NCBI GenBank assembly: GCA_022843175.1
Contig: JALHOE010000017.1
Coordinates: forward strand, 3,091 to 67,090
DNA length: 64,000 nucleotides
DNA from: Deltaproteobacteria bacterium
GTDB taxonomy: Bacteria > Myxococcota_A > Polyangia > Polyangiales > JADJMO01
Reading direction: 5' to 3'
Positions 1 through 64,000 of this stretch are shown piece by piece. The notes beneath the pieces are model-generated. The model was given only the letters and a program-made list of their open reading frames with translations, was not told the origin of the DNA and did not search any database. The stretch's first letter is position 1. Every line of letters starts with the position of its first letter. A program made the translations under genes and the position numbers.

Positions 1-344
1 AGCGCCTCGAGCGACGCATACGAGAGGTGGTCGAAGTGCATGTGCGAGATCACCGCGAGATCGAGGCGGGGGAACTCGGTCACGCCGGGCGCGACGATGC
101 GCTTCGAGAGCAGGCCCACCGTCGGCACGATGGCGGGGTCGGTGACGATCATCCGGTCGTCGAGCTGGAGCAGCGTCGTCGCGTGCCCGACCCACTGCAC
201 GCTGAGTCGAACGTCGGCGCGGAGCGAGGGATCGTCCGAACGCGGTGCGCGCGCGCTGCTGCGGAAGACCGAGGTCGCGCCGCGGAGCACGGTGTGCACG
301 CGGCCGCAGCCGAGCAGCGCGGCGACGAGGAGCAGCCACCTCAT
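1..344 (-). CDS. MBL-fold metallo-hydrolase lipoprotein, 5' part only (runs off the left edge)
   Basis: Absent from the ORF track because no stop lies in the window. Manual translation from ATG 344..342 gives MRWLLLVAALLGCGR (lipobox), then VQWVGHATTLLQLDDRMIVTDP and ISHMHFDHL (HxHxDH metallo-beta-lactamase motif). The ATG overlaps the upstream stop (ATGA at 341-344). Confidence 0.7.
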   Translation of the reverse strand, partial: MRWLLLVAALLGCGRVHTVLRGATSVFRSSARAPRSDDPSLRADVRLSVQWVGHATTLLQLDDRMIVTDPAIVPTVGLLSKRIVAPGVTEFPRLDLAVISHMHFDHLSYASLEA

Positions 345-892
345 AGGACACGCACCTGGAGGGTCCCGGTCCACTCGGCGCGCGCGAGCCCGGGCGAGTG
401 GGTGAGCTGGAGGCCGAGCACGCCGAACAGGGTGTAGGCCCCGAGCTCGAGCGACGGACCGACCCGTCCCCGGTCGAACCATGCCGACGTCCCGATCGAG
501 ATCGAGAGCGCCTCGCCGCGATCGACGATCGGAAAGTAGCTGCGGACGCCCGCGCGCCCCAGCCACCCGCGATCGCGCAGCCACTCCGGGGACACGTACA
601 GCTCGAACGAGCCGCTGTGGCGCATCGGCGGCTCGACGACGAACGCGCGCCACCGCCGCGGGGCGCTCCGATGGATGCCCCACGAGTGGAGGAAGGGAGT
701 CAGCTGCCAGCGCAGGCCGAAGCTCCGGCCGGTGTGCTCGGGGCTCGGGAGGGCTTGCGCCACCATCCACGGGGCCGAGGGATAGGGGTGGTGATCGCTC
801 GCCGAGGCCCCCGCCGCGAGCGTGGTGACGAGCGCGACCGCGGTTAGACTGGCGCGATGCCCTTCGACCCGAGCGCAGCCGAGGTTCGCCAC
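341..892 (-). CDS. hypothetical exported protein
   Basis: This is the 3' part of ORF 341..1279; the 5' part of that ORF is antisense to the + gene. GTG 892..890 gives a signal-like N-terminus, MANLGCARVEGHRASLTAVALVTTLAAGASA. An alternative ATG lies at 766. The sequence looks beta-strand-rich and ends GTLQVRVL. No family recognised. Confidence 0.45.
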   Translation of the reverse strand: MANLGCARVEGHRASLTAVALVTTLAAGASASDHHPYPSAPWMVAQALPSPEHTGRSFGLRWQLTPFLHSWGIHRSAPRRWRAFVVEPPMRHSGSFELYVSPEWLRDRGWLGRAGVRSYFPIVDRGEALSISIGTSAWFDRGRVGPSLELGAYTLFGVLGLQLTHSPGLARAEWTGTLQVRVL

Positions 893-925
893 CGCCGGCT
901 GTGGTCGCTTCCGGCCGCGTTCGGC

Positions 926-1942
926 ATGGAGCGCAACTCGTTGTTCATCTATCTCAACGAGTTCGTTCGCGACCGCTACGTGCTCGTGAACGGGCTCCAG
1001 CTCTTGCGCGACGAGCTGCAGATCGCCTCGCTCGGCGACCATCCCCTCGGCGTGTGTGCCACCGACCTCACGCAGCCGAGCGTGATGACGACGCTTGCGC
1101 ACACCCACTGCGGAGACCGCATCCATCAGAACGAAGCCAAGCACGTCTACGAGCAGGTCGTCGCCCATCGATTCGCGTTTCTCTCGGAGATCGGCGGCGC
1201 GAAACTCGAGTCGTTCACGCCCGCTGGCGGCGGGGTCGACGATCCGGCCACGCTCGCGCACGTCACCTCGGCCCACCAAATGGACGCACGGCTGCGCGAG
1301 CGGTTCTACTCCGCGAACGACCAGTCGTACGTGCTGGTCAACGTGGACCTACAGAGCCACGTCGGTCGCGAGGACGAGACCGACGAGATCCACTTCGGCC
1401 GCACCAGGGAGACGCCGTGGCGCGAGCCTCGCGCGGCGTGCGGCGCCATCGTCGGCGCGCTCCGCGGCTTTCACGAGAAGAACGCGGTCCACCGGCGTCT
1501 GCGCAACCAGCTGGGCAAGGACAACTACGCCTTCCTGGCCGATGAGGGGGTGAAGACCGCAGAGGGCTACGACATCACCCCGGTGGTCGCGGCGGCGATC
1601 GTCGTCGTCCGCGGTATGGAGCAGACGCTCGAGGCCTTCGCCCATGAGCTCGACGAGCGCGGGCTCGCGCACGCGACCGCCTCGTTGACGGTCAACCGAG
1701 TGTCCCTCGACGACACGGTCGTCTATCTCGCGCGCGGCACCTCGTTCGCGGGCGAGATCCGGGTCCAGGGGTTCGGCACCGACGCCACCCGCTACGGCGG
1801 GCGGATCGTCACCCACGACGGCGACCGCCGGCTCGTGCTCACCTACGACGGCGACTGCGGCGCCGTGTTTCCTCAGCGCGTCACGCCCTACGCTGTCCGT
1901 CGCGGTGAGCTGGTTCTCGGAGAAGAGGTCATCGACATCTGA
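926..1942 (+). CDS. hypothetical protein
   Basis: ORF 857..1942 has protein-like composition. I prefer ATG 926 (MERNSLFIYLNEF...) because 857 would overlap the divergent gene's signal-peptide codons. The start is uncertain (857 or 926). Confidence 0.6.
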   Translation: MERNSLFIYLNEFVRDRYVLVNGLQLLRDELQIASLGDHPLGVCATDLTQPSVMTTLAHTHCGDRIHQNEAKHVYEQVVAHRFAFLSEIGGAKLESFTPAGGGVDDPATLAHVTSAHQMDARLRERFYSANDQSYVLVNVDLQSHVGREDETDEIHFGRTRETPWREPRAACGAIVGALRGFHEKNAVHRRLRNQLGKDNYAFLADEGVKTAEGYDITPVVAAAIVVVRGMEQTLEAFAHELDERGLAHATASLTVNRVSLDDTVVYLARGTSFAGEIRVQGFGTDATRYGGRIVTHDGDRRLVLTYDGDCGAVFPQRVTPYAVRRGELVLGEEVIDI

Positions 1943-1963
1943 GGCGAGTGCTACGATTCACGG

Positions 1964-3355
1964 GTGATCTGGACCGATCCGACCCCGACCTCGGCGCTCG
2001 TCGTTCGTCGCACCAAGCTGAGCAACGCGCTCGGCGATCTCCCGGCGTTGCTCGTCGCGGGCTCGTACCGCGCGCGCAACTACCCAGCCAATCGCTATCC
2101 GTTTCGCGCCGAGTCGCACTTCCTCTACCTCACCGGCGCGCAGCTCCCCGGCGCCGCGCTCCTGCTCGACGGCTCGCGCGCCACGTTGTTCGTGGTGCCC
2201 GCGGCCTCCGACGACCCGCTGTGGCACGGCGAGTCCGAGGGGCTCGGAGAGCTCCGCAAGCGCGCCGGGGTCGACGCGGTCGCGCCGATCGAGGAGCTCC
2301 CGGCCGCGCTCGCCGGCCGCGCGGTCGCCACCATTCCGGCCAACGACGACACCACCGCCGCGTGGCAGTCGTCACTCCTCGGCCGCACGGTGCGCCCGCG
2401 AGGGGCCTCCGCGCTCGAGGGCCCGGATTCGCTCCTCGCCGACGCGCTCCTCGGCGCCCGGCTGATCCACGACGAGGCCGCCGTCGCGCAGATCCGTCGC
2501 TCGTGCGAGGCCACCACGGCGGGCCACCACGCCGGCGCGCGCGCGCTCCGGCCCGGGATCCGCGAGGCCGTCGTGCGCGCGGCGATCGAGGCCGAGTTCA
2601 TCAAGTGCGGCATGACGACGGCGTACGGGTCGATCGTCACCACGCACGGAGAGGTGCTCCACCACGAGCGCTCCGACGGTATGGTCGCCGAGGGCGATCT
2701 GCTGCTGGTCGACGCCGGCGCCGAGAACGCCGAGGGCTGGTCGAGCGACGTCACCCGCGTCTATCCGGCTTCTGGTCGCTTCAGCGCCACGCAGCGCGCG
2801 CTCTACGACGTCGTCCTCGCCGCCAACCGCGCCGCGATCGCCAAGGTGCGCCCCAACGTTCGCTATCGGGACGTGCACCTCGAGGCGGGCCGCACGATCG
2901 TTCGCGGTCTCGTCGATCTCGGCATCCTCCGCGGTGACGTCGACGGACTCGTCGAGCGCGGCGCCTACACCATCTTCTTCCCGCACGGCGTCGGGCACCT
3001 CCTCGGCCTGGACGTGCACGACATGGAGGATCTCGGCGACCGCGCCGGCTACGCGCCCGGCCGCACCCGCTCGCCGCGCTTCGGCGACCGCTATCTGCGT
3101 CTCGATCGCGATCTCGCGCCCGGCATGGCGGTCACCATCGAGCCCGGCTTCTATCAGGTCCCGGCGATCCTCCGCGACGACACGCTCGTCGGCCCCTTCG
3201 CCAAGGACCTCGATCGCGACGCGCTCGCGCGGTTCCGCGACGTGCGCGGCATCCGCCTCGAGGACGATGTCCTCTGCACCCACGGAGAGCCCGAGATCCT
3301 CACCCGGGCGATCCCGATCGACGCCGCCGCGGTCGAGGCCTGGATGCGCGCATGA
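1964..3355 (+). CDS. Xaa-Pro aminopeptidase / M24B family metallopeptidase
   Basis: 463-aa ORF with M24 pita-bread motifs: DAGAENAEGWSSDVTR, HGVGHLLGLDVHD, EPGFY, LEDDVLCT. Confidence 0.85.
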   Translation: MIWTDPTPTSALVVRRTKLSNALGDLPALLVAGSYRARNYPANRYPFRAESHFLYLTGAQLPGAALLLDGSRATLFVVPAASDDPLWHGESEGLGELRKRAGVDAVAPIEELPAALAGRAVATIPANDDTTAAWQSSLLGRTVRPRGASALEGPDSLLADALLGARLIHDEAAVAQIRRSCEATTAGHHAGARALRPGIREAVVRAAIEAEFIKCGMTTAYGSIVTTHGEVLHHERSDGMVAEGDLLLVDAGAENAEGWSSDVTRVYPASGRFSATQRALYDVVLAANRAAIAKVRPNVRYRDVHLEAGRTIVRGLVDLGILRGDVDGLVERGAYTIFFPHGVGHLLGLDVHDMEDLGDRAGYAPGRTRSPRFGDRYLRLDRDLAPGMAVTIEPGFYQVPAILRDDTLVGPFAKDLDRDALARFRDVRGIRLEDDVLCTHGEPEILTRAIPIDAAAVEAWMRA

Positions 3356-4170
3356 CGCGCCTGGCGCTCGTCGTCGGCTTGCTCGGCTGCGCGTACCCCG
3401 AGTTCGCGTTCACGCCGCCGAATGTCGACGCCAACCCGAGCGCGATCGATACCTCCGTCGCCGTCGACACCACCGTCGAGGACACCAGCGCGGTCGACAC
3501 CGAGCTGCCGGATACCTCCGCGGTCGAGACGGCGCCGATCGACACCGGCGCGCCCGCGGATACGAGCGCCGTCGACTCCGCGCCGGTCGACACCGCGCCG
3601 ATCGACGCCGCGCCCGTCTACGTCACGCTGCTCGCGCGCGGTGGCACGTGGCGATTCCTCGACGGCGGGCGCTCTCCAACCTCCACGAGCTGGCGCGGCG
3701 GCGGCGGCTACGACGACGGCGCGTGGAAGAGCGGCGCCGCGCAGCTCGGCTTCGGCGACGGCGACGAGAAGACGATCGTCGACGGCTCCTTCACGACCGA
3801 CGCCGGCCCGGACGCCGACGCGCCGATCGTCACCCCGTACCCAGCCATCTACTTCCGCCGCTTCATCACCGTGACCGGCGCCGCGGACTTCGACCAGCTC
3901 ACGTTCCGGCTGCTCCGCGACGACGGGGCCGTCGTGTACCTCAACGGCGTCGAGGTCGTGCGGAGCAACATGCCGAGCGGCACCATCGCGCACACGACGT
4001 TCGCCTCGAGCACGATCGCCAGCGCCGACGAGGACACGTTCCACACCTTCTACGTCCCCGCGGCGACGCTGAAGGAGGGCTCGAACATCCTCGCCGTCGA
4101 GGTCCACCAGTCGAACTCGTCGTCGTCGGATCTCAGCTTCGACCTCGAGCTGGTGGGAAGAAAACCTTAG
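3352..4170 (+). CDS. lipoprotein with acidic DT-repeat linker and C-terminal beta-sandwich-like domain
   Basis: The ATG overlaps the pepP-like stop (ATGA). Lipobox LLGCAYP, then repeats such as DTSAVDT and DTAPID. C-terminal domain: GTWRFLD...YFRRFITV...VVYLNGVEVVRSN...LAVEVHQS. The stop TAG lies in the end of a REP-like element. Confidence 0.7.
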   Translation: MTRLALVVGLLGCAYPEFAFTPPNVDANPSAIDTSVAVDTTVEDTSAVDTELPDTSAVETAPIDTGAPADTSAVDSAPVDTAPIDAAPVYVTLLARGGTWRFLDGGRSPTSTSWRGGGGYDDGAWKSGAAQLGFGDGDEKTIVDGSFTTDAGPDADAPIVTPYPAIYFRRFITVTGAADFDQLTFRLLRDDGAVVYLNGVEVVRSNMPSGTIAHTTFASSTIASADEDTFHTFYVPAATLKEGSNILAVEVHQSNSSSSDLSFDLELVGRKP

Positions 4171-4365
4171 GCGCGCGCGTCAGCGAGCGCCTGAGCTTCA
4201 CTTCACGACGATCCGTCCTGTCTCACCTCAGGCGCTCCCTGACGCGCGCGCCCAAAGAAACCTCAGGCGCTCGCGGACGCGCGCGCCCAAAGAAACCTCA
4301 GGCGCTCGCTGATGCGCGCGCCCAAAGAAACCTCAGGCGCTCGCTGACGCGCGCGCCTATTTCTT
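4169..4365. repeat. REP-like family 1: one inverted copy plus four head-to-tail 35-bp units
   Basis: The unit cctcaggcgctcgctgacgcgcgcgcccaaagaaa occurs at 4226, 4261, 4296 and 4331 with an exact 35-bp period and no spacers. An inverted copy, aggcgcgcgcgtcagcgagcgcctgag, lies at 4169-4195. It sits between convergent gene ends. Confidence 0.9.
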
Positions 4366-5433
4366 CGTTTCGACCTTTACGGTGCCGGTCGCGCTGCCGC
4401 TGCTGCCGCTGCTGCCGCTCTTGCCGTCCTTCGGGTCCACCGGGTGCGCGAGGTCGAAGGGCGGGGGGGTGTTGGGATCGCAGTTCGGGCCGAAGCCGTC
4501 GGCCTTGAACTTGTACTTGAGCGAGCCGCTGCCCTTGTCGGTCTTGGCCTCGATCTCGACCTCGTGCTCGCCGGCGCGCGACGGCGTGCAATACGAGAGC
4601 AGGTAGTACCGCTGGGTCATGCCCTCGATCTTGGTGGCGATCTTGTCGAACGCCTGATCGGTCTTCGCCGGGTCGGACTCGTAGACCGTGCCGCTCTTGC
4701 CGATCTCGTCGAGCTTGCTGCCCTTCATCTCCTGCTCGGGGCCGACGCCGATCGCGTAGATGTCGAAGTCCTTGTGCTTGTCGTCGACCATCGCCTTCTT
4801 CATGTCGTCCCGCGAGACGCGGTTGGCGCGGTCGGAGCCGTCGGTGAACACGACGAGCGTGCCGAATTTGAGGGGCTTCGACTCGGCGTCGAGCGCTTTG
4901 CGGAGCGTCTTCAGACCCTCGACGACGGCGCCGTGGAGGTTGGTCGACGGATCCTTCGGCTTGAACGTGGCGAGCTTCTCGATGCCCGCCTGCGCCGCGC
5001 CGCCCGACTCGGTGAACGGGACGACGCCGGTCAGCTCGGTCGAGCCGTCGAACGCGGCGACCCCGACCTTGTGATACTTGCCGACCTTGGCCGTGAACTT
5101 CGCCGCCGCGTCGATGACCTTCGGTGCGCTCTTGGACTCGACGATCGAGCCGGACATGTCGACGAGCAGGAGGGTGTAGTGCGCGGCGGCGACCGTCGGG
5201 TTGAGGATGGTTTGCTTGCTCTCGAACTCGCTGACCTTCTGGCCGTCCTCGTAGATGATGAACTTGTCGGCGGTCAGCCCCGGCACGGGCTCGCCGCCGC
5301 TGGTGTCGACCGCGAAGTAGACGGCGACGTTGCTCGGCTTGGCCGCGCTTTGATTGACCAACTTCAATTTCAGACCGCCGCCGCAGGCGACCGACAGGGC
5401 GACGAAACCGAGGAGGAGGGATCGGGAAAGCAT
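4357..5433 (-). CDS. VWA domain-containing lipoprotein
   Basis: Lipobox LSVACGG. MIDAS-type DMSGS within LLLVDMSGSI. Also LVVFTDGSDR, typical of the von Willebrand A fold. Gly/Ser-rich C-terminal tail. Confidence 0.85.
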   Translation of the reverse strand: MLSRSLLLGFVALSVACGGGLKLKLVNQSAAKPSNVAVYFAVDTSGGEPVPGLTADKFIIYEDGQKVSEFESKQTILNPTVAAAHYTLLLVDMSGSIVESKSAPKVIDAAAKFTAKVGKYHKVGVAAFDGSTELTGVVPFTESGGAAQAGIEKLATFKPKDPSTNLHGAVVEGLKTLRKALDAESKPLKFGTLVVFTDGSDRANRVSRDDMKKAMVDDKHKDFDIYAIGVGPEQEMKGSKLDEIGKSGTVYESDPAKTDQAFDKIATKIEGMTQRYYLLSYCTPSRAGEHEVEIEAKTDKGSGSLKYKFKADGFGPNCDPNTPPPFDLAHPVDPKDGKSGSSGSSGSATGTVKVETKK

Positions 5434-5506
5434 CGGGCCGGATGCTAGCCCGGCGAGGTGCTGCTTTGCGACCGCACGAAAACACGGCTAGGCCCCTGAA
5501 CCCCCT

Positions 5507-8044
5507 GTGAGCAGCCCCGAGGAAACCCCGCCCCGTCCGGAAGCCGAAGAGCTCCCCGCCACCGTCCGCGACGAGGAAAAGGTGCTGGATCGGGTCCTCA
5601 CCTCGCTCCGGGCGAGGATTCGCAAGCACGAGAAGCGGGACTACGACACCGAGCTCATCGCTCTCCGGGACCAGCTCGCCGAAGCTCGCCTCGAGGACGC
5701 GCCGCCGCTCATCGCCCAAATGGAGCGGCTGCAGGCCGTCGCCGCCCGCCGCCAAGAGGTGCCGGACGTCACCATCGACGCGCGCTCGCCGTACTTCGCG
5801 CACCTCCGCCTGCGCGAGGAGGGCCGAATCCGCGACGTGTGCCTCGGGCGCGGCACCTACCTCGACTCGGAGCACGGCGTCCGCGTCGTCGACTGGCGCA
5901 ACGCGCCGGTCAGCCGCATTTACTACCGCTACCAAGAGGGCGAGTCCTACGAGGAGTCCTTCGGCGACAAGGACGTCGACGGCGAGGTGCTCGTGCGGCG
6001 CGACGTCACGATCGTCGAGTCGAAGCTCATGCGCATCGGCGCATCCGAGGCCACCTACGTCCGCGGCAAGACCGGTTGGCGCGCGATGCAGAAGCGCGCG
6101 ACGATGCTCGCCGGCGGGCAGGGCACGGCGGTGTTGCCCACCCAACAGCGCGGCTCGCTCGGCGCGGGCATGGGCGAGGACGGCCTCGGCCGTCGCGATC
6201 GCTTCCTCCCCGAGATCGCGGCGCTCCTCGATCCCAAGCAGTTCGAGGCGATCTCGCGGCCGGCGGCCGGCGTGGTCGTCATCCAGGGCGGCGCCGGCAG
6301 CGGCAAGACGACGATCGGTCTGCACCGCATCGCCTACCTCGCGTACCACGCGCCCAAGCGCTTCACGCCCGACCGGGTGATCGTCATCGTCCCGAGCAAG
6401 GCGCTCGCGAGCTACACGTCGCGCGTGCTCCCCGCGCTCGACGTGCCGGACGTGCCGGTGATCACGCTGCACGACTGGCAGCGCGAGACGCGCCTGCGTG
6501 CGCTGCCGTCGCTGCCCGCGCGGGTGACCGACGAGACGCCGCCCTCGGTCATCAAGCTGAAGAAGCACCCCGGCCTGCTGCAGGCGCTCGAGCGCAAGGT
6601 CGACGAGCTCGCGAAGTCGATCGACGAGGAGCTGCGCGAGGCGTGCGCCCGTGCGCCGGCCGACGTATCGCAGCCGATCCTCGAGGCGTGGAAGATCCTG
6701 GCGCCGAGCGCGCTCGCTCCGCGCGTGTCCGGCGTCCGCAAGTGGCTCGCGGGCACCCTGCCGCTGCCGGTCGCGGCGCCGAAGCCCTCCGGCCCGCGGG
6801 TGCTCGTCGACCACGCGCTCGTGCGCCTCGGTCGGCGGGCCAAGGACGTGCTCTCGGTCTGGGCCGATCTCCTCACCGACAAGACGCTCCTCCAGAACCT
6901 GCCGCCCTCGCCCGCCGGCGTCGCGCCGCTCACGCGCGCCGAGATCGAAGAGGCCCACCGGTGGTGCTCGCGACGGTGCGAGGCGGTGCTCCACGCCGTC
7001 GGCGCGCCCCCCGAGCCGAAGCGAGACGAAGCGACGGGCGAGCCGACCGACGAGGCGGCCGCGGCCGACGAGGCCGAAGAGGTGATGCCGCGTCGCCCGT
7101 CGCGCGCGCCCGACGACGAGAGCCGTCCCGCCTACCGCGACCACGACCACGACGACGACGCCGAGGAGGACTACGCGCGGCGAAACCTGGGCATCGACGA
7201 CAAGCCGGTCGACGAGGAAGAAGAGCTCGGCCCGTCGCTCGACACCGAGGACGACGCCCTGTTCCTCCGTCTCCATCAACGCCTCCGCGGCCCGCTGCGC
7301 GGTCGCGGCAAATCGCTCCTGCAGTACGAGCACGCGTTCGTCGACGAGGTGCAGGACTGCGCCTCCATCGATCTCAAGGTCCTCGTGGAGTGCGTTCACG
7401 AGGTCGCGGGCGAGCGGTCGATGACGCTCGCGGGAGACGTCGCGCAGCGCCTGACGCTCGATGTCGGCCTCGGCGAGTTCGCGCCGGCGCTCGAGGCGCT
7501 CGGCCTCCCCCATGTCGAGGTCGAGCCGCTGCAGATCGGCTACCGCTCCACGCGCCAGGTCCTCGATCTCGCGCGCGAGGTGCTCGGTCCGATCGCGCCC
7601 GCGGTCCCGCCGATCGCCACGCGCGACGGCGCGCCGATCGAGCGCCACCGCTTCCACGACCAGGGCACCGCCGCGGCGTTCCTCGCGTCGGCGCTCCGCG
7701 ATCTGTTCGCGCGCGAGACGATGGCGAGCGTCGCTTGCATCGCGCGGTTCCCCTGGCAGGCCGATGTCTACTGCGACGTCCTCCAGCAGAGCGAGATCCC
7801 CCATCTGCGGCGCGTGCGCGCGCAGGACTTCCCCTTCAAGGCCGGCATCGACGTGACCGACGTGAAGCAGGTGAAGGGGCTCGAGTGGGACTATGTGATC
7901 CTGCTCGACGTGAACACCCAGAGCTACCCGGCCGAGGACGAGTCGCGGCACCTGCTGCACATCGCGGCCACCCGCGCGGCCCATCAGCTGTGGCTCCTCT
8001 CCACCGGCGAGCCGTCCCCGATCGTGAGCGGGTGGGACGAGTAA
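5507..8044 (+). CDS. helD: UvrD-like ATPase/helicase of the HelD (helicase IV) type
   Basis: GTG start. The N-terminal region (SPYFAHLRL...VVDWRNAPVSRIYY) is typical of HelD. Walker A is GGAGSGKTT. The C-terminus has KGLEWDYVILLDV. A large acidic insert (HDHDDDAEEDY) is present. Confidence 0.8.
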   Translation: MSSPEETPPRPEAEELPATVRDEEKVLDRVLTSLRARIRKHEKRDYDTELIALRDQLAEARLEDAPPLIAQMERLQAVAARRQEVPDVTIDARSPYFAHLRLREEGRIRDVCLGRGTYLDSEHGVRVVDWRNAPVSRIYYRYQEGESYEESFGDKDVDGEVLVRRDVTIVESKLMRIGASEATYVRGKTGWRAMQKRATMLAGGQGTAVLPTQQRGSLGAGMGEDGLGRRDRFLPEIAALLDPKQFEAISRPAAGVVVIQGGAGSGKTTIGLHRIAYLAYHAPKRFTPDRVIVIVPSKALASYTSRVLPALDVPDVPVITLHDWQRETRLRALPSLPARVTDETPPSVIKLKKHPGLLQALERKVDELAKSIDEELREACARAPADVSQPILEAWKILAPSALAPRVSGVRKWLAGTLPLPVAAPKPSGPRVLVDHALVRLGRRAKDVLSVWADLLTDKTLLQNLPPSPAGVAPLTRAEIEEAHRWCSRRCEAVLHAVGAPPEPKRDEATGEPTDEAAAADEAEEVMPRRPSRAPDDESRPAYRDHDHDDDAEEDYARRNLGIDDKPVDEEEELGPSLDTEDDALFLRLHQRLRGPLRGRGKSLLQYEHAFVDEVQDCASIDLKVLVECVHEVAGERSMTLAGDVAQRLTLDVGLGEFAPALEALGLPHVEVEPLQIGYRSTRQVLDLAREVLGPIAPAVPPIATRDGAPIERHRFHDQGTAAAFLASALRDLFARETMASVACIARFPWQADVYCDVLQQSEIPHLRRVRAQDFPFKAGIDVTDVKQVKGLEWDYVILLDVNTQSYPAEDESRHLLHIAATRAAHQLWLLSTGEPSPIVSGWDE

Positions 8045-8117
8045 CACCCCCGCTGAATTTTTCGTCGATCGCCGTTCTGATCGTGCACGAAGCTCGGGGC
8101 GTGCGACGCTACGGCCC

Positions 8118-8831
8118 ATGAACTACCGCTCGCTTGCGGCCGTGATCGCTGCGGTCGCTGCTTGTGCTTCTTTGGAAGTGGGTTGCTCGAGCGCCGACGG
8201 CGGCATCGACGGACCGGTGGTCGACGACGACGCTGCGACGACGACCGAGGACAGCGGCGCCACGGTCGACGACGACGCTGGCGGCGCCGACTCGACGACG
8301 CCCGCGGCCGACACCGGCGCGCCCAAAGCCGACACCGGCACGCCGAAGGCCGACACCGCCGCGCCGCCGACGGACACCGGCACGAGCGGCGACTGGCCCG
8401 CGGCGAACGCGGCGCTCGAAGAGGGCATCCTCGCCGAGACCAACAAGCGGCGGGCCGCCGGCGCGAACTGCAACACCAAGGGCACGTTCGGCCCGGCCGG
8501 TCCGCTCGTGATGCACCCGCTCCTGCAGCTCGCCGCCCGCAAGCACAGCAAGGACATGGCGACGCAGAATTACTTCTCGCACACCAACCTGGCGGGGAAG
8601 TCGCCGTTCGATCGCATGAAGGCCGAGGGCTACAAGGGCGGCACGATGGGCGAGAACATCGCTGCCGGCAACGCCACCGTCGCCGCCACGATGGACCAGT
8701 GGATGAAGAGCGACGGCCACTGCGCCAACATCATGAACAAGAGCTACACCCAGCTCGGCGTCGGCTACTGGAACAACCCGTCGTCCACGTATCGCCACTA
8801 CTGGACGCAGAACTTCGGCGCCGGCGGCTGA
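8118..8831 (+). CDS. CAP (SCP/PR-1-like) domain-containing lipoprotein
   Basis: Lipobox/signal AAVAACAS...GCSS followed by an acidic linker. CAP motifs: ARKHSKDMATQNYFSHTN, GENIAAG, SDGHCANIM, HYWTQNFG. Confidence 0.85.
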   Translation: MNYRSLAAVIAAVAACASLEVGCSSADGGIDGPVVDDDAATTTEDSGATVDDDAGGADSTTPAADTGAPKADTGTPKADTAAPPTDTGTSGDWPAANAALEEGILAETNKRRAAGANCNTKGTFGPAGPLVMHPLLQLAARKHSKDMATQNYFSHTNLAGKSPFDRMKAEGYKGGTMGENIAAGNATVAATMDQWMKSDGHCANIMNKSYTQLGVGYWNNPSSTYRHYWTQNFGAGG

Positions 8832-8842
8832 GCAACGGTAAC

Positions 8843-9006
8843 GACGGGGCCGCGCGCGTGAGCGCGCGGTTGCTCCCGGGCGACGCGTGTGGAGCCGCGA
8901 CCGTCAGGGAGCGGGTTGTTGCGCCCTCGACAACCCGCTCGCTCACGCTCGCGGCTCCCGGCCCACGCGTGATGCGCAACCGCGGGCTCACGCCCGCGGC
9001 CCCGCC
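8843..9006. repeat. REP-like family 2: ~160-bp nested palindrome with 28-bp terminal inverted arms
   Basis: Arms ggggccgcgcgcgtgagcgcgcggttgc (8846-8873) and gcaaccgcgggctcacgcccgcggcccc (8976-9003). Inner perfect 11-bp stem 8909-8919 / 8930-8940, plus further nested inverted repeats (8891-8900 / 8949-8958). It lies between convergent gene ends. Confidence 0.85.
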
Positions 9007-9018
9007 GCGCTGGTTGGT

Positions 9019-10149
9019 CTAAATGCACTCGTCGGGGACGGGCGGGGGCGGGGCGAGGATCACGTCCGACGCGGTGATCGGCGACGCGGTGAACCCGATG
9101 CCGACCGACAGCGCATCGCACTCGCGCGTGACGTCCTGTAGGAGCGGCGCGCCGATCACCAGGTCTGCGGACTGCGTCATGGTCGCGACGACTTGCTCGT
9201 AGGTCGCGTTGCCGGGACAGATGCCGTACCGCTTGAGGGCCGGGGTCATCGACTCGGTGAGCTTGGCGGTGTTCGCCGCGCCGGCGATGGTGCCCATGTC
9301 GCCGGTCGCGACGTTGAACGACATCACCGCGCTGTCGAGCGGCATGAGGATCGGCGGATAGGTGAGGGGGATCGGGACGAGCGCGGTCCCGCTGCCCAAG
9401 TCGCCGCTCACCCACGTGCCGCCGGCCATGTAGCCCTTGGGGAACTTGTAGAGCGACTCCTTCATCGCGTTGACCGACGACGAGTCGATCGGCCATTTGT
9501 CGGTGCCGTCCCACTTCGGCGCGACGCCGCGGATGCCGCCGACGAAGAGCGCGCCGGGCACCGAGGCGTTGTCCGCCGGGCCGACGTTGTCGAGGCGAAG
9601 GAGCAGGGTGGTCCGGCCCTCGAGAATCGCGAAGTTGACCGCGTCCTCGGCGTCGGCCTTGAGCGATTTGACGACCGCCATGAAGTGCTGACCGAAGTTG
9701 TTGTCGCGACCGAGCTCGCCGTCGGTGAGCACGCTGGTGGGCGAGCCCGCTCGGCGCTTGCACGAGTTGGCGCTCGTCTTCGAGTCCTCTTTGGTGGTGG
9801 TGCGCGCGTCGAGGTCGTAGCCGTATTGCTTCCATGCGCTGTAATCGGCGACGCCGGTCAGGCGATGGGTGAGCCCGAGGTTGAGCTTCTTCACGGCGAA
9901 CCACTTGGTCGCGCCGCCCGAGGACATCGCCGGCGGCCGCGGCGGGGGCGTGGCGCCGGTGGGGCTCGGCCCGGGGCCGGTCTCGGTGAGCGGGGGCGCG
10001 CCGCTGTCGACGATGGGCGGCGAGCCGGTGTCGACGACGACGGGCGAACCCGTGTCGACGGTGCCGCTGTCGACGGGCTCGCTCGGGTTCTGCGCGACCG
10101 AACCGCCACAACCGATCAGAATTATCGAGACGATGGAGAAGCGAAGCAT
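9019..10149 (-). CDS. hypothetical lipoprotein (distant paralogue of 43402..44343)
   Basis: Lipobox SIILIGCGGS and a Pro/Thr/Asp linker. 376-aa ORF with good protein-like composition. No family recognised. Confidence 0.7.
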   Translation of the reverse strand: MLRFSIVSIILIGCGGSVAQNPSEPVDSGTVDTGSPVVVDTGSPPIVDSGAPPLTETGPGPSPTGATPPPRPPAMSSGGATKWFAVKKLNLGLTHRLTGVADYSAWKQYGYDLDARTTTKEDSKTSANSCKRRAGSPTSVLTDGELGRDNNFGQHFMAVVKSLKADAEDAVNFAILEGRTTLLLRLDNVGPADNASVPGALFVGGIRGVAPKWDGTDKWPIDSSSVNAMKESLYKFPKGYMAGGTWVSGDLGSGTALVPIPLTYPPILMPLDSAVMSFNVATGDMGTIAGAANTAKLTESMTPALKRYGICPGNATYEQVVATMTQSADLVIGAPLLQDVTRECDALSVGIGFTASPITASDVILAPPPPVPDECI

Positions 10150-10208
10150 GCACCTACGGTAGCCCGCGACGCGGCGCCGTTACGCCCGTGTCCCGAACCG
10201 GATAGCGC

Positions 10209-10274
10209 GACGGGGCCGCGCGCGTGAGCGCGCGGTTGCTCCCGTGGATGCAACCGCGGGCTTACGCCCGCGGC
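10209..10274. repeat. REP-like family 2, compact copy (two adjacent GC hairpins)
   Basis: The left arm (10212-10239) is identical to 8846-8873. The right arm gcaaccgcgggcttacgcccgcggc lies at 10250-10274. It sits immediately 3' of the ligase gene stop (10283) and may act as a terminator or stabiliser. Confidence 0.8.
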
Positions 10275-10282
10275 TCCTTCGT

Positions 10283-11460
<1,178 letters not shown>

Positions 11461-11464
<4 letters not shown>

Positions 11465-12459
11465 TTCGACCCTCCCACCGCGATCTTCGGTTGATCTCCC
11501 GGCGTCGTAGCGCGCAGATGAGGCGGAAGATAGCGCGAGAACCGGTAGTGCTCGCCGAGCGAGCTCCGGCCGTCGCGGGCGACCTTGATGGTGAACTTCG
11601 CCATCTCCTCGACACACCAGCTGAAGTGCGGCTCGAGCACCGACTCCTTGGCCATATCCGGGGCGGGGTTGGTGAAGTCGATCGCGTAGGGGATGCCGTC
11701 GCGGACGGCGAACTCGACGCTGTTCATGTCGTAGCCGAGCGCGTCGCAGATCTTGAAGGCGCCCTCGCGCACCTTCGCCTCGAGCTCCTTGGACATGAAC
11801 CCGCCGGGCGTCACCACGTAGCAGCGGCGCTTGGGGTCGTACTTGATGGGGAGAATCGCCTCACGGCCGATGCAGATGCAGCGGATGTACTCGTCGAAGT
11901 CGATGAACTCCTGGAGCGTCATCACGAGCTGCGCCGACGAGTCGTAGGCGCGCATGAGCTCTTCGAAATTCTTCACCACGTAGACGTCGCGCCAGCCGCC
12001 ACCGTCGGCCGGCTTGAGGATCGCGGGGAAGCCGACGTACTTCGTGATGGCCTCCCAATCGAGCGGGAACTCGAGGTTGCGCAGCGACCGGCTCTTGTCG
12101 ATCCGGTGCATGTAGTCCTTCTGGGGGAGCATCACGGTGCGCGGGACCGCGACGCCGAGCTTGCTCGCCAGCGAGTAGCCGAAGAACTTGTCGTCGGCGC
12201 TCCACCAGAACGGGTCGTTGATGACGTAGGTGCCCGAGAGCGCGGCCGCCTTGAGGTGGAAGCGGTAGTGCGGGATCTCCTGGCTGATGCGGTCGATCAG
12301 CACGCGGTAGGGGCTCTGCCAGTCCTCGGCGCGCGTCTCGCCGATCTTCGCGAGCTCCGCGACCACACCCGTCGACGACGACTCACGGTTCACGCGCTCG
12401 ATGAAGGCCGGCGGGAACGAGTTCTCCATCCCCACGAGCAGCCCGATTCGTTCCGGCAT
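11461..12459 (-). CDS. ATP-grasp domain protein (RimK/GshB-like peptide ligase fold)
   Basis: 332-aa ORF with ATP-grasp hallmarks: FPAILKPADGGGWRDVYVV, MTLQEFIDFDEYIRCICIG, NSVEFAVRDGIPYAIDFTNP. Confidence 0.8.
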
Positions 12460-12500
12460 AGACGCAGTTTCTCCCTTGGAAGGCCCCCGTATATCAGGTT

Positions 12501-12530
12501 AGGCGTTCGCTGGCGCGCGCGCCTATTTCT
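12501..12530. repeat. REP-like family 1, solo copy
   Basis: aggcgttcgctggcgcgcgcgcctatttct resembles unit 4 of the 4331-4365 array. Its end forms the TAG stop of the GATase gene (12523-12525, minus strand). Confidence 0.75.
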
Positions 12531-13290
12531 CGGGACCCGCCGAGCCCCGGACCGGGGTGCGAGGCTGCCGCACGAAGTTCGTGACGAAGTTGCGGAGCAG
12601 GCGGCGGGCGTGCGGGACGTCGACGACGTCGCGGTGGAGGCTCTCGGGGTCGAAGCCCTCGCCCCGGAGGAGGTCCATCCGCTGCTCGATGTAGCCGCGG
12701 GCGATCTGATCGCTGAACTCTGGATGAAATTGGACGGCGCGGGCGACCGGACCGGCGGAGAAGGCGTGGAGGTCGTCGTGGTCGGCCGTGACGAGCTTGG
12801 TCGTGCCCGGCGGCGGCACCGCGACGTGATCGCGATGCGAGACATTCACCTCGAACGCCTCGGGGAGCCCCTCGAACAAGGGGTCGTCGACGACCCGCCG
12901 CACCACCCGGCTGCCGATCGCGCGCCCGCGCGGGTTCTTGCGGACCTCGCCGCCGAGGGCGCTCGCCAGGATCTGATGTCCGAAGCACACGCCGAGGAGC
13001 GGCACCTGCTCCACCACTGCGCCGCGGAGCCAGGCCTCGAGGCGCGTCATCCACGGCTCGTCGAGCCGGTCGGTGACGCTCGAGGACGAGCCGGTGACGA
13101 TGATCCCCGCGAAGTTCTCGCGCGGGGGGAGGGGCGCCGAGACGTCGCGCGCGTCGAAGGTCGCCCATTCGCCCTCCCACGCGTCGCCGATCGCCTCGCG
13201 GAAGTGGCTGTCGAAGTCTCCGTGGCGCTCTTTGACGAGCGGAACGGTCGTCCCGGTGAAGAGGATGAGGAGGGGCTTCGTCGAAGGCAC
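12523..13290 (-). CDS. class I glutamine amidotransferase-like protein (GATase1)
   Basis: Nucleophile elbow LLGVCFGHQILA and the His-Glu pair in VQFHPEF. 255 aa. Confidence 0.85.
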   Translation of the reverse strand: MPSTKPLLILFTGTTVPLVKERHGDFDSHFREAIGDAWEGEWATFDARDVSAPLPPRENFAGIIVTGSSSSVTDRLDEPWMTRLEAWLRGAVVEQVPLLGVCFGHQILASALGGEVRKNPRGRAIGSRVVRRVVDDPLFEGLPEAFEVNVSHRDHVAVPPPGTTKLVTADHDDLHAFSAGPVARAVQFHPEFSDQIARGYIEQRMDLLRGEGFDPESLHRDVVDVPHARRLLRNFVTNFVRQPRTPVRGSAGPEK

Positions 13291-13416
13291 GGTGACAGCG
13301 AGCGTAGGGCACCCGTGGCCGGGCGTTCACGGGCCGGGCTTCCGCCCGTGAAAAAGCTCGGACGAGACAAATTGGTACATGCCGTGCTAACGGCTCGGCT
13401 CGGAGGCACTCCTCAA

Positions 13417-14139
13417 ATGCGCACTTCCCTCATCCTTACCGCCCTGGTCGCCGCCCCCCTCCTCGCCGGATGCGTCAAGAAGGAGTCCGTCGACTCGCAG
13501 GACGTGACCACCCACGGCATGTCGCTCGAGCTCGACGTGGTCAACGACGGCTCGAAGAGCAAGGTCTACGCGGCGCTCCACGTCGGTTCATGGGAGTCGC
13601 TCGTCTGGGCGCGCCTCTCGAGCGGCGACCAGCTCATCATCGTCGACCCGGCCGGCGCCCGTCAGGCGCTCTCCATCCTCAACACCTCCGGCAAGACGGC
13701 CTACGGCGTCGACCTCGCCGCGATGGACGGCGAGTTCAAGCTCGACTTCATCCGCGCCAAGGGCGCGAGCGCGCTCGGCAACAAGGTCACCGTCCCGCCC
13801 GCGTTCACCGTCGCCGCCCCGGCGATGCACTCGCGCCGCGAGCCGCTCACCTTCACCTGGAACGCCGCTCCCGGCAGCGGCGCCGAGATGAAATACTCCC
13901 TCACCGGCCCGTGCATCTCGAGCCACGTCCCGCGCACGATCTCCGGCGATCCCGGCACGTTCACGATCAACGCCGGCGACCTCAAGACGCCCGCGGGCAA
14001 AGAGACGGAGAGCTGTCAGCTCACGCTCAAGATGACCCGCGCGGTCGTCACCAACGCCTGCTGCTCGGCGGAGTTCGGTCACCCGAGCCGCACCAACGGC
14101 GTGCAGGAGCGCGTGGTCGTCTTCCAGAGCGCACCGTAA
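13417..14139 (+). CDS. hypothetical lipoprotein
   Basis: ATG 13417 is preceded by GGAGG (13402-13406). The N-terminus is MRTSLILTALVAAPLLAGC (lipobox). This is the real 3' part of the 882-aa composite ORF 11491..14139. Confidence 0.75.
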   Translation: MRTSLILTALVAAPLLAGCVKKESVDSQDVTTHGMSLELDVVNDGSKSKVYAALHVGSWESLVWARLSSGDQLIIVDPAGARQALSILNTSGKTAYGVDLAAMDGEFKLDFIRAKGASALGNKVTVPPAFTVAAPAMHSRREPLTFTWNAAPGSGAEMKYSLTGPCISSHVPRTISGDPGTFTINAGDLKTPAGKETESCQLTLKMTRAVVTNACCSAEFGHPSRTNGVQERVVVFQSAP

Positions 14140-15216
14140 CTACTCCTCGGCCCGCGGCGGGCTGAGCGTGGTGTGCGCTCCGGTCAACCGCTCTTCGCGC
14201 GCGATACGGAGCGCCTCGACGAAGAGGCGCACGATGAGCGGGCCGAGCACGAGGCCCCACGCGCCGAACAGCGCGAGCCCGCCGAACATCGTCACGAGCA
14301 CCACGAACGACGGCAGATCGAGCTTGCCCCACCGGGAGAACACCGGGCGGAGGAAGTTGTCGATCATGCTGATCACGAGCACGCCGATCACCACCAGGGC
14401 GATCGCTGCACCGGTGCGACCGGTGAGCGCGAGACCCGCCGCCACCGGTGCCCACACGAGGCCGGTGCCGACCGACGGGATCAACGACGCGAAGAAGGTG
14501 ATGAGCCCGAGCACCAGCGCGCTCGGCACGCCGAGCACCAGGTAGGTCACGGTCGCGATCGAGGACTGGAGCAGGCCGGTGAGCACCACGCTGATGAGAA
14601 GGCCGCGGCCCGTCTCGTTGAACGCGTCGCCGAACCGATCGAAGAGCTCGGGGCGCACCGGCGCGTGCCGACGACACCACCGATACGCGCTCTCCCCGTC
14701 GACGAGGAACGTGTAAGCGCCGAGCAGGAACACGAAGAACGCGATGAACGCGCGGGCGGTCGCGCCTGCGATCAGATTGAGTGTCGTCCACGCGCGGGTG
14801 CCGTGCTGCCTGGCAAGCTCCAGCAGCTTCTCCGGCGCACGGAGCATGGCCCCGAGATCGAGGTTGTTGCCATCGCTCGAGACGATCGATTTGAGCGCGG
14901 CGGCACCGCCCTTCGACTGCATGGCCTTGTGCACGAGCTCGACGGCGCTCGATGCGAGCGACACGCCGATCAGCACGAGCGGCGCGAGCAGGAGCAGCAC
15001 CGCGAGCAGCACCACGAGGCCCGCGGCCCGACGTCGTTTGGCGAGGCGTTTTTCGCAGATCTTGTTCAGCAGCGGCCGGGTGAAATGCGCAAACCACGCG
15101 GCCAGCACCAACGGGGCCCACATCGGCACGAAGATCGCGAGCGCGCCGACGCCGAGCAGGATGAGGATGGTCTTGACGGCTTCGGGGTGATGCGGGTGCG
15201 AGACGCGTGCCGCCAT
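14140..15216 (-). CDS. AI-2E family transporter (PerM/UPF0118)
   Basis: Multi-TM protein with the family's typical C-terminal half: LIPSVGTGLVWAPVA...MIDNFLRPVF...LPSFVVLVTMFGGLALFGAWGLVLGP. Start set to ATG 15216 (MAARVSHPHHPEAVKT...). Confidence 0.8.
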   Translation of the reverse strand: MAARVSHPHHPEAVKTILILLGVGALAIFVPMWAPLVLAAWFAHFTRPLLNKICEKRLAKRRRAAGLVVLLAVLLLLAPLVLIGVSLASSAVELVHKAMQSKGGAAALKSIVSSDGNNLDLGAMLRAPEKLLELARQHGTRAWTTLNLIAGATARAFIAFFVFLLGAYTFLVDGESAYRWCRRHAPVRPELFDRFGDAFNETGRGLLISVVLTGLLQSSIATVTYLVLGVPSALVLGLITFFASLIPSVGTGLVWAPVAAGLALTGRTGAAIALVVIGVLVISMIDNFLRPVFSRWGKLDLPSFVVLVTMFGGLALFGAWGLVLGPLIVRLFVEALRIAREERLTGAHTTLSPPRAEE

Positions 15217-15287
15217 GACCGTGCGACGCACGGCGCGGACGGAGCGTTGCGCAGCGCGACCACTGCCATCTGCTAAGCTCCGCGCCC

Positions 15288-16226
15288 ATGTCGTCGCGTC
15301 GCCTTCTTTGGCTTGCTCCGCTCTTCGTGGCCGCGTGCAGCTCTGCGGATCCGCCCGCCTCGTCCGCAACCGACACCGGCACCGCCGCCTCGGACACCGG
15401 TCCGGTCTCCGACACGGCGGCGGACACCCGGCCCACGAAGGTGCCCTGCAGCGAGCCGCCGGACGAGCGCCCCGCGGGCTCCGTCTGCGTGATGACGGTC
15501 ACCGGCAAGGTCGTCGACCCGGCCGGCGCGCCGGTCGCCGGCAAGCTCGTGTCGGTGTGCGGCTCGATCTGCTTCTTCGGCGAGACGAAGGCCGACGGCA
15601 CCTTCAGCGCCGACGTCGGCTCCTACATCAAGGTCGCGAACTTCGCGGCGTCGGTCCACGGCCGTCCCACGCACGCGAGCCTCTACGAGAAGCTCCCCGT
15701 CTCGGGCATGGGCGACATCGCGCTCCCGGCCACGATGATCCTCCCCACCGTCCCCGCGACCGGCACGCTCATCCCGAACGAGAAGCGCATCGTCACCGCG
15801 GCCGGGCCGATCACCCACGGCGATCTCACCCTCACGTTCCAGAGCGGCACCGAGATGGAGCTCGACCTCGAGGACGTCGAACTCACCATGGCCGGCAAGG
15901 GCGGCGATCACCTCCGCGCCGTGAAGGTCGAAGAGAAGGACTACCCGGCGTTCGTGAAGGGCGCGAACGTGAAGCTCCTCTACGCGGCCACGCCGTTCGA
16001 CGCGAAATTCAACAAGAAGGTCGCGGTGACGATCAACGCGACCGGTGGCCTCGCCGAGGGCACCGCCGTCGAGCTGATTGGCCTCGGCAACGAGTTCCTC
16101 AAGGAGCCGTTCACCGCGGGCGTCGTCGAGGTCGTCGCGACCGGCAAGGTCACCGGCGGCAAGATCGTCACCGACGCGGGCCAGGGCCTCAGCACGCTCA
16201 CCTGGGTTGGCGTGAGGGCAAAATGA
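15288..16226 (+). CDS. hypothetical lipoprotein (CarboxypepD_reg-like segment)
   Basis: Lipobox LFVAACSS and an acidic DTG linker. VTGKVVDPAGAPVAGKLVSVCG...TKADGTFS resembles a carboxypeptidase-regulatory-like beta-sandwich. The stop overlaps the next start (ATGA). Confidence 0.7.
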   Translation: MSSRRLLWLAPLFVAACSSADPPASSATDTGTAASDTGPVSDTAADTRPTKVPCSEPPDERPAGSVCVMTVTGKVVDPAGAPVAGKLVSVCGSICFFGETKADGTFSADVGSYIKVANFAASVHGRPTHASLYEKLPVSGMGDIALPATMILPTVPATGTLIPNEKRIVTAAGPITHGDLTLTFQSGTEMELDLEDVELTMAGKGGDHLRAVKVEEKDYPAFVKGANVKLLYAATPFDAKFNKKVAVTINATGGLAEGTAVELIGLGNEFLKEPFTAGVVEVVATGKVTGGKIVTDAGQGLSTLTWVGVRAK

Positions 16227-16975
16227 AGCGCTTTGCTCTCCTCCTCCTCATCGCGGGCTGCGGCGGCAGCTCCGACGCGCCCGCTTCTTCCTCGGAGGCG
16301 GACACCGGCGTCGCGAGCGACACCGCCACGGCCCCCGGCGACACGACCACCGAACCGACCGACTCCGCAGAGCCCCCGGCCGACAGCGTGGCGACCGAGG
16401 TCGCGACCGACACGCTCCCCGACGACACCGGCATCACCTTCGGCCCCTACCCGGCAGGCCCCTACGGCAACAAGGTGGGCGACGTCGTCGCGAACCTCAC
16501 GTGGGAGGGCTACGTCAACCCGCTGGCCGACAGCCTCGCGAACACCAAGCCGTACGTCACCACGGACATGGACAAGCTGCGGCGCGACGCGAAGAAGGGG
16601 TACGCGCTCGTCCATGTCTCGGAGTTCTTCTGACCCGGCTGTCGCAACGGGGCCCGTGATTTGGCCTCGCAGGGAAAGTCAGTGGTGGACGCGGGCGGTG
16701 CGATCGTCGAGGTGCTCGCGTCGAACGGAGGCGGCGCGCCGACGAAGGCGAACCTCAACGCGTGGGTCACGACCTACAACGTCCCGGTGACCTCGGTGAT
16801 CGACTCGCCGTCGAGCACCAAGACGCTCACGTTCTTCGGCATCCGCGAGACCTGCGTGGTCGTCGACGTCCGCACGATGAAGATCGTGAAGAAGGTCAAC
16901 GGCTCGGTCGCCGGCACCGGCGACTCCAGCGTCAAGCAGCTGATCCCCGAGATCCTCAAGCTGCTCGCCGGGTAA
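16223..16975 (+). CDS. TlpA-like thioredoxin-fold lipoprotein with in-frame TGA (probable selenocysteine, UPGC)
   Basis: The tail of ORF 15215..16633 and ORF 16661..16975 share a frame. Only TGA 16631-16633 separates them. Lipobox LLLIAGCGGS. Read-through gives YALVHVSEFF-U-PGCRNGARDL, matching WCxxCR of TlpA/ResA/CcmG-type redoxins, and the rest of the fold lies downstream. Confidence 0.7.
16648..16669 (+). promoter_or_regulatory. candidate bacterial SECIS hairpin
   Basis: cggggcc (16648-16654) pairs with ggcctcg (16663-16669): 7 bp including one G-U. The 8-nt loop cgugauuu contains GU. The stem starts 14 nt after the TGA. Folded by eye only. Confidence 0.4.
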
Positions 16976-17021
16976 CGCACACACCCGCGGGCCCCCCGCG
17001 AGCGGGTGGAGCCGATCGAAA

Positions 17022-17119
17022 TTCCGATCTACTCGCTATACGCGTTAGTTCGGCAAGTGGGGCGCGGTTGCGCTGTGTCCGAACTCGCCGAACTAACGCG
17101 TATAGCGAGTAGATCGGAA
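17022..17119. repeat. perfect 33-bp inverted repeat (long hairpin / MITE-like), lower GC than surroundings
   Basis: ttccgatctactcgctatacgcgttagttcggc (17022-17054) is the exact reverse complement of 17087-17119, with a 32-nt loop. It is intergenic, between the stop at 16975 and the start at 17261. Confidence 0.9.
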
Positions 17120-17260
17120 CTCGAGACGGGGTGCCGGACCGGGGCGGGGCGCGGCGGTCGATCGATCTGCTCGACCTCCGTGCGCTCATCGACGAGGCGA
17201 CCACGCCCGCGTCGCCGCAAAGCCGAGCCCCTGAGCCGATCGGTGGCATCCTAGGGCCCG

Positions 17261-18424
17261 GTGTCCCTCGGGCGGTTTGCGGTGTTCTTCCTGGTCACGG
17301 GCGCGCTCACGGTGCTCTTGCACCGCTACGTGTGGGCGCGGCTCGTGCGTGACGCGGCGCTCCCCGCGTCCTACCACCGCGCGGCCACCATCGCGATCGT
17401 CGTGCTCGGGCTCGCGATGTGGGCGGCGATGCCGCTGTCACGTGCGCTGCCCCGCTCCGTGATGATGCCGGTGTCCATCGTGATGTTCACGTGGCTCGGT
17501 GTGCTCTTCCTACTCGTGATCTCGTTCGCCGCGGCAGATGTGGTGCGCCTGCTCGTCGTAATCGCGCACCGCAACGACGCGCCCGATCCCACGCGTCGAG
17601 TCCTGGTCGGGCGCGCGATGGCCGCGGGCGTCGGCATCCTCGCGACGGGCGCCGCGGCGTGGGGCGTGCGCTCTGCGCTCGGAGAGGTGATGGTTCGCCG
17701 CCACCGAGTCCCGCTCAAGCGTCTCCCCGCTGGCATGGACGGCCTCACCATCGCGCAGCTCACCGACGTCCACGTCGGTCCCACGATCGGTCGCGAGTTC
17801 ATCGAGCAGATCGTGGCGCAGACCAACGCGCTGAAGCCCGACGTGATCGTGATCACCGGCGACCTGGTGGACGGCGACGTCGAGACGCTGCGTGAGCACA
17901 CCGCGCCGCTCGCCAAGCTCAGCGCGCCCCTCGGCGTTTACTTCGTCACCGGCAACCACGAGTACTACTCCGGCGCCGACGCGTGGCTCGCCGAGCTCGC
18001 GCGCCTCGGCATCCGCGCGCTCCGCAACGAGCGCGTCGAGCTGCGCCGCGGCGCGGACGCGATCGACCTCGCCGGCGTCGACGACTGGAGCTCCAAGCAG
18101 TTCGGTCGCGGCCACGGCCACGATCTCGAGCGCGCCATGAAGGGGCGCGATCCCGAGCGCGAGGTGGTGCTCCTCGCGCACCAGCCAAAGTCGATCGTCG
18201 AGGCCGCCAAGCATGGCATCGGTCTTCAGCTCTCGGGCCACACCCACGGCGGCCAGATCTTCCCGTGGAACTTCTTCGTGCGGCTGCAGCAGCCATACGT
18301 GGCGGGCATGCATCGCCACGGCGAGTCCTTCATCTACGTGAGCCGCGGCACCGGCTACTGGGGCCCGCCCATGCGGGTGGGAATCCCCGCCGAGATCGCC
18401 CACCTCACGCTCACCCGCGCCTAG
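17261..18424 (+). CDS. membrane-anchored metallophosphoesterase (YkuE-like)
   Basis: N-terminal TM helices followed by calcineurin-like motifs: LTDVHVG, ITGDLVDG, VTGNHEYY, LLAHQP, SGHTHGGQ. Confidence 0.85.
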   Translation: MSLGRFAVFFLVTGALTVLLHRYVWARLVRDAALPASYHRAATIAIVVLGLAMWAAMPLSRALPRSVMMPVSIVMFTWLGVLFLLVISFAAADVVRLLVVIAHRNDAPDPTRRVLVGRAMAAGVGILATGAAAWGVRSALGEVMVRRHRVPLKRLPAGMDGLTIAQLTDVHVGPTIGREFIEQIVAQTNALKPDVIVITGDLVDGDVETLREHTAPLAKLSAPLGVYFVTGNHEYYSGADAWLAELARLGIRALRNERVELRRGADAIDLAGVDDWSSKQFGRGHGHDLERAMKGRDPEREVVLLAHQPKSIVEAAKHGIGLQLSGHTHGGQIFPWNFFVRLQQPYVAGMHRHGESFIYVSRGTGYWGPPMRVGIPAEIAHLTLTRA

Positions 18425-19773
18425 AACACGAACGAGGTTTCGATCGTGCTCGGGAAGCTCCAGCGGGAGCCGGGCTCGGTCGGCGCATGCAGCGCCGTGT
18501 ACGTGGGGTTGAGCGGGTAGACGCCGAGCGACCACTCGTCTGCCAGCCGTAGGCGGAGGCCGAAGTTGAGGCGCGCGTGGAACCCGACGGTGCTGCTGCC
18601 GCCGACGTCGAGCGAGAGGGGCAGGGCGACGCGGCGGCGCGCATCGAGCTCGGCGTGGAGCCCGACGCGCGCGAGGAAGATGCGATCGACGTGGTTGCCC
18701 CGACCGAGCAGGCGCATGCCGCCCCCGAGCTCGAACAGATCGGTGAGGCGCAGCATGCCGACGGCGCCGCCCGTCCAGAGGTCGCGGCGGCTGGCGAGGA
18801 GGCCGGCGTCGAGCGCCAAGCCGAAGCGGACCGCGGCGCGGCGGCGGTCGACCCCGTCGAACAGGCGATACGAGTCGCTCGCGGAGGGCAGCGCGTAACC
18901 CGCCTTGCTCAGGCCGCCCTCGGTGGACTCGGGCAGCTCGGGTGGGGGCTTCGACTTGGTGGCGCCCCCGCCACCGCCGCTGACCATGCAGCAGCCCGGC
19001 GCGCGCACAGCGACGTGGATCGCGGCGCGCGCCGCGATGTGGCCGACCTCGGCGGCGGGCTTGAGCGGGAGGTCGGGGATGCCCTTGCCCTTGGTGAGCA
19101 CTGCGACCGCGACGAGCCCGACCGCGACGGCGCTCACCGCGACGACGGCGACGAGCGTCTTGCCGCCGCTCAGGTTCTTGACCTCGGCGGAGCTCATGTC
19201 CGCGTAGCGGAGCCCGTCGTGCGCGGTGAGGCCCTCGCGGACGACGTGGGGGAGGGACGCGCCGGACACACCGTCGAACCACACACCGCCGCTGGTGTGG
19301 AACGACCAGACGCCGCTCGGCGGGGTGGTGCGCGCGCCGATGAAGCGCGTGAGCCACGGCCCGAGATCACCGGCGAGGACGTGGTCGCTGCCGTCCTCCT
19401 CGATGGTGTCCCGAAAGGTGGCCGAGGCGCGGAGCGCGGCGACGTCGGACTCGGTGAGGCCCTCGACCTTCACGCGATCGAGCTCCCCGATCTTCGCGGT
19501 GTAGGGGACGAGCACGCCGTCGTCGCTCACCCACAGGTCGGAGGCTTGGTGCCAGGGAGTCCAGCTCCCGTCGGTGCGGAGGAAGCGGACCTCGCTGTTC
19601 GGGTCGATGCGCACCTCGTCGCCGTCGTGATCGCGGACGACGCCGTGCTTGATGGAGGCGAGCCCGCCGCCGGGGACGTTGCTCGTGGAAGTACATGCGG
19701 TCGCCACCGGCAGGAGGAGGAGGAGGGCGATCGACCGCACGCCCGCGCGTCTACGCAAGAGCTGTTCCCTCAT
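18421..19773 (-). CDS. hypothetical lipoprotein/membrane protein with OMP-like C-terminus
   Basis: Start set to ATG 19773: MREQLLRRRAGVRSIALLLLLPVATAC (lipobox). Internal TM segment LVAVVAVSAVAVGLVAVAVL. The C-terminal beta-rich region ends ETSFVF, with the terminal Phe typical of outer-membrane proteins. Confidence 0.65.
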   Translation of the reverse strand: MREQLLRRRAGVRSIALLLLLPVATACTSTSNVPGGGLASIKHGVVRDHDGDEVRIDPNSEVRFLRTDGSWTPWHQASDLWVSDDGVLVPYTAKIGELDRVKVEGLTESDVAALRASATFRDTIEEDGSDHVLAGDLGPWLTRFIGARTTPPSGVWSFHTSGGVWFDGVSGASLPHVVREGLTAHDGLRYADMSSAEVKNLSGGKTLVAVVAVSAVAVGLVAVAVLTKGKGIPDLPLKPAAEVGHIAARAAIHVAVRAPGCCMVSGGGGGATKSKPPPELPESTEGGLSKAGYALPSASDSYRLFDGVDRRRAAVRFGLALDAGLLASRRDLWTGGAVGMLRLTDLFELGGGMRLLGRGNHVDRIFLARVGLHAELDARRRVALPLSLDVGGSSTVGFHARLNFGLRLRLADEWSLGVYPLNPTYTALHAPTEPGSRWSFPSTIETSFVF

Positions 19774-19879
19774 CCGAACCACGGAAACCCCCGCGAAAAT
19801 CGTGGGTGCGAAGGTGGAGACGCGCGATCGTTTGCCGCACCGCGAACCCTCGTGGTCACGACGCGGTAGCCTACGGGTC

Positions 19880-20842
19880 GTGCGCGCGCTGGTCGAAGCC
19901 CTCTGCTCGGATGCCTGCGCCGGGCGCGCGCCCGGCACCCCCGGGGGCGACACCGCGCGCGCGTTGGTCGTCGACGCCCTGCGCGAAGCGGGGCTCGATC
20001 CGCACGAGCAGCGCATCCCCCGCGGCGCCAATGTGCTCGCGACGATCCCCGGCGAGCGCTACGTCCTCGTTGCGGCGCACTTCGATCACCTCGGCAAGAG
20101 CGGCGACCAGATCTTTCGCGGCGCCGACGACAACGCTGCGGCGGTGGCCATCCTCGTCGAGGTCGCGCGCGGGCTCGCGAACAAGCGCCCGGACTGCGGC
20201 GTCATCCTCGCCGCGTTCGACGCCGAGGAGCCGCCGCACTTCCTCTCCGAGTCGATGGGCTCGGAGTACTTCGCGCGAAACCCGACGGTGCCGCTCGATC
20301 GCATCGACATGATGGTGTGCATGGATCTGGTCGGCCACGCGCTCGGCGACACCGGCGTCCCCGCGGTCTCGCAGACGCTGTTCGCGCTCGGCGCCGAGCG
20401 CAGCGTCGGGACGGCGGCGCGGGTCGACGCGATCGAGGAGCCGGGCGTCATCGTGCGCCGCGCCGACGCCGAGATCATCCCGCCGCTCTCCGACTACGCC
20501 GCGTTCTGGGACCGCTCGCGGCCGTTTCTCTTCCTCACCGGCGGACGCTCGCGCCGCTACCACACGCCCGACGACACGCCCGAGCACCTCGATTGGGCGA
20601 AGATGGCCGCCACCGCGCGCTGGCTCGAGCGGTTCGTCCGCGACGCGTGCGCTCGACCGAGCGTCGAGTTCCGCGCGCAGCGAGACGACGTCTCCACGCT
20701 CGACTCGGTGATCGCGATGCTCACCCCGTTGGCCGATCCGCGCGCGCAGGCGGCGCTCGCCATGGCCAAGCGGCTGCGCAATCACCCCGACCCGGCCAGC
20801 GTGGCCACGCTGATCGGCGCGATCGAGGGCGCGCTCGCATGA
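19880..20842 (+). CDS. M28 family metallopeptidase
   Basis: AAHFDHLG...GADDNAAAVAILVEVAR...AAFDAEE are the M28 metal-ligand motifs. Start set to GTG 19880, downstream of the divergent gene's start. Confidence 0.75.
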   Translation: MRALVEALCSDACAGRAPGTPGGDTARALVVDALREAGLDPHEQRIPRGANVLATIPGERYVLVAAHFDHLGKSGDQIFRGADDNAAAVAILVEVARGLANKRPDCGVILAAFDAEEPPHFLSESMGSEYFARNPTVPLDRIDMMVCMDLVGHALGDTGVPAVSQTLFALGAERSVGTAARVDAIEEPGVIVRRADAEIIPPLSDYAAFWDRSRPFLFLTGGRSRRYHTPDDTPEHLDWAKMAATARWLERFVRDACARPSVEFRAQRDDVSTLDSVIAMLTPLADPRAQAALAMAKRLRNHPDPASVATLIGAIEGALA

Positions 20843-21621
20843 GGTACCTCGCGGCGCTCCTCCTCGTCGCGTGCAGCGAGGCTTCGACCCCCGCGGCCGA
20901 GCCCGACACCGCGGTCGAGCCCGCAGCCGACGCCGACACCGCAGCCGACGCAGTTGCCGACGCCGCTGCCGATGCCGCTGCCGACGCCGACGCCGACGCC
21001 GATGCCGCGGCCGATGCCGATGCCGATGCCGATGCCGATGCCGCTGCGTCGCCGTGTCCCGCGGACATGGTCGGCGTCGACACGTTCTGCATCGATCGCT
21101 ACGAGGCGCCGAACGTGGCCGGTGCCAAGCCGCTCGCCTTCCAGATCGCGCCCGAGGGCGAGGCGTGGTGCAAGGCGCGCGGCAAGAGGCTGTGCAGCGA
21201 GGCCGAGTGGGTTCGCGCGTGTCAGGGCGCGGCCAAGCTCGCGTACCCCTACGGCGCGACCTACAAGCGCTCCACCTGCAACGACGACAAGGTCTGGAAG
21301 TCGCCGAGCTGGTCGACGCTCGGCACCTACCCGAGCGACGCGGCAAAGGCCGAGGCGGCGCGGCTCTATCAGGCCGATCCGAGCGGCGCGCGCACCGGCT
21401 GTGCCTCGGAGGACGGCGTCATGGACCTCACCGGCAACGTGGCCGAGTGGGTGACGCGCTCGTTCCCCAACGCGAACAACTACGACCACGTCATGAAGGG
21501 CTGCTACTGGTCGGGATGTTATGGCGGCGCGCCGCCGAGCTGCGGGTTCGTCAACCCTGCCCACCCCGGGGGCTTCCGCACCTACGAAGCGGGGTTTCGC
21601 TGCTGCTCCAAGAAATCGTGA
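20839..21621 (+). CDS. formylglycine-generating enzyme (SUMF1/EgtB/PvdO) family lipoprotein
   Basis: The ATG overlaps the upstream stop (ATGA). Lipobox LLLVACSE and an (Ala-Asp)n linker. FGE-sulfatase-type motifs: FCIDRYEAPN, RLCSEAEW, DLTGNVAEWV, GFRCC. Confidence 0.8.
   Translation: MRYLAALLLVACSEASTPAAEPDTAVEPAADADTAADAVADAAADAAADADADADAAADADADADADAAASPCPADMVGVDTFCIDRYEAPNVAGAKPLAFQIAPEGEAWCKARGKRLCSEAEWVRACQGAAKLAYPYGATYKRSTCNDDKVWKSPSWSTLGTYPSDAAKAEAARLYQADPSGARTGCASEDGVMDLTGNVAEWVTRSFPNANNYDHVMKGCYWSGCYGGAPPSCGFVNPAHPGGFRTYEAGFRCCSKKS
20923..21048 (+). repeat. GCNGAY hexanucleotide microsatellite encoding (Ala-Asp)n
   Basis: Near-perfect gccgac/gccgat run with its core at 20980-21042. 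It encodes ADAADAAADADADADAAADADADADADAA inside the FGE-like lipoprotein linker. Confidence 0.85.
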
Positions 21622-21653
21622 AACCAACCGCGCTGGGTGACGTACCTCGCTCG

Positions 21654-22343
21654 ATGCGCCTCCTTCTCGCCCTCCTTCTCGTCGGCTGCGGCTCTGCCGA
21701 GACCGCGGCGCCCTCGTCGGCCGACACCGGCGCTTCTTCGACCGATACCGACGTCGTCGCCGACACCGAGACCCCGACCGATACCGACGTCGTCGCCGAC
21801 ACCCGGGACACCGGCACGGCGCCGACCCATCCGGCCGGTCCCTACGGCACCGCGGTCGGCGAGGTGGTCGCGAACCTCGAGCTCGAGGGCTACGTCCGCT
21901 ATGCGCCCACGACCGGCCTCGCGACGACCGCGACCTACGGGCCCACGTCGTTCGCCGCCATCCGCGCCGCGTCGCCGAAGAAGTACGCGATCGTCCACGT
22001 CTCGGGCTTCACCTGAGGCGGTTGCCGGGGCGCGGTCCGCGACCTCCTCGTTCCGAAGTACCCCGAAGTGGCCGACAAGGCGATCGTGGTGGAGCTCCTC
22101 GCCGAGGGCAGCCCCTCGCACACGTCGCCGACCACGACCGACAACCTCAATAACTGGATCACCACCTTCTCGGTCCCGTTCACCACGCTCCGCGATCCCG
22201 ACGGCGTCGGCCTGCGGATCGTGAAGGACTTCGCGCCGCGCGAGAACACGTTCGTGATCGAGCTCGCCACGATGAAGGTGCTCTACCGCGGCTACGGCTA
22301 CACGAAGGTGCAGGGCGCCGTCGATCTCGTGAAGACTTTGTGA
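21654..22343 (+). CDS. TlpA-like thioredoxin-fold lipoprotein with in-frame TGA (probable selenocysteine, UGGC)
   Basis: The tail of ORF 20871..22016 and ORF 22068..22343 share a frame. Only TGA 22014-22016 separates them. Lipobox LLLVGCGS. Read-through gives YAIVHVSGFT-U-GGCRGAVRDLLVPKYPEV..AIVVELL, with the thioredoxin-fold remainder downstream. Paralogue of 16223..16975. Confidence 0.7.
22027..22046 (+). promoter_or_regulatory. candidate bacterial SECIS hairpin
   Basis: ggggcgcg (22027-22034) pairs with cgcg-a-ccuc (22038-22046), leaving an apical g-g-u-c region. It starts 10 nt after the TGA. gagg (22015-22018) can additionally pair with ccuc (22046-22049). Folded by eye only. Confidence 0.4.
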
Positions 22344-22372
22344 CTCGGGGCCGGCTGCGGCATCCAAGGCCC

Positions 22373-22834
22373 ATGTTGAAGGTTGGCGACCGCGCCCCCG
22401 CCATCGATCTGCCGTCGTCCGCCGGCTCGGTGTTCCACCTCTCGGAGCGCACCGCCGCGGGCCGCTGGGTCGTGCTCTACTTCTTCCCGGCAGCGTTCAC
22501 CCCCGGCTGCACGGCGGAGTCCAAGCGCTTCCGCGACAACACGCCCGAGCTGAGCGTGCTCGGCGCAGACGTGATCGGCATCTCCACCGACGACGCCAAG
22601 ACGCAGTGCCGCTTCGCCGAGTCGTTGCAGGTCTCCTTCCCGCTCCTGGCCGACGAGGGCGGCAAGCTCTCGCGCGCCTACGGCGTGCTCTGGCCGCTCC
22701 TCGCGAAGCCGCGTCGAGCCACCTTTGTCATCAGCCCGCGCGGCGTGATCGAGGCGGTGTTCTGGCACGAGATCCAGGTGAACAAACACCTCGACGACGT
22801 GTTCGCGTTCCTCCGCAAGCGCATCGCGGCGTAG
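22373..22834 (+). CDS. bcp: thioredoxin-dependent peroxiredoxin Bcp
   Basis: LKVGDRAPAIDLPS...VVLYFFPAAFTPGCTAES...GISTDD is a typical Bcp/PrxQ sequence. Start set to ATG 22373. Confidence 0.85.
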   Translation: MLKVGDRAPAIDLPSSAGSVFHLSERTAAGRWVVLYFFPAAFTPGCTAESKRFRDNTPELSVLGADVIGISTDDAKTQCRFAESLQVSFPLLADEGGKLSRAYGVLWPLLAKPRRATFVISPRGVIEAVFWHEIQVNKHLDDVFAFLRKRIAA

Positions 22835-22938
22835 GGTTCGGCTGTCGAGCGTAGCGCTCGAGGACTGCGTGTCCGGGTGCGTTGCCGCCTCGGCCAGCGA
22901 TGCGAAGTGCGGCGCCGAGTTCGTGACTCTCGCCGACA

Positions 22939-23901
22939 TCACGGGCGTGCGGTGCCGCTCGCGTCGAAGCGCACGATCGACGGCGCGTCCCAGTGGGCGA
23001 ACGCGGCGTCCCCGAGCGCGAGAGAGGGATCGCCGCGACCGGTGAGCTCCTTGCCCTGGTGGTCGATCGTCACCCACATCTCGCCGGCCAACGGCTCGAT
23101 GAGCACGACCGAGCCGGGGTGCTCGCTCGGAGAGCGATCGATGGTCACGTGCTCGGGCCGCACGCCGACGGTGTCGTTCTCGAGCAGATTGATCGGCGGC
23201 GTACCGAAGAACGACGCGACGAATACGTCCACCGGGCGCGCGTAGACCTCGCGCGGCGGACCGATCTGACGGACGCGGCCCTCGCGGAGGACAACGACCC
23301 GATCGGCGAGCGTCATGGCCTCGCCCTGATCGTGGGTGACCCACACGAACGTCGAGCCGAGCTCGCGGTGGAGGGCGCGGATCTGCACCCGCATCTGCGC
23401 CCGGAGCGCGGGGTCGAGGTTCGAGAGCGGCTCGTCGAACAAACAGGTCTTCGGGCGACGCACGATCGCGCGCGCGAGCGCGACGCGCTGACGTTCGCCA
23501 CCGGAGAGCTGCTTCGGCTTGCGGTCGAGCAGATGGCCGATCGCGAGCCGCTCGGCGGTGGCCTTCACCCGCGACGCGATCTCCGCCCTGCCGACGCGGT
23601 CGATCTCGAGCGGGAAGCCGATGTTGTGCGCGACGTCGAGGTGCGGATAGAGCGCGTAGCTCTGGAACTCGAGCGCGACGTCGCGTTGCTTGGGCTCGAG
23701 GTGGGTGACGTCGCGGCCGTCCATCATGATCTCGCCCGACTCCGGTTGGTCGAGGCCGACGATGAGCGAGAGGAGCGTGGACTTGCCGCACCCGGAGGGG
23801 CCGACGATCGCGACGAGCTCACCGTCGGCGATGGTGAGGTCGATGTCGCGGACGCCGCCGCGGCCGCCGAAGGTGCGGGTGATGCGCCGGAGCTCGATCA
23901 T
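22939..23901 (-). CDS. ABC transporter ATP-binding protein (MalK/UgpC-like)
   Basis: Walker A GPSGCGKST, signature LSGGERQRV, Walker B LFDEPLS, H-loop VTHD. The ATG overlaps the permease stop (ATGA 23898-23901). Confidence 0.9.
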   Translation of the reverse strand: MIELRRITRTFGGRGGVRDIDLTIADGELVAIVGPSGCGKSTLLSLIVGLDQPESGEIMMDGRDVTHLEPKQRDVALEFQSYALYPHLDVAHNIGFPLEIDRVGRAEIASRVKATAERLAIGHLLDRKPKQLSGGERQRVALARAIVRRPKTCLFDEPLSNLDPALRAQMRVQIRALHRELGSTFVWVTHDQGEAMTLADRVVVLREGRVRQIGPPREVYARPVDVFVASFFGTPPINLLENDTVGVRPEHVTIDRSPSEHPGSVVLIEPLAGEMWVTIDHQGKELTGRGDPSLALGDAAFAHWDAPSIVRFDASGTARP

Positions 23902-24584
23902 CCCTTCACCGCCCCCGCGGTCAGACCGGACACGATGCGCCGCTGGAAGACGAGCGCGAGGATCACGAGCGGCAGGGTGGCGATCGTCGACGCCGCGGCG
24001 ATCTCGCCCCACGGCTCGGCGTGTTCGGGGGCGAACATCGCGATCGCGGCGGGCACCGTGCGGTGGTTCGGCGTCGAGAGGAACGTGAGCAGGATGAGCG
24101 CGACGAACGGCGTCGTCTTCCACACGTCGACGACGATCGCGGCGTGAAGCGCGTAGAGCGGCGTGCCGAGGAGGTTGACGTCCGAGATCGGTAGCATTCG
24201 CGTGATCAGCCCGTGATTCGGGTCGTAGAGCCAGGCCCACAACTTGGCGGAGACGACGGTGGGGACCGCCCACGGGACCAACACCGACGCGCGCAGGAGG
24301 CCGCTCCCCCGATGGAGGAGGAGCGCGAACGCGAGACCGAGGAGGAGCTCGATCGCGACCGCGAGCGCGACGAAATAGGTGGTGTGTCCGAGCGCGGCCC
24401 AGAACCGCTCGTCGCGGAGCAGGAACGACCAGTTCGCGACGCCGATGAACCGGTGCTCGCGGAAGATGAGGATCTCGCGATGCAGACTGAGCCACACCGC
24501 GGCGAGGACGGGGTACACGGCGACGACGGCGAGCGCGGAGAGCGCGGGGGCGACGAACGCGATCGCGGTGCGACGCCCGGTCAT
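23898..24584 (-). CDS. ABC sugar-type permease, apparently an in-frame chimera of two permeases (likely defective)
   Basis: 228 aa. Residues 1 to about 168 match the N-terminal half of a MalF/UgpA-type permease, up to WKTTPFVALILL. No EAA loop follows. The sequence then jumps to a MalG/UgpE-type C-terminus (PWGEIAAASTIATLPLVILALVFQRRIVSGLTAGAVKG). Confidence 0.6.
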   Translation of the reverse strand: MTGRRTAIAFVAPALSALAVVAVYPVLAAVWLSLHREILIFREHRFIGVANWSFLLRDERFWAALGHTTYFVALAVAIELLLGLAFALLLHRGSGLLRASVLVPWAVPTVVSAKLWAWLYDPNHGLITRMLPISDVNLLGTPLYALHAAIVVDVWKTTPFVALILLTFLSTPNHRTVPAAIAMFAPEHAEPWGEIAAASTIATLPLVILALVFQRRIVSGLTAGAVKG

Positions 24585-25756
24585 GTCGCCCCGCCGGTCA
24601 GGCGATCGATCTGCCGTTGCGCCCGCGCGAGCGCGCGCTCGGGCGTGCGAATTCCGGAGACGATCGCCGAGAGCTCCCCCTGGAGCACGTCCGAGACGCG
24701 CGGATACCACGGCGACACCGGTCGCGGCCTGGCGTGCTCGACGATCGGCGCGAGGAGCCTCAGCGACTCGATCTCCGTGTTCTCGTACACCGCGCGGCGT
24801 GACGGCGGCCGGCCGTAAACGCGCGCGAGCAGCGACTGCGCGTCGTGCGACGTGAGGTGTCGAATCAACGCGACCGCGAGCGGTTGCTTCCATCGAGGCA
24901 GACGGCTCGACATCGCGAGCTGCCATCCCCCGAGACAGCCGTGCCCCGGCGCGCCGTCGCGGGACGGCACCGCGGTCATCGCCACCCGGCCGGCGAGGTT
25001 TCCGCGTTGGAGCTCCGCCCACGCGTACGGCCAGTTCCGCATCGTGGTGCCGCGGCCCGACTCGAAGGCGCGTCGACACTCCTCTTCGGCCGCGGAGGTG
25101 ACGAGGCGTGGTGCAATTCCGTGGCGCACCAACGATGCGAGGAACGAGAGCGCCTCGCGCGCCTCGGGGGTGTCGATCGCGAGGCCTCCTCCCCCGCCGA
25201 ACCCCCAGATGAGCTCGTAGGCGTTGCACACCAGCCCCTCGTATTGTCTTCCCTGGAAGAGGTAGCCGCCGATCGCCGCGAGCTCTCGGTAAATGCGCGG
25301 CGGCGTCGCGCGATCGGTCCGCGTGTACAACACGCCGACGTCGATCCACCACGGGACGGCCCACGTCTTGTTCTCGAAGATCGCCGACGCGGCCGCGCCG
25401 GCGACGAACTGCTGGCGGAGCTCTTCGCCCGTCGGCTCGGGCAGCTCGGCGATCCATCCGGCGCGCGCGAGCTCGGGGATCCAAATCGTATCGGCGACGA
25501 AGACGTCGGCGTCGCCGCCGCCCTCGAGGGTGGTCAGCAGATACTGATGGAGCACGTCGGAAGCGCTCGGGACCGTTCGCGTGACGAGCGCGATCTCGGG
25601 ATGGGCGCGGCGGAACTCGTCGAGCAGGCGGTCGAAGGGCCCGCGATCGCCCCACAACGGCTGGTGCAGGAACACGAGCTCGCGTGTATCGCGCGTGCGC
25701 GCACAGCCGAGCGCTCCCGCTGCGCCGATCATTCGGAGCGCGTCGCGGCGCCTCAT
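24581..25756 (-). CDS. ABC transporter substrate-binding protein (family 1 extracellular solute-binding)
   Basis: Tat/lipobox-like N-terminus MRRRDALRMIGAAGALGC. Typical SBP_bac_1 features: DVFVADTIWIPELARAGW, AVPWWIDVGVLY. The stop overlaps the permease start. Confidence 0.85.
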   Translation of the reverse strand: MRRRDALRMIGAAGALGCARTRDTRELVFLHQPLWGDRGPFDRLLDEFRRAHPEIALVTRTVPSASDVLHQYLLTTLEGGGDADVFVADTIWIPELARAGWIAELPEPTGEELRQQFVAGAAASAIFENKTWAVPWWIDVGVLYTRTDRATPPRIYRELAAIGGYLFQGRQYEGLVCNAYELIWGFGGGGGLAIDTPEAREALSFLASLVRHGIAPRLVTSAAEEECRRAFESGRGTTMRNWPYAWAELQRGNLAGRVAMTAVPSRDGAPGHGCLGGWQLAMSSRLPRWKQPLAVALIRHLTSHDAQSLLARVYGRPPSRRAVYENTEIESLRLLAPIVEHARPRPVSPWYPRVSDVLQGELSAIVSGIRTPERALARAQRQIDRLTGGAT

Positions 25757-25845
25757 GTCATCGAGGGCTCCGATGCTGCCACCCGACGCGTCATCGCGTC
25801 CGTGGCGCGGCTCCGCTCGTGCCCGGCACGCAGAGGAAGCCGCCG

Positions 25846-28632
25846 TCAGCCGATCAGGATGAGCGGACCAGAGATGGTGACCCCCTCGGCCGTCGCGTAC
25901 AACGACGCCCCGCCGGATGCGAGGTTGGCCCCGGTGGTCGTGAGCGTGAGACCCGTCTCCTCTGCCATCAGGAACACAGTGGCTGGGGCGTCCACGGTGA
26001 AGTCGCCGACGATGGTGACCTCGGCCGAGGTGATCGTCGTCTCGGCCTCGGCGGTGATTTCGAGCGTCGGCGACTCGATCTCCATCGATGCCGCGGCGTT
26101 GATCTCCACCGAGGGTGACTCGATCGACACGGTGGCCTCGGCGGTCAGCTCGATGCCTGCCTCGGCCTCGATCAAGACGTCGGCGGTCTCGATCGACGCC
26201 TTGACCTCGGAGCTGATGTTGAGCGCTCCCTGGGGCGTGAATTGGATCACGTTCCCCGGCGAGGGCTGGATCGTGATGCCGCTCGCCGGCATGAGCTGAA
26301 TGCTCGCGGGCGTGGTGTGCAGCCGGATCTTCTCCTTCGAGCTGACCTCGACTTCCTTGATGCCGGCGACCGCGGCGTGCTCCGAGGTCACCGTGGCGCG
26401 CTCGGCGCCGAACATGGTGGCGACCTCGCCGTACACGAACGCTCGCTTCTCACCGGAGAGCACCGCCGATCCATCGGAGCCGATGAGGTTGAACGGGGAC
26501 TCGAGCTCGTCATCGAGGCTGGCCTTGGCCCCGGCGACGATCGTGTTGCAGTTGGACGACATGAACAGCCCGACGTTCGCGGCGATGGCCTTCTTCTTGT
26601 AGTACTCGACGATCACGTCGCACACGAAGCTCACCAGTCTGGTGCCGGCGCCCACCGCTCCGCCGAGCGCGCCGAGCGTGTTCTCGACCACCTGCGAGGC
26701 CTGCTCGAGCCGCTCCTCGGCTTCCTCGAGGTGCTCGAGGCGCTCCTTCTTGTCGTCGAGGTCCTTCTGCTTCTTCTCGACATCCTCGGCGTCGGGCGGC
26801 TGCACAGCGCGGGCCTGCTCGAGCGCCGACGCGGCGTCGTCGCGGTCCTTGGTCGCCTTCTCGACCTCGGCCGAGAGCACCGCCTTGGTCGGCTGCTCCA
26901 CGGTGGCGAGACCCGCCTCGGCCAGGCTCTCGATGAGCTCGGTGACGGCCTCGCCCATCTCCATGATCGCCTTGATGCGCTCGGGAACGGTCTTGCCCGC
27001 GAGCGAGACGAGGTTGCCGCTGATCAGCGCCTGCCGCGCCGACAACAGCGAGTTCCCGGTGGACACCGCGGCGCTCGCCGACTTGGTGATCGCGGTGAAG
27101 TTCGCCTCGGTCGCGAGGTGGATGCCCTCCTCCGGCGCGTTGGGCGCTCCGAGCTGCAGCACCGTGGAGTGCCGCGGCGTGGAGAGCTTGATCCGCTCGG
27201 CGCCCTTCTGATCGTCGAGGTGGATCTCGTTGTTGCTCCCGGTGCGGATGACGTTCTTGGTCGCGTTGGTCTGGGTGACCGGGCTCGGCGTGAGGGGGTT
27301 GGGCACGCAGGCCGCGATCACGGGGCGGTCGGGATCGCCGTCGACGAACGCGATCAGGACCTCGACGCCGGGGCGGAGGGGAAAGTGCATGCCGTAGCCG
27401 GGACCGGCGTGCGACTGCGCCATGCGGATCGGCAGCGAGGCGTGGCCGTCGTTGAGCCCGCTCTGATCGAACAGCAGCTTCACACGGTAGCGGCCGTGCT
27501 CGTCGAGCTCGGCGTACTCGCCCTTCTGCGCGGCATCGATCGTGCCGGTCAACAGGCCGCGCACGTGCGGTCGGGGCGTACGGCGTGCCGGTCGGAACGG
27601 CACGCTCGCGGGGATCGCGTGGAACCGACCGTCGTAGACGCGCCCGCCCACCTCGCCACCGTCGTGGGCGACGAAGCGACCCTCGAGCTCGGTGATGAGC
27701 AAGCCGAGCGTTCCGCGCCCGGCGCTCTCGACGTCCACGCGCGCTCCTGCGAACAGGATCGGCAACGAGCAGACGCCCTGGTAGACGTCACGGCCCGCCG
27801 CGATCTCCTCGGCGCGTACGCGCGCGAGGTGCCGCCCGACTTCGGGCGACAAGTAGTTGGGCCCGTACTCGTAGACCTCGTCCCCGAGGCCGCCCTGGAC
27901 CTTCGCGTCGGCGACGAGCGCGAGCATCGGACGGCTGTAGTCGTAGTCGTCGAGGCGCACCGCGGACGGCAGGGCCGAGACGCGCCGGCGCAGCTCGTGA
28001 ACCCCGTGGCCCGAGCGCCGCGGGTCGTGCACGATCGATCTCTGCACGTCGACACCCACCGACGAGTCGACGAAGCGCACGACGTCGCGCGAGTCCTCGG
28101 TGACGAAGTAGAAGGTGATGCCGGACTGCTCGGTGAGCCGCGCGAGGAACGCGAGATCGCTCTCCTCGTACTGGACGACGAACTCGCGCGAGGGATAGTG
28201 CGCGTCGAGGTCGATCGAGAAGTCCTGACCCTCGACCAGCTCCGCGTGGCCGAGGATCTCCCGCAGCAGCTGGGGCACGTTCTTGTCGCGGAACACACGC
28301 AGCCGGCGGTTGAGCGATAGCAGATGCAGCCGGGGGACCACCCGGAGCGCGAAGAACGAGAACTGACCGGTGGGGTCGCCGGTCAGGAGGTCGTCGACCG
28401 ACGCCACCACACCGGCGATGGATCGCAGCACCTCATTGTCCTCGACGAGGTCGATCCGGACCGCCGTGCCCACCCACCCGTCGACCTCCGGCGCGGCGCC
28501 GCCGACCTCGAGCGTGAGCTCGGCGTCGAAGGGGCGCGACAGCCCTTCGCGGAGGACCATCTCGCGCACGAGAAGGGGTCGCCCCTCGAGCGCAGGGCCG
28601 GAGATCTTCACGTCGAGCACGGAGTGGTCCAT
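25846..28632 (-). CDS. vgrG: VgrG (TssI)-like spike protein with coiled-coil insertion
   Basis: gp27-like N-terminus (REGLSRPFDAELTL, EFVVQYEESDLAFLARLTEQSGITFYF). gp5 OB-fold (PGVEVLIAFVDGDPDRPVI). C-terminal beta-helix-type repeats (IETADVLIEAEAGIELTAEATVSIESPSVEI). Lys/Glu-rich helical insert (DVEKKQKDLDDKKERLEHLEEAEERLEQ). Confidence 0.85.
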   Translation of the reverse strand: MDHSVLDVKISGPALEGRPLLVREMVLREGLSRPFDAELTLEVGGAAPEVDGWVGTAVRIDLVEDNEVLRSIAGVVASVDDLLTGDPTGQFSFFALRVVPRLHLLSLNRRLRVFRDKNVPQLLREILGHAELVEGQDFSIDLDAHYPSREFVVQYEESDLAFLARLTEQSGITFYFVTEDSRDVVRFVDSSVGVDVQRSIVHDPRRSGHGVHELRRRVSALPSAVRLDDYDYSRPMLALVADAKVQGGLGDEVYEYGPNYLSPEVGRHLARVRAEEIAAGRDVYQGVCSLPILFAGARVDVESAGRGTLGLLITELEGRFVAHDGGEVGGRVYDGRFHAIPASVPFRPARRTPRPHVRGLLTGTIDAAQKGEYAELDEHGRYRVKLLFDQSGLNDGHASLPIRMAQSHAGPGYGMHFPLRPGVEVLIAFVDGDPDRPVIAACVPNPLTPSPVTQTNATKNVIRTGSNNEIHLDDQKGAERIKLSTPRHSTVLQLGAPNAPEEGIHLATEANFTAITKSASAAVSTGNSLLSARQALISGNLVSLAGKTVPERIKAIMEMGEAVTELIESLAEAGLATVEQPTKAVLSAEVEKATKDRDDAASALEQARAVQPPDAEDVEKKQKDLDDKKERLEHLEEAEERLEQASQVVENTLGALGGAVGAGTRLVSFVCDVIVEYYKKKAIAANVGLFMSSNCNTIVAGAKASLDDELESPFNLIGSDGSAVLSGEKRAFVYGEVATMFGAERATVTSEHAAVAGIKEVEVSSKEKIRLHTTPASIQLMPASGITIQPSPGNVIQFTPQGALNISSEVKASIETADVLIEAEAGIELTAEATVSIESPSVEINAAASMEIESPTLEITAEAETTITSAEVTIVGDFTVDAPATVFLMAEETGLTLTTTGANLASGGASLYATAEGVTISGPLILIG

Positions 28633-28813
28633 CGTGGTCCTCGCGCGGGTGTCGAGTCTCTCAGACTACCGAAGCTCGCTGGCGCATCAGCAACAACCCC
28701 TCTCCGAGCTACACCTCGGACGGCCGCGTGTCGCCGCGACGTCTCTGACGGCGCGACGCATATCATGCAACGCGCTAAGCCTCCCCGGTGTGGCGCGCCG
28801 TGGCTCCCGAGGA

Positions 28814-30421
28814 TCATCCTTCTGCCAGTGAGAGCCGGTGAGCGGCGACTACCTCCACTTCATCGTCCCGCGCGACCGATCGTTGTGCCCCACCGGCGCG
28901 GTCGTCGCAGCGCTCGTCGAGTCGCTGCGGCGCGACCGCTGGGTTCCATCCGAGCAACATGCCGCGCTGTGGGAGCAGCCGCCCCGGCCTCCCAAGGCGA
29001 AGTTCGCCGTTCCAACGCCTCCTGCTCCGTCGCTCGACGCCCCTGCCGTCTTCGTGGTCGATCCGGGCAGACCGCCACATCGCGAGCGGGCCAGGCCACG
29101 CGAGGAGCCCGTTCCCTCTCCTCTCGATGCGGCGTTCCTCGAGAGCCACGGCACGCGGCAGCCCTCCTCCGCTGCGGAGGGTGATAACCTGCTCTGGTTT
29201 CCCGTGTGGCCGCCCGATGTACAAAGGCCATTCGCCGAGGTACTGCGCAACGTCGCGGAACAGCTCCTTGCCGGTGAGAGCGTCGAGCAGAACGAGACGC
29301 CCTGCCGTCATGTTGCCGTAGGTACCAACCTCGGTGGTCACGTGGAGCAGAGATCCACGCAGCTTGAACCGCGTGCCGATGTGCATGTAGCCGCCGTCGA
29401 CCTCGAGCTTGTCGAGTCTGCGCTCCCAAATCGTGGCGCCGTCCTTCCAGCGCAATGCGGCGACGAGATCGGTCTCGACGAGGAACATCACGTCGTCGCG
29501 CACCAGCGCGCGCGTCGGTCGATAGGCGCTCGACCGCCACAGCGATTTGCCGGTCAGGTCGAGCAGCTCGAGCGCCGCGCTCGTGCGCAAGAGGCCCATC
29601 GCAGCGCCGGCGGGATCGGTGACAAGAACCGAAACCTCGGGTGATGCGAGCGCGATCTGCTTGCCGTCGGTGAGTCGCAGGACGACCGAACCGGATGTCT
29701 TCCCGTCCCTTCTGTTGAGGAGGACGAAGTTCTCGACGTGGTCACCGCTGCCGCTCGTCGACGGCGCCAGTGGCAGGGGGAAAGGGATGGCCTTCTCGAG
29801 GCGGATCGCGCCGTCCGACTTGCGACACTCCAGCTCGAAGTCCATCGCGTAGCGGAATATGCAGTACCCGTCCCCGTCTGGGGTTACCGAGTCGAACACA
29901 CCAACGCTTGGGTGCGAGGCAACCAGCTTTGCCTGACTGTCGTAGATGTGTGCGAGCCCAGCGCCGTGTCGAACGAGAATGGTGGTGGCGAGCAGGTCGT
30001 AGTTCCATGGGCCGCCGCCAATCTTTGCGCTCCGCGTGTCGCCGTTCTCGTCGATGATGTGCAGTTGATCGTCTTGCCGGCACACTGTTCGGCGATCCCA
30101 CCGACTCATCGACCCGCATCGCGCGGCGGTTGCGAACCGTCGCTTGCCGGTCGTCAGCTCGTATCCCTCCACAACACCCCCGCGAGCGACGACCCAGCCG
30201 AGCTCGCCCGCGGCGTACTCCGCGAGCGGCATCTGCGAGACCAGGTGATGGACGACCTTGAAGGTCTTGAGATCGACCACCTTCCCGTGAACGAGCAGCG
30301 GGTCCTCCGCGAGCTTCGGGGCCGCATCGACGGGCGCGGGATCCTCCTTCGCCACCACTGCCGCGCGCCGACACCCGAGGGCGAGGAGCAGGCAAATGCT
30401 CGCGCGGGCCAGGGATCCCAC
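28814..30421 (-). CDS. PQQ-like beta-propeller repeat lipoprotein (3' end unresolved)
   Basis: Start candidate GTG 30421 gives MGSLARASICLLLALGC (lipobox); an alternative ATG lies at 30502. Repeated propeller-type motifs: GYELTTGKRRF, LLDLTGKSLWR, ALRWKDGATIWER, LLDALTGKELF. The last ~140 codons are Arg-rich and antisense to a plausible + ORF. Confidence 0.6.
   Translation of the reverse strand: MGSLARASICLLLALGCRRAAVVAKEDPAPVDAAPKLAEDPLLVHGKVVDLKTFKVVHHLVSQMPLAEYAAGELGWVVARGGVVEGYELTTGKRRFATAARCGSMSRWDRRTVCRQDDQLHIIDENGDTRSAKIGGGPWNYDLLATTILVRHGAGLAHIYDSQAKLVASHPSVGVFDSVTPDGDGYCIFRYAMDFELECRKSDGAIRLEKAIPFPLPLAPSTSGSGDHVENFVLLNRRDGKTSGSVVLRLTDGKQIALASPEVSVLVTDPAGAAMGLLRTSAALELLDLTGKSLWRSSAYRPTRALVRDDVMFLVETDLVAALRWKDGATIWERRLDKLEVDGGYMHIGTRFKLRGSLLHVTTEVGTYGNMTAGRLVLLDALTGKELFRDVAQYLGEWPLYIGRPHGKPEQVITLRSGGGLPRAVALEERRIERRGNGLLAWPGPLAMWRSARIDHEDGRGVERRSRRRWNGELRLGRPGRLLPQRGMLLGWNPAVAPQRLDERCDDRAGGAQRSVARDDEVEVVAAHRLSLAEG
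28838..29644 (+). CDS. possible hypothetical protein (only the first ~130 codons look protein-like); conflicts with 28814..30421
   Basis: GTG start. MSGDYLHFIVPRDRSLCPTGAVVAALVESLRRDRWVP... looks natural. The 3' half looks like the antisense shadow of the propeller gene. See the finding on this region. Confidence 0.25.
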   Translation: MSGDYLHFIVPRDRSLCPTGAVVAALVESLRRDRWVPSEQHAALWEQPPRPPKAKFAVPTPPAPSLDAPAVFVVDPGRPPHRERARPREEPVPSPLDAAFLESHGTRQPSSAAEGDNLLWFPVWPPDVQRPFAEVLRNVAEQLLAGESVEQNETPCRHVAVGTNLGGHVEQRSTQLEPRADVHVAAVDLELVESALPNRGAVLPAQCGDEIGLDEEHHVVAHQRARRSIGARPPQRFAGQVEQLERRARAQEAHRSAGGIGDKNRNLG

Positions 30422-30715
30422 GATGGAAGAAGAGCACAGACGGCGTTCGCTTCGGAGCGCGAACACGGCTGGGCGATCGCACCGTGTGGGCGAGCCGCGC
30501 ATCAGGAGTGACAGAGGAGCATCGAGGCAGCGGGAGCAAAGCTCACTCCGTGCACATCGTCTGAAAGCGCGTCGCCGACGTGACACGGTGGCGTGCTCCC
30601 CGGGGCCGGCCATGAACGTCGGGGGCTGGGGTCATGCCTGTGAGACAAACCGATCCAGTCCGGTTGGCCCGGCGGAAGATCCTCGCAGAAGGACGTGCGG
30701 CATCGTTCGTGCTGC

Positions 30716-31720
30716 ATGGCGCACGTGCTCACGAACGGCTGGTCTCGCGTCCTTCTGGTCCTGATGCTGTCGACCGGCTGCGCCGACGGAGGTGTCGAGT
30801 CGTCGCCGGAGCAACCGTCGGACGAAGCGGGGGCGGTCGATTGGGGCGACGACAACGATGAAGAGAGCGAGCCGTGGCTCGAGGCCGGCACCACCGAGGA
30901 TGCCGCGCCGATCGACCCGGGCGCGGACACGGGCACCGGGACCGTGGAAGAGGACGCCGGAGCGCCGCCTCCCCCGCCGCCGGATGGTGGAGCCCCGTGC
31001 GTGCGCAAGAGCTATCGGCTGCGCCACCTGCAAGCCTCGCTGGAACACTTCGATCCGCCGGCGGAGCTCAACTCGTCGATCGACACGGCCTTCGGGCTCA
31101 ACGCGCACACGATCAGCTGGACGGAGGTCGAGACCACGACCCAGATCCAACGCATCAACGCGCGCGCCGGTTGGGACACGTTCTGGCCCTCCGGCAAGCC
31201 CGAGGTCGTCGCGCGGAACGCGGTTCCGATCTCGTGGCGCAGCGACACCTTCAAGCTCGTAAAGGGCAATTCATACTTCGCCTCCGAGGGCAAGGCGGGC
31301 GTGTCGCCCTCGCGTTGGGTGACGCGAGTGTGGCTCAAGCACCTTCCGAGCGGCGCGATGCTCTCACGCCTCGCGCATCACTCGGTGTCCGGCGTCGACG
31401 GAGCGGGCAAGGATCCCGTCGCGTGGCGTCGTGAAATGCACGCGTTGGACATCGCGAAGTTCAAAGAGGTGATGATGCTCGACACGGTCCCCGTGGTCGG
31501 CTCCGCCGACTTCAACACGACGCGCCTCGCCACGCTGCTCGGCGCGTCGTTCAAATACGACGTCCCCGCGAGCGGTGGCTCCCACGGCTCGCGGCTGATC
31601 GACTGGATCGTTCGGCGCCCGCATCCCGATCACAAATTCGTCGAGGTAAACTTCGTCTCGCTCGGGGCGTCGGATCATCGCGGCGTCTGCGCGGCGTACG
31701 ACTTCACGCCGTGTGAGTGA
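30716..31720 (+). CDS. lipoprotein, tentatively endonuclease/exonuclease/phosphatase (EEP)-like
   Basis: Lipobox LMLSTGCADGG and an acidic linker. TISWTEVE and a C-terminal GASDHRGVCAAY resemble the first and last EEP motifs. The family assignment is weak. Confidence 0.6.
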   Translation: MAHVLTNGWSRVLLVLMLSTGCADGGVESSPEQPSDEAGAVDWGDDNDEESEPWLEAGTTEDAAPIDPGADTGTGTVEEDAGAPPPPPPDGGAPCVRKSYRLRHLQASLEHFDPPAELNSSIDTAFGLNAHTISWTEVETTTQIQRINARAGWDTFWPSGKPEVVARNAVPISWRSDTFKLVKGNSYFASEGKAGVSPSRWVTRVWLKHLPSGAMLSRLAHHSVSGVDGAGKDPVAWRREMHALDIAKFKEVMMLDTVPVVGSADFNTTRLATLLGASFKYDVPASGGSHGSRLIDWIVRRPHPDHKFVEVNFVSLGASDHRGVCAAYDFTPCE

Positions 31721-31822
31721 CCGCCCTCCGGTGAGCGCGGACGCCCGAGCTCGGGTGTGCCGGTGTAACGATGACCCATCGGGACACCGGGATGACGTGT
31801 CGCGGGTCACCCGTGTTCTGAG

Positions 31823-32380
31823 TCAGCGCGCGCGCCGGTAGTGCATGGCGACCGCGCCGCTGCGGAGCGGCTTCGCCGAGACCAGCTCGAGCCGTCGCGT
31901 GCAGGGCAGCCCGTTCTGGTACAGGGTCGGGCCGTGGCCGGCGATCCGGGGGTGGACGAGGAACTTGTACTCGTCGATCAGATCCAGCCGGTCCAGCTCG
32001 GTCGCGAGCATGCCGCTACCGAGGAGCACGCCGGCCGGGGTCGCGTCCTTGAGCTTCTGCACGCCCGTGTGCAGGTCGCCGGCGATGTGGTGGCTGTTGG
32101 TCCACGGGAAGTCCTTTCGCGTCGACGACACCACGTACTTCGGCTTGGCCTCCAGCCTGACCGCCCACTCGCGCATCGCCGGCGGCGCCTCCTCGTCGCC
32201 GCGGGCGACCGCCGGCCAGTAGCTCTCCATCATCTCGTAGGTGACGCGGCCCCACAGCATCGCCCCGCCCTCGTCCATGAGGCGCGTGAAGAAGGCGTGT
32301 GTCTCGTCGTCGGCGATTCCCTCCTGGTGGTCGACGCAGCCGTCCAGGGTCACGTTGATGCTGAAGGTCAAGAGTCCCAT
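31823..32380 (-). CDS. dihydrofolate reductase family protein (RibD C-terminal domain-like)
   Basis: MGLLTFSINVTLDGCVDH...MLWGRVTYEMMESYWP...KYVVSST...DEYKFLVHPRIAG is typical of the YwjB/RibD_C family. Confidence 0.8.
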   Translation of the reverse strand: MGLLTFSINVTLDGCVDHQEGIADDETHAFFTRLMDEGGAMLWGRVTYEMMESYWPAVARGDEEAPPAMREWAVRLEAKPKYVVSSTRKDFPWTNSHHIAGDLHTGVQKLKDATPAGVLLGSGMLATELDRLDLIDEYKFLVHPRIAGHGPTLYQNGLPCTRRLELVSAKPLRSGAVAMHYRRAR

Positions 32381-32399
32381 GCGGCGAGTCTAAGCCACA

Positions 32400-33353
32400 T
32401 CAGTGGCTCAGCCGCTCGCATGCGCGCTTGTCCTCGAGCTCACACGCCCGTCGTAGGAAGGGCAGGGCGTCGTCCCTTCGGGGCTTCGGCTTGGCGTCGA
32501 GGAGCGCGTCGGCCGCGTCGACACAGGCGCGCACCCAACCCGCGGCGCACTCGGCGTTCCACAGCGCGATCGCGCGCTCGAGGTACATCGGCGCGCTCGA
32601 GAGGGGCGCGCTCATCAACTCTTCCGCGTGGCCATCGGGATCGGGAATCCCACTCATGGCGCTGTTCATCATTCTCAGCTTGTCGCCGAACGACCAACAT
32701 TCTTTGGCGTCGCCGGCCTCGCACGCCTTCCTCTGGAGCTGGCTCGTGCGCACGAGCCACGGCCGAGTTTCGTCGGTGTCGGTTGCCACGGGCTTGTAGG
32801 TGAGCTTGCTGCACGCCTTGATCGAACCGAGCTCGCAGGCCCGCCGATAGAGCGGGCGATCGAAGTCGAGCTCGGCGAGCGCGAGACACGCTGCAGCGTC
32901 ACCCCTCGGGCACTCCTCGGCGGCGATCGCCCGCAGCCGCGCCTCTGCGGCCTTGTGCTCCTCGGTGCCCGACTCGGTGAAATCGACGAGGAGATCGCAG
33001 GACGTCACGTGGCGCCCCTCGCACGCGCGTTGGTAGAGAGCGATCGCTCTCGCCTCGTCCTCTTTCGTGCCGGACCATCCGTAGAGGTAGAACTCGGCGA
33101 GACGGGCGCAGGGTGCGCCGGTGCCGCACGCGGCGCTGCACGCTTTGAACGTCATGCACGGACCGCTCGATGCGACAGGGGCGTTCGGCGCGGCCGCTTT
33201 GAGAACCCTCGCCGCCGGCGCGCTCCCCGCTGCGCAGGCCATGGCGAGGAGCGCGGTGAAGAGCGAGAGGCGCACGCATCCATCGCCGAAGGCGTCACCG
33301 AGCGAGACCCTTGCGAGCGGGCGCAGTGCTCGCCGGATTCGGGACGGCGTCAT
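32400..33353 (-). CDS. Cys-rich Sel1/TPR-like repeat protein (exported)
   Basis: Signal-like LFTALLAMACAAGSAPA. Repeated helical modules bracketed by Cys: RACEGRHVTSC, RRACELGSIKAC, RKACEAGDAKEC, RRACELEDKRAC. This resembles Hcp/Sel1-like repeats. Confidence 0.65.
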   Translation of the reverse strand: MTPSRIRRALRPLARVSLGDAFGDGCVRLSLFTALLAMACAAGSAPAARVLKAAAPNAPVASSGPCMTFKACSAACGTGAPCARLAEFYLYGWSGTKEDEARAIALYQRACEGRHVTSCDLLVDFTESGTEEHKAAEARLRAIAAEECPRGDAAACLALAELDFDRPLYRRACELGSIKACSKLTYKPVATDTDETRPWLVRTSQLQRKACEAGDAKECWSFGDKLRMMNSAMSGIPDPDGHAEELMSAPLSSAPMYLERAIALWNAECAAGWVRACVDAADALLDAKPKPRRDDALPFLRRACELEDKRACERLSH

Positions 33354-33362
33354 CGCCGCAAA

Positions 33363-34031
33363 CTAAGACGCCGACAGCGACCGCGCAACGTTCGCCTCCG
33401 CGTCGAGGATCGCGTCCGCGGTGAGCACGAACCCCTTCCTCGGCGCGCCGGTTCGGGTCCAGGCGAACTCGCGCCAGAGGGCGAGCGTCGACGGACCGAC
33501 CATGCCACCGCGCGCACGCTCGAGGAGGTCGCGGCCGTAGGCGACGTAGGCGAGCGGCTCACGCAGCTCCTCGAGCAATGACTCGTCTGCATCGACCTCG
33601 AGCTCCGCCGCGATCGCATGCAGGGCGCCGCGCATCTGCTTCTCCGCGCGCGACTTGTCAGTTCGCTCGAGCTTCTTCGTGCGCAGGTTCGGCGCGTCGA
33701 CGAGCCAGCTGCACATCGGACAAAAGCAGTGCGCGTCGGGGGAGTAGAGCTTCCTCCCCGGCTCGCGCACGAGCTCGAACGACGTCTCGAGGTAGCTCGC
33801 GAACATGCGCGCGAAGGCCTCGCGCTCGTCGTGTGGGGGCCGTGCGTCGGGCGGGATGTCGGCGAAGTGCCGATCGACCCAGGCTTGCGCTGCAGCCGGG
33901 AGTGTCGCGTAGGTGTGCGCGGCGTCGAACGTGACGAAGCCCCTCCTCACCGCCTCCGCGAGCCAGCGGAGGAGCGCGTAGCTCCTACGCTGCAGATCGA
34001 CGGCCACGGTGAGCTTCTGCCGATCGAGCAC
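33363..34031 (-). CDS. hypothetical protein
   Basis: 222-aa ORF with balanced composition and a CFCPMC motif. No family recognised. Confidence 0.6.
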   Translation of the reverse strand: MLDRQKLTVAVDLQRRSYALLRWLAEAVRRGFVTFDAAHTYATLPAAAQAWVDRHFADIPPDARPPHDEREAFARMFASYLETSFELVREPGRKLYSPDAHCFCPMCSWLVDAPNLRTKKLERTDKSRAEKQMRGALHAIAAELEVDADESLLEELREPLAYVAYGRDLLERARGGMVGPSTLALWREFAWTRTGAPRKGFVLTADAILDAEANVARSLSAS

Positions 34032-34101
34032 CGGAGGAGCATAGCGCTGGGATCTTTCGATGAGCGCCGGGACTCAGCCCGACTGCGGCGTGCGCTGAAG
34101 A

Positions 34102-34425
34102 CTACTTCTTGAGCTGCCAGCCGCAGTTGTCGGCGGCGAGCTTGGTCCCGGGGTCCACCGTCAACAGCCCGACCGGGTCGGACGTCTCGAACTTCTTGGT
34201 GATCGCGCCGTCGATGGAGCACGCGCAGGTCACCGGTTTGCCGGGTACGACCAGCGCCCCGCGGACGAGCCCTTCACAGTTCACCTTGCGGATCTTCTTG
34301 TCGCCGCACTCGCTCCACACGGACTCGCCGTTGTTGCTGGAGGTGAAGCCCTTGCACTCCTCCGCCGCCTGACAGCCGAACAGCGATAGCCCCAACAGAG
34401 CCACGACTCCGTACTTGCGCATCAT
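34102..34425 (-). CDS. small Cys-rich lipoprotein
   Basis: GGAAGGAGGGG lies directly upstream of ATGATG (34425). MMRKYGVVALLGLSLFGC is a lipobox. 107 aa with 8 Cys. Confidence 0.7.
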   Translation of the reverse strand: MMRKYGVVALLGLSLFGCQAAEECKGFTSSNNGESVWSECGDKKIRKVNCEGLVRGALVVPGKPVTCACSIDGAITKKFETSDPVGLLTVDPGTKLAADNCGWQLKK

Positions 34426-34615
34426 CCCCTCCTTCCGATTCCGATCGACGACGCGTGAGGGTACCCCAACTCCCGAGCTCACGATCTTCGCAGCGGACGG
34501 CCACCGGGGGGGCGGCGTCTCACCGGCTATCCGGGCGCCCGATCCCGAGCGATACTCCGCCGACCATGCGTCATGCACCTACGCGGGGCGCTTCACGATT
34601 GCCCCCGGGCTCCCC

Positions 34616-35554
34616 ATGAGAGTGCTCGTCACAGGCGGGACCAACGGCATGGGCAAGGGAGTCGCGCGAGCTCTCGCGGCGCGCGACGACGCGCGTCACG
34701 AGATCATCATCTTGGGCCGCTCGTCGGAGCGCGGTGAGTCCACCGTCCACGAGATCCAGAGCGCCACCAGGAATACGAACCTCTCCTTCGTGAAGTGCGA
34801 CCTCGCCGGGCTCGGAGACGTCAAGAGGGCCATCGCCGAGATCCGCGCCGAGAAGCGATCTCTGGATGGCGTGTTCATCAATGCAGGACTGGGGTACGCG
34901 GCCGAACGGGAAGAGACCGAAGACGGCATGGTCGCTCATTTTCAGGTGAACTACCTCTCGCAGTTCATGCTGACGCTCCACCTGCTGGACCTGCTCGAGC
35001 GATCCGAGCGCGGCGGCAGAGTCGTCTTCAACGTCACCAGGGGCGGCAGCATCTCCTGGGACGACATGCAGATGAAGAAGAAGTGGAGCTACCAGGCGGG
35101 CATCCAGCAGGCGATGGTGGCCAAGCGGATGTTCTACGGTCGGCTGCACGATCTCTCCCGGAGGGCGGGCGACGTCCGAACGTCGTTCTACGGTTTCGAG
35201 ATCCCGAAGACGGTGTGGAGCAACCAGGTCAACATCATCCCCGGCACCATGCGGGCGATGGCCACGGTGGTGAAATGGTTCGGCGGCTTCATCTCGATCG
35301 ACGAGTGCGGGGAGATCATGGCGCCGCTCTTCCTCGAGGACCAAGCCACGAGCCTGCAGCGATCCGGCAGGTTCATCACCTCCACCAAGGGGCGCTTCGT
35401 CGAGAGGGAAGACGTCGCGGCGGTGTCCGATCGGGCGTTGCAGGAGAGGCTGTGGAACATCAGCCTCGATCTGTGCAACGACGACGACACGAGGCGAATC
35501 GCGAACGCGTTGATCGAGAGGGCGCAAAGCCAGCACGAGGTGCCGCCCACTTGA
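34616..35554 (+). CDS. SDR family oxidoreductase
   Basis: Start ATG 34616. MRVLVTGGTNGMGKGVARAL contains the TGxxxGxG Rossmann motif, followed by FINAGLG. The ORF-track start at 34415 overlaps the divergent gene. Confidence 0.8.
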   Translation: MRVLVTGGTNGMGKGVARALAARDDARHEIIILGRSSERGESTVHEIQSATRNTNLSFVKCDLAGLGDVKRAIAEIRAEKRSLDGVFINAGLGYAAEREETEDGMVAHFQVNYLSQFMLTLHLLDLLERSERGGRVVFNVTRGGSISWDDMQMKKKWSYQAGIQQAMVAKRMFYGRLHDLSRRAGDVRTSFYGFEIPKTVWSNQVNIIPGTMRAMATVVKWFGGFISIDECGEIMAPLFLEDQATSLQRSGRFITSTKGRFVEREDVAAVSDRALQERLWNISLDLCNDDDTRRIANALIERAQSQHEVPPT

Positions 35555-35588
35555 CGGAAACAACGGCGGCGGCTTCGGCTTCGCGTCG

Positions 35589-36716
35589 TCAGAGCGTCGG
35601 GCTCTGGACCGCCGCCGAGGGGGCCAGCGTCTCCGTGGGCGACGCCGGCCGGACCGCGATGCGACGGCTCCATCGCTGCGCGGGCACCTCGACCAAGCGG
35701 TACAGGCCAAACGCCGCGGCGAAGCTCGCGGCGTAGCCGAACGCCAAGCGGACGAGATCGCCAGCGACCGTCGGCGGCAGTCGGGTCCCGATCGCATGCA
35801 TGGCCATGCCGCCGGCCAGCGAGTGCATCAGATAGAAGCTGTACGAGACGCCTCCGAGCGCGATGAGCGGGCGCGATCCGAGGACTGCGCGAAGCGGCGA
35901 CCGCGCGGCGAGGACGATCACCGCGGCAGTCGCGAGCGCGGTCAACAGGGCGAGCTGCATGTGGAACGCGTTGCTCGCGAAGAGGACCGTCGCGGTGCCG
36001 AGACACCACGCGCGCGCCGAGGGAAGACGCATCGCTCGCTCGACGAGGACGCCGAGCGCGAAGACCGGCCACCACGCGAAGAACCACACATCTCCCGGCA
36101 GGTGTCCGGGGACGAGCCCGTAGATCGCGGCCGCGACCGCCGACGCCGAGAGCAACATCGTGAAGCCGCGATCGGGCGCCTTCGGGTCCGTCGCGTCGAG
36201 GAGGCGCAGGCGTTGACCCAGCAGGTGAAGCAGCGCGAGCGCGAGGTAGAGCTGGATCTCGAGGCAGAGGGTCCAGAAGATTCCGAGCAGGTTGGGGAGC
36301 CCGAGGATTCCCTGCAGATAGAGGAGGTGCGCGAGCACTCGGCCCAGCGTCGGACGCACCGGCCAATACGCCGGCCGGAGCACGGCGAGCGCGACGACAG
36401 CGAAGAGGGTGACCGCATACGGCGGATCGAGCCGCACCGTTCGGCGCAGCATGAAGCGACCGAGCGCGCGCGCGTCGAGCCGCACGGCGACGAGGCTCCT
36501 CGCGACCGCGAAGCCGCTGAGCACGAAGAAGATGTCGACGCCGAGGTTCGCGTGGGCGACGGCGCGCGAAATCCACGCGGGCAGCGCGCTGTCGAGGTTG
36601 GGCACCGAGCGCTGGAAATGCCACATCGAGACGAGCAGCGCGGCGAGGGCGCGCATGCCGTCGAGCGGAGCGAAACGCGCGTGGGTCGGGTCGACGGCGC
36701 GCGCCTCTCGTTGCAT
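35589..36716 (-). CDS. acyltransferase family 3 membrane protein
   Basis: FAPLDGMRALAALLVSMWHF...GVDIFFVLSGF is the Acyl_transf_3 N-terminal signature. Multi-TM throughout. Confidence 0.85.
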   Translation of the reverse strand: MQREARAVDPTHARFAPLDGMRALAALLVSMWHFQRSVPNLDSALPAWISRAVAHANLGVDIFFVLSGFAVARSLVAVRLDARALGRFMLRRTVRLDPPYAVTLFAVVALAVLRPAYWPVRPTLGRVLAHLLYLQGILGLPNLLGIFWTLCLEIQLYLALALLHLLGQRLRLLDATDPKAPDRGFTMLLSASAVAAAIYGLVPGHLPGDVWFFAWWPVFALGVLVERAMRLPSARAWCLGTATVLFASNAFHMQLALLTALATAAVIVLAARSPLRAVLGSRPLIALGGVSYSFYLMHSLAGGMAMHAIGTRLPPTVAGDLVRLAFGYAASFAAAFGLYRLVEVPAQRWSRRIAVRPASPTETLAPSAAVQSPTL

Positions 36717-36762
36717 CGAAGGGCGTGCAGCATACTCGACGGCGAGCCCCTGCCGGGAGCGC

Positions 36763-37923
36763 TCACGGCACCCGCAGGCGCGGCGGAGGCACCCACTCGT
36801 CCCACGACCCGTCGTAGCCGTCGTAGCGGATGAGGGCGAAGTCCTCGTCGACCTCCTGCACGCGCGCGCCCCACCACTGGCCGTGCCACTCGACCTCGAC
36901 CGGCTGTTTCGGCGCGATCGCGAGACCGACCGGCGCGCGCAGACGACCGACCGTGAGCCAAACGTCGGGCTCGGTGCGGGTCGGAACGTTCGTCAGGTAG
37001 ACGACGCGATACGCGCCGGCCCTCGCTTCTCCGATGCGCGCGCGGACCCACGTTCCCTCATGGGCGACTTCGACGTAATGGCCGACCTGGTAGGGCCCAT
37101 CGGTGTGCAGCGGCGCACGCTTCGGGTCGACTGCGCGCAACGCGAAGCTGCGATCGAAGCCCGCGGTGAACGCGCCGCGGGTGCGCTGCGACTCGACGAA
37201 GCGCATCTCGTTGTGAACGTGCGCGTCGAGCTCGCGGAACGACACGAAGCGGTCGCCGTCGGCATCGAGGAGGCCGTCGCCGGCGAACCCTGCGATCAGC
37301 GACTCGGTGAACGTCCAGCGATCGGTCGACGAGTCGAGCGCCGACGCCGAGGTGATCGACGCCGCCTGCACCGGCGAGTGGTCGTACCGCTTGACGACGT
37401 CGGCGAGGGCGCCCGAGTGGCAGCAGTCCGCGGTGAGCAGGAGCCGCGCGCCCTTGAAGGTGCGCTGCAAGATGTCGCCGAGCTCCTTCATCGAGAGGCC
37501 GGTGGACTCCGGGTGCTTGGCGTCGATGTCGTAGTTGGCGAAGTACGTGTCACCGGAGCGCATGCCATGGCCGGCGTAATAGACGATGAGCGTCCCGTCG
37601 CCGGGCACTTTGGCTGCGGTCGCCGCCAGTGATTTGGCGATCGCGCTCTTCGTGGCGGCCCGGTCCTCGAGGAAGACGATGTTGCTCGCGGGCACGCCGT
37701 CGGCGAGGAGCTGCGCTTCGAACGCGCGGTCCTTGCGACCCGGTTTGGGAAAGGTGCCGAGGGAGGTGTCCTGCCACTCGAGCACGCCGACGATCAACGC
37801 GTACGTCTTCCGTGGCTCGAGGGTGCGCGCCGCGGCGACCTCGTGGCCGACGCGATGAGGACGCACGCTCGCGCACCCGAAGAGCGCGAGGGAGGCCGAG
37901 AGCGCGAGTAGGGAGCGCCGCAT
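36763..37923 (-). CDS. caspase (peptidase C14) lipoprotein with two C-terminal Tudor/Agenet-like modules
   Basis: Lipobox LALFGCAS. Catalytic His in LIVYYAGHG and catalytic Cys in LLLTADCCHSG. The C-terminus has HYVEVAHEGTWVRARIGE...YRVVY and VEVEWHGQWWGARVQEVDEDFALIRYDGYDGSWDEWV. Confidence 0.8.
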   Translation of the reverse strand: MRRSLLALSASLALFGCASVRPHRVGHEVAAARTLEPRKTYALIVGVLEWQDTSLGTFPKPGRKDRAFEAQLLADGVPASNIVFLEDRAATKSAIAKSLAATAAKVPGDGTLIVYYAGHGMRSGDTYFANYDIDAKHPESTGLSMKELGDILQRTFKGARLLLTADCCHSGALADVVKRYDHSPVQAASITSASALDSSTDRWTFTESLIAGFAGDGLLDADGDRFVSFRELDAHVHNEMRFVESQRTRGAFTAGFDRSFALRAVDPKRAPLHTDGPYQVGHYVEVAHEGTWVRARIGEARAGAYRVVYLTNVPTRTEPDVWLTVGRLRAPVGLAIAPKQPVEVEWHGQWWGARVQEVDEDFALIRYDGYDGSWDEWVPPPRLRVP

Positions 37924-38084
37924 CGCCTTTCGTTGGACGTGGGGAGCCGCGAAACCTTCACCGAATATCTCTCACGATTCAGGCGGGTTCGTTCTCGGGC
38001 TGCTGTTCGTCTTGCCGCTTTCGGCCGCTACGCAGGCTTCGCGCGTGAACTGTCGGGTCCAGGCCGATCGGGTAGGCTCTCGAT

Positions 38085-40157
38085 GTGATCCGACTGCCGA
38101 CGGCCGCCGTCGCCGCCCTTCGGTCGCGCTTGTCGGCGCGCGCGGGCCGGCTTCCGCGCACTCTCGAGGGCGACGCGCTCGATGCTGCGCTCGTCGAGGA
38201 ATACGGCCCGCTCTGCGAGGCGATGTACCTGGTGATGGCGGCGGACGGCACGCTCGCCAGCGTCGAGCGCGACGTGATCCGCGGGGCGCTCCGTGAGCTC
38301 GACGAGCGGCTGCGCTCGCGGCACGTCGAGACGATGATGCGCGAAGCGCACGACGCGCTGACGCGCGACGGATGGACCGCGCGCCTTGCAGAGCTCTCGC
38401 GCACGCTGGCGGGCGATGCGGCGCGCTCGGAGGGCGCAGTCCTCCTCGGAGCCGCAGTGGCGTTCGCCGACAGCGTGTTCTCCGACGACGAGAACCACGT
38501 GATCTCGCTGCTCATGACGTCCCTGCGGATCGATCAGGCGCGCCGCGACGAGTTCATCATGATGCTCGAGAACGTCGACTCGAAGATGGCCGACGATCCG
38601 AAGGCCGACCCAGCCGACCTGTCGCTCCACGCCGCGATGCGACTGCACGCGCCCGAGGACCTCGAGTCGCTCGCCGCGAGTTGGGCCAAACGGCCCGAGG
38701 TGGCCTCGGTCATGCGCCTCTATGCGAGCTTCGTTCGCAGCTGTGAGGAGCTGCTCGAGAAGGCGACGTTGATGCCGAGCTCGATCTCGGCGGCGCGAAT
38801 CGGAGCCCTCCGAACGTTCGCCGAGGCGCTGCCCGATGGGCCGAGCCCGCGCCTCGACGATCTGCGCCAGGCGTTCGGCAGGCTCTCGGGCGCGCTCGAG
38901 TACGTCAATCGCACCACCGGGCTGCGGCCGATGGTCGATCCGAATCAGTCGCCGGCCCCGATCGTGGCGCTCGAGCTCGCGCTCGCCCGGGTAGCCCAGA
39001 TGGTCACGCGTGCGGAGCGGCGGCTCGGCCGCCTCACGGAGCTCACGCCGATCCCCGGGGATCTGAAGCCGGCCATCGAGGCGGTCGTCGCCACCCACAC
39101 GCCGGACGCGCGCCGCGCGCTGCACGAGGCGATCGAGCGCACCGCCGAGTGGTGCGCACATGCGCTCCCGGGGCCGGTGTCGGCGACGCTCGATCATGCG
39201 CTGCGAAGGTTGCCGCAGATGCCGATCGAGCGACCGAGCGCGCAGCCGCCGCCCGAGAGCGACGAAGCGCCGCTCCCCGAGTGGGTGCCGAGCAGGCGCA
39301 CCATCGGCGGGTTCTACCTCATCCGCCCGCTCGGATCGGGCAGCACTGCCAGCGTCTTCGTGGTGTGCCGCGCCGAGGACCGCGAAGAGAAGAATCCGCA
39401 GCACTTCGCCCTCAAGGTGCCGCAGTTCGACGCGGTCGCGGCGCAGAGCGTGTCGGAGTCGGAGTTCTTCGCGCTGTTCCGCGAGGAGGCGGGCGCGCTC
39501 CTCGCGCTCCCCGACCACCCGAACCTCGCCGGGTTCGTCACCTTCGACGCGCGCGCACGGCCCAAGCCGATCCTGGTGATGGAGCTCATCGAGGGCGTCG
39601 ATTGCGACACGCTGCTCCGCGAGAAGCGCATGGACGCGCCGCGCGCGCTCTCGATCCTCGACGGCGTGCTGTGCGGCCTCGCCGAGATGCACGCGCGGGG
39701 CATCGGTCACCTCGACATCAAACCCTCCAACGTGGTGCTCCGCGACGGCAAGGAGCCGGTGCTCGTCGACTTCGGCCTGGCCGGGCGTCGCATCCGGCCG
39801 TGGTGCGCCACGCCTCCGTACGCAGCGCCCGAGGTGTGGGGTCACGTCGTGAGCGGGCGCGCGACGCCGATGAGCGCCGACGTCTACGCGTTCGGATGCC
39901 TCGCTTGGGAGCTCCTCACCGGTCGTCCGCTGTTCGACGGTCCGAACGCGACCAGCTTGATGCACACCCACCTCGGCCACGACGGCGGACCGGAAGAGCT
40001 GCGCAAGTTGATCCGAGATCCCGCGCGACGCGCGCTCGCGACCGCGATCTCGGCCTGTCTGCGGAAAGATCCCGAGTCACGTCCCGCGGTCGAGACGCTT
40101 CGCCTCGAGTTCAAGCGTATCGCTGCGAGCGCGACCGCGACGTGGCCCCTCGCGTGA
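38085..40157 (+). CDS. Ser/Thr protein kinase with N-terminal TerB-like domain
   Basis: The N-terminus YGPLCEAMYLVMAADGTLASVERDVIRGAL resembles the TerB/DjlA-N fold. Kinase motifs: GSGSTASVF, FALKVP, HLDIKPSNVVL (non-RD), DFGLAG, YAAPEV. Confidence 0.85.
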   Translation: MIRLPTAAVAALRSRLSARAGRLPRTLEGDALDAALVEEYGPLCEAMYLVMAADGTLASVERDVIRGALRELDERLRSRHVETMMREAHDALTRDGWTARLAELSRTLAGDAARSEGAVLLGAAVAFADSVFSDDENHVISLLMTSLRIDQARRDEFIMMLENVDSKMADDPKADPADLSLHAAMRLHAPEDLESLAASWAKRPEVASVMRLYASFVRSCEELLEKATLMPSSISAARIGALRTFAEALPDGPSPRLDDLRQAFGRLSGALEYVNRTTGLRPMVDPNQSPAPIVALELALARVAQMVTRAERRLGRLTELTPIPGDLKPAIEAVVATHTPDARRALHEAIERTAEWCAHALPGPVSATLDHALRRLPQMPIERPSAQPPPESDEAPLPEWVPSRRTIGGFYLIRPLGSGSTASVFVVCRAEDREEKNPQHFALKVPQFDAVAAQSVSESEFFALFREEAGALLALPDHPNLAGFVTFDARARPKPILVMELIEGVDCDTLLREKRMDAPRALSILDGVLCGLAEMHARGIGHLDIKPSNVVLRDGKEPVLVDFGLAGRRIRPWCATPPYAAPEVWGHVVSGRATPMSADVYAFGCLAWELLTGRPLFDGPNATSLMHTHLGHDGGPEELRKLIRDPARRALATAISACLRKDPESRPAVETLRLEFKRIAASATATWPLA

Positions 40158-40175
40158 AGTGAGCCGAGCACCCCG

Positions 40176-41432
40176 ATGGACGGGTTCGCGTTCCCGCGCG
40201 AGCGCATCGCCGGCGTGGGGTTCGGCTATCGTCGGCAGATGGAAACGCTGGATCTGCCTGTCGATCCGCCGCGCTCCAGCGACGCGGTGCTCGCGTTCGT
40301 GCGTGCTGCGCTCTCTGAGCTCGATCCCGCCGCACGCGCGGTCGATCTGAGGGAGTCGGACACCACCGAGCACTCCGAACCGAGCGACGGCTACGCGTTC
40401 TTCACCTCGCGGCACGAGACGCTCTACGGAACGCCGCGCCTCGGGTTCCTCGCCGAGACGGTGTACGAGCACGACGAGTGCCAGGGCATGCCGCGCGAAA
40501 CCATCGTCCGCCGCACGATACGCGGCGTGGGTCTGCGGGCCGGACGCTCCCTCGTGTACGCCGAGGACCTGCTCGATGGAAAGCCGGGCTTCCACCTCGA
40601 GGGCGAACCCTTGGAGCTGGCTGCGTGTCTCGATCGGTTCTACTCCGACCTGCTCCGGTGCACCGTCGAAGCGGACGAGGCGCTCCGCGCGCTGCGCGCC
40701 CTGTACGGGTTCACGCAGCTCTCCGCCCTCTCGCCGCGCGCGCCGTTCGAGCCCGCGGCGATCGAGCCCGCCGGTGGCGGCGATGTGGCGGCCGCGGTGC
40801 AAGCGCTCGACGAGCTCCTGCGTGCCGAGCCGGAACACCCCACGGCCCGGTGGTACCGCGCTCAGCTCTACGCTCGCGCGGGCGACGCAGTCGCTGCGGA
40901 GGCCGCGCTCGCGCGATGGCGCGCCGCCCATCCAGACGACTCCGAGGCGGTGATCGCGCTCGCCCACGTGCGTCTCCAACGCGGCAACGCGGCCGCCGCG
41001 CTCACGGCGCTCGACACCGTCCCCGAGAGCGGTCGCACCGTGCAGTACCACGCCACGCGCTTCGAGGTGCTCTACCGTCTCGAGCGCTACGCCGACGCGC
41101 TGAGCGCCCTCGCGCCCTGGTCCTCGTGCAGCGCCCGCGCATGGGTCGGGCCCACGCTCGGCGAAGTCGAGGCAACGCTGCTGCGCATGCGCCTGCACCA
41201 CCTGCTCGGCGACCGTGCCGCAGCGCTTCGCGCGTGGCAGCTGGCCCTGACGAGCAATGCCCACTACGCCCGCCGTCTGCTGCTCGATGACTCCCGAGCG
41301 GAGCCGTCGCGCGAGCCACGCGCGTCGAGCCCCTTGGATCCGTGGATCACCCGTTACCTCGAGCCGTCGTGGGTGGCGGAGCTTCGCGCGGATCCGGAGT
41401 TCGAAGCGCTGATGCGCCCGCCATCGGGGTGA
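40176..41432 (+). CDS. TPR repeat-containing protein
   Basis: Starts 18 nt after the kinase stop. TPR-like helices: WYRAQLYARAGDAVAAEAALARWRAAHPDDSEAVIALAHVRLQRGNAAAA. Confidence 0.7.
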   Translation: MDGFAFPRERIAGVGFGYRRQMETLDLPVDPPRSSDAVLAFVRAALSELDPAARAVDLRESDTTEHSEPSDGYAFFTSRHETLYGTPRLGFLAETVYEHDECQGMPRETIVRRTIRGVGLRAGRSLVYAEDLLDGKPGFHLEGEPLELAACLDRFYSDLLRCTVEADEALRALRALYGFTQLSALSPRAPFEPAAIEPAGGGDVAAAVQALDELLRAEPEHPTARWYRAQLYARAGDAVAAEAALARWRAAHPDDSEAVIALAHVRLQRGNAAAALTALDTVPESGRTVQYHATRFEVLYRLERYADALSALAPWSSCSARAWVGPTLGEVEATLLRMRLHHLLGDRAAALRAWQLALTSNAHYARRLLLDDSRAEPSREPRASSPLDPWITRYLEPSWVAELRADPEFEALMRPPSG

Positions 41433-41451
41433 GCGCGTTCCCGGGAGCAGC

Positions 41452-42639
41452 TCATTCCTCGGGCGGCTTGCGCCAGCCGATCGCGATCGCTCCCACCGCG
41501 ACCAGCGCGAGCCGCCACCACTCGGCCGTCGCACGTGTGCCGAGCTGCTCCACCACGCCGTTGCGAGCGATCGCCGGCAACGTCGACCTCGGATCGACAT
41601 CCTCCAGCCGAACCGCCCACACATCGCCGACGCGGACCGTGGTCGTGTTGTTGAGTGTGATGACGCGGCTCGCGCCGCTGAACGTCGTCTCCACGGGACG
41701 ACCGCGGGTCGCTCGCAGCAGGTAACCGGTGAGGAGGGAAGCGGGAGCGAGCGAGACGAACAACCACGCCGCCGCGGCGATGGCCGCCCGTGACACGCGG
41801 CGCGCAGCGAGAACGGCGAGCGGCGTCTCCGACCAACCGATCGGCGGATGGAGCGAGATCGATTTCCGATAGACGCCCTCGCGGTAGCCGATCCCTTCCA
41901 CCGTCGCATCGCGCTCCGCGAGCCGTCCGAGCACATACACGGCGCGCGAAACCTCGGGCAGGGCGAGGGCCCCGGCGTGCACGACCACCTCTTCGCCGGA
42001 CGGCAGGGCGAGGGTGAAGCGCCCCTCGGCGCCCTCCGTGGCGACGACGGTACCGGAGAGCATCGTCTCCTCGCCCTCGACGGTGCTCGGTCCGCGCCGC
42101 GCGATCGCGCGCAGCCGGCGCCATTCGCGGAGCTGACGCAAGACACCGGCTCCGCGTCGGAAGACGACGAAGAGAACGAGCATCGGCATCAGACCGAAAG
42201 CGACCGCCTGGCTCACGATCGGCGGCGCATGATCGGATGCGCGAAGCGCGCTGCGCTCTTCAACCGTCAGCGGCTGAAACTGCCGTGGGAGGGGAGGGGC
42301 GAGCACGACCAGCCAGTCGTGGACGCACTTGAGCACGTTGTCGGCATTCAACTTCTTCTGCGCGAGGTCGGTCGGCTTCTGCCCGCGGAGCGGGTGCATG
42401 CAGGTGACGAGCATCCCCTCGAACCCGGGGGGGATGTGTTGGGCGTTCCGCAGCGTGAAGTAGTGCGCCGGAGCACCGGGTTCGATCGAGCACGGGCCGC
42501 CCTCCCCGCACGCGCGCTCGTACCACACGCACTTCGTGATGCAGGCGGAGGTGGCGAACATGTCCTCCACCTCCTGGGTCAGCCGCCGCGAGAAGAGCTC
42601 GCCCGTCGCGGCTCGACACAGGTCGCGGCAGGTCGCCAT
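41452..42639 (-). CDS. hypothetical membrane protein with Cys-rich N-terminal domain
   Basis: 395-aa ORF with TM segments (AVAFGLMPMLVLFVVF, AAIAAAAWLFVSLAPASLL, WWRLALVAVGAIAIGW). No family recognised. Confidence 0.65.
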   Translation of the reverse strand: MATCRDLCRAATGELFSRRLTQEVEDMFATSACITKCVWYERACGEGGPCSIEPGAPAHYFTLRNAQHIPPGFEGMLVTCMHPLRGQKPTDLAQKKLNADNVLKCVHDWLVVLAPPLPRQFQPLTVEERSALRASDHAPPIVSQAVAFGLMPMLVLFVVFRRGAGVLRQLREWRRLRAIARRGPSTVEGEETMLSGTVVATEGAEGRFTLALPSGEEVVVHAGALALPEVSRAVYVLGRLAERDATVEGIGYREGVYRKSISLHPPIGWSETPLAVLAARRVSRAAIAAAAWLFVSLAPASLLTGYLLRATRGRPVETTFSGASRVITLNNTTTVRVGDVWAVRLEDVDPRSTLPAIARNGVVEQLGTRATAEWWRLALVAVGAIAIGWRKPPEE

Positions 42640-42703
42640 TCGGCGAGCCTACCGGGTACGCTCACCGAGACGAAACGCACCGCGAGTCACTGCCCCCCCC
42701 GGG

Positions 42704-43342
42704 GTGGCCGCGGCCGCGGGGACGCGATATTCCTACGTCATCGCTCGCTCGATCCTCGCTGCTGCGCTCGCGATCGTGGCCTGTTCGCGAGGCGGCGCCG
42801 ATCCTCGCGCGCAGCCGATCGTGCCCCCACCGCCGGCTTCGACGCCGCCGCCGGTCACGGCCTCCGCACCCGTGACGAGCGCGAAGCCCGAGTCCGGGCC
42901 CGACGAGCGGCCGATGCCCAAAGCGATCTGGGGAACGCTCGTGTACCTCGGATCGACCAACGAGAACTATCTCCTCATGACCGCGAGCGCCGCGGCGCAG
43001 GGCCCGGTGCTGGGCAAGCCGCAGCGCTGCTTTCGCACGACCGACTCTCCGAAGCCGTTCTCGCTCGGCGCGATCTCGTTCGAGAGCAGCGCGCGCGTGC
43101 TCTTTCGCGTGCGCGATTGGGCGACGCAGGGCGACGCGGGCGGCCCCGAGGACGCGCTGTGGTCGTGCAACCTCGATGGCTCGTCGCCGGTGCGCGATCC
43201 CAAGTCGACCGGGTGGATCGTGCGCAGGCAATACCGCAAGGAGAGGTGGGACGTCGTCGCGGTTCCGCCGGAGGGTTCGAGCGAGGAGCCCATCACGTTG
43301 GCGTCGGACACGTGGAGCTCGGCGTTCGCTCCGCTGCCCTGA
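42704..43342 (+). CDS. hypothetical lipoprotein
   Basis: GTG 42704 gives MAAAAGTRYSYVIARSILAAALAIVACS (lipobox). The upstream part of ORF 42536.. overlaps the divergent gene. Start uncertain. Confidence 0.55.
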   Translation: MAAAAGTRYSYVIARSILAAALAIVACSRGGADPRAQPIVPPPPASTPPPVTASAPVTSAKPESGPDERPMPKAIWGTLVYLGSTNENYLLMTASAAAQGPVLGKPQRCFRTTDSPKPFSLGAISFESSARVLFRVRDWATQGDAGGPEDALWSCNLDGSSPVRDPKSTGWIVRRQYRKERWDVVAVPPEGSSEEPITLASDTWSSAFAPLP

Positions 43343-43401
43343 CGGTTGGTGACGGTTCGCCCCGGCAGCCGACGAGGACGCCGCTCCTCCCGCGCTGGCA
43401 G

Positions 43402-44343
43402 CTACTGGATCGTTACACCGTAGGCGCCGAAGCTCGAACGCAGCTGCCATGCGTTCTTGCAGCCAGTGCCGCCGATGCAGGTGTCACCGATCTCGGGGTA
43501 GGTGCCGTCCGGGTTCTTCTTGCATGTCTGCGTGGCCTCGTCGGTCTTGGTCGAGTCGTCGACGAGGATCGCGCACAGGCTGCGACAACCGAGCGACTTG
43601 ACCGGCATCTTGTCGGCGTCCTCGACGAGGATCTTCCCCTCGATCAGGCCGGAGGTCTTCCAGCCGAGCGAGTCCGGATCGCACCAATAGTCGCGCTCCC
43701 AGCTGCCGATGCAGCTTCCATCCGGAGACAGCTGCACGTCTTTGAACTGAACCTCGGTGAGCGGCAGCACGATCGGGATCGACTCCGAGTAGATCGGGAT
43801 GTTGAGCTTGTCGATCAAGGCGCTCGCGTACTTGCCGTTCGCGAGCGTGACGGCGACGGTCTTCGGCCGCAGGCTCAGGGGCGCGCCGACGAAGCCCGGA
43901 CACAGCACCGCGAGGTGAAAGCCGTCGACGCCCTCGTCGAGGTATTTGTACGTCCGGCCGTCTGCGGCGGGCCGCGCGCCCCCGGTGGTGAGCGTGCCCG
44001 CCTTCTTGTCGAGGCGGAGCAGCCAGTTGAAGCCGTCGCGACCGGAGTCGAAGCAACGCGGGTTGACGTTCGGGTTGATGGCCGTGCGCGTGATCGCCAC
44101 GAGGGACGCCGGTGCGACGGGAAGCTGCCGACCGATCCGCAACATGCTGACGTCACCGTGTTGCGCGACGGGCGCCATGCAGGGATGGTCGGGGCAGCTC
44201 TGCACCTTCGCGAAGTCACTGCACTTCGCGGCGGTCGGACTGCGGCCGCACACCGGGGGACACACCTCCACCGGCGACGTCCCCGTCTCGGTGCTCTCGC
44301 AGCCCACGACCGAGATCCCGAACAGAACGATGATCCATCGCAT
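43402..44343 (-). CDS. hypothetical Cys-rich lipoprotein (distant paralogue of 9019..10149)
   Basis: ATG 44343 gives MRWIIVLFGISVVGC (lipobox). It shares blocks with 9019..10149: WLLRLDKK vs LLLRLDN, and IPIVLPLTEVQF vs ILMPLDSAVMSF. Confidence 0.7.
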   Translation of the reverse strand: MRWIIVLFGISVVGCESTETGTSPVEVCPPVCGRSPTAAKCSDFAKVQSCPDHPCMAPVAQHGDVSMLRIGRQLPVAPASLVAITRTAINPNVNPRCFDSGRDGFNWLLRLDKKAGTLTTGGARPAADGRTYKYLDEGVDGFHLAVLCPGFVGAPLSLRPKTVAVTLANGKYASALIDKLNIPIYSESIPIVLPLTEVQFKDVQLSPDGSCIGSWERDYWCDPDSLGWKTSGLIEGKILVEDADKMPVKSLGCRSLCAILVDDSTKTDEATQTCKKNPDGTYPEIGDTCIGGTGCKNAWQLRSSFGAYGVTIQ

Positions 44344-44562
44344 AGCCACCCCCACGCTTCCCAGCGTATCAGAAAGGTGGACGCAAGCAGCAGCCGTCGC
44401 CCGTCGCTCGTACCCGACGAGGAGACGCGCAGGAACCTGCACGCTTTGCGCCGAGGAGGCGACCACGAGCGCTACGACGCGACCGTCGACGCCGAGGTGT
44501 CCCTCGCTGAGCTGCGAGCACGCGGGGGCACGCGGTGTGACCGGGTGACTCGCGCAGCGGAC

Positions 44563-45780
44563 TCACTCGAGAAAAGCGATGTCATCGAGCTCGTACCCCT
44601 TTGCGTAAACCGGATTGGCGAGGCCACACTCGTCGAACCAGCTGCCTCGCGATTGGTACGCAAGGAGGTACGGACCGCGCCCGGGCAGCGCGACGGTCGC
44701 GTCGGCTCCGGCGCAGTCGACTGGAACGTCAACACGGTCGCCGTCGCGCGTGATCAACACCACATAGCCGGGTGCAGTCCGCGTGGGGATGCAGCGCAAG
44801 CGATGACGAATGCGCACGCTCTTCGCGGTCGGCGCATCCGCCAGCCCGACCGCCAGGGATAGGGTTAGTCCATCCGCCTTCGGGTCGAGCACCAACTTGC
44901 CTTCGACAACGATCGCCGAGGGGATGACGGACATCGCATCGGGTGGTGGAGCGGTTGCGAAGGTCAGATCGGTAGCGACCGCCTTCAGGGGGGTGAACGC
45001 AAGCGGGCGGATCGCAGGTAGCGCACGACCCGCGAGATCGCGCAGACCGTCGGAGACAAACGTGATCGTGGCGCTGAGGGGGATCCTCAACATCGGAATG
45101 GTGATCGTCGAACGTTCCAGCGTCGGAGCGATTGCCACCGGCGCGCCGTCGACTTTCAAGGTCAGCGCAGGAAGCGTCGCGGGATCGAGAGGCGCTTGCG
45201 TGGTGAGCGAGAGTGCGTCGAACCCGGGACTTGGCGGGCGTACAAGCCACTCGGACGGAGGCCCGAGCCGCCGCGCACGGCACAGTCTGCCCACGGCATC
45301 GAACTCGCGAACGATGTCGGTCGTGGAGTCGTTCCCGTGGAACCTTACGCGCAGTCCACGGTCGGGCCCCATCAGCCAGGCCTCGAGTCGGAAGAAGCAC
45401 GCGGGCTTGCTGATGACGAAGGGACCGGCAGATCCGTCCTCGCCAATGACGGCGGAGGCCACCGCTCCGGATTGGCTGTCGGACGTCAGCAGCGCGGTGC
45501 GCCCGGGGTGACGTCCTTCCGGAAACAGCAACACGAGCGCTAGCTCTCGCGGCGGCCCGGCCTCTTCGTCGAAGAGAGCTCCAGTGAGCAGGCCGCCCCA
45601 CCGTTGACTGGTGCCCGTCAGCTTGCATTCGGTCCAAGTGAAGTCGACGACCCCGGGGGCGGCCGCGGCATCCGCGGATCCGTCGAGTGCCGTCGGCTCC
45701 CCGTCGCCAGAGTCCGCGGGCTCTTCGCGCGGGCTCGTCTGACAGCCGAGGAGCAGTGCGAGCCACGCGAAGTAGCGCAC
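44563..45780 (-). CDS. hypothetical lipoprotein
   Basis: GTG 45780 gives MRYFAWLALLLGC (lipobox). 405 aa with protein-like composition. The upstream part of ORF 44563..46224 is Arg/Pro-rich junk. Confidence 0.65.
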   Translation of the reverse strand: MRYFAWLALLLGCQTSPREEPADSGDGEPTALDGSADAAAAPGVVDFTWTECKLTGTSQRWGGLLTGALFDEEAGPPRELALVLLFPEGRHPGRTALLTSDSQSGAVASAVIGEDGSAGPFVISKPACFFRLEAWLMGPDRGLRVRFHGNDSTTDIVREFDAVGRLCRARRLGPPSEWLVRPPSPGFDALSLTTQAPLDPATLPALTLKVDGAPVAIAPTLERSTITIPMLRIPLSATITFVSDGLRDLAGRALPAIRPLAFTPLKAVATDLTFATAPPPDAMSVIPSAIVVEGKLVLDPKADGLTLSLAVGLADAPTAKSVRIRHRLRCIPTRTAPGYVVLITRDGDRVDVPVDCAGADATVALPGRGPYLLAYQSRGSWFDECGLANPVYAKGYELDDIAFLE

Positions 45781-46112
45781 GCGCGAAGCCTGCGGCGCAG
45801 GGGCCGGAGGCGCGAGCGGCAGGCGTCCCCGCGGTGCTTCTGCCGGGGCGCGGCGAGTCAGGTCGCGAGGGTGAGTGCGGCGCCGAGGAGGCACGCGATC
45901 CACGCCGGGATGCCAAGGACTGAGCCAGCGATGGTGGCGTCGATGAGCCATCGCTCGACCCGACGTCTCCGCACCACCCGCAGCGTGAGGTCCAGACCCG
46001 CGGCGAGCACGCACCCGGCAGCGAACCACCGATCGGTCGGCCTTCGCCCGAGCATCGGCGCGAGGTTCTCGGCGTGGGCTGACGAGGCCTCGCAGCGATG
46101 CGATGATGTGGA

Positions 46113-47069
46113 ATGACCTCTGTCGGCTCGCGTATGTGGCTCGCGGTCGTGATCGCAGGGTGCTCGAAGAACGATGCGGGGCCCGGCGTTGCGGCGCAGG
46201 ATGCCGGCTCGAGCGATGTTGCAATCGAGGCGGGCACCCCGCGCACCCTGCGCGTCTACGTGGCGGGCGAGAGCATCGAGCGTCGCAATCGATACGTCGA
46301 GCCGCCGTTCCTCGCGAGCGGCGCGCTGAACGAGCGCGGCGGAGGCGACCTGCGCAACGACAACGACGAATACGGCTGGATGCCCCCGCTCGCCGATCGC
46401 CTCGCGAAGCGAGAGCCCGGGCTCTCGATCACGTGGGTGGGCAGCGAGGCGTGGCTCGACGCAGACGACGCGCCGTATACCGGCAGCTACCCGTCCACGA
46501 CGCCGGCGAGCAGCTCGGCGATCTCCGGAACGACCATCGATGCGTGGCTCGAGCAACGGCGCGGCGAGCTCACCGCGAAGACCTTTTGCTACGACGTGGC
46601 GATCGCCGCTCGCGGTGGCAATGACTACGGCCTCGAGGACGCGCCCGTCAAAGCGTCGCTCAAGGAGTTGATCTCGCTGCTCGCCTCTGGCTCGAGCTGC
46701 CGCGCCGACCCGATCATCTACGTGACAGCCCACATGCCCGATGATCAGCGCGGCGGCGGTCCGCCTGCCGACGCCGCGTACGTCGCGGAGCAAACGCAGC
46801 GCTTCGTGGTCCGCTTCCGCGATGCGGTGAGAGAGCTCGCGACCGAGAAGCCCGCGATACGCGTCCGGTTCGTCGACCTCTACACGCCGTTCACCGAGAG
46901 CAAACGAACGACGGCCTTCCCGGCCGAGGTCTGGTCGAAGTCAGGCGTTCCGGACTACGTGAAGATCGGTCGCATCGACGACACGCTGCACATTCGACGA
47001 CTCGCCTCCATCTATTGCGGCGAATTGTTCGCCGATGCGCTCGATCTCGCGGAGCTGCGCGCGCTCTGA
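46113..47069 (+). CDS. SGNH/GDSL-type hydrolase-like lipoprotein
   Basis: Lipobox LAVVIAGCSKN. LRVYVAGESIE (block I-like), ARGGNDY (block III-like) and a late DDTLHIRR (block V D-x-x-H-like). Confidence 0.65.
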   Translation: MTSVGSRMWLAVVIAGCSKNDAGPGVAAQDAGSSDVAIEAGTPRTLRVYVAGESIERRNRYVEPPFLASGALNERGGGDLRNDNDEYGWMPPLADRLAKREPGLSITWVGSEAWLDADDAPYTGSYPSTTPASSSAISGTTIDAWLEQRRGELTAKTFCYDVAIAARGGNDYGLEDAPVKASLKELISLLASGSSCRADPIIYVTAHMPDDQRGGGPPADAAYVAEQTQRFVVRFRDAVRELATEKPAIRVRFVDLYTPFTESKRTTAFPAEVWSKSGVPDYVKIGRIDDTLHIRRLASIYCGELFADALDLAELRAL

Positions 47070-47232
47070 TCAGGCGAAGAACTGAGGCGGAGGTGCGCAT
47101 CCCTCATGCCGCTCAACGGGTCGCCCACGCTAGAGAACTTTCCGCTCGCGGTGGTCGAGTTGTGGACGTTGCTCGCGCGGGTTGCGTCGACCGTTGACCG
47201 TTAGCCGTCTTCCGTTGGAGGCACGGCCGGAC

Positions 47233-47299
47233 AGGCGCGCGCGTAAGCGAGCGCCTATCGGTGCGAATGGTGGCGAGGCGCTCGCTGACGCGCGCGCCT
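47233..47299. repeat. REP-like family 1, inverted pair
   Basis: aggcgcgcgcgtaagcgagcgcct (47233-47256) and aggcgctcgctgacgcgcgcgcct (47276-47299) lie in opposite orientation, 19 nt apart. Confidence 0.85.
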
Positions 47300-47686
47300 A
47301 TGGGTCGGCACGGTCGACGGTCGACGGCGGCAGCGCCCGCGTCGATCATCCAAAGTGAAAGTGCTCCACAATAGGTGCGGCGCAGTCCCGAAAGCGCTCG
47401 GTGTGTTCGGCGCGCCCTCGGCATTCGGCGCGCCGGCGCGTTCAAGCTGCACGAGGCCGTCGGTCCGTCGGCGAATGTGGAGCTTGCCTGAGCCACCTAC
47501 GTCCTGATGACGCGCGCCGGGTCGCGTCATCGTGTACATCACGCTCTCGATAATTTCGCCCTTGATCCCGGGCGGAAGCGCCTCAAGATCGGCGAGTGTC
47601 GGCGGATGTGACAGGCGCTGAGCCACGCGTCGGAGCGTAGTACGCCGATACGGCCGCCTCCGAACGCCGGCGATGACTGGACCCAC
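47300..47686 (-). pseudogene. Uma2 (DUF820) family endonuclease remnant, frameshifted and truncated
   Basis: The N-terminus PTLADLEALPPGIKGEIIESVMYTMTRPGARHQ fits Uma2. After that the frame decays. A different frame carries a C-terminal-like LSLWMIDAG. The ORF runs into the REP pair. Confidence 0.4.
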
Positions 47687-47727
47687 GGGTGTTTGGAATT
47701 GTTCCGGCCCTGCCTGTGAGGAGAGCG

Positions 47728-48192
47728 ATGACGCATTACATCGATCTGAGCTCCTGCGACTACTTCGGTCCGGCCGACGGGCGGCTTCTCGCAGTCGGGT
47801 GGCTTGAACTCGGTCGCCCGTTGGAGCGAGGCAGGGTCACGGGCGAGTTCTTCGAGGCTTTCGCTCGTCTCGCGGCGAACGCATGGCAGCCCTTCGTTCA
47901 CGCTGGCAGGCATGCATGCCAATGGTGCGTCTTCTCGGGCGGCCCCGCGGAGGTTCGCGTCGGTGACCTCACCGTCGCCGTCGGCGCGACGAATGTCTTC
48001 GTGCCGGCCGAGCAAGCGATGTATGTCGCCCCCTCCTTGCTTCTCCACTACATGGACGCGCACGAGTACGCTCCGCCCGAAGTCTTTCAGCGCGCGGTTA
48101 TCGCCTGTCCGACGATGCGGTCGATGGATTACCTGAAAGCGCTGCGAGCGCACGGCATCGACCGCCTTGGGCGACAATCCGGTCAGCAGTAG
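47728..48192 (+). CDS. hypothetical protein (widespread uncharacterised family; I recall DUF7919-like)
   Basis: MTHYIDLSSCDYFG...LAVGWL...GRHACQWC...YVAPSLLLHYMDAHEYAPPEVF. Locally lower GC. The family name is from memory and needs an HMM check. Confidence 0.6.
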   Translation: MTHYIDLSSCDYFGPADGRLLAVGWLELGRPLERGRVTGEFFEAFARLAANAWQPFVHAGRHACQWCVFSGGPAEVRVGDLTVAVGATNVFVPAEQAMYVAPSLLLHYMDAHEYAPPEVFQRAVIACPTMRSMDYLKALRAHGIDRLGRQSGQQ

Positions 48193-48332
48193 CCCACGGC
48201 CGGCGTCTCGTGCGCGGCGCGAGTGAGCCGCGATTTGCTCCGCATTGAAGGCGCGAGAGGTAAGAGCTCGAAGCGGCCAAACTAGATTCCAGTGGGCGAG
48301 TTGAAGATCCCCTCTCCGCACCTCGAACACGC

Positions 48333-48964
48333 TCACCACCCGGCCGGTCGATCGAGCCGCAGGCAGCTCACCGTGTTCGGCGCGAAGAACGACGAGCTCT
48401 TCGCCCGCACCGGCTCGCCGTCCCTGATGACCACGCCCTCTTCGAGCGGCCAGCGCGGCTCCTGTCCCGGCAGCAGCGAGTGCGTGCCGCTCTGCGGGAT
48501 GCCGATGACGAAGGTGTGACTCACCACCCGGCGTTGCATTCGCGTGGCGAGCGCCGTCGCGAACCGACGGCCCTCGCGCCCACCGAACGCGCTGCAGCAG
48601 CGCAGCCACAGCTGCGCGTCCTCGGTCATGCGCGCGCGGAGCGCGTCGAGCGGGAGCACGTCGAAGGCGCGCGTGGAGAGCCGCGTGTCGCCGAGGTCCA
48701 TGTAGCCCCAGCCCCCGTGACCCCAGGCCTGCAGCTCGGCGATCGGCAGCCCCGTGGTGTCCGCCGCCTCGATCGCGAACGCGAGCGCCTCTTCCCACGA
48801 GCTGACGCCGCGCGCGCGATAGGGGACGCGCCGCAGGAGCGCGTGCAGCTTGGTGCCCGCCCACCACGCCGGCGCGAGACCGACCTCGACGCCGGCCGCG
48901 CCCCCATCCCGTCCGCGCCGCAGGCCGACGCGATCGGTCGCGTCGTAGACGACGAGGCGAAGGC

Positions 48965-48968
<4 letters not shown>
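48333..48968 (-). CDS. hypothetical protein translationally coupled to clpA
   Basis: GTG 48968..48966 overlaps the clpA stop (GTGA). VSLRLVVYDATDR...LQAWGHGGWGYMDLGDTRL. This is the real 3' part of ORF 48333..50603. Confidence 0.65.
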
Positions 48969-51319
<2,351 letters not shown>

Positions 51320-51346
51320 GGGGGAATCCCTTTATAACCACTCGGA

Positions 51347-51688
51347 TCAGTCTTCGGGCTCGGCCGTAACTCTCAGCGGAAAGCCCGACTTGCGCGCGTG
51401 CTTGGTGACCTGGTCGACCTTCGTCTCGGCCACGTCCTTGGGGTAGAACCCTGCGATTCCCGCGCCCTTGTAGTGGACCGACAGCATGACGTAGGTCGCC
51501 TCGGACTCGTCCTTGTCGAAGTACCGCTGGAGCATCTCGACCACGAACTCTCGGGTCGTGTAGTCGTCGTTGTGGAAGATGACCTTCCAACGCTTGGGCT
51601 TCTGGACCTTCTTGACCTGCTCGACGGCGAGGTCGCCCTCTTCGTCGGGGTCGTCGGGGCGGTTCGGCGGGTCTTTCGGATCGGCCAT
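51347..51688 (-). CDS. clpS: ATP-dependent Clp protease adaptor ClpS
   Basis: 113 aa. KVIFHNDDYTTREFVVEML...THGKGIAG-like core (VHYKGAGIAG). Confidence 0.95.
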   Translation of the reverse strand: MADPKDPPNRPDDPDEEGDLAVEQVKKVQKPKRWKVIFHNDDYTTREFVVEMLQRYFDKDESEATYVMLSVHYKGAGIAGFYPKDVAETKVDQVTKHARKSGFPLRVTAEPED

Positions 51689-51783
51689 AGCGGAGGTCCC
51701 GAGAGGTTAACCCTCGGGAGCCCCGGACAGATGCGCGGATCGGGCCGCGGGGCTCGCTACCTGGAAATAATGCTGGGTTCCAC

Positions 51784-51812
51784 TTGCGTTCTGTAAACAC
51801 AGAATCTACAGT
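51784..51812 (+). promoter_or_regulatory. candidate sigma70-type promoter (TTGCGT-17-TACAGT) with embedded 6-4-6 palindrome
   Basis: TTGCGT 51784-51789 and TACAGT 51807-51812. The palindrome ttctgt-aaac-acagaa (51789-51804) lies in the spacer. The ATG is at 51820, so the mRNA would be leaderless or nearly so. Pattern match only. Confidence 0.3.
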
Positions 51813-51819
51813 ACGGTTC

Positions 51820-52572
51820 ATGATGCTCACCCGGGACCACTCCGCCCAGCGTCGCGTCGAGATCCCCGCCGACGGGTCGGCCATTGTCGAGGCCCGAGGC
51901 AAGGCGCGCGAGCGCCTGCAGGCCGCCATCCCCGAGCGCTACAGCCCCTGGCTCCACCTTGCCGCCTCCACCGGCGTCGGTGTGCTCGCGCTCACGGTGG
52001 GTCTCATCGGCCTGCGCGCGCCCCGCGCGGTCGACTACCTGGCCATTCCGATCACCTTCCTCCTCTCGAACCTCTTCGAGTGGTGGGCCCACAAGGACCT
52101 GCTCCACCGTCGCATCAAGCCGTTCCAGGAGCTCTACGATCGCCACACGCCCGAGCACCACATGGTCTTCGGCTACGACGACATGGCCGTGCGCAACTGG
52201 AAGGAGCTCCGCCTGGTGCTCATCCCGGCGTTCGGCGTGGCCGGCATCGTGGTGATGATGGCGCCCATCGCGTTCGCGCTGTCGAGGCTGTTCAACCCCA
52301 ACGTCGGGTGGCTCTTCCTCATCACGTCGGCGCTGTACGTCGTCGGCTACGAGCTCTCGCACCTGAGCTATCACCTGCCGCCGGACTCGTTCATCGGCCG
52401 CCTCGCGCTCGTGCGCGTGCTCCGCGAGCAGCACCGCCGGCACCATCACCCCCGGCTGATGCAGAAGTGGAACTTCAACGTCACCATCCCGATCGGCGAT
52501 TTCCTCCACCGCACGATGGTCCCGAAGGACGTACTCGAGAAGACGCTCGAGCAGGACCGCGCCGAATCCTGA
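51820..52572 (+). CDS. fatty acid hydroxylase / sterol desaturase superfamily membrane protein
   Basis: Histidine boxes WWAHKDLLH, HTPEHHMVF and HRRHHHP, plus TM segments. Start ATG 51820 is preferred over TTG 51784. Confidence 0.8.
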   Translation: MMLTRDHSAQRRVEIPADGSAIVEARGKARERLQAAIPERYSPWLHLAASTGVGVLALTVGLIGLRAPRAVDYLAIPITFLLSNLFEWWAHKDLLHRRIKPFQELYDRHTPEHHMVFGYDDMAVRNWKELRLVLIPAFGVAGIVVMMAPIAFALSRLFNPNVGWLFLITSALYVVGYELSHLSYHLPPDSFIGRLALVRVLREQHRRHHHPRLMQKWNFNVTIPIGDFLHRTMVPKDVLEKTLEQDRAES

Positions 52573-52584
52573 TACGAAAGGGGC

Positions 52585-54393
52585 GTGCGACGCGCGCTCC
52601 TCCTCTCCCTCGTCCTCGCGTGCAGCGGCAAGGCCGAGACCCCGCCCAGCGAAACGCCCTGCGGCGAGGGCCTCGTGCGCGAGGGCTCCGGCTGCGCGCC
52701 GAAGTTCGACACCTGTCCCGACGGCGCGCTCCCTACGTTCGGCGGCGGCTGCGTGCCGCTCGCGCCGCCCGTCCTCGCGGCGCCCTCGTGCGCCGACGGC
52801 CAGCTCGCGGTGCCGGGCGAGGCGGCGTGTCATCCGATCGCGTCGTGCGGCGCCGCGCCCTGGGGCGAGCTGCCCGACGAGCCGAACGCGGTGTGGGTCG
52901 ACGGCAAGGCCGCCGACGGCGGCGACGGCACGCGGAGCAAGCCGTTCAAGTCGCTCGCCGAGGCGCTCGCCCGCGCGCGCGACAACGCGCTGATCGGGAT
53001 CGCCGCCGGCACCTATACGGTCAACGTCGACGTGAGCCAGCGGGTGCGGATCCACGGCCGCTGCCCGTCGATGGTGGAGCTCGCCGGCGATCCCGCGCTG
53101 CTCACCGACCACGTCATACAGGCCACCGCCGACCTCGAGCTCAAGGGGGTGTCGATCACCAGCCCGTACATCGGCGTCGGCGTCTACGACGCCAACGTCA
53201 CGATCGACTCGGTGCATTTCCACGACACCGAGTACAGCGCGATCGAAGCGCTCGGCTACAAGACGCCGCCGAACCTCACCGTTCGCAACACCGTCATCGA
53301 CCGCGCCCGCCAGCTCTCGATCACGCTCTTCGGCGCCAACGCCGTCGTCGAGCGGTCGAACATTCGCAACGGTCGTTCGCGCGCCGACGGCAAGACCGGC
53401 GACGGGATCGTCCTCCGCCCGCGCAAGGAGGGCTCGGTCACCCACCCCGCGAAGCTCGAGCTCAGGGCCTCGGTCATCGAGAAGACGCAGCGCTCGGGCG
53501 TCACCGCGTTCGGCGCCAAGCTGGTCGTCGAGGGCTCGATCGTGCGCGGTGTCCGCACCGACGCGTCGGGCAGCGGCGGTCCGGGCGTCGCGACCGACCC
53601 CTATGAGGGAGCACCTGCCGACCTCACGATCAAGGGCGCGCTCCTCGAGGACAACCAGCTCGCGCAGCTCTCGGTGAACGGCACCGCGGCGATCGAGCGA
53701 GTGGTGGCGCGCAAGGGCGTGCCCGCGAAGACCGGCCTGCTCGGCGGCGGCATCGTGTTCGAGGAGGGCACCAAGTTCACCCTCACCGACACGCTCGTCG
53801 AGCAGACGACGTCGTTCGGCGTCGCGGTCTCCGGCGCCGAGGGCACCATCAAGAACCTGCTCGTGCGAGACGTCGTACAGGACGCGATGGGCAGCGGCGG
53901 CATCGGCCTCCAGATCGGCGACGACGAGACCACCTTCGCGCCGTCCACCGCCACGCTCTCGCGCATCCGCCTCGAGCGGTGCGCGCAGCTCGGGCTGCTC
54001 ATCATGGGCTCCACGGTGGACGCCGAGGAGCTCGCGATCTTCGACATCAAGCCGTCCACCGATCAGAGCTTCGGCGACGGCATGGGCATCAGCGCGCACC
54101 GGATCCGCGGCCGGGCCGAGCCGGTGCTCGCCTCGCTCACGCTGCGCAAGAGCATCGTCGAGCGCGCCAACCGTGCCGCCCTCACGCTGTTCGGCGCCGA
54201 CGTCTCGATCGAGAGCTCGCGCTTCCGCTGCTCGCCGATCGCGCTCAACGCCGAGCGCTCGTACGGCCCGCCGGAGAGCGGCGACAAGTTCGAGCGCGAC
54301 TTCCTCCTCGAGGACAAGGGCAACAACGTGTGCGGCTGCGGCGCCCCGGCGGTGTGCAAGGTCGAATCGGCCGGAATCGTGCCGCTCCGCTAG
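52585..54393 (+). CDS. right-handed parallel beta-helix repeat lipoprotein
   Basis: Lipobox LVLACSGK and a Cys-rich N-terminal segment. Periodic ~22-25-aa repeats follow (VTIDSVHFHDTEYSAI, LTVRNTVIDRARQLSI, LELRASVIEKTQRSGV, ...). Confidence 0.75.
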   Translation: MRRALLLSLVLACSGKAETPPSETPCGEGLVREGSGCAPKFDTCPDGALPTFGGGCVPLAPPVLAAPSCADGQLAVPGEAACHPIASCGAAPWGELPDEPNAVWVDGKAADGGDGTRSKPFKSLAEALARARDNALIGIAAGTYTVNVDVSQRVRIHGRCPSMVELAGDPALLTDHVIQATADLELKGVSITSPYIGVGVYDANVTIDSVHFHDTEYSAIEALGYKTPPNLTVRNTVIDRARQLSITLFGANAVVERSNIRNGRSRADGKTGDGIVLRPRKEGSVTHPAKLELRASVIEKTQRSGVTAFGAKLVVEGSIVRGVRTDASGSGGPGVATDPYEGAPADLTIKGALLEDNQLAQLSVNGTAAIERVVARKGVPAKTGLLGGGIVFEEGTKFTLTDTLVEQTTSFGVAVSGAEGTIKNLLVRDVVQDAMGSGGIGLQIGDDETTFAPSTATLSRIRLERCAQLGLLIMGSTVDAEELAIFDIKPSTDQSFGDGMGISAHRIRGRAEPVLASLTLRKSIVERANRAALTLFGADVSIESSRFRCSPIALNAERSYGPPESGDKFERDFLLEDKGNNVCGCGAPAVCKVESAGIVPLR

Positions 54394-54701
54394 TCGCAGG
54401 CCGCGACGTTCTCGAGCTCCCACGTGCCGGCGGGGCAGGTGGCGCGGATCGACGTATCGAAGCCTCCGCCGCAGGGGAAGAAGCACGAGAGGCCGACGCG
54501 GCACGCCACGCCGCGGATGGGGCGGAACGACGGGCAGGTGGGCGGCGTGATCGTCGTGGTGGGCGTGGGGGCCGGCGCGTCGGTGGCGGTCGTGGTCGGT
54601 GCGGCGTCGGCCACGGCCGCGTCGTCGTCGCTCACCGTGACCTTCCCGCCGCACGCGGCGAAGAGCAAACCCAGCAGAACGCTCGCGATCAGCGGCCTCA
54701 T
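54390..54701 (-). CDS. small Cys-rich lipoprotein
   Basis: ATG 54701 gives MRPLIASVLLGLLFAACGG (lipobox). A Thr/Pro/Ala linker and a 7-Cys C-terminal domain follow. Its stop shares the CTAG tetranucleotide with the convergent gene. Confidence 0.6.
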   Translation of the reverse strand: MRPLIASVLLGLLFAACGGKVTVSDDDAAVADAAPTTTATDAPAPTPTTTITPPTCPSFRPIRGVACRVGLSCFFPCGGGFDTSIRATCPAGTWELENVAACD

Positions 54702-54764
54702 TCCCGCGGATTCTACCATGCTGGTTCCTTGCCGGACCGGCCTCGTCGGGCGTAACCAGGCGGC

Positions 54765-55598
54765 ATGCGCAAGCTCGCCGTCGCCGTCGCGCTCCTGCTC
54801 GTCACGGGGGACGCCTCCGCCAAGAAGTCGTCGATCCAAACCGGCGATCCGCTGCCGAAGAAGCCGCTCGTCAACAAGCAGTGTCATGACCAGGGCGCGC
54901 TGCGCTTGATCGGCTCGGACCCGAGCACGCCCTTCGCGACGATCAAGAAGGGCGCGATCGCGAGCGCCGGCCGGGCGTGCTGCGCGCAGTGGGCGCGCAA
55001 GGGCAGCAAGTACAAATCGCTCGACGCCTACGGGCAGATCGCCGGCGACGCCGAGATCTCCGGCGGCGAGGGCTACGACGTGTCGCAGTGCTACGAGCTC
55101 ACCTTCTCGATCAAGAAGGGCAAGCCCGGCGTCGGCCTCTACGTCGGCAGCGACTACGTGGCGCCGAAGAGCGCGGTGTGGCTGCCGAGCGACGCGGAGA
55201 AGGTGGCGCTCGCCAAGGTCGTCGGCTCGCTCGAGCAGACGATGGTGCCCTCGGCGGACTACCCCTGCACGCCGCAGAAGACGCTCCCGCTCTCGGAGCG
55301 CGCGCTCTACTTCCACGGAAACGGTGCGCGCTATGCCGTCGTCGGCGGCGCGATGCTGATCGTGGCCCGCCTGCAGGACGACGGTCGCTGGATCGCCCAC
55401 CACACCGACAACCACGGCGCCAGCACCTGCATGGCCCGGACGTTCATGCCGCGCGCGGTGTTCGATCTCAACGGCGACGGCCGGCCCGAGCTCTTCTTTC
55501 ACGAGGACTTCGGCGACAGCTTCGGGGACGTCGCCCTGGAGCAGGACGGCACGCGCTGGGTCCGGGTCGCCGAGGCCGTCGGCGGGTCGACCGCGTAG
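54765..55598 (+). CDS. hypothetical secreted protein (FG-GAP-like C-terminal motif)
   Basis: Signal MRKLAVAVALLLVTGDASA. DLNGDGRPELFF resembles an FG-GAP/VCBS repeat. Confidence 0.65.
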   Translation: MRKLAVAVALLLVTGDASAKKSSIQTGDPLPKKPLVNKQCHDQGALRLIGSDPSTPFATIKKGAIASAGRACCAQWARKGSKYKSLDAYGQIAGDAEISGGEGYDVSQCYELTFSIKKGKPGVGLYVGSDYVAPKSAVWLPSDAEKVALAKVVGSLEQTMVPSADYPCTPQKTLPLSERALYFHGNGARYAVVGGAMLIVARLQDDGRWIAHHTDNHGASTCMARTFMPRAVFDLNGDGRPELFFHEDFGDSFGDVALEQDGTRWVRVAEAVGGSTA

Positions 55599-55633
55599 AA
55601 ACCGACCGGCTCCGCGGACGTACTCCCTCGACC

Positions 55634-56080
55634 ATGAGGCTCCTGCTCGCGACCGCGCTCATCCTCGCCGCCTGCGGCAGCGACAAGAACACCGACGAGT
55701 CCGGCGCGCGCGCGCTCCTCACCAAGGTCAACGAGCAGAAGTACCGCACCTGGATGCGCGCGCCCGGCTACGAGACGCGACGCCGGGCGGCGAGCCCCCA
55801 CGCCGACGAGGTCGACATCTACGTGAACCAGCCGGTGGCCGACGTGCTCGCCAAGAAGCTCCCCGGCGGCAACTGGCCGGTGGGCTCGATCATCGTCAAA
55901 GACGGGTTCAAGGGCTCCGCTCTGGATCTCATCGCGGTGATGGAGAAGCGCAGCGACGGCTGGTACTGGGCCGAGTATGGCAACGATGGGACGCCGCTGT
56001 TCTCCGGCAAGCCCGGCGTGTGCACCGACTGCCACGAGAGCGGGGCCGACTCGGTCCGCGCGTTCGGCTTCCCGCCGTAG
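55634..56080 (+). CDS. cytochrome P460 family lipoprotein
   Basis: Lipobox LILAACGS. YRTWMRAPG...IYVNQPVADVL...PVGSIIVKD...GWYWAEY...CTDCH, with the CxxCH haem-c site near the C-terminus as in the P460 family. Confidence 0.7.
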   Translation: MRLLLATALILAACGSDKNTDESGARALLTKVNEQKYRTWMRAPGYETRRRAASPHADEVDIYVNQPVADVLAKKLPGGNWPVGSIIVKDGFKGSALDLIAVMEKRSDGWYWAEYGNDGTPLFSGKPGVCTDCHESGADSVRAFGFPP

Positions 56081-56098
56081 CGGCTACAATCGCGCGGA

Positions 56099-57361
56099 AT
56101 GACCGAAGCCGCCCGCGATCTGTGCGCCTACCTCAACGAGAGCCCGTCGCCGTACCACGCCGTGCTCGAGACCATTCGCCGCCTCGAGGCGGTCGGCTTC
56201 TCGCGGCTGCGCGAGGACGAGGCGTGGGAGCTCGGTCCCGGCGACGCGCGGTACGTCACCCGCGCCGACTCGTCGCTCATCGCGTTCCGCGTCGGCGAGC
56301 GCTCGCCGAGCGAGGGTGGGTTTCGCATCGTCGGCGCGCACACCGACAGCCCCGGGCTCCGGCTCAAGCCGCAGCCGGCGAGCGGTAAAGAGGGCTACGC
56401 GCAGCTCGGCGTCGAGGTGTACGGCGGCGTGCTCCTGTACTCGTGGCTCGACCGCGATCTCGGCGTGGCCGGTCGGGTGGTGGTCGAGGAGGCCGACGGC
56501 TCGCTCTCGCGCCGCATGGTGCGCCTGCACGCGCCGCTCGCGCGCGTCGCGAGCCTCGCGATCCACCTCGAGCGCGAGGTCAACGACAAGGGGCTCCAGC
56601 TCAACAAGCAGAACCACCTCGCGCCGATGATCGGCCTCGGCGAGGGCCCCGCCGCCGTCGAGAAGCTGTTCGCCGATCTCTCCGTCGACCCCTCGCGCGT
56701 GCGCGGCTTCGACCTCGGGCTCTACGACCTCACCGCCGCGACGCTCGGCGGCCAGGACGACGCGTTCGTGTTCTCGGGGCGGCTCGACAACCTCGCGTCG
56801 TGCCACGCCGCCACCACCGCGCTGGTCCGCGCGCAGCGGTCCTCGGCCACGCAGGTGATCGCGCTGTTCGATCACGAGGAGGTCGGGAGCGGCTCCGCGC
56901 AGGGCGCCGCCGGTCCGTTCCTCCGCGACGTGCTCACGCGGATCGTCCACGCCGATCACGCGTCGTTCCTTCGCGCGATCGCCGCGTCGTTCTGCGTCTC
57001 CGCCGACATGGCCCATGCGGTGCACCCGAACTACGTCGACAAGCACGAGGGCAAGCACATGCCGCGCATCGGCAAGGGCCCGGTCGTGAAGACCAACGTG
57101 CAGCAGCGCTACGCGACCGACGGCGAGACCGGCGCCCGGTTCCGCGCGCTGTGCCGCCAGGCCGACGTGCCGGTGCAGGACTTCGTCACGCGCAGCGACC
57201 TCGCGTGCGGGTCCACCATCGGGCCGATCACCGCCGCGCAGCTCGGCATCGCCACCGTCGACGTGGGCAACCCGATGCTGTCGATGCACTCCATCCGCGA
57301 GATGTGCGGCGCAGCCGACGTGGGCATGATGATCGCCGCGCTCGGCAGGTTGTTCGCCTGA
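56099..57361 (+). CDS. M18 family aminopeptidase (aspartyl aminopeptidase-like)
   Basis: SPSPYHAV, GAHTDSPGLRLKP, DHEEVGS, HAVHPNY and MHSIRE are all typical M18 blocks. Confidence 0.9.
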   Translation: MTEAARDLCAYLNESPSPYHAVLETIRRLEAVGFSRLREDEAWELGPGDARYVTRADSSLIAFRVGERSPSEGGFRIVGAHTDSPGLRLKPQPASGKEGYAQLGVEVYGGVLLYSWLDRDLGVAGRVVVEEADGSLSRRMVRLHAPLARVASLAIHLEREVNDKGLQLNKQNHLAPMIGLGEGPAAVEKLFADLSVDPSRVRGFDLGLYDLTAATLGGQDDAFVFSGRLDNLASCHAATTALVRAQRSSATQVIALFDHEEVGSGSAQGAAGPFLRDVLTRIVHADHASFLRAIAASFCVSADMAHAVHPNYVDKHEGKHMPRIGKGPVVKTNVQQRYATDGETGARFRALCRQADVPVQDFVTRSDLACGSTIGPITAAQLGIATVDVGNPMLSMHSIREMCGAADVGMMIAALGRLFA

Positions 57362-58119
57362 TGTGCTGCTTCTCGGGCGCTATCCGCCACGTCGAGGGCA
57401 CCAAGATCTTCACCCGCGCGCTCGACCCGGTGCGCCAGGGGCTCGTCTACTCGATGACGCTCGCGGCCGACGCGCCGGTCGCGATGGTGCTGCCCTTGCC
57501 GGTCGCCCTCTCGGACGCGCGCGCGCTCGAGTTCGTCAACCTCGAGGGATACGAGACCTTCTTCGAGGATCTCGAGCTGGGCTTCCCGGTGCCGGCCGCG
57601 CGCTCGTTCGGGCCGCCGCCGCAAGCGCTCGCGGTGCACCGGGTGGGCAGCTTCGTGGCCTCGTTCGTCCCGACGCCGGCCGACTTCGCGCGCCTCGATC
57701 CGCGCTTCCGCATGCCCGCCGGCGTGCTCGATCGTCTGCCGCAGTACCGTGACTTCGGGTTCGCGGTGTTCCAGCTCCACGACGTCAACGCGCGCATCCA
57801 CCCGATGGCGTTCACGTTCGCGCGTCGCGACCCCGCCGCGTTGTTCTTCCCGACCGTCCACGTGCACGACGGCCAGGTGCACCGCACGGCGCACTTCGAC
57901 CACGCGCTGTTCCTCCAGCTGCCCGAGCCCACCTTCCCGCCCGAGCTCGCGATCCCCGGGGGCGACGACGTCGAGCGACGTGGGTGGTTTCCCTCCTTCC
58001 TCCCCGCCGGCAGGTTCGTGGACGTCGCGCGCGCGCAGGGCCTCGTCGACGCGAGCGCGCCGCTCCGCGTCCGCCGGCTGAGGGGCGATTTGCCGAACGA
58101 GGACGTCGTCTTCGCGTAA
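57361..58119 (+). CDS. hypothetical protein (N-terminus MCCFSG)
   Basis: The ATG overlaps the M18 stop by 1 nt (TGATG). 252 aa with protein-like composition. No family recognised. Confidence 0.65.
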   Translation: MCCFSGAIRHVEGTKIFTRALDPVRQGLVYSMTLAADAPVAMVLPLPVALSDARALEFVNLEGYETFFEDLELGFPVPAARSFGPPPQALAVHRVGSFVASFVPTPADFARLDPRFRMPAGVLDRLPQYRDFGFAVFQLHDVNARIHPMAFTFARRDPAALFFPTVHVHDGQVHRTAHFDHALFLQLPEPTFPPELAIPGGDDVERRGWFPSFLPAGRFVDVARAQGLVDASAPLRVRRLRGDLPNEDVVFA

Positions 58120-58156
58120 CACCCAAGGTCTCGCCGCGCCGCTGGTCTGTTGGGTC

Positions 58157-59083
58157 ATGCGATGGGCGATCCTGTTGGCGCTGGGCTGCACCCAACCCTC
58201 AACCAGCGTCCCCCCCATCGCGAGCGCCCCCGTGCCCGCGCCCGCACCCGCGCCCGCGCCCATACCCGTGCCCGTGCCCGTGCCCGAGTCCGCACCCGCC
58301 CCCGCCCCCTACGATCTCGCCGCCGATCTCGCCGCCCGCACCAAGGCGATCCGCGCAGACGTCGGCGAGAAGACGAAGTTCGAGACCGTCGAGGGCGTGT
58401 TCCTCATCGCGGCGCCGAGCGGCCAACTCGGCTCGTCGGCTGTCGTCACCAAGCAAGCGCTCGCCGCCTACTTCAACAACCGCTTCGCGCACCGCCCCGA
58501 GCGCGCGATCGCGGTGCTCCTGTTCGACACCGCGCCGCCCTACAACGCCTACTGCAAGGCGCACTGGGACAAGGAGTGCTCGACGCCCTACGGCTTCTAC
58601 GCCAGCGACATCCGCACCGTGGTGATGAACGTCGGGCCCGGGATCGGCACGCTCACCCACGAGCTCGTGCACCCGATCGTCGAGTCCGATTTTCCGAAGG
58701 CGCCGGACTGGATCAACGAGGGCATCGCCTCGCTCTACGAGGCGTTCTCCATGCCCAAGAAGGGCGAGATCCGCGGCAACAAGAACTGGCGGCACCCCAC
58801 GGTGATCGCGGCCCTGCAGGCGAAGAAGTCCTACGCGAGCGTGCCCGCGCTCTTCGCGATGACCGACGCCTTCTTCCGCGGCCCGCACGAGGGCGTGAAC
58901 TACGCGACCGCGCGCTACTTCTGTCAGTGGATGGACAGCCAGAACAAGCTCTGGCCGTTCTATCAGGCGTGGCGCGACAACTTCGCGAGCGACCCCACCG
59001 GCGAGAAGGCGTTCGTCGCCACGATGGGGAAGAAGCCGGCCGAGCTCGACGCGGCGTGGGCGCAGTGGGTGAAGTCGCTGTGA
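58157..59083 (+). CDS. gluzincin-like (HExxH...E) putative metallopeptidase lipoprotein
   Basis: Lipobox LLALGCTQ and an (Ala/Val-Pro)n linker. HELVH is followed 18 residues later by WINEGIA, the MA-clan HExxH + NEG(x)A arrangement. Confidence 0.65.
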   Translation: MRWAILLALGCTQPSTSVPPIASAPVPAPAPAPAPIPVPVPVPESAPAPAPYDLAADLAARTKAIRADVGEKTKFETVEGVFLIAAPSGQLGSSAVVTKQALAAYFNNRFAHRPERAIAVLLFDTAPPYNAYCKAHWDKECSTPYGFYASDIRTVVMNVGPGIGTLTHELVHPIVESDFPKAPDWINEGIASLYEAFSMPKKGEIRGNKNWRHPTVIAALQAKKSYASVPALFAMTDAFFRGPHEGVNYATARYFCQWMDSQNKLWPFYQAWRDNFASDPTGEKAFVATMGKKPAELDAAWAQWVKSL

Positions 59084-59724
59084 AGCGACTCCTCTCGCTC
59101 GGGGCGCTGGCTCTGCTCGGCGCCGCGCCGAACAAGGAGCTGCCGATCCCCGATCGCAAGCAGCACGCGTCGTCTCCGCCGTCGGGCTGGTGCGGCGAGA
59201 CGGCGATCCAGGAGGCGATGTTGCACTTCGGCGTGTGGGCCTCGCAGAAGCGGATCCACGCCGCCGGCAAGTCGAAGCACCCGGACCTCTACGCGGACGA
59301 GATCCCCGTCGCGCTCGCCGCGCTCGGCGTCGAGTTCACGCGGTATGTGCCGAGCAAGAAGACGAGCTTCGACCAGTTCGTCCGCGACGCGATCGACGCC
59401 GGCCGTCCGGTGCTCGCGGGCGTGAAGATCCTCCCCACCGAGCACCCGACGTGGGGCCTCGATCACTTCGTCCTCGTCGTCGGCTACGGCCCCTCCGGGC
59501 TGCTCGCGAACACGACCTGGGGGGCTCAGCAATGGGTGACCGACACGGCGCAGAAGGGGCTCTCGCTCAAGAACGCCTTCTACGCGCTCGCCATCCACGG
59601 CTCGGGCCCGCGCCTGCGCGTGCTCGAGGAGACGGACAAGCAGGTTCGGCTGTCTGTCGAGTGCCCGAAGCCGCGGGTGGCGGTGGCGGACGTCGACGCC
59701 CTCGCTCGGTTTCTCTGCCCGTAA
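59080..59724 (+). CDS. C39-like/papain-fold cysteine peptidase domain protein (secreted)
   Basis: The GTG overlaps the upstream stop (GTGA). Signal LLSLGALALLGAA. SGWCGETAIQEAML carries the candidate catalytic Cys and GLDHFVLVVGY the candidate His. Confidence 0.55.
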   Translation: MKRLLSLGALALLGAAPNKELPIPDRKQHASSPPSGWCGETAIQEAMLHFGVWASQKRIHAAGKSKHPDLYADEIPVALAALGVEFTRYVPSKKTSFDQFVRDAIDAGRPVLAGVKILPTEHPTWGLDHFVLVVGYGPSGLLANTTWGAQQWVTDTAQKGLSLKNAFYALAIHGSGPRLRVLEETDKQVRLSVECPKPRVAVADVDALARFLCP

Positions 59725-59766
59725 CACTCGGCTCGACCGTGGGCGATTCCCCGCTACGGTAGTGAG

Positions 59767-61608
59767 GTGGGGCGCCGCGGGTACCTGCGAGGAGCCGAGC
59801 GCGTCGGCGGATTGGTGGCGCTCCTCGTCGCCGCGAGCCCTCGTGAGGGCCGCGCGGTGAGCGATCGCACGCGCCTCGTGCGCGCGTACCCCACGGTCAC
59901 GCACGGCGCGCTCTCGCCGATCTTCGAAGACCTGCTCACCTACCACCCGTCGTGGATCACGCGCCTCGCGAGCAGCCACGATCCACTCGGCGGCAACGGC
60001 GACAGCGCGATGGACGAGGGCGCGCGCGACGCGGGCTATCAGGTGCTGCTCCACGCCAAGGGCGAGGGACGCATAACCAGGCTATGGATGACGGCCGACT
60101 CCGAGAAGACGATGCCGTTCGACTACCAGGAGCTCTGGATCCGCATCGACGACGCGACGGTGTATCGGGGCCGCCCGCAGGACTTTTTCGCCGGGCGCGG
60201 TCCGTGGAAGGCGCCGTTGGTTCTCGACGGCGACGCGTCGGCCGGCGCGTACACGAGCTGGGTGCCGTTCCCGTTCATGCGTGAGGCGAAGATCCTCTTC
60301 AGGAGCAAGGCGCACTTCTACCAAGTGAGCTATCGGCAGGGCGCCGGCTCGTCGGCCGGGCCCTCGACCGACGACGTGCAGCGCTTCCTCGGCGAGCGCT
60401 GGTGGGGCGGCGACGAACCCACCGAGGCGGTGAACGTCGACAAGCCGGTGGTGCTCGCCGAGGGCGACGCCGTCGTCACGCGCCTCGCGCTCACGGTCGA
60501 CCCGCGCGACCTACCCAACCTGCGGATCCGCGTCGGCACGCAGCGTTCGTTCCCTGCGTCGGCGCTGTTCGGCTTCTTCCTCGATCCGCTCTACCCAACC
60601 AACGGTTGGCCGAGCACGGGCACGGTGTTCGCCCACGCGGAGCAGGGGCGCCTCGTCTCGCGCCTGCCGATCCCGCTCAACCACGGTCAGCAGCTGCTGC
60701 TCGAGGGCAAGGGCGCCGCGCGCGTCGCGGTCACCACCGTGCCGAGCGCGTCGGGCGGCGCCCACCTCATCACCGACTACCGGGAGCAGCGCGGCCCGCG
60801 CGCTCCGACCACGTTCACCGTCTTCGAAGCCGGCGGCCCGCTGTCGTTGATCTCGCAGGTGCACGAGGGCGTGGGCGGCAAGAACCAGATGCCGGGGTTC
60901 CTCGAGGGCGACGAGATGATCCGCGTCGACGGCATGCGCGCGCCGTCGTGGCTCGGGACGGGGATGGAGGACTACTTCAACGGCGGCTGGTACTTCACCC
61001 GCGCGCACACCAACCCGTTGAGCGGGCTCACCCGGCGGGTGGACTGGGCCGGAAAGTCGTTCGAGCTCTCGATGTACCGGCACCACGTGCTCGATCCGAT
61101 CGTCGCGCGCGCGGGCATGCGGTTCGGCTGGGAGTCGGGGGTCGACGGCCTCGACGAGAGCGTCGGGTTCCGCACCCTCGTCCTCGCTTACGGCTTCCCC
61201 GGGCCGCGCGAGGTGTCGCGCACCCGCGTCGCGCCCCTGCGCGGCACGCCGCTCACGTCGGCGATCGACGGCGAGAAGGGCCAGCAGCCGTTCACCTTCC
61301 CGGTGAGCCGGCGCTTCGGCTCGTTCGAGGTGCCGTGCAACAGCGACGCGCCGCCCACCGAGGCGACGGTCATCCGCGACTACGACAGCGGCGTTCCCCA
61401 CCAGAGCGCGCTGCTCACCCTCGGCAGCGCGATCGTCGGTCGTTTCTACGCGCCGACCCGCAACCTCCATCGTCGCTTCGCGCAGGACGAGGTGCACGTG
61501 CACCTCGTCGCCGAGGACTGTCGCGACGGCACGCTGCGGTTCGCGATCCAGGGCCGGCCCGATCTCCCCTGGACCGAGAGCGGCTACGAGGTCGTGCTCT
61601 ATCGCTGA
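59767..61608 (+). CDS. DUF2961 (GH172-like) domain protein
   Basis: HAKGEGRITRLWMT, WIRIDD, TSWVPFPF, FLEGDEMIRVDG and GTGMEDYFNGGWYF resemble the jelly-roll DUF2961 family. Confidence 0.7.
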   Translation: MGRRGYLRGAERVGGLVALLVAASPREGRAVSDRTRLVRAYPTVTHGALSPIFEDLLTYHPSWITRLASSHDPLGGNGDSAMDEGARDAGYQVLLHAKGEGRITRLWMTADSEKTMPFDYQELWIRIDDATVYRGRPQDFFAGRGPWKAPLVLDGDASAGAYTSWVPFPFMREAKILFRSKAHFYQVSYRQGAGSSAGPSTDDVQRFLGERWWGGDEPTEAVNVDKPVVLAEGDAVVTRLALTVDPRDLPNLRIRVGTQRSFPASALFGFFLDPLYPTNGWPSTGTVFAHAEQGRLVSRLPIPLNHGQQLLLEGKGAARVAVTTVPSASGGAHLITDYREQRGPRAPTTFTVFEAGGPLSLISQVHEGVGGKNQMPGFLEGDEMIRVDGMRAPSWLGTGMEDYFNGGWYFTRAHTNPLSGLTRRVDWAGKSFELSMYRHHVLDPIVARAGMRFGWESGVDGLDESVGFRTLVLAYGFPGPREVSRTRVAPLRGTPLTSAIDGEKGQQPFTFPVSRRFGSFEVPCNSDAPPTEATVIRDYDSGVPHQSALLTLGSAIVGRFYAPTRNLHRRFAQDEVHVHLVAEDCRDGTLRFAIQGRPDLPWTESGYEVVLYR

Positions 61609-61623
61609 TAGTCTCCGCCGCTC

Positions 61624-62832
61624 ATGCGAGTCGCCATCGTCGGGTGCGGCACTGCGGGCGGCGCGTCCGCGCTGTTCCTCTCGCGCGCCGGGCACGAGGT
61701 CATCGTGTTCGAGCGGGTTGACGATCCGCGGCCGGTCGGCGCGGGGATCATCCTCCAGCCGACGGGTCAGGCGGTGCTCGCGCGCCTGGGGCTCGCGCGT
61801 GAGGTGCTCGATCGCGGCGCGCGGCTCGACGGGCTGATCGTGCGCGGCGCCACCGGTCGCAAGATCATGGAGCTGTCCTACGAGGACGTCGGCGATCTGT
61901 TCGGGCTCGGCATCCATCGCGGCGTCCTCTTCCAGGCGCTGTTCACCGCGGCCCAGCGCGAGGCCGAGGTGCGCTGCGGCGTGTCGATCGAGTCGCTCCG
62001 TCACGGTCGGCTGCTCGTCGACAGCGAGGGCAATGAGCACGGCCCGTTCGACGTGATCATCGTCGCCGACGGCGCGCGCTCGAAGCTCCGCGACGACATC
62101 CCCGAGATCAGCCAGACACTCCGCCCCTATCCCTGGGGAGCGCTGTGGTTCCTCGCGAAGGACCCCGACACGCGCTTCCGCGGTCGACTGTTCCAGACCG
62201 TGCGCGGCAACGCGCGCATGCTCGGCTTCCTCCCGACCGGTCTCGGCCCCGAGGAGGGCAGCGCGCCGCTCACCAGCATCTACTGGAGCATCCGTGGCGA
62301 TCGAGTCGCCGCGTTCCGCCGCGCGGGCGTCGAGGCGTGGAAGGACGAGCTGCGCGCGATGCTCGACGAAGAGGCGCGCGCGTCGGCCGAGCCGCTGCTC
62401 GCGCAGATCGAGCACGAGCGGCAGGTGCTGTTCACGTCGTACAACGACGTCGAGATGTGGCCGTGGGCGCACGACCGCGTGGTGTTCCTCGGCGACGCCG
62501 CGCACGCGATGAGCCCGCAGCTCGGGCAGGGGTGCAACCTCGCGCTGCTCGACGCGTTGACGCTCGCCGAGTGCCTCGATGTGTTCGCGTCGGACCCCAC
62601 GCGCGCGCTCGAGGTCTATTCGTTGCGTCGCCGGCGTCACCTCTCGGTGTACACGCAGGCCACGCGCTGGCTGACGCCGTTCTTCCAGGGGGACGTGGAG
62701 CTGCTCGGCGAGCTGCGCGACCTCTTCATGCCGCTCGCGGTGCGGGTGCCGTTCGCGCGCGCGCTGATGACCAAGAGCATGGCCGGCGTGCTCGGCGGCT
62801 GGTTCGGCGGGACCATCGCGCTCCCCCGATGA
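61624..62832 (+). CDS. FAD-dependent monooxygenase (UbiH/salicylate hydroxylase-like)
   Basis: MRVAIVGCGTAGGASALFLSRAGHEVIVFER is the GxGxxG dinucleotide fold. FLGDAAHAMSPQLGQGCNLALLDA is the FAD-binding motif. Confidence 0.85.
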   Translation: MRVAIVGCGTAGGASALFLSRAGHEVIVFERVDDPRPVGAGIILQPTGQAVLARLGLAREVLDRGARLDGLIVRGATGRKIMELSYEDVGDLFGLGIHRGVLFQALFTAAQREAEVRCGVSIESLRHGRLLVDSEGNEHGPFDVIIVADGARSKLRDDIPEISQTLRPYPWGALWFLAKDPDTRFRGRLFQTVRGNARMLGFLPTGLGPEEGSAPLTSIYWSIRGDRVAAFRRAGVEAWKDELRAMLDEEARASAEPLLAQIEHERQVLFTSYNDVEMWPWAHDRVVFLGDAAHAMSPQLGQGCNLALLDALTLAECLDVFASDPTRALEVYSLRRRRHLSVYTQATRWLTPFFQGDVELLGELRDLFMPLAVRVPFARALMTKSMAGVLGGWFGGTIALPR

Positions 62833-63464
62833 TGCAGGTCCTCTACCGCGACCAAGATCTGCTGGTCGTCGACAAGCCGTCGGGCCTCGTCGTTCACCGC
62901 GGTTGGGCCGACGACGACGACACCGCCGCCGACCGCGTTCGCGCGCTCGTGGGCGCGCCGGTGTTCGCCGCGCATCGCATCGATCGCGGGACGAGCGGGG
63001 TGCTCGTGTTCGCGCTCTCCGCCGAGGTGGTCGCGGCGCTGACCATGACGCGCAAGGTCTACCTCGCTGCCGTGCGCGGCCGCCCGCCGGCCGAGGGCCT
63101 CATCGACCACCCCGTGCGGCGCGGCGAGGAGCGCGACTCGGAGCGAGTGCCGGCGCGCACGTGGTTTCGCCTGGTCTCCACCTCGCCGATCGCGCGCTAC
63201 TCGCTCGTCGAGGCGCGCCCCGAGACCGGCCGGCTCCACCAGATCCGCCGGCACATGAAGCACGCGACGCACCCGATCCTCGGGGACGTGCGCTACGGAA
63301 AGCGCGAGCACAATCACCTGTGCCGCGATCAGTTCGGGCTGCGCCGGATGGCGCTCCACGCGCTGTCGCTGACGGTCACGCTCCGCGAGCGCGAGCTGAC
63401 GTTCGAGGCGCCGCTGCCCGACGACCTGCTTCAGCCGCTGCGCGCGATGCAGCTCGTCACTTGA
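62829..63464 (+). CDS. truC: RluA-family pseudouridine synthase, TruC-like
   Basis: The ATG overlaps the upstream stop. LLVVDKPSGLVVH, the catalytic-Asp motif HRIDRGTSGVLVFA, and GRLHQIRRHM. No S4 domain, and the size resembles TruC. Confidence 0.75.
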   Translation: MMQVLYRDQDLLVVDKPSGLVVHRGWADDDDTAADRVRALVGAPVFAAHRIDRGTSGVLVFALSAEVVAALTMTRKVYLAAVRGRPPAEGLIDHPVRRGEERDSERVPARTWFRLVSTSPIARYSLVEARPETGRLHQIRRHMKHATHPILGDVRYGKREHNHLCRDQFGLRRMALHALSLTVTLRERELTFEAPLPDDLLQPLRAMQLVT

Positions 63465-63915
63465 CGTCTGCTTCGACCTCGAGCTCCGCCTTCTCCATGA
63501 AGCAGTTCTTGTCGCTGCAGACCGAGAACGAGAACGTGCCCGCGATCTTCGCCTTGCCCGCGTTGGCCGCGACGAAGGGGATCTTGAGGGTGGCCACGTG
63601 CTCCTCGAACTTGCCGTCCTCCTTCTTGAGGACCTTCTTCGGGAACGTGACGCCGTCGGGCGCCGGCTCCGCCAGCTTGAACTTGGCGGGGTAGTCCTGG
63701 TTCACGTGGTGGCCGTTCTTGGAGGTGAGCACGAGCTCGACGGTGCCCTCGACGCCTTTTTTGTAGGGCCCGGGCGCCTTCAGCTCGACCGTGTAGCTGT
63801 CCTTGTCCTTCTTGTTCGCCTGAATGGCGCTGCTCGACGCGACCGGAGCAGCCAGCGCCGGGGTGACGAGCGCGGCGGAGACGAGGGCGAACATGACGGA
63901 AAGGCGGCGAATCAT
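63457..63915 (-). CDS. secreted protein with DsbD/DsbC N-terminal-like (thiol:disulfide) beta-sandwich
   Basis: Signal MIRRLSVMFALVSAALVTPALA. The C-terminal FSFSVCSDKNCFMEKAELEVE resembles the Cys pair of the DsbD-alpha-type domain. Tentative. Confidence 0.6.
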   Translation of the reverse strand: MIRRLSVMFALVSAALVTPALAAPVASSSAIQANKKDKDSYTVELKAPGPYKKGVEGTVELVLTSKNGHHVNQDYPAKFKLAEPAPDGVTFPKKVLKKEDGKFEEHVATLKIPFVAANAGKAKIAGTFSFSVCSDKNCFMEKAELEVEADVK

Positions 63916-64000
63916 TCGAGTTTTCCTCCGGAACGGGCCGTTGGACGGCGGATCGGGGGGGAATGTTCAACCGGACCGGGGCAAAGGCAAGGGTGCCGGG

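Follow-up and report, generated by a model that had tools for sequence, protein, structure and literature searches.

The bacterial selenoproteins that most resemble the proteins analysed here are the Prx-like thiol:disulfide oxidoreductases, which are assigned to PF00578 and carry a UxxC or UxxU motif (PMC13188914, Table 1; PMC1794560). With the two genes described below, termed loci A and B, they share an AhpC/TSA-type thioredoxin fold, selenocysteine (Sec, U) at the first position of UxxC and abundant Cys homologues; they were predicted by the same logic of Sec/Cys pairs and have been found in 'delta-proteobacterial' lineages. A and B are set apart from them, judging from the published descriptions and from the PF00578 scores given below, as predicted lipoproteins with a long disordered tether that are paired with a gene for a four-cysteine lipoprotein. 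With the Rcas_1661 family thioredoxin-like (seleno)lipoproteins (NF041057), the 'DsbG-like protein' of PMC13188914, they share the general concept, a thioredoxin-like lipoprotein whose UxxC motif holds either Sec or Cys. Membership in NF041057 was rejected, since matches reached 13-15 bits against a cut-off of 190 and covered the signal peptide/low-complexity N-terminus only, as befits a different family. Compared by description, metagenome-predicted selenoproteins of TlpA-like fold have a similar fold, and the first case carries the motif U-G-C versus U-P-G-C (UxxC) here. Sec users have been recorded in large numbers among the Myxococcota, Haliangium and Plesiocystis being two of them (PMC5029168, Supplementary file 3), and Sec use is also recorded for Anaeromyxobacter; our literature search found no paper on both 'selenoprotein' and 'Polyangia'.

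In the 64-kb stretch of DNA analysed here (hereafter the window), the open reading frames 15215..16633 and 16661..16975 share one frame, and a sequence-only reading of the window had proposed that they belong to a single gene split by a lone TGA. Translation of 16223-16975 agreed with this proposal, producing MKRFALLLLIAGC...KKGYALVHVSEFF, then the TGA, then PGCRNGARDL...LLAG and the terminal stop, that is, 250 residues with one internal stop. The features of locus A are as follows.

16223..16975, + strand: locus A, one gene for a predicted 250-residue Sec-containing thioredoxin-fold lipoprotein; stop codon TAA at 16973-16975
16223..16261, + strand: lipoprotein signal peptide MKRFALLLLIAGC of locus A, from the translation; lipobox Cys codon at 16259-16261
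16631..16633, + strand: in-frame TGA of locus A, predicted to be read as Sec, position 1 of U-P-G-C; aligned to the leading Cys of C-E-P-C in ResA
16640..16642, + strand: TGT codon for the Cys at +3 of U-x-x-C, the presumed resolving residue; invariant column C65 in alignment A4

The lipobox of locus A is LIAGC, with the Cys at codon 13, and matches the pattern [LVI][ASTVI][GAS]C. This Cys is nearly invariant among homologues, and the motif suggests that the protein would be cleaved and lipidated.

A paralogue with a TGA at the same aligned position had likewise been proposed, and it was recovered as locus B, which is followed on the same strand by a peroxiredoxin gene.

21654..22343, + strand: locus B, paralogous gene for a predicted 229-residue Sec lipoprotein with signal MRLLLALLLVGC; stop codon TGA at 22341-22343
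22014..22016, + strand: in-frame TGA of locus B, in a U-G-G-C motif; Cys codon TGC at 22023-22025
22373..22834, + strand: Bcp-type peroxiredoxin gene (AhpC-TSA, E 1.6e-34)

Locus B is also a single frame with one internal stop and reads ...KKYAIVHVSGFT, the TGA and GGCRGAVRDL...; its lipobox, LVGC, matches the same pattern. The likely ATG of the Bcp gene at 22373, placed from the start of the Pfam match, lies 29 nt past the locus B stop, and both genes are probably co-transcribed. When the entire window was scanned with relaxed criteria, only the TGAs of A and B combined a genuine two-sided coding signature with a redox motif. Other same-frame ORF pairs joined by TGA, at 1940, 40155 and 52570, turned out to be ordinary adjacent genes. 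Since TGA is the commonest stop among the well-supported ORFs of the window, the genetic code is not reassigned.

We consider it very probable that loci A and B are two single genes, each for a Sec-x-x-Cys thioredoxin-fold protein that is anchored by a lipid outside the cytoplasm and in which UGA is recoded as Sec. The evidence included a comparison of 52 related loci from Polyangiales/Myxococcota (25 loci of species-level genomes and 27 metagenome loci). The aligned codon was TGA in 50 of the 52 loci (23/25 and 27/27, respectively) and Cys in the remaining two (L020 and L025), with no case of TAA or TAG. Wherever the contig extends that far, the next stop was found 106-122 in-frame codons past the TGA, at the conserved ...LLG C-terminus, these codons encode conserved thioredoxin-fold sequence, and the part ahead of the TGA is conserved as well. 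The in-frame UGA is therefore aligned to Cys and conserved on both flanks, the pattern by which selenoprotein genes are recognised. Homologues aligning without a break across the TGA, which the sequence-only reading had asked for, were found for both loci. The type A Cys forms P0003, P0006, P0008 and L020 read ..HVSDF.C.GC.. through the junction, and both tandem genes of L053 are type A Cys forms continuous across the site. For type B, homologue P0191 reads ..VIHVSGFTCSAC.. over the TGA point, and P0186, P0187 and P0189 are further continuous Cys forms. In one and the same clade, Cys forms branch between TGA forms; together with the UGA on the redox Cys of CxxC, this gives the signature of Sec/Cys exchange.

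Profile and fold comparison placed the protein among the ResA/DsbE/CcmG and peroxiredoxin-type redoxins. The family profile matched ResA with an E value of 1e-4 and aligned U to the leading Cys of CEPC, where the TGA had been claimed to sit. As a stand-in for the read-through proteins, the Cys form P0008 was modelled with AF2 (pLDDT 96.4), and the model showed a strand at 43-50 followed by C53-x-x-C56 opening helix 54-72, i.e. a thioredoxin fold whose CxxC lies at the N-terminal end of helix 1. The top Foldseek matches were ResA, DsbE, CcmG and Prx, with target-normalised TM values of 0.64-0.81 for ResA/DsbE/CcmG. In Pfam, 21 of 32 family members weakly matched AhpC-TSA (PF00578, cut-off 26 bits); locus A remained below the cut-off with 19.8-20.9 bits and locus B had no match. 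The NCBIfam DsbE/ResA models gave weak matches in only 1-2 of the 32 members, and no model in Pfam or NCBIfam (release 20.0) captures the family.

The TlpA/ResA/CcmG (DsbE) proteins thus provide the best profile and structural matches, and they share with A and B the CxxC-type site at the start of helix 1 and a membrane-anchored, extracytoplasmic location (predicted here); the Cys sister group carries WCGVC. They differ in that A and B have Sec in place of the first Cys and a nearly invariant Arg-Glu (IRETxxVV) at the position of the ResA cis-Pro (LPTTF). By a weak profile alignment, in which ResA LPTTF aligns with IRETxF of the family, the cis-Pro loop of ResA would be absent; R133 and E134 are conserved in at least 90% of the sequences at this position, and the WCGVC sister group retains the Pro (TPLNMLVD). 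The Arg stands where the conserved peroxiredoxin Arg is expected and resembles it in a weak alignment to the window's Bcp (family against Bcp by hhalign, probability 3.5%), and the motif is UxxC, not the TxxC of the peroxidatic PxxxTxxC. No genes for cytochrome c maturation or cytochrome oxidase were detected near the loci among the Pfam-scanned ORFs of the window. The initial assignment to the TlpA/ResA/CcmG type stands for the fold and the motif position, as judged from profile and Foldseek, and is not supported as strict family membership, given the Pfam scores below cut-off and the Arg-Glu at the cis-Pro position.

In the bSECIS model, the loop has 3-9 nt with a G in its first two positions, the stem 4-16 bp, the spacing is 16-37 nt and the MFE is at most -7.5 kcal/mol (PMC13188914). 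The hairpin reported 14 nt after the locus A TGA could be confirmed and fits all these values.

16648..16669, + strand: SECIS-like hairpin of locus A; 7-bp stem 16648-16654/16663-16669, 8-nt loop CGUGAUUU

Its stem is formed by CGGGGCC (16648-16654) and GGCCUCG (16663-16669), and it has a loop of 8 nt with G within the first two positions, a spacing of 21 nt and an MFE of about -12 to -13.5 kcal/mol. Across the relatives, 92.9% of the cells were paired, versus 31-42% when the register was slid, and the stem was intact at 7/7 in 26/26 distinct main-type sequences, counts that are not independent because the sequences are related. Synonymous recoding gave a mean stem of 5.46/7, and 0/2000 recoded sets reached the observed value. 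Three different sequences form a hairpin at one same position, and L052 carries a compensatory swap from C-G to G-C in the stem; true covariation is slight, with one pair only changed on both sides in the main type. In this DNA of roughly 69% G+C, the folding energy of the single locus A sequence was not unusual (z-score +0.36; 118/200 shuffles folded at least as well), so the hairpin is meaningful through its conservation only. Synonymous-recoding MFE tests of individual sequences were not significant either (p 0.07 to 0.37). That Cys forms fold worse held for a 33-nt sub-window only and not for 45 nt; they fold about equally stably, in other registers. At locus B, the fold after the TGA is ambiguous between two candidates.

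22015..22055, + strand: hairpin-capable region of locus B after the TGA, with two alternative folds (candidates)

The MFE fold (22015-22049) has its loop just 13 nt past the UGA, and the alternative hairpin GGUC-CGC-GACC (22034-22044), with a lower stem at 22026-22032/22049-22055, has its loop in the register of that of locus A.

The unremarkable folding energy also agrees with a read-through of the UGA without Sec, in which a near-cognate or suppressor tRNA would place Cys, Trp or some other amino acid there, with the hairpin doing no more than slow termination. So does the search for the Sec machinery: neither ARAGORN nor Rfam gave a tRNA or Rfam match in the 64-kb window, no sel genes were present among its approximately 40 Pfam-scanned ORFs, and tblastn with E. 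coli queries found neither SelD nor SelA in 619 kb (the window plus about 555 kb of related loci). ARAGORN detected no tRNA-Sec in 25 related loci, where it returned only tRNA-Phe and, within a coding region of L023, one spurious 94-nt 'tRNA-Arg'. In addition, most loci have a C directly after the UGA, which is a weak termination context. Against such a read-through, however, the UGA falls exactly on the redox Cys of CxxC with the Cys forms nested among the TGA forms, the hairpin fits the bSECIS model including the loop G, and synonymous sites are constrained to retain it. Sec use is moreover widespread in the phylum, and to our knowledge no dedicated non-Sec recoding of UGA at redox sites exists in bacteria. 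We therefore regard read-through without Sec as improbable.

Gene callers and the GenBank annotation suggest instead two genes, a short N-terminal lipoprotein terminated by the TGA and a C-terminal protein with its own start further downstream. The homologues in the databases do break at this very codon, which we count in favour of a single recoded gene: about 19 database matches are N-terminal pieces of approximately 137 aa that end exactly at ..VHVSEF[FYLGS], many others are C-terminal pieces of about 100 aa, and homologues are annotated in GenBank as two adjacent hypothetical proteins, such as P0009 and P0074, the neighbouring 'hypothetical proteins' ACXWUG_20560 and ACXWUG_20565. In some loci an in-frame TTG or GTG is present downstream of the TGA. 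No conserved restart codon was found 3' of the TGA, however; the first in-frame start-like codon varies in position from codon 10 to 27 and in L001 and L002 lies past the active-site motif, within the first helix. The conserved peptide PGCRNAARDLAAQG begins directly after the TGA, each half alone is an incomplete thioredoxin fold, and the Cys homologues are single proteins. Orthologues that end at this codon ahead of a separately initiated gene, the outcome that would have spoken for such a division, were thus not what the relatives show, and we judge two independent genes to be very improbable. Least likely of all are sequencing errors or pseudogenes, in which two decaying paralogues would each have acquired a nonsense mutation. 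One related locus, L018, has a frameshift in the C-terminal half, but the comparative data refute this explanation for practical purposes: the TGA recurs in 50 loci, drawn from many metagenomes and over 20 species-level genomes, with intact, conserved downstream frames and a GC3 of about 0.93, and full-length frames are kept in both A and B at about 38% identity.

The proposal that the locus A TGA encodes Sec is supported by the correspondence of TGA and Cys over about 50 loci, by the unbroken Cys homologues and by the conserved hairpin. With UGA recoded as Sec, the A and B proteins would consist of a long disordered tether rich in Asp, Thr and Pro followed by the thioredoxin-fold domain, with the Sec-x-x-Cys active site at the start of the first helix. 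Recoding would most likely take place in translation, where the GC-rich hairpin, located 14 nt downstream inside the coding sequence, would recruit SelB with Sec-tRNA(Sec), as happens on the mRNAs of other bacterial selenoproteins. By analogy with the fold, the mature protein would most likely be a selenol/thiol oxidoreductase in whose cycle U and the +3 Cys form a selenenylsulfide, and it might reduce a disulfide in a periplasmic client or reduce peroxide in the manner of GPx/Prx. The most obvious client would be the four-cysteine beta-sandwich lipoprotein encoded, and presumably co-transcribed, directly upstream of locus A.

15288..16226, + strand: partner gene for a 312-aa four-cysteine lipoprotein; its stop overlaps the ATG of locus A (ATGA)

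In 39 related loci, the Cys-form loci L020 and L053 among them, the gene immediately upstream of the redoxin gene is a homologue of this partner. At least 85% of 27 partner orthologues share residues C54, C67, C91, C95, H124, R126, P127, W306 and R310, and C67, C91, C95, R126, P127 and W306 are invariant among them. The AF2 model of the partner is all-beta (pLDDT 87.9). No Pfam family was assigned to it, and profile searches against PDB and Pfam as well as Foldseek gave only a generic beta-sandwich N-terminal domain, with a weak CarboxypepD_reg/SusC-NTE-like match at the N-terminus.

The gene pair could conceivably be a new extracytoplasmic redox module of Polyangiales, for instance a Se-dependent periplasmic peroxidase or a system for chalcogen or metal handling instead of a routine disulfide reductase, which we consider rather unlikely. 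Such a module would pair the four-cysteine beta-sandwich lipoprotein with a U-x-x-C redoxin carrying Arg-Glu for the cis-proline. If it existed, soil and freshwater bacteria with a largely aerobic life would be employing Sec outside the cytoplasm.

Most likely, A and B represent a well-supported, unannotated selenoprotein family, new as a family and of an already familiar kind. Current understanding is not overturned: among predicted selenoproteins of bacteria, thioredoxin-fold UxxC proteins that have Cys homologues are the most frequent kind. In public annotation each of these genes appears as two meaningless 'hypothetical proteins', and recognition of the family would correct such records; as NCBIfam (release 20.0) has no model for it, the same split is probably present in dozens of Polyangiales genomes. 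The list of bacterial selenoproteins would gain a lipoprotein family, and documented Sec use would be widened to a predicted extracytoplasmic protein from a part of the Myxococcota that has received little study and is mostly uncultured. The presence of Sec and Cys forms in one clade would offer a natural comparison set for the contribution of selenium at a CxxC-type site, and the tightly linked four-Cys partner would provide a specific candidate substrate.

Translation of the window bore out the sequence-only reading of two ORFs in one frame (15215..16633 and 16661..16975) that are joined by read-through of a single TGA, the sole internal stop in the first of the two redoxin genes considered here:

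16223-16975, plus strand: locus A, TGA at 16631-16633
21654-22343, plus strand: locus B, its paralogue, TGA at 22014-22016

The 250-residue read-through product of locus A is MKRFALLLLIAGC...KKGYALVHVSEFF*PGCRNGARDL...KLLAG, and its N-terminus reads as a predicted lipoprotein signal with the lipobox LIAGC. Translation of locus B gave MRLLLALLLVGC...KKYAIVHVSGFT*GGCRGAVRDL...VKTL, and alignment of both products confirmed that the two TGA codons fall in the same column. Elsewhere in the window TGA serves as an ordinary stop, more often than any other codon; the genetic code is therefore not reassigned.

Protein homologues were searched with the read-through product of locus A in which U was replaced by C. 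The first search returned about 19 proteins of about 137 amino acids, all stopping exactly at ..VHVSEF[FYLGS], together with three longer proteins that continue past the junction with a Cys:

P0003: ..HVSDFVCPGCQHAARQL..
P0006: ..HVSEFYCPGCQHAAKQL..
P0008: ..HVSDFNCAGCRHAATQL..

A profile search added many C-terminal fragments of about 100 amino acids, a large sister group, Cys forms throughout, made up of lipoproteins of 220-250 amino acids annotated as 'AhpC/TSA' or 'redoxin' and carrying WCGVC, and the window's own products (P0068 and P0143). The exhaustive search for locus B turned up P0191, a Cys homologue that crosses the junction unbroken (..KKHAVIHVSGFTCSACKTDAVDF...ADKAIFVELIADG), as well as C-terminal fragments of up to 64% identity that are presumably Sec forms elsewhere. 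In GenBank, the two halves of a homologue are adjacent hypothetical proteins (ACXWUG_20560 and ACXWUG_20565; MGZ3452339.1 and MGZ3452340.1), and because public annotation splits the gene in this way the redoxin family is systematically mis-annotated.

We also compared related DNA loci, 25 from species-representative genomes (all Myxococcota, labelled mostly Polyangiales or Polyangiaceae) and 27 from metagenomes. The codon aligned to the window TGA was TGA in 23 of the genome loci and in all 27 metagenome loci, Cys in L020 and the distant L025, and in none of either set TAA or TAG. Wherever the contig extends that far, the next stop lies 106-122 codons past the TGA, ahead of a conserved ...LLG C-terminus. 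The sole locus with a frameshift is L018, a Sec form in which the conserved frame is lost in the C-terminal half (about 10380-10530); a pseudogene with a frameshift or else an assembly error accounts for the loss. The first in-frame ATG, GTG or TTG ranges from codon 10 to codon 27 across loci, so that a separately initiated downstream protein is not conserved. Such a protein would be without the active site in some genomes, and the conserved peptide PGC(R/Q)NAARDLAAQG begins directly after the TGA.

RNA folding returned the hairpin proposed after the TGA of locus A (16648-16654 paired with 16663-16669, loop CGUGAUUU) as the predicted local structure. With a 7-bp stem, an 8-nt loop that starts 21 nt past the UGA and has G at position 2, and an energy of about -12 to -13.5 kcal/mol, it agrees with the published bacterial SECIS model in all four constraints (PMC13188914, Fig. 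2 legend). Single-sequence folding z-scores were near zero and per-sequence synonymous-recoding MFE tests were not significant; in DNA of about 69% G+C, the stability of a hairpin does not count as evidence by itself. RNAalifold recovered the stem from 25 sequences aligned in codon register. With the stem in the proposed register, 92.9% of cells were paired, vs 31-42% when the register was slid, and in one pair both bases varied (CG replaced by GC or GU). Among 37 distinct sequences there were three distinct ways to build a hairpin at the same place:

Main type: ACG(C/G)GGCC-CGKGAYYU-GGCYRYG
Second type, one clade: CCGCCCA(G)-GGUCY-(C)UGGGCGG, with a compensatory C-G to G-C swap in L052
Third type, L047: GCUCGGC-AGUUG-GCCGAGC

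All 26 distinct main-type sequences kept 7/7 stem pairs. When synonymous codons were drawn according to codon usage in the window, the mean was 5.46/7 pairs and about 3/26 sequences retained the whole stem; the observed pairing was matched in 0 of 2000 such sets. This shows constraint on the wobble positions, in a test that overstates independence because the sequences are related. For locus B the hairpin is ambiguous between the MFE fold, which places the loop just 13 nt past the UGA, and an alternative fold (GGUC-CGC-GACC), which places it in the same register as in locus A.

Pfam gave a sub-threshold match of locus A to AhpC-TSA, no match for locus B, and a weak AhpC-TSA match in 21 of 32 family members. 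No NCBIfam model was found for the family; the match to the Rcas_1661 (seleno)lipoprotein model is confined to the signal region, and the DsbE and ResA models matched one or two of the 32 members weakly. Against the PDB, the family profile matched ResA of B. subtilis (E 1e-4), and in that alignment U falls on the first Cys of the C-E-P-C motif. For the Cys form P0008, AlphaFold gave a very confident model (pLDDT 96.4) with a predicted strand-CxxC-helix arrangement as in thioredoxins, and the top Foldseek matches of this model were ResA, DsbE, CcmG and peroxiredoxins. Unlike in TlpA and ResA, the position aligned with the cis-Pro (LPTTF in ResA) is held by a nearly invariant Arg-Glu (IRETxxVV), similar to the Arg that peroxiredoxins conserve; the sole direct peroxiredoxin alignment, with the window's own Bcp, was weak. 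Thus, the TlpA-like assignment stood as regards profile and fold and not as regards family proper, and we describe the proteins as 'TlpA/Prx-like redoxins', members of neither family, because Arg-Glu aligns in place of the cis-Pro and the Bcp alignment is weak.

The neighbourhood comprises:

10283-13326, minus strand: GCS2 glutamate-cysteine ligase-like gene, ORF weakly matching ATP-grasp (CPSase_L_D2) and class-I glutamine amidotransferase
15288-16226, plus strand: partner gene, 312-aa lipoprotein, overlapping the locus A start by ATGA
17022-17119: 37-nt inverted repeat, 97% complementary, 24-nt spacer
20860-21621, plus strand: FGE-sulfatase-like lipoprotein gene
22373, plus strand: likely ATG of the Bcp peroxiredoxin gene
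25846-28665, minus strand: VgrG-like gene, Phage_GPD and Phage_base_V domains
38076-40157, plus strand: Ser/Thr kinase, TerB domain at the N-terminus

In 39 loci, Cys-form loci among them, a homologue of the partner gene immediately precedes the redoxin gene. Invariant or nearly so in the partner protein are C54, C67, C91 and C95 (C91-x3-C95), as well as H124, R126, P127, W306 and R310. Pfam/profile searches assigned this lipoprotein of unknown function to no family, and structure searches gave nothing informative; the sole recognised feature is a CarboxypepD_reg / SusC-NTE-like first domain. It is the obvious candidate for a client or partner of the redoxin. Locus B lies between the FGE-sulfatase-like and Bcp genes on the same strand (20860-22834), which suggests a second redox operon with neighbours unlike those of locus A. 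The inverted repeat lies between locus A and the metallophosphoesterase gene, in a gap of 285 nt. It occurs once in the window and in none of the related loci (in L001 the orthologous gap measures only about 70 nt), and may represent a terminator or else a small insertion.

In a rough neighbour-joining tree, the type A Cys forms (L020, L053, L054 and P0003) fall together as a single clade within the Sec forms, which suggests a Sec-to-Cys reversion, and locus B groups with B-type Cys forms; the pattern fits Sec/Cys interconversion. Two TGA-containing paralogues occur on different contigs of the MAG CAZDNG01 (L016 and L017), and the metagenome contig L053 carries two tandem Cys-form (CPGC) paralogues (524-1405 and 1430-2224).

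Neither the 64-kb window nor the fetched loci yielded any Sec machinery. A 94-nt 'tRNA-Arg (ccg)' called by ARAGORN in L023 (4715-4808, minus strand) resembles G+C-rich coding DNA and is a probable false positive. Sec users listed in PMC5029168 (Suppl. file 3) include Anaeromyxobacter (10-12 selenoproteins), Plesiocystis pacifica (6), Haliangium ochraceum (3), Myxococcus, Corallococcus and other Myxococcota, and support for Sec use in the window's organism is at lineage level only. In the library searched, no paper pairing 'selenoprotein' with 'Polyangia' was found.

Collectively, the TGA/Cys correspondence, the continuous Cys homologues and the conserved hairpin support the selenocysteine reading of locus A, and loci A and B very probably both encode selenoproteins, in a family that has not been curated. 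They are not a new kind of system, as thioredoxin-fold UxxC selenoproteins are a well-known class that embraces both (PMC13188914, Table 1). Their reading corrects the existing annotation, and the conserved partner provides a testable lead.

Follow-up and report, generated by a model that had tools for sequence, protein, structure and literature searches.

A probable UGA-encoded selenocysteine in an exported, lipid-anchored thioredoxin-fold protein family of Polyangia/Myxococcales

The stretch of DNA analysed here (hereafter the window) spans 64 kb and is an ordinary myxobacterial chromosome, with genes for an AI-2E transporter, a Metallophos protein, an M28 peptidase, VgrG, a Ser/Thr kinase and ClpB detected by Pfam. 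Two paralogous loci, A and B, carry a lipoprotein reading frame interrupted by an in-frame TGA (Table 1), and a crude scan of the window returned no other in-frame TGA with a redox-motif context. At locus B, the ORFs 20871..22016 and 22068..22343 were found by translation to share a frame whose sole interruption is the TGA at 22014-22016. The sequence-only reading that preceded this work had described the locus as one frame split only by this TGA, and it was accurate down to every coordinate. Translation from 21654 to 22343 yields MRLLLALLLVGC...KKYAIVHVSGFT*GGCRGAVRDLLVPKYPEVADKAIVVELL...DLVKTL, with ...HVSGFT-U-GGC-R... around the TGA. In the NCBI record of the source, the locus is split into two proteins, P0086 (120 aa) and P0081 (91 aa). 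tblastn aligned the relatives of locus B across the stop, at 66% identity.

Table 1. Coordinates of the features of locus B and of its paralogue in the window.
Feature	Position	Strand	Remarks
Full CDS of the predicted selenoprotein	21654..22343	+	229 residues including the putative Sec121; stop TGA 22341-22343; single internal TGA
Predicted lipoprotein signal peptide, lipobox L-V-G-C	21654..21689	+	Cys12 = 21687-21689; sequence reading
Asp/Thr-rich low-complexity tether, from lipid anchor to folded domain	21690..21827	+	Translation
HPAGPYG motif, start of folded domain	21828..21848	+	Family signature [YH]P-x-GPYG; (nearly) invariant
His115 (mature-domain position 57)	21996..21998	+	6 residues before Sec; invariant in the A/B clade
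In-frame TGA, probable Sec121	22014..22016	+	First position of the U-G-G-C motif (22014-22025)
Candidate SECIS stem-loop	22013..22058	+	RNAalifold consensus, 8 close relatives; spans UGA to +44
Thioredoxin fold, C-terminal half	22017..22343	+	In-frame conservation in all relatives; its translation requires TGA decoding
Arg129-Asp130 (mature positions 71-72)	22038..22043	+	Invariant Arg (22038-40) 8 residues after Sec; Sec forms of the clade only
Glu197 (mature position 139)	22242..22244	+	In the cis-Pro column; invariant in the A/B clade
Locus A paralogue lipoprotein	16223..16975	+	In-frame TGA 16631-16633; lipobox LLIAGC; stem-loop 16631-16688

Both paralogues begin as lipoproteins, as had been proposed. 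The lipobox pattern [LVI][ASTVI][GAS]C, read from the sequence, occurs in MRLLLALLLVGC (locus B) as L-V-G-C and in MKRFALLLLIAGC (locus A) as LLIAGC, and an alignment of 19 family members shows the lipobox Cys to be invariant. Relatives differ in the length and sequence of the tether that follows, and its counterpart in a modelled orthologue has low pLDDT. The [YH]P-x-GPYG motif at the start of the folded domain, whose conservation is listed in Table 1, is also the search pattern by which the family was recovered. The mature domains of loci A and B are 41% identical, with ...HVSEFF-U-PGCRNGARD... at locus A, and their TGAs fall in one alignment column, bearing out the homology that the sequence-only reading had assumed between them. 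The orthologue of locus A (L005/L030) has a TGA at the identical site.

The surroundings of the two loci were compared among relatives. Locus B is flanked by genes for a lipoprotein with an FGE-sulfatase domain (20839-21621) and for a BCP peroxiredoxin (22373-22834); these neighbours are kept only in the closest relative, and a conserved operon for locus B was rejected. Locus A overlaps, through an ATGA, the gene of a 312-residue lipoprotein (15288-16226) for which no Pfam family was found. In L005/L030, L013, L015 and L032, too, this gene directly precedes a family member; in L017 it is divergent. By gene order, the 312-residue lipoprotein and the locus A type form a conserved pair, the former being a candidate partner of the latter. 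The neighbourhood displayed no link to genes of cytochrome c maturation, Sco/Cox or Msr.

If the TGA is decoded, its position should be conserved among relatives that are themselves interrupted, and be occupied by Cys in those that are not. In a first-pass protein search, for which U was replaced by C in the read-through query, 17 relatives were recovered, of which 15 stop exactly at ...HVSGFT; the other two, P0001 and P0002, are full-length and read ...SAYW-C-G[IL]-C-K at this place. Genome and metagenome collection scans and exact look-ups provided the DNA of 54 loci, nearly all from Myxococcales/Polyangia MAGs. Among these MAGs and metagenomes, all 24 distinct Sec-type loci (A and B of the window; L001-L005, L014, L018, L021; L022-L029, L031; L048, L049, L051-L053) have TGA at the Sec column, and none has TAA or TAG. 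The true terminators of the same Sec-type genes are more varied, with 16 TGA, 3 TAG and 4 TAA, and the exclusive use of TGA at the Sec column departs from this distribution with p ~0.004 (hypergeometric, calculated by hand and ignoring kinship). Cys, within W-C-x-x-C, occupies the TGA column in about 25 loci and about 55 database proteins, and the closest Cys orthologue, P0001, has the codon TGC there. In a sister subfamily, about 25 more protein clusters end exactly at ...AALW, before W-U-x-x-C. Sec-type paralogues also occur in pairs within one genome: A+B in the window, A+B in the syntenic contig of P0004, L001+L021 in MAG-85 and L014+L018 in SRP077602_co5_47. Such multiple Sec-type paralogues per genome fit an organism-level Sec-decoding trait. 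Around the TGA, synonymous variation falls only a little, to an extent also seen at other places along the gene.

Purifying selection downstream of the TGA had been named beforehand as an argument for translation, and it is indeed present: in close pairs, dN/dS (Nei-Gojobori) is 0.11-0.27 downstream and 0.08-0.30 upstream, so that the downstream half is as constrained as the upstream one. These values bear on the idea that locus B is a pseudogene, born of a TGC-to-TGA nonsense mutation in a TlpA-like gene, or the product of a sequencing error. A single C-to-A change would suffice for the former, and curated family models give the window proteins poor scores. However, 24 loci, drawn from independent assemblies and at least four subfamilies, share this TGA; it interrupts two paralogues of one genome, and locus B has no further stop or frameshift. 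The conservation of the TGA across these loci, together with the downstream dN/dS, effectively refutes this explanation, to which we assign a next to negligible probability.

Selection on both halves cannot alone tell one protein from two, and gene callers do predict P0086 and P0081, that is, a 120-residue lipoprotein ending in HVSGFT and a 91-residue protein starting at GTG 22068, as publicly annotated. Such an independent downstream protein was one of the outcomes that the sequence-only reading had set against its own proposal. Yet the codon that follows the TGA already belongs to the open, conserved frame (U-x-x-C-[KRQ]-x-A-x-R-D...), which runs on to a C-terminus shared by the relatives. 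This conservation begins 17 codons before GTG 22068 and takes in the second motif Cys. No ATG/GTG/TTG restart after the TGA is conserved among the relatives. The first such codon in frame is located at +7, +11, +18, +28 or +37 depending on the relative (+18 in the window), two relatives (L049 and L053) have no in-frame start codon within 45 codons, and gene callers begin the downstream fragment at differing places. In addition, each half falls short of a complete thioredoxin fold, the Cys relatives have no interruption, and the internal stop is always TGA. Taken together, these comparative results argue strongly against two independent proteins, including one from GTG 22068, and make this explanation exceedingly unlikely.

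Curated models hardly recognise the two proteins. Locus B had no Pfam match at E<=1, locus A scored 19.8 bits against AhpC-TSA (cutoff 26), and no NCBIfam match above cutoff was obtained for either. The NCBIfam model NF041057 gave 13.0 and 15.4 bits for a cutoff of 190, and aligned only with the N-terminal 80 residues (3-80, signal and linker). A profile search, on the other side, recovered about 55 full-length relatives with PF08534/PF00578, some of which are named 'TlpA family protein disulfide reductase' by NCBI. A profile built from Sec forms only aligned with this TlpA-named group (hhalign 97.6%, E 2.6e-12), with U opposite the first WCVPC Cys, and matched the thiol-disulfide isomerase 3lor and ResA weakly in the PDB. 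The AlphaFold model of P0001, a Cys orthologue with 42-48% identity, has a mean pLDDT of 82, with a core above 90, and its best solved matches in Foldseek are 4evm (a membrane-anchored thioredoxin-family protein), DsbE 3gl3, Etrx1 4hqs and ResA, with target-normalised TM scores of 0.69-0.82. This confident model has a ResA/DsbE/Etrx1-type fold. In this model C134, the equivalent of Sec121, sits between strand 124-131 and helix 135-151, at the N-terminus of the helix. Thioredoxin-fold oxidoreductases carry their nucleophilic residue at this place. The peroxiredoxin motif P-x-x-x-[TS]-x-x-C is absent from HVSGFT-U-GGC; the BCP neighbour reads FTPGC and scores 119 bits.

The active site itself departs from that of TlpA proteins. 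The sequence-only reading had matched the read-through product to the W-C-x-x-C motif; the U-x-x-C part of this match stands, whereas the Trp does not, the loci reading F-T-U-G-G-C (B) and F-F-U-P-G-C (A), with Thr or Phe before U. Across the A/B clade, the Trp is replaced by Thr, Phe or Ile. It is kept in all Cys relatives and in the L021/L014 Sec types, and lost in the A/B Sec clade. The column of the cis-Pro (second Pro of SPLPTTF in ResA, and Pro in the Cys-type relatives), as placed by alignment only, is occupied in the A/B clade by an invariant Glu; the clade also has an invariant His at U-6 and an invariant Arg at U+8. In the Cys-form members of the clade, P0001 and P0002, the Trp and the His are present, the Arg and the Glu absent; the L021 and L014 Sec subfamilies keep both W-U and the cis-Pro. 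Since two TlpA hallmarks, the pre-motif Trp and the cis-Pro, are missing, we filed the protein as a fold-sharing relative and not as a canonical TlpA member: of the TlpA-like identity suggested earlier, the fold and the family relationship are retained, and the hallmarks are not. These replacements raise the possibility, which we advance tentatively and do not favour, that the A/B clade is a distinct extracytoplasmic selenoenzyme whose Sec was acquired along with a rebuilt active site, instead of a TlpA disulfide reductase with selenium in place of sulfur. Such a selenoenzyme might act, for instance, as a selenol-based peroxidase or as a sulfenate reductase, and the locus A type could be a dedicated partner of the Cys-containing 312-residue lipoprotein encoded upstream.

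Bacterial Sec insertion relies on a SECIS, a stem-loop immediately 3' of the UGA with its apical loop ~16-37 nt downstream (bSECISearch-type consensus). A GC-rich hairpin, GGGGCGCG-GUC-CGCGACCUC, had been spotted at 22027-22046, beginning 10 nt past the TGA, and its GGUC apex had been likened to the E. coli fdhF SECIS. For fdhF, the required spacing is reportedly close to the 10 nt seen here for the upper helix. The hairpin exists, but its stability is not beyond chance, with shuffle z-scores of +0.59 and +0.73 in context and of -0.5 to -0.7 for the element alone. The likeness of the apex carries no weight as evidence, the GGUC corresponding to a Val codon and its neighbours in an element of chance-level stability. 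The MFE fold of locus B in the window is a different, longer stem-loop of 14 bp that starts at the UGA itself. By contrast, the RNAalifold consensus of 8 close relatives of locus B defines a candidate SECIS, with a lower helix (22013-15/22056-58 and 22017-20/22051-54), an upper helix (22027-29/22043-45 and 22031-33/22039-41) that is the hairpin described above, and an apical loop at 22034-22038 (GGUCC). Among these 8 relatives, 90% of the cells are paired, versus 29-67% in slid controls, four pairs display compensatory changes, and none of 500 shuffles reaches the score. This covariation test used 8 related sequences from which the structure itself was derived, and for this reason a SECIS-like element after the UGA is graded as plausible only. 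The candidate is the MFE fold in one relative (L052, z -2.3) and not in the window sequence.

Thermodynamic comparisons did not separate Sec from Cys forms. Folding energy over +3 to +50 did not differ between 21 Sec and 25 Cys homologues (p 0.69 for MFE, 0.86 for the z-score), and a SECIS-shaped hairpin was not enriched in Sec forms (3/21 Sec vs 8/26 Cys); these tests fail to discriminate. GC-rich coding sequence folds in any case. When all B-type sequences were submitted together, RNAalifold returned a weak 4-bp consensus, and the hairpins differ by subclade. A different hairpin, GGCC[CGNGANNU]GGCC, lies 20 nt past the UGA in other clades, among them that of locus A; across these clades, hairpins are found at +20 to +24. 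The hairpin of locus A, GGCC[CGUGAUUU]GGCC, displays one compensatory pair relative to its orthologue L005. At gathering thresholds, Rfam yielded zero matches in the window. In a permissive scan of 21950-22120, a tRNA-Sec (15.9 bits, E 0.82) and a snoRNA appeared and were discarded as chance matches.

The Sec machinery was searched for by tRNA scans, by tblastn with approximate E. coli SelA/SelB/SelD queries, and by Pfam on ~37 window genes. Neither the 64-kb window nor the 54 related loci (~0.6 Mb) yielded a tRNA-Sec, SelA, SelB or SelD, a result of little weight in either direction, as these stretches represent a small part of genomes of ~10 Mb. This result, together with the thermodynamic tests, which reveal no SECIS, would also suit a UGA recoded otherwise than as Sec, by a near-cognate Trp or Cys tRNA or by a suppressor tRNA, giving CxxC or WxxC without selenium. 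However, TGA is a real terminator of the same and of neighbouring genes, which excludes a general codon reassignment. The site is moreover that of the nucleophilic Cys of CxxC, the classic position of Cys/Sec exchange (PMC1794560), and one base change would give TGC or TGT, yet the TGA is kept in 24/24 loci over dS ~0.4-1. We consider recoding without selenium very unlikely.

Our preferred reading is that the UGA at 22014-22016 encodes Sec, and that 21654..22343 is one gene for a lipid-anchored extracytoplasmic thioredoxin-fold oxidoreductase; on the comparative evidence, we regard this as highly probable. The continuous frame, the Sec/Cys correspondence, the exclusive TGA, the selection on both halves, the fold and family relationship and the lipobox are all directly supported. 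The core of the sequence-only reading, an exported TlpA-like U-x-x-C selenoprotein, is thus retained on the basis of the homologous TGAs, the Cys in relatives, the downstream selection and the lack of a conserved start among them. Sec insertion, the identity of the SECIS pairs, the cellular location and the substrate are what we infer in the following scheme. When the ribosome reaches the UGA, a stem-loop in the next ~45 nt of the coding sequence would recruit SelB and Sec-tRNA(Sec), and Sec would be inserted. The pre-protein would then be exported and lipidated at Cys12, and the lipoprotein would hang in the periplasm by its Asp/Thr-rich tether. At the N-terminus of helix 1, U-G-G-C would provide the selenol/thiol redox pair: the selenolate would attack an oxidised substrate (disulfide, sulfenic species or peroxide species), and Cys124 would resolve the resulting selenenylsulfide.

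This arrangement resembles several known systems. Like TlpA, ResA, CcmG(DsbE) and Etrx1, the locus A/B proteins would combine the same fold, with an N-terminal beta-hairpin, an inserted helix and the motif at the N-terminus of helix 1, with a membrane or lipid anchor outside the cytoplasm; Etrx1 of S. pneumoniae (4hqs) is a surface lipoprotein thioredoxin. They differ from these proteins by the probable Sec in place of the first Cys, by the Trp-to-Thr/Phe and cis-Pro-to-Glu replacements, and by the extra His and Arg. The Rcas_1661 family described by NF041057 is likewise a thioredoxin-like (seleno)lipoprotein that exists as Sec and Cys forms. However, its match with the locus A/B proteins is limited to the signal and linker region and does not extend to the catalytic domains, and the two families are therefore different. 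UxxC thioredoxin-fold proteins represent the commonest bacterial class of Cys-to-Sec conversion, and 11 selenoproteins are reported for the myxobacterium Anaeromyxobacter (PMC1794560). That 2006 survey was the only relevant source found in the literature on myxobacterial selenoproteins (PMC1794560). The published UxxC selenoproteins share with locus A/B an in-frame UGA at the first Cys of CxxC, a thioredoxin fold and coexisting Cys homologues, and they include families from (former) Deltaproteobacteria, among them a myxobacterium (PMC1794560). The locus A/B family is set apart from the published families, by description, through a signature of its own that comprises [YH]PxGPYG, the lipoprotein tether and H...[FT]-U-x-x-C...R-D...R-E. 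We conclude that it is a new family within the known UxxC thioredoxin-fold selenoprotein kind.

This family is not recognised by current models and has many members in Polyangia. Dozens of its genes in Polyangia/Myxococcales are deposited as pairs of short hypothetical proteins, and a family model that permits U would repair them. The coexistence, in one clade, of Sec and Cys forms that differ at the Trp, cis-Pro, His, Arg and Glu positions constitutes a natural experiment on selenium use. With the probable decoding of its UGA as Sec, the family would add an exported, lipid-anchored selenoprotein, with two paralogues per genome, to the Polyangia/Myxococcales lineages where it is found, which would imply selenium-dependent redox chemistry in their cell envelope.

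In the public NCBI record that holds the window, a 72,581-nt contig, the locus B gene is split into two hypothetical proteins. Across the clade that holds locus B and its paralogue, locus A, the selenocysteine (Sec) forms share three invariant residues, with equivalents in locus A. The Glu fills the canonical cis-Pro column of the thioredoxin-like fold, and the Trp of the W-C-x-x-C motif is missing. In Cys forms belonging to this clade, the Trp and the His are retained and both the Arg and the Glu are missing.

Features of loci A and B, their surroundings and related loci (L021, L014 and L018: positions within that locus)
Feature	Position	Strand	Detail
312-residue lipoprotein gene	15288-16226	+	several Cys residues; overlaps start of locus A (16223-16975) via ATGA
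Inverted repeat	17022-17119		37 nt, 97% complementary, 24-nt spacer
FGE-sulfatase-domain lipoprotein gene	20839-21621	+	32 nt upstream of locus B
P0086, first piece of locus B	21654-22016		120 aa; NCBI record
P0081, second piece of locus B	22068-22343		91 aa; start GTG 22068; NCBI record
Invariant His (U-6, before Sec)	21996-21998		locus B codon
Invariant Arg (U+8, after Sec)	22038-22040		locus B codon
Invariant Glu	22242-22244		locus B codon
VgrG-like protein, type VI secretion spike	25846-28632	-	Phage_GPD and Phage_base_V domains
Sister Sec subfamily member	L021 8284-9114		proteins P0095-P0120; YPAGPYGKTVG...YYDPDG...AALW-U-GSC-K
Third Sec subfamily	L014 10226, L018 10226		…TTGW-U-GSC…

Two further subfamilies of Sec forms were noted. 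The sister subfamily retains both the Trp and the cis-Pro and comprises about 25 distinct protein clusters, in every one of which the gene call ends at ...AALW; these clusters are many additional, unrecognised Sec forms. The third subfamily is present as two copies in a single MAG, SRP077602_co5_47, each followed by an unusually stable stem-loop (z-scores of -2.9 and -3.3).

Upstream of locus B, the FGE-sulfatase-domain lipoprotein carries a linker made of a repeat rich in Ala/Asp dipeptides (…ADADADADAAADADADADADAAA…); on the P0004 contig, a syntenic relative, its gene overlaps the locus B orthologue by 4 nt. The VgrG-like gene, 3 kb downstream, displays no evident link to the selenoprotein finding. 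Directly downstream of locus A, in relatively AT-rich intergenic DNA, lies the inverted repeat, which is present as a single copy in the window and was not found in the related loci.

The 312-residue lipoprotein, which matches no Pfam family, is encoded immediately upstream of family members in the related loci L005/L030, L013, L015 and L032, and its gene is divergent relative to the family member in L017. Both Sec and Cys types are paired with it. We conclude that this lipoprotein gene and the thioredoxin-like family gene constitute a conserved gene pair, the lipoprotein being possibly a redox partner or a substrate of the locus A-type protein.
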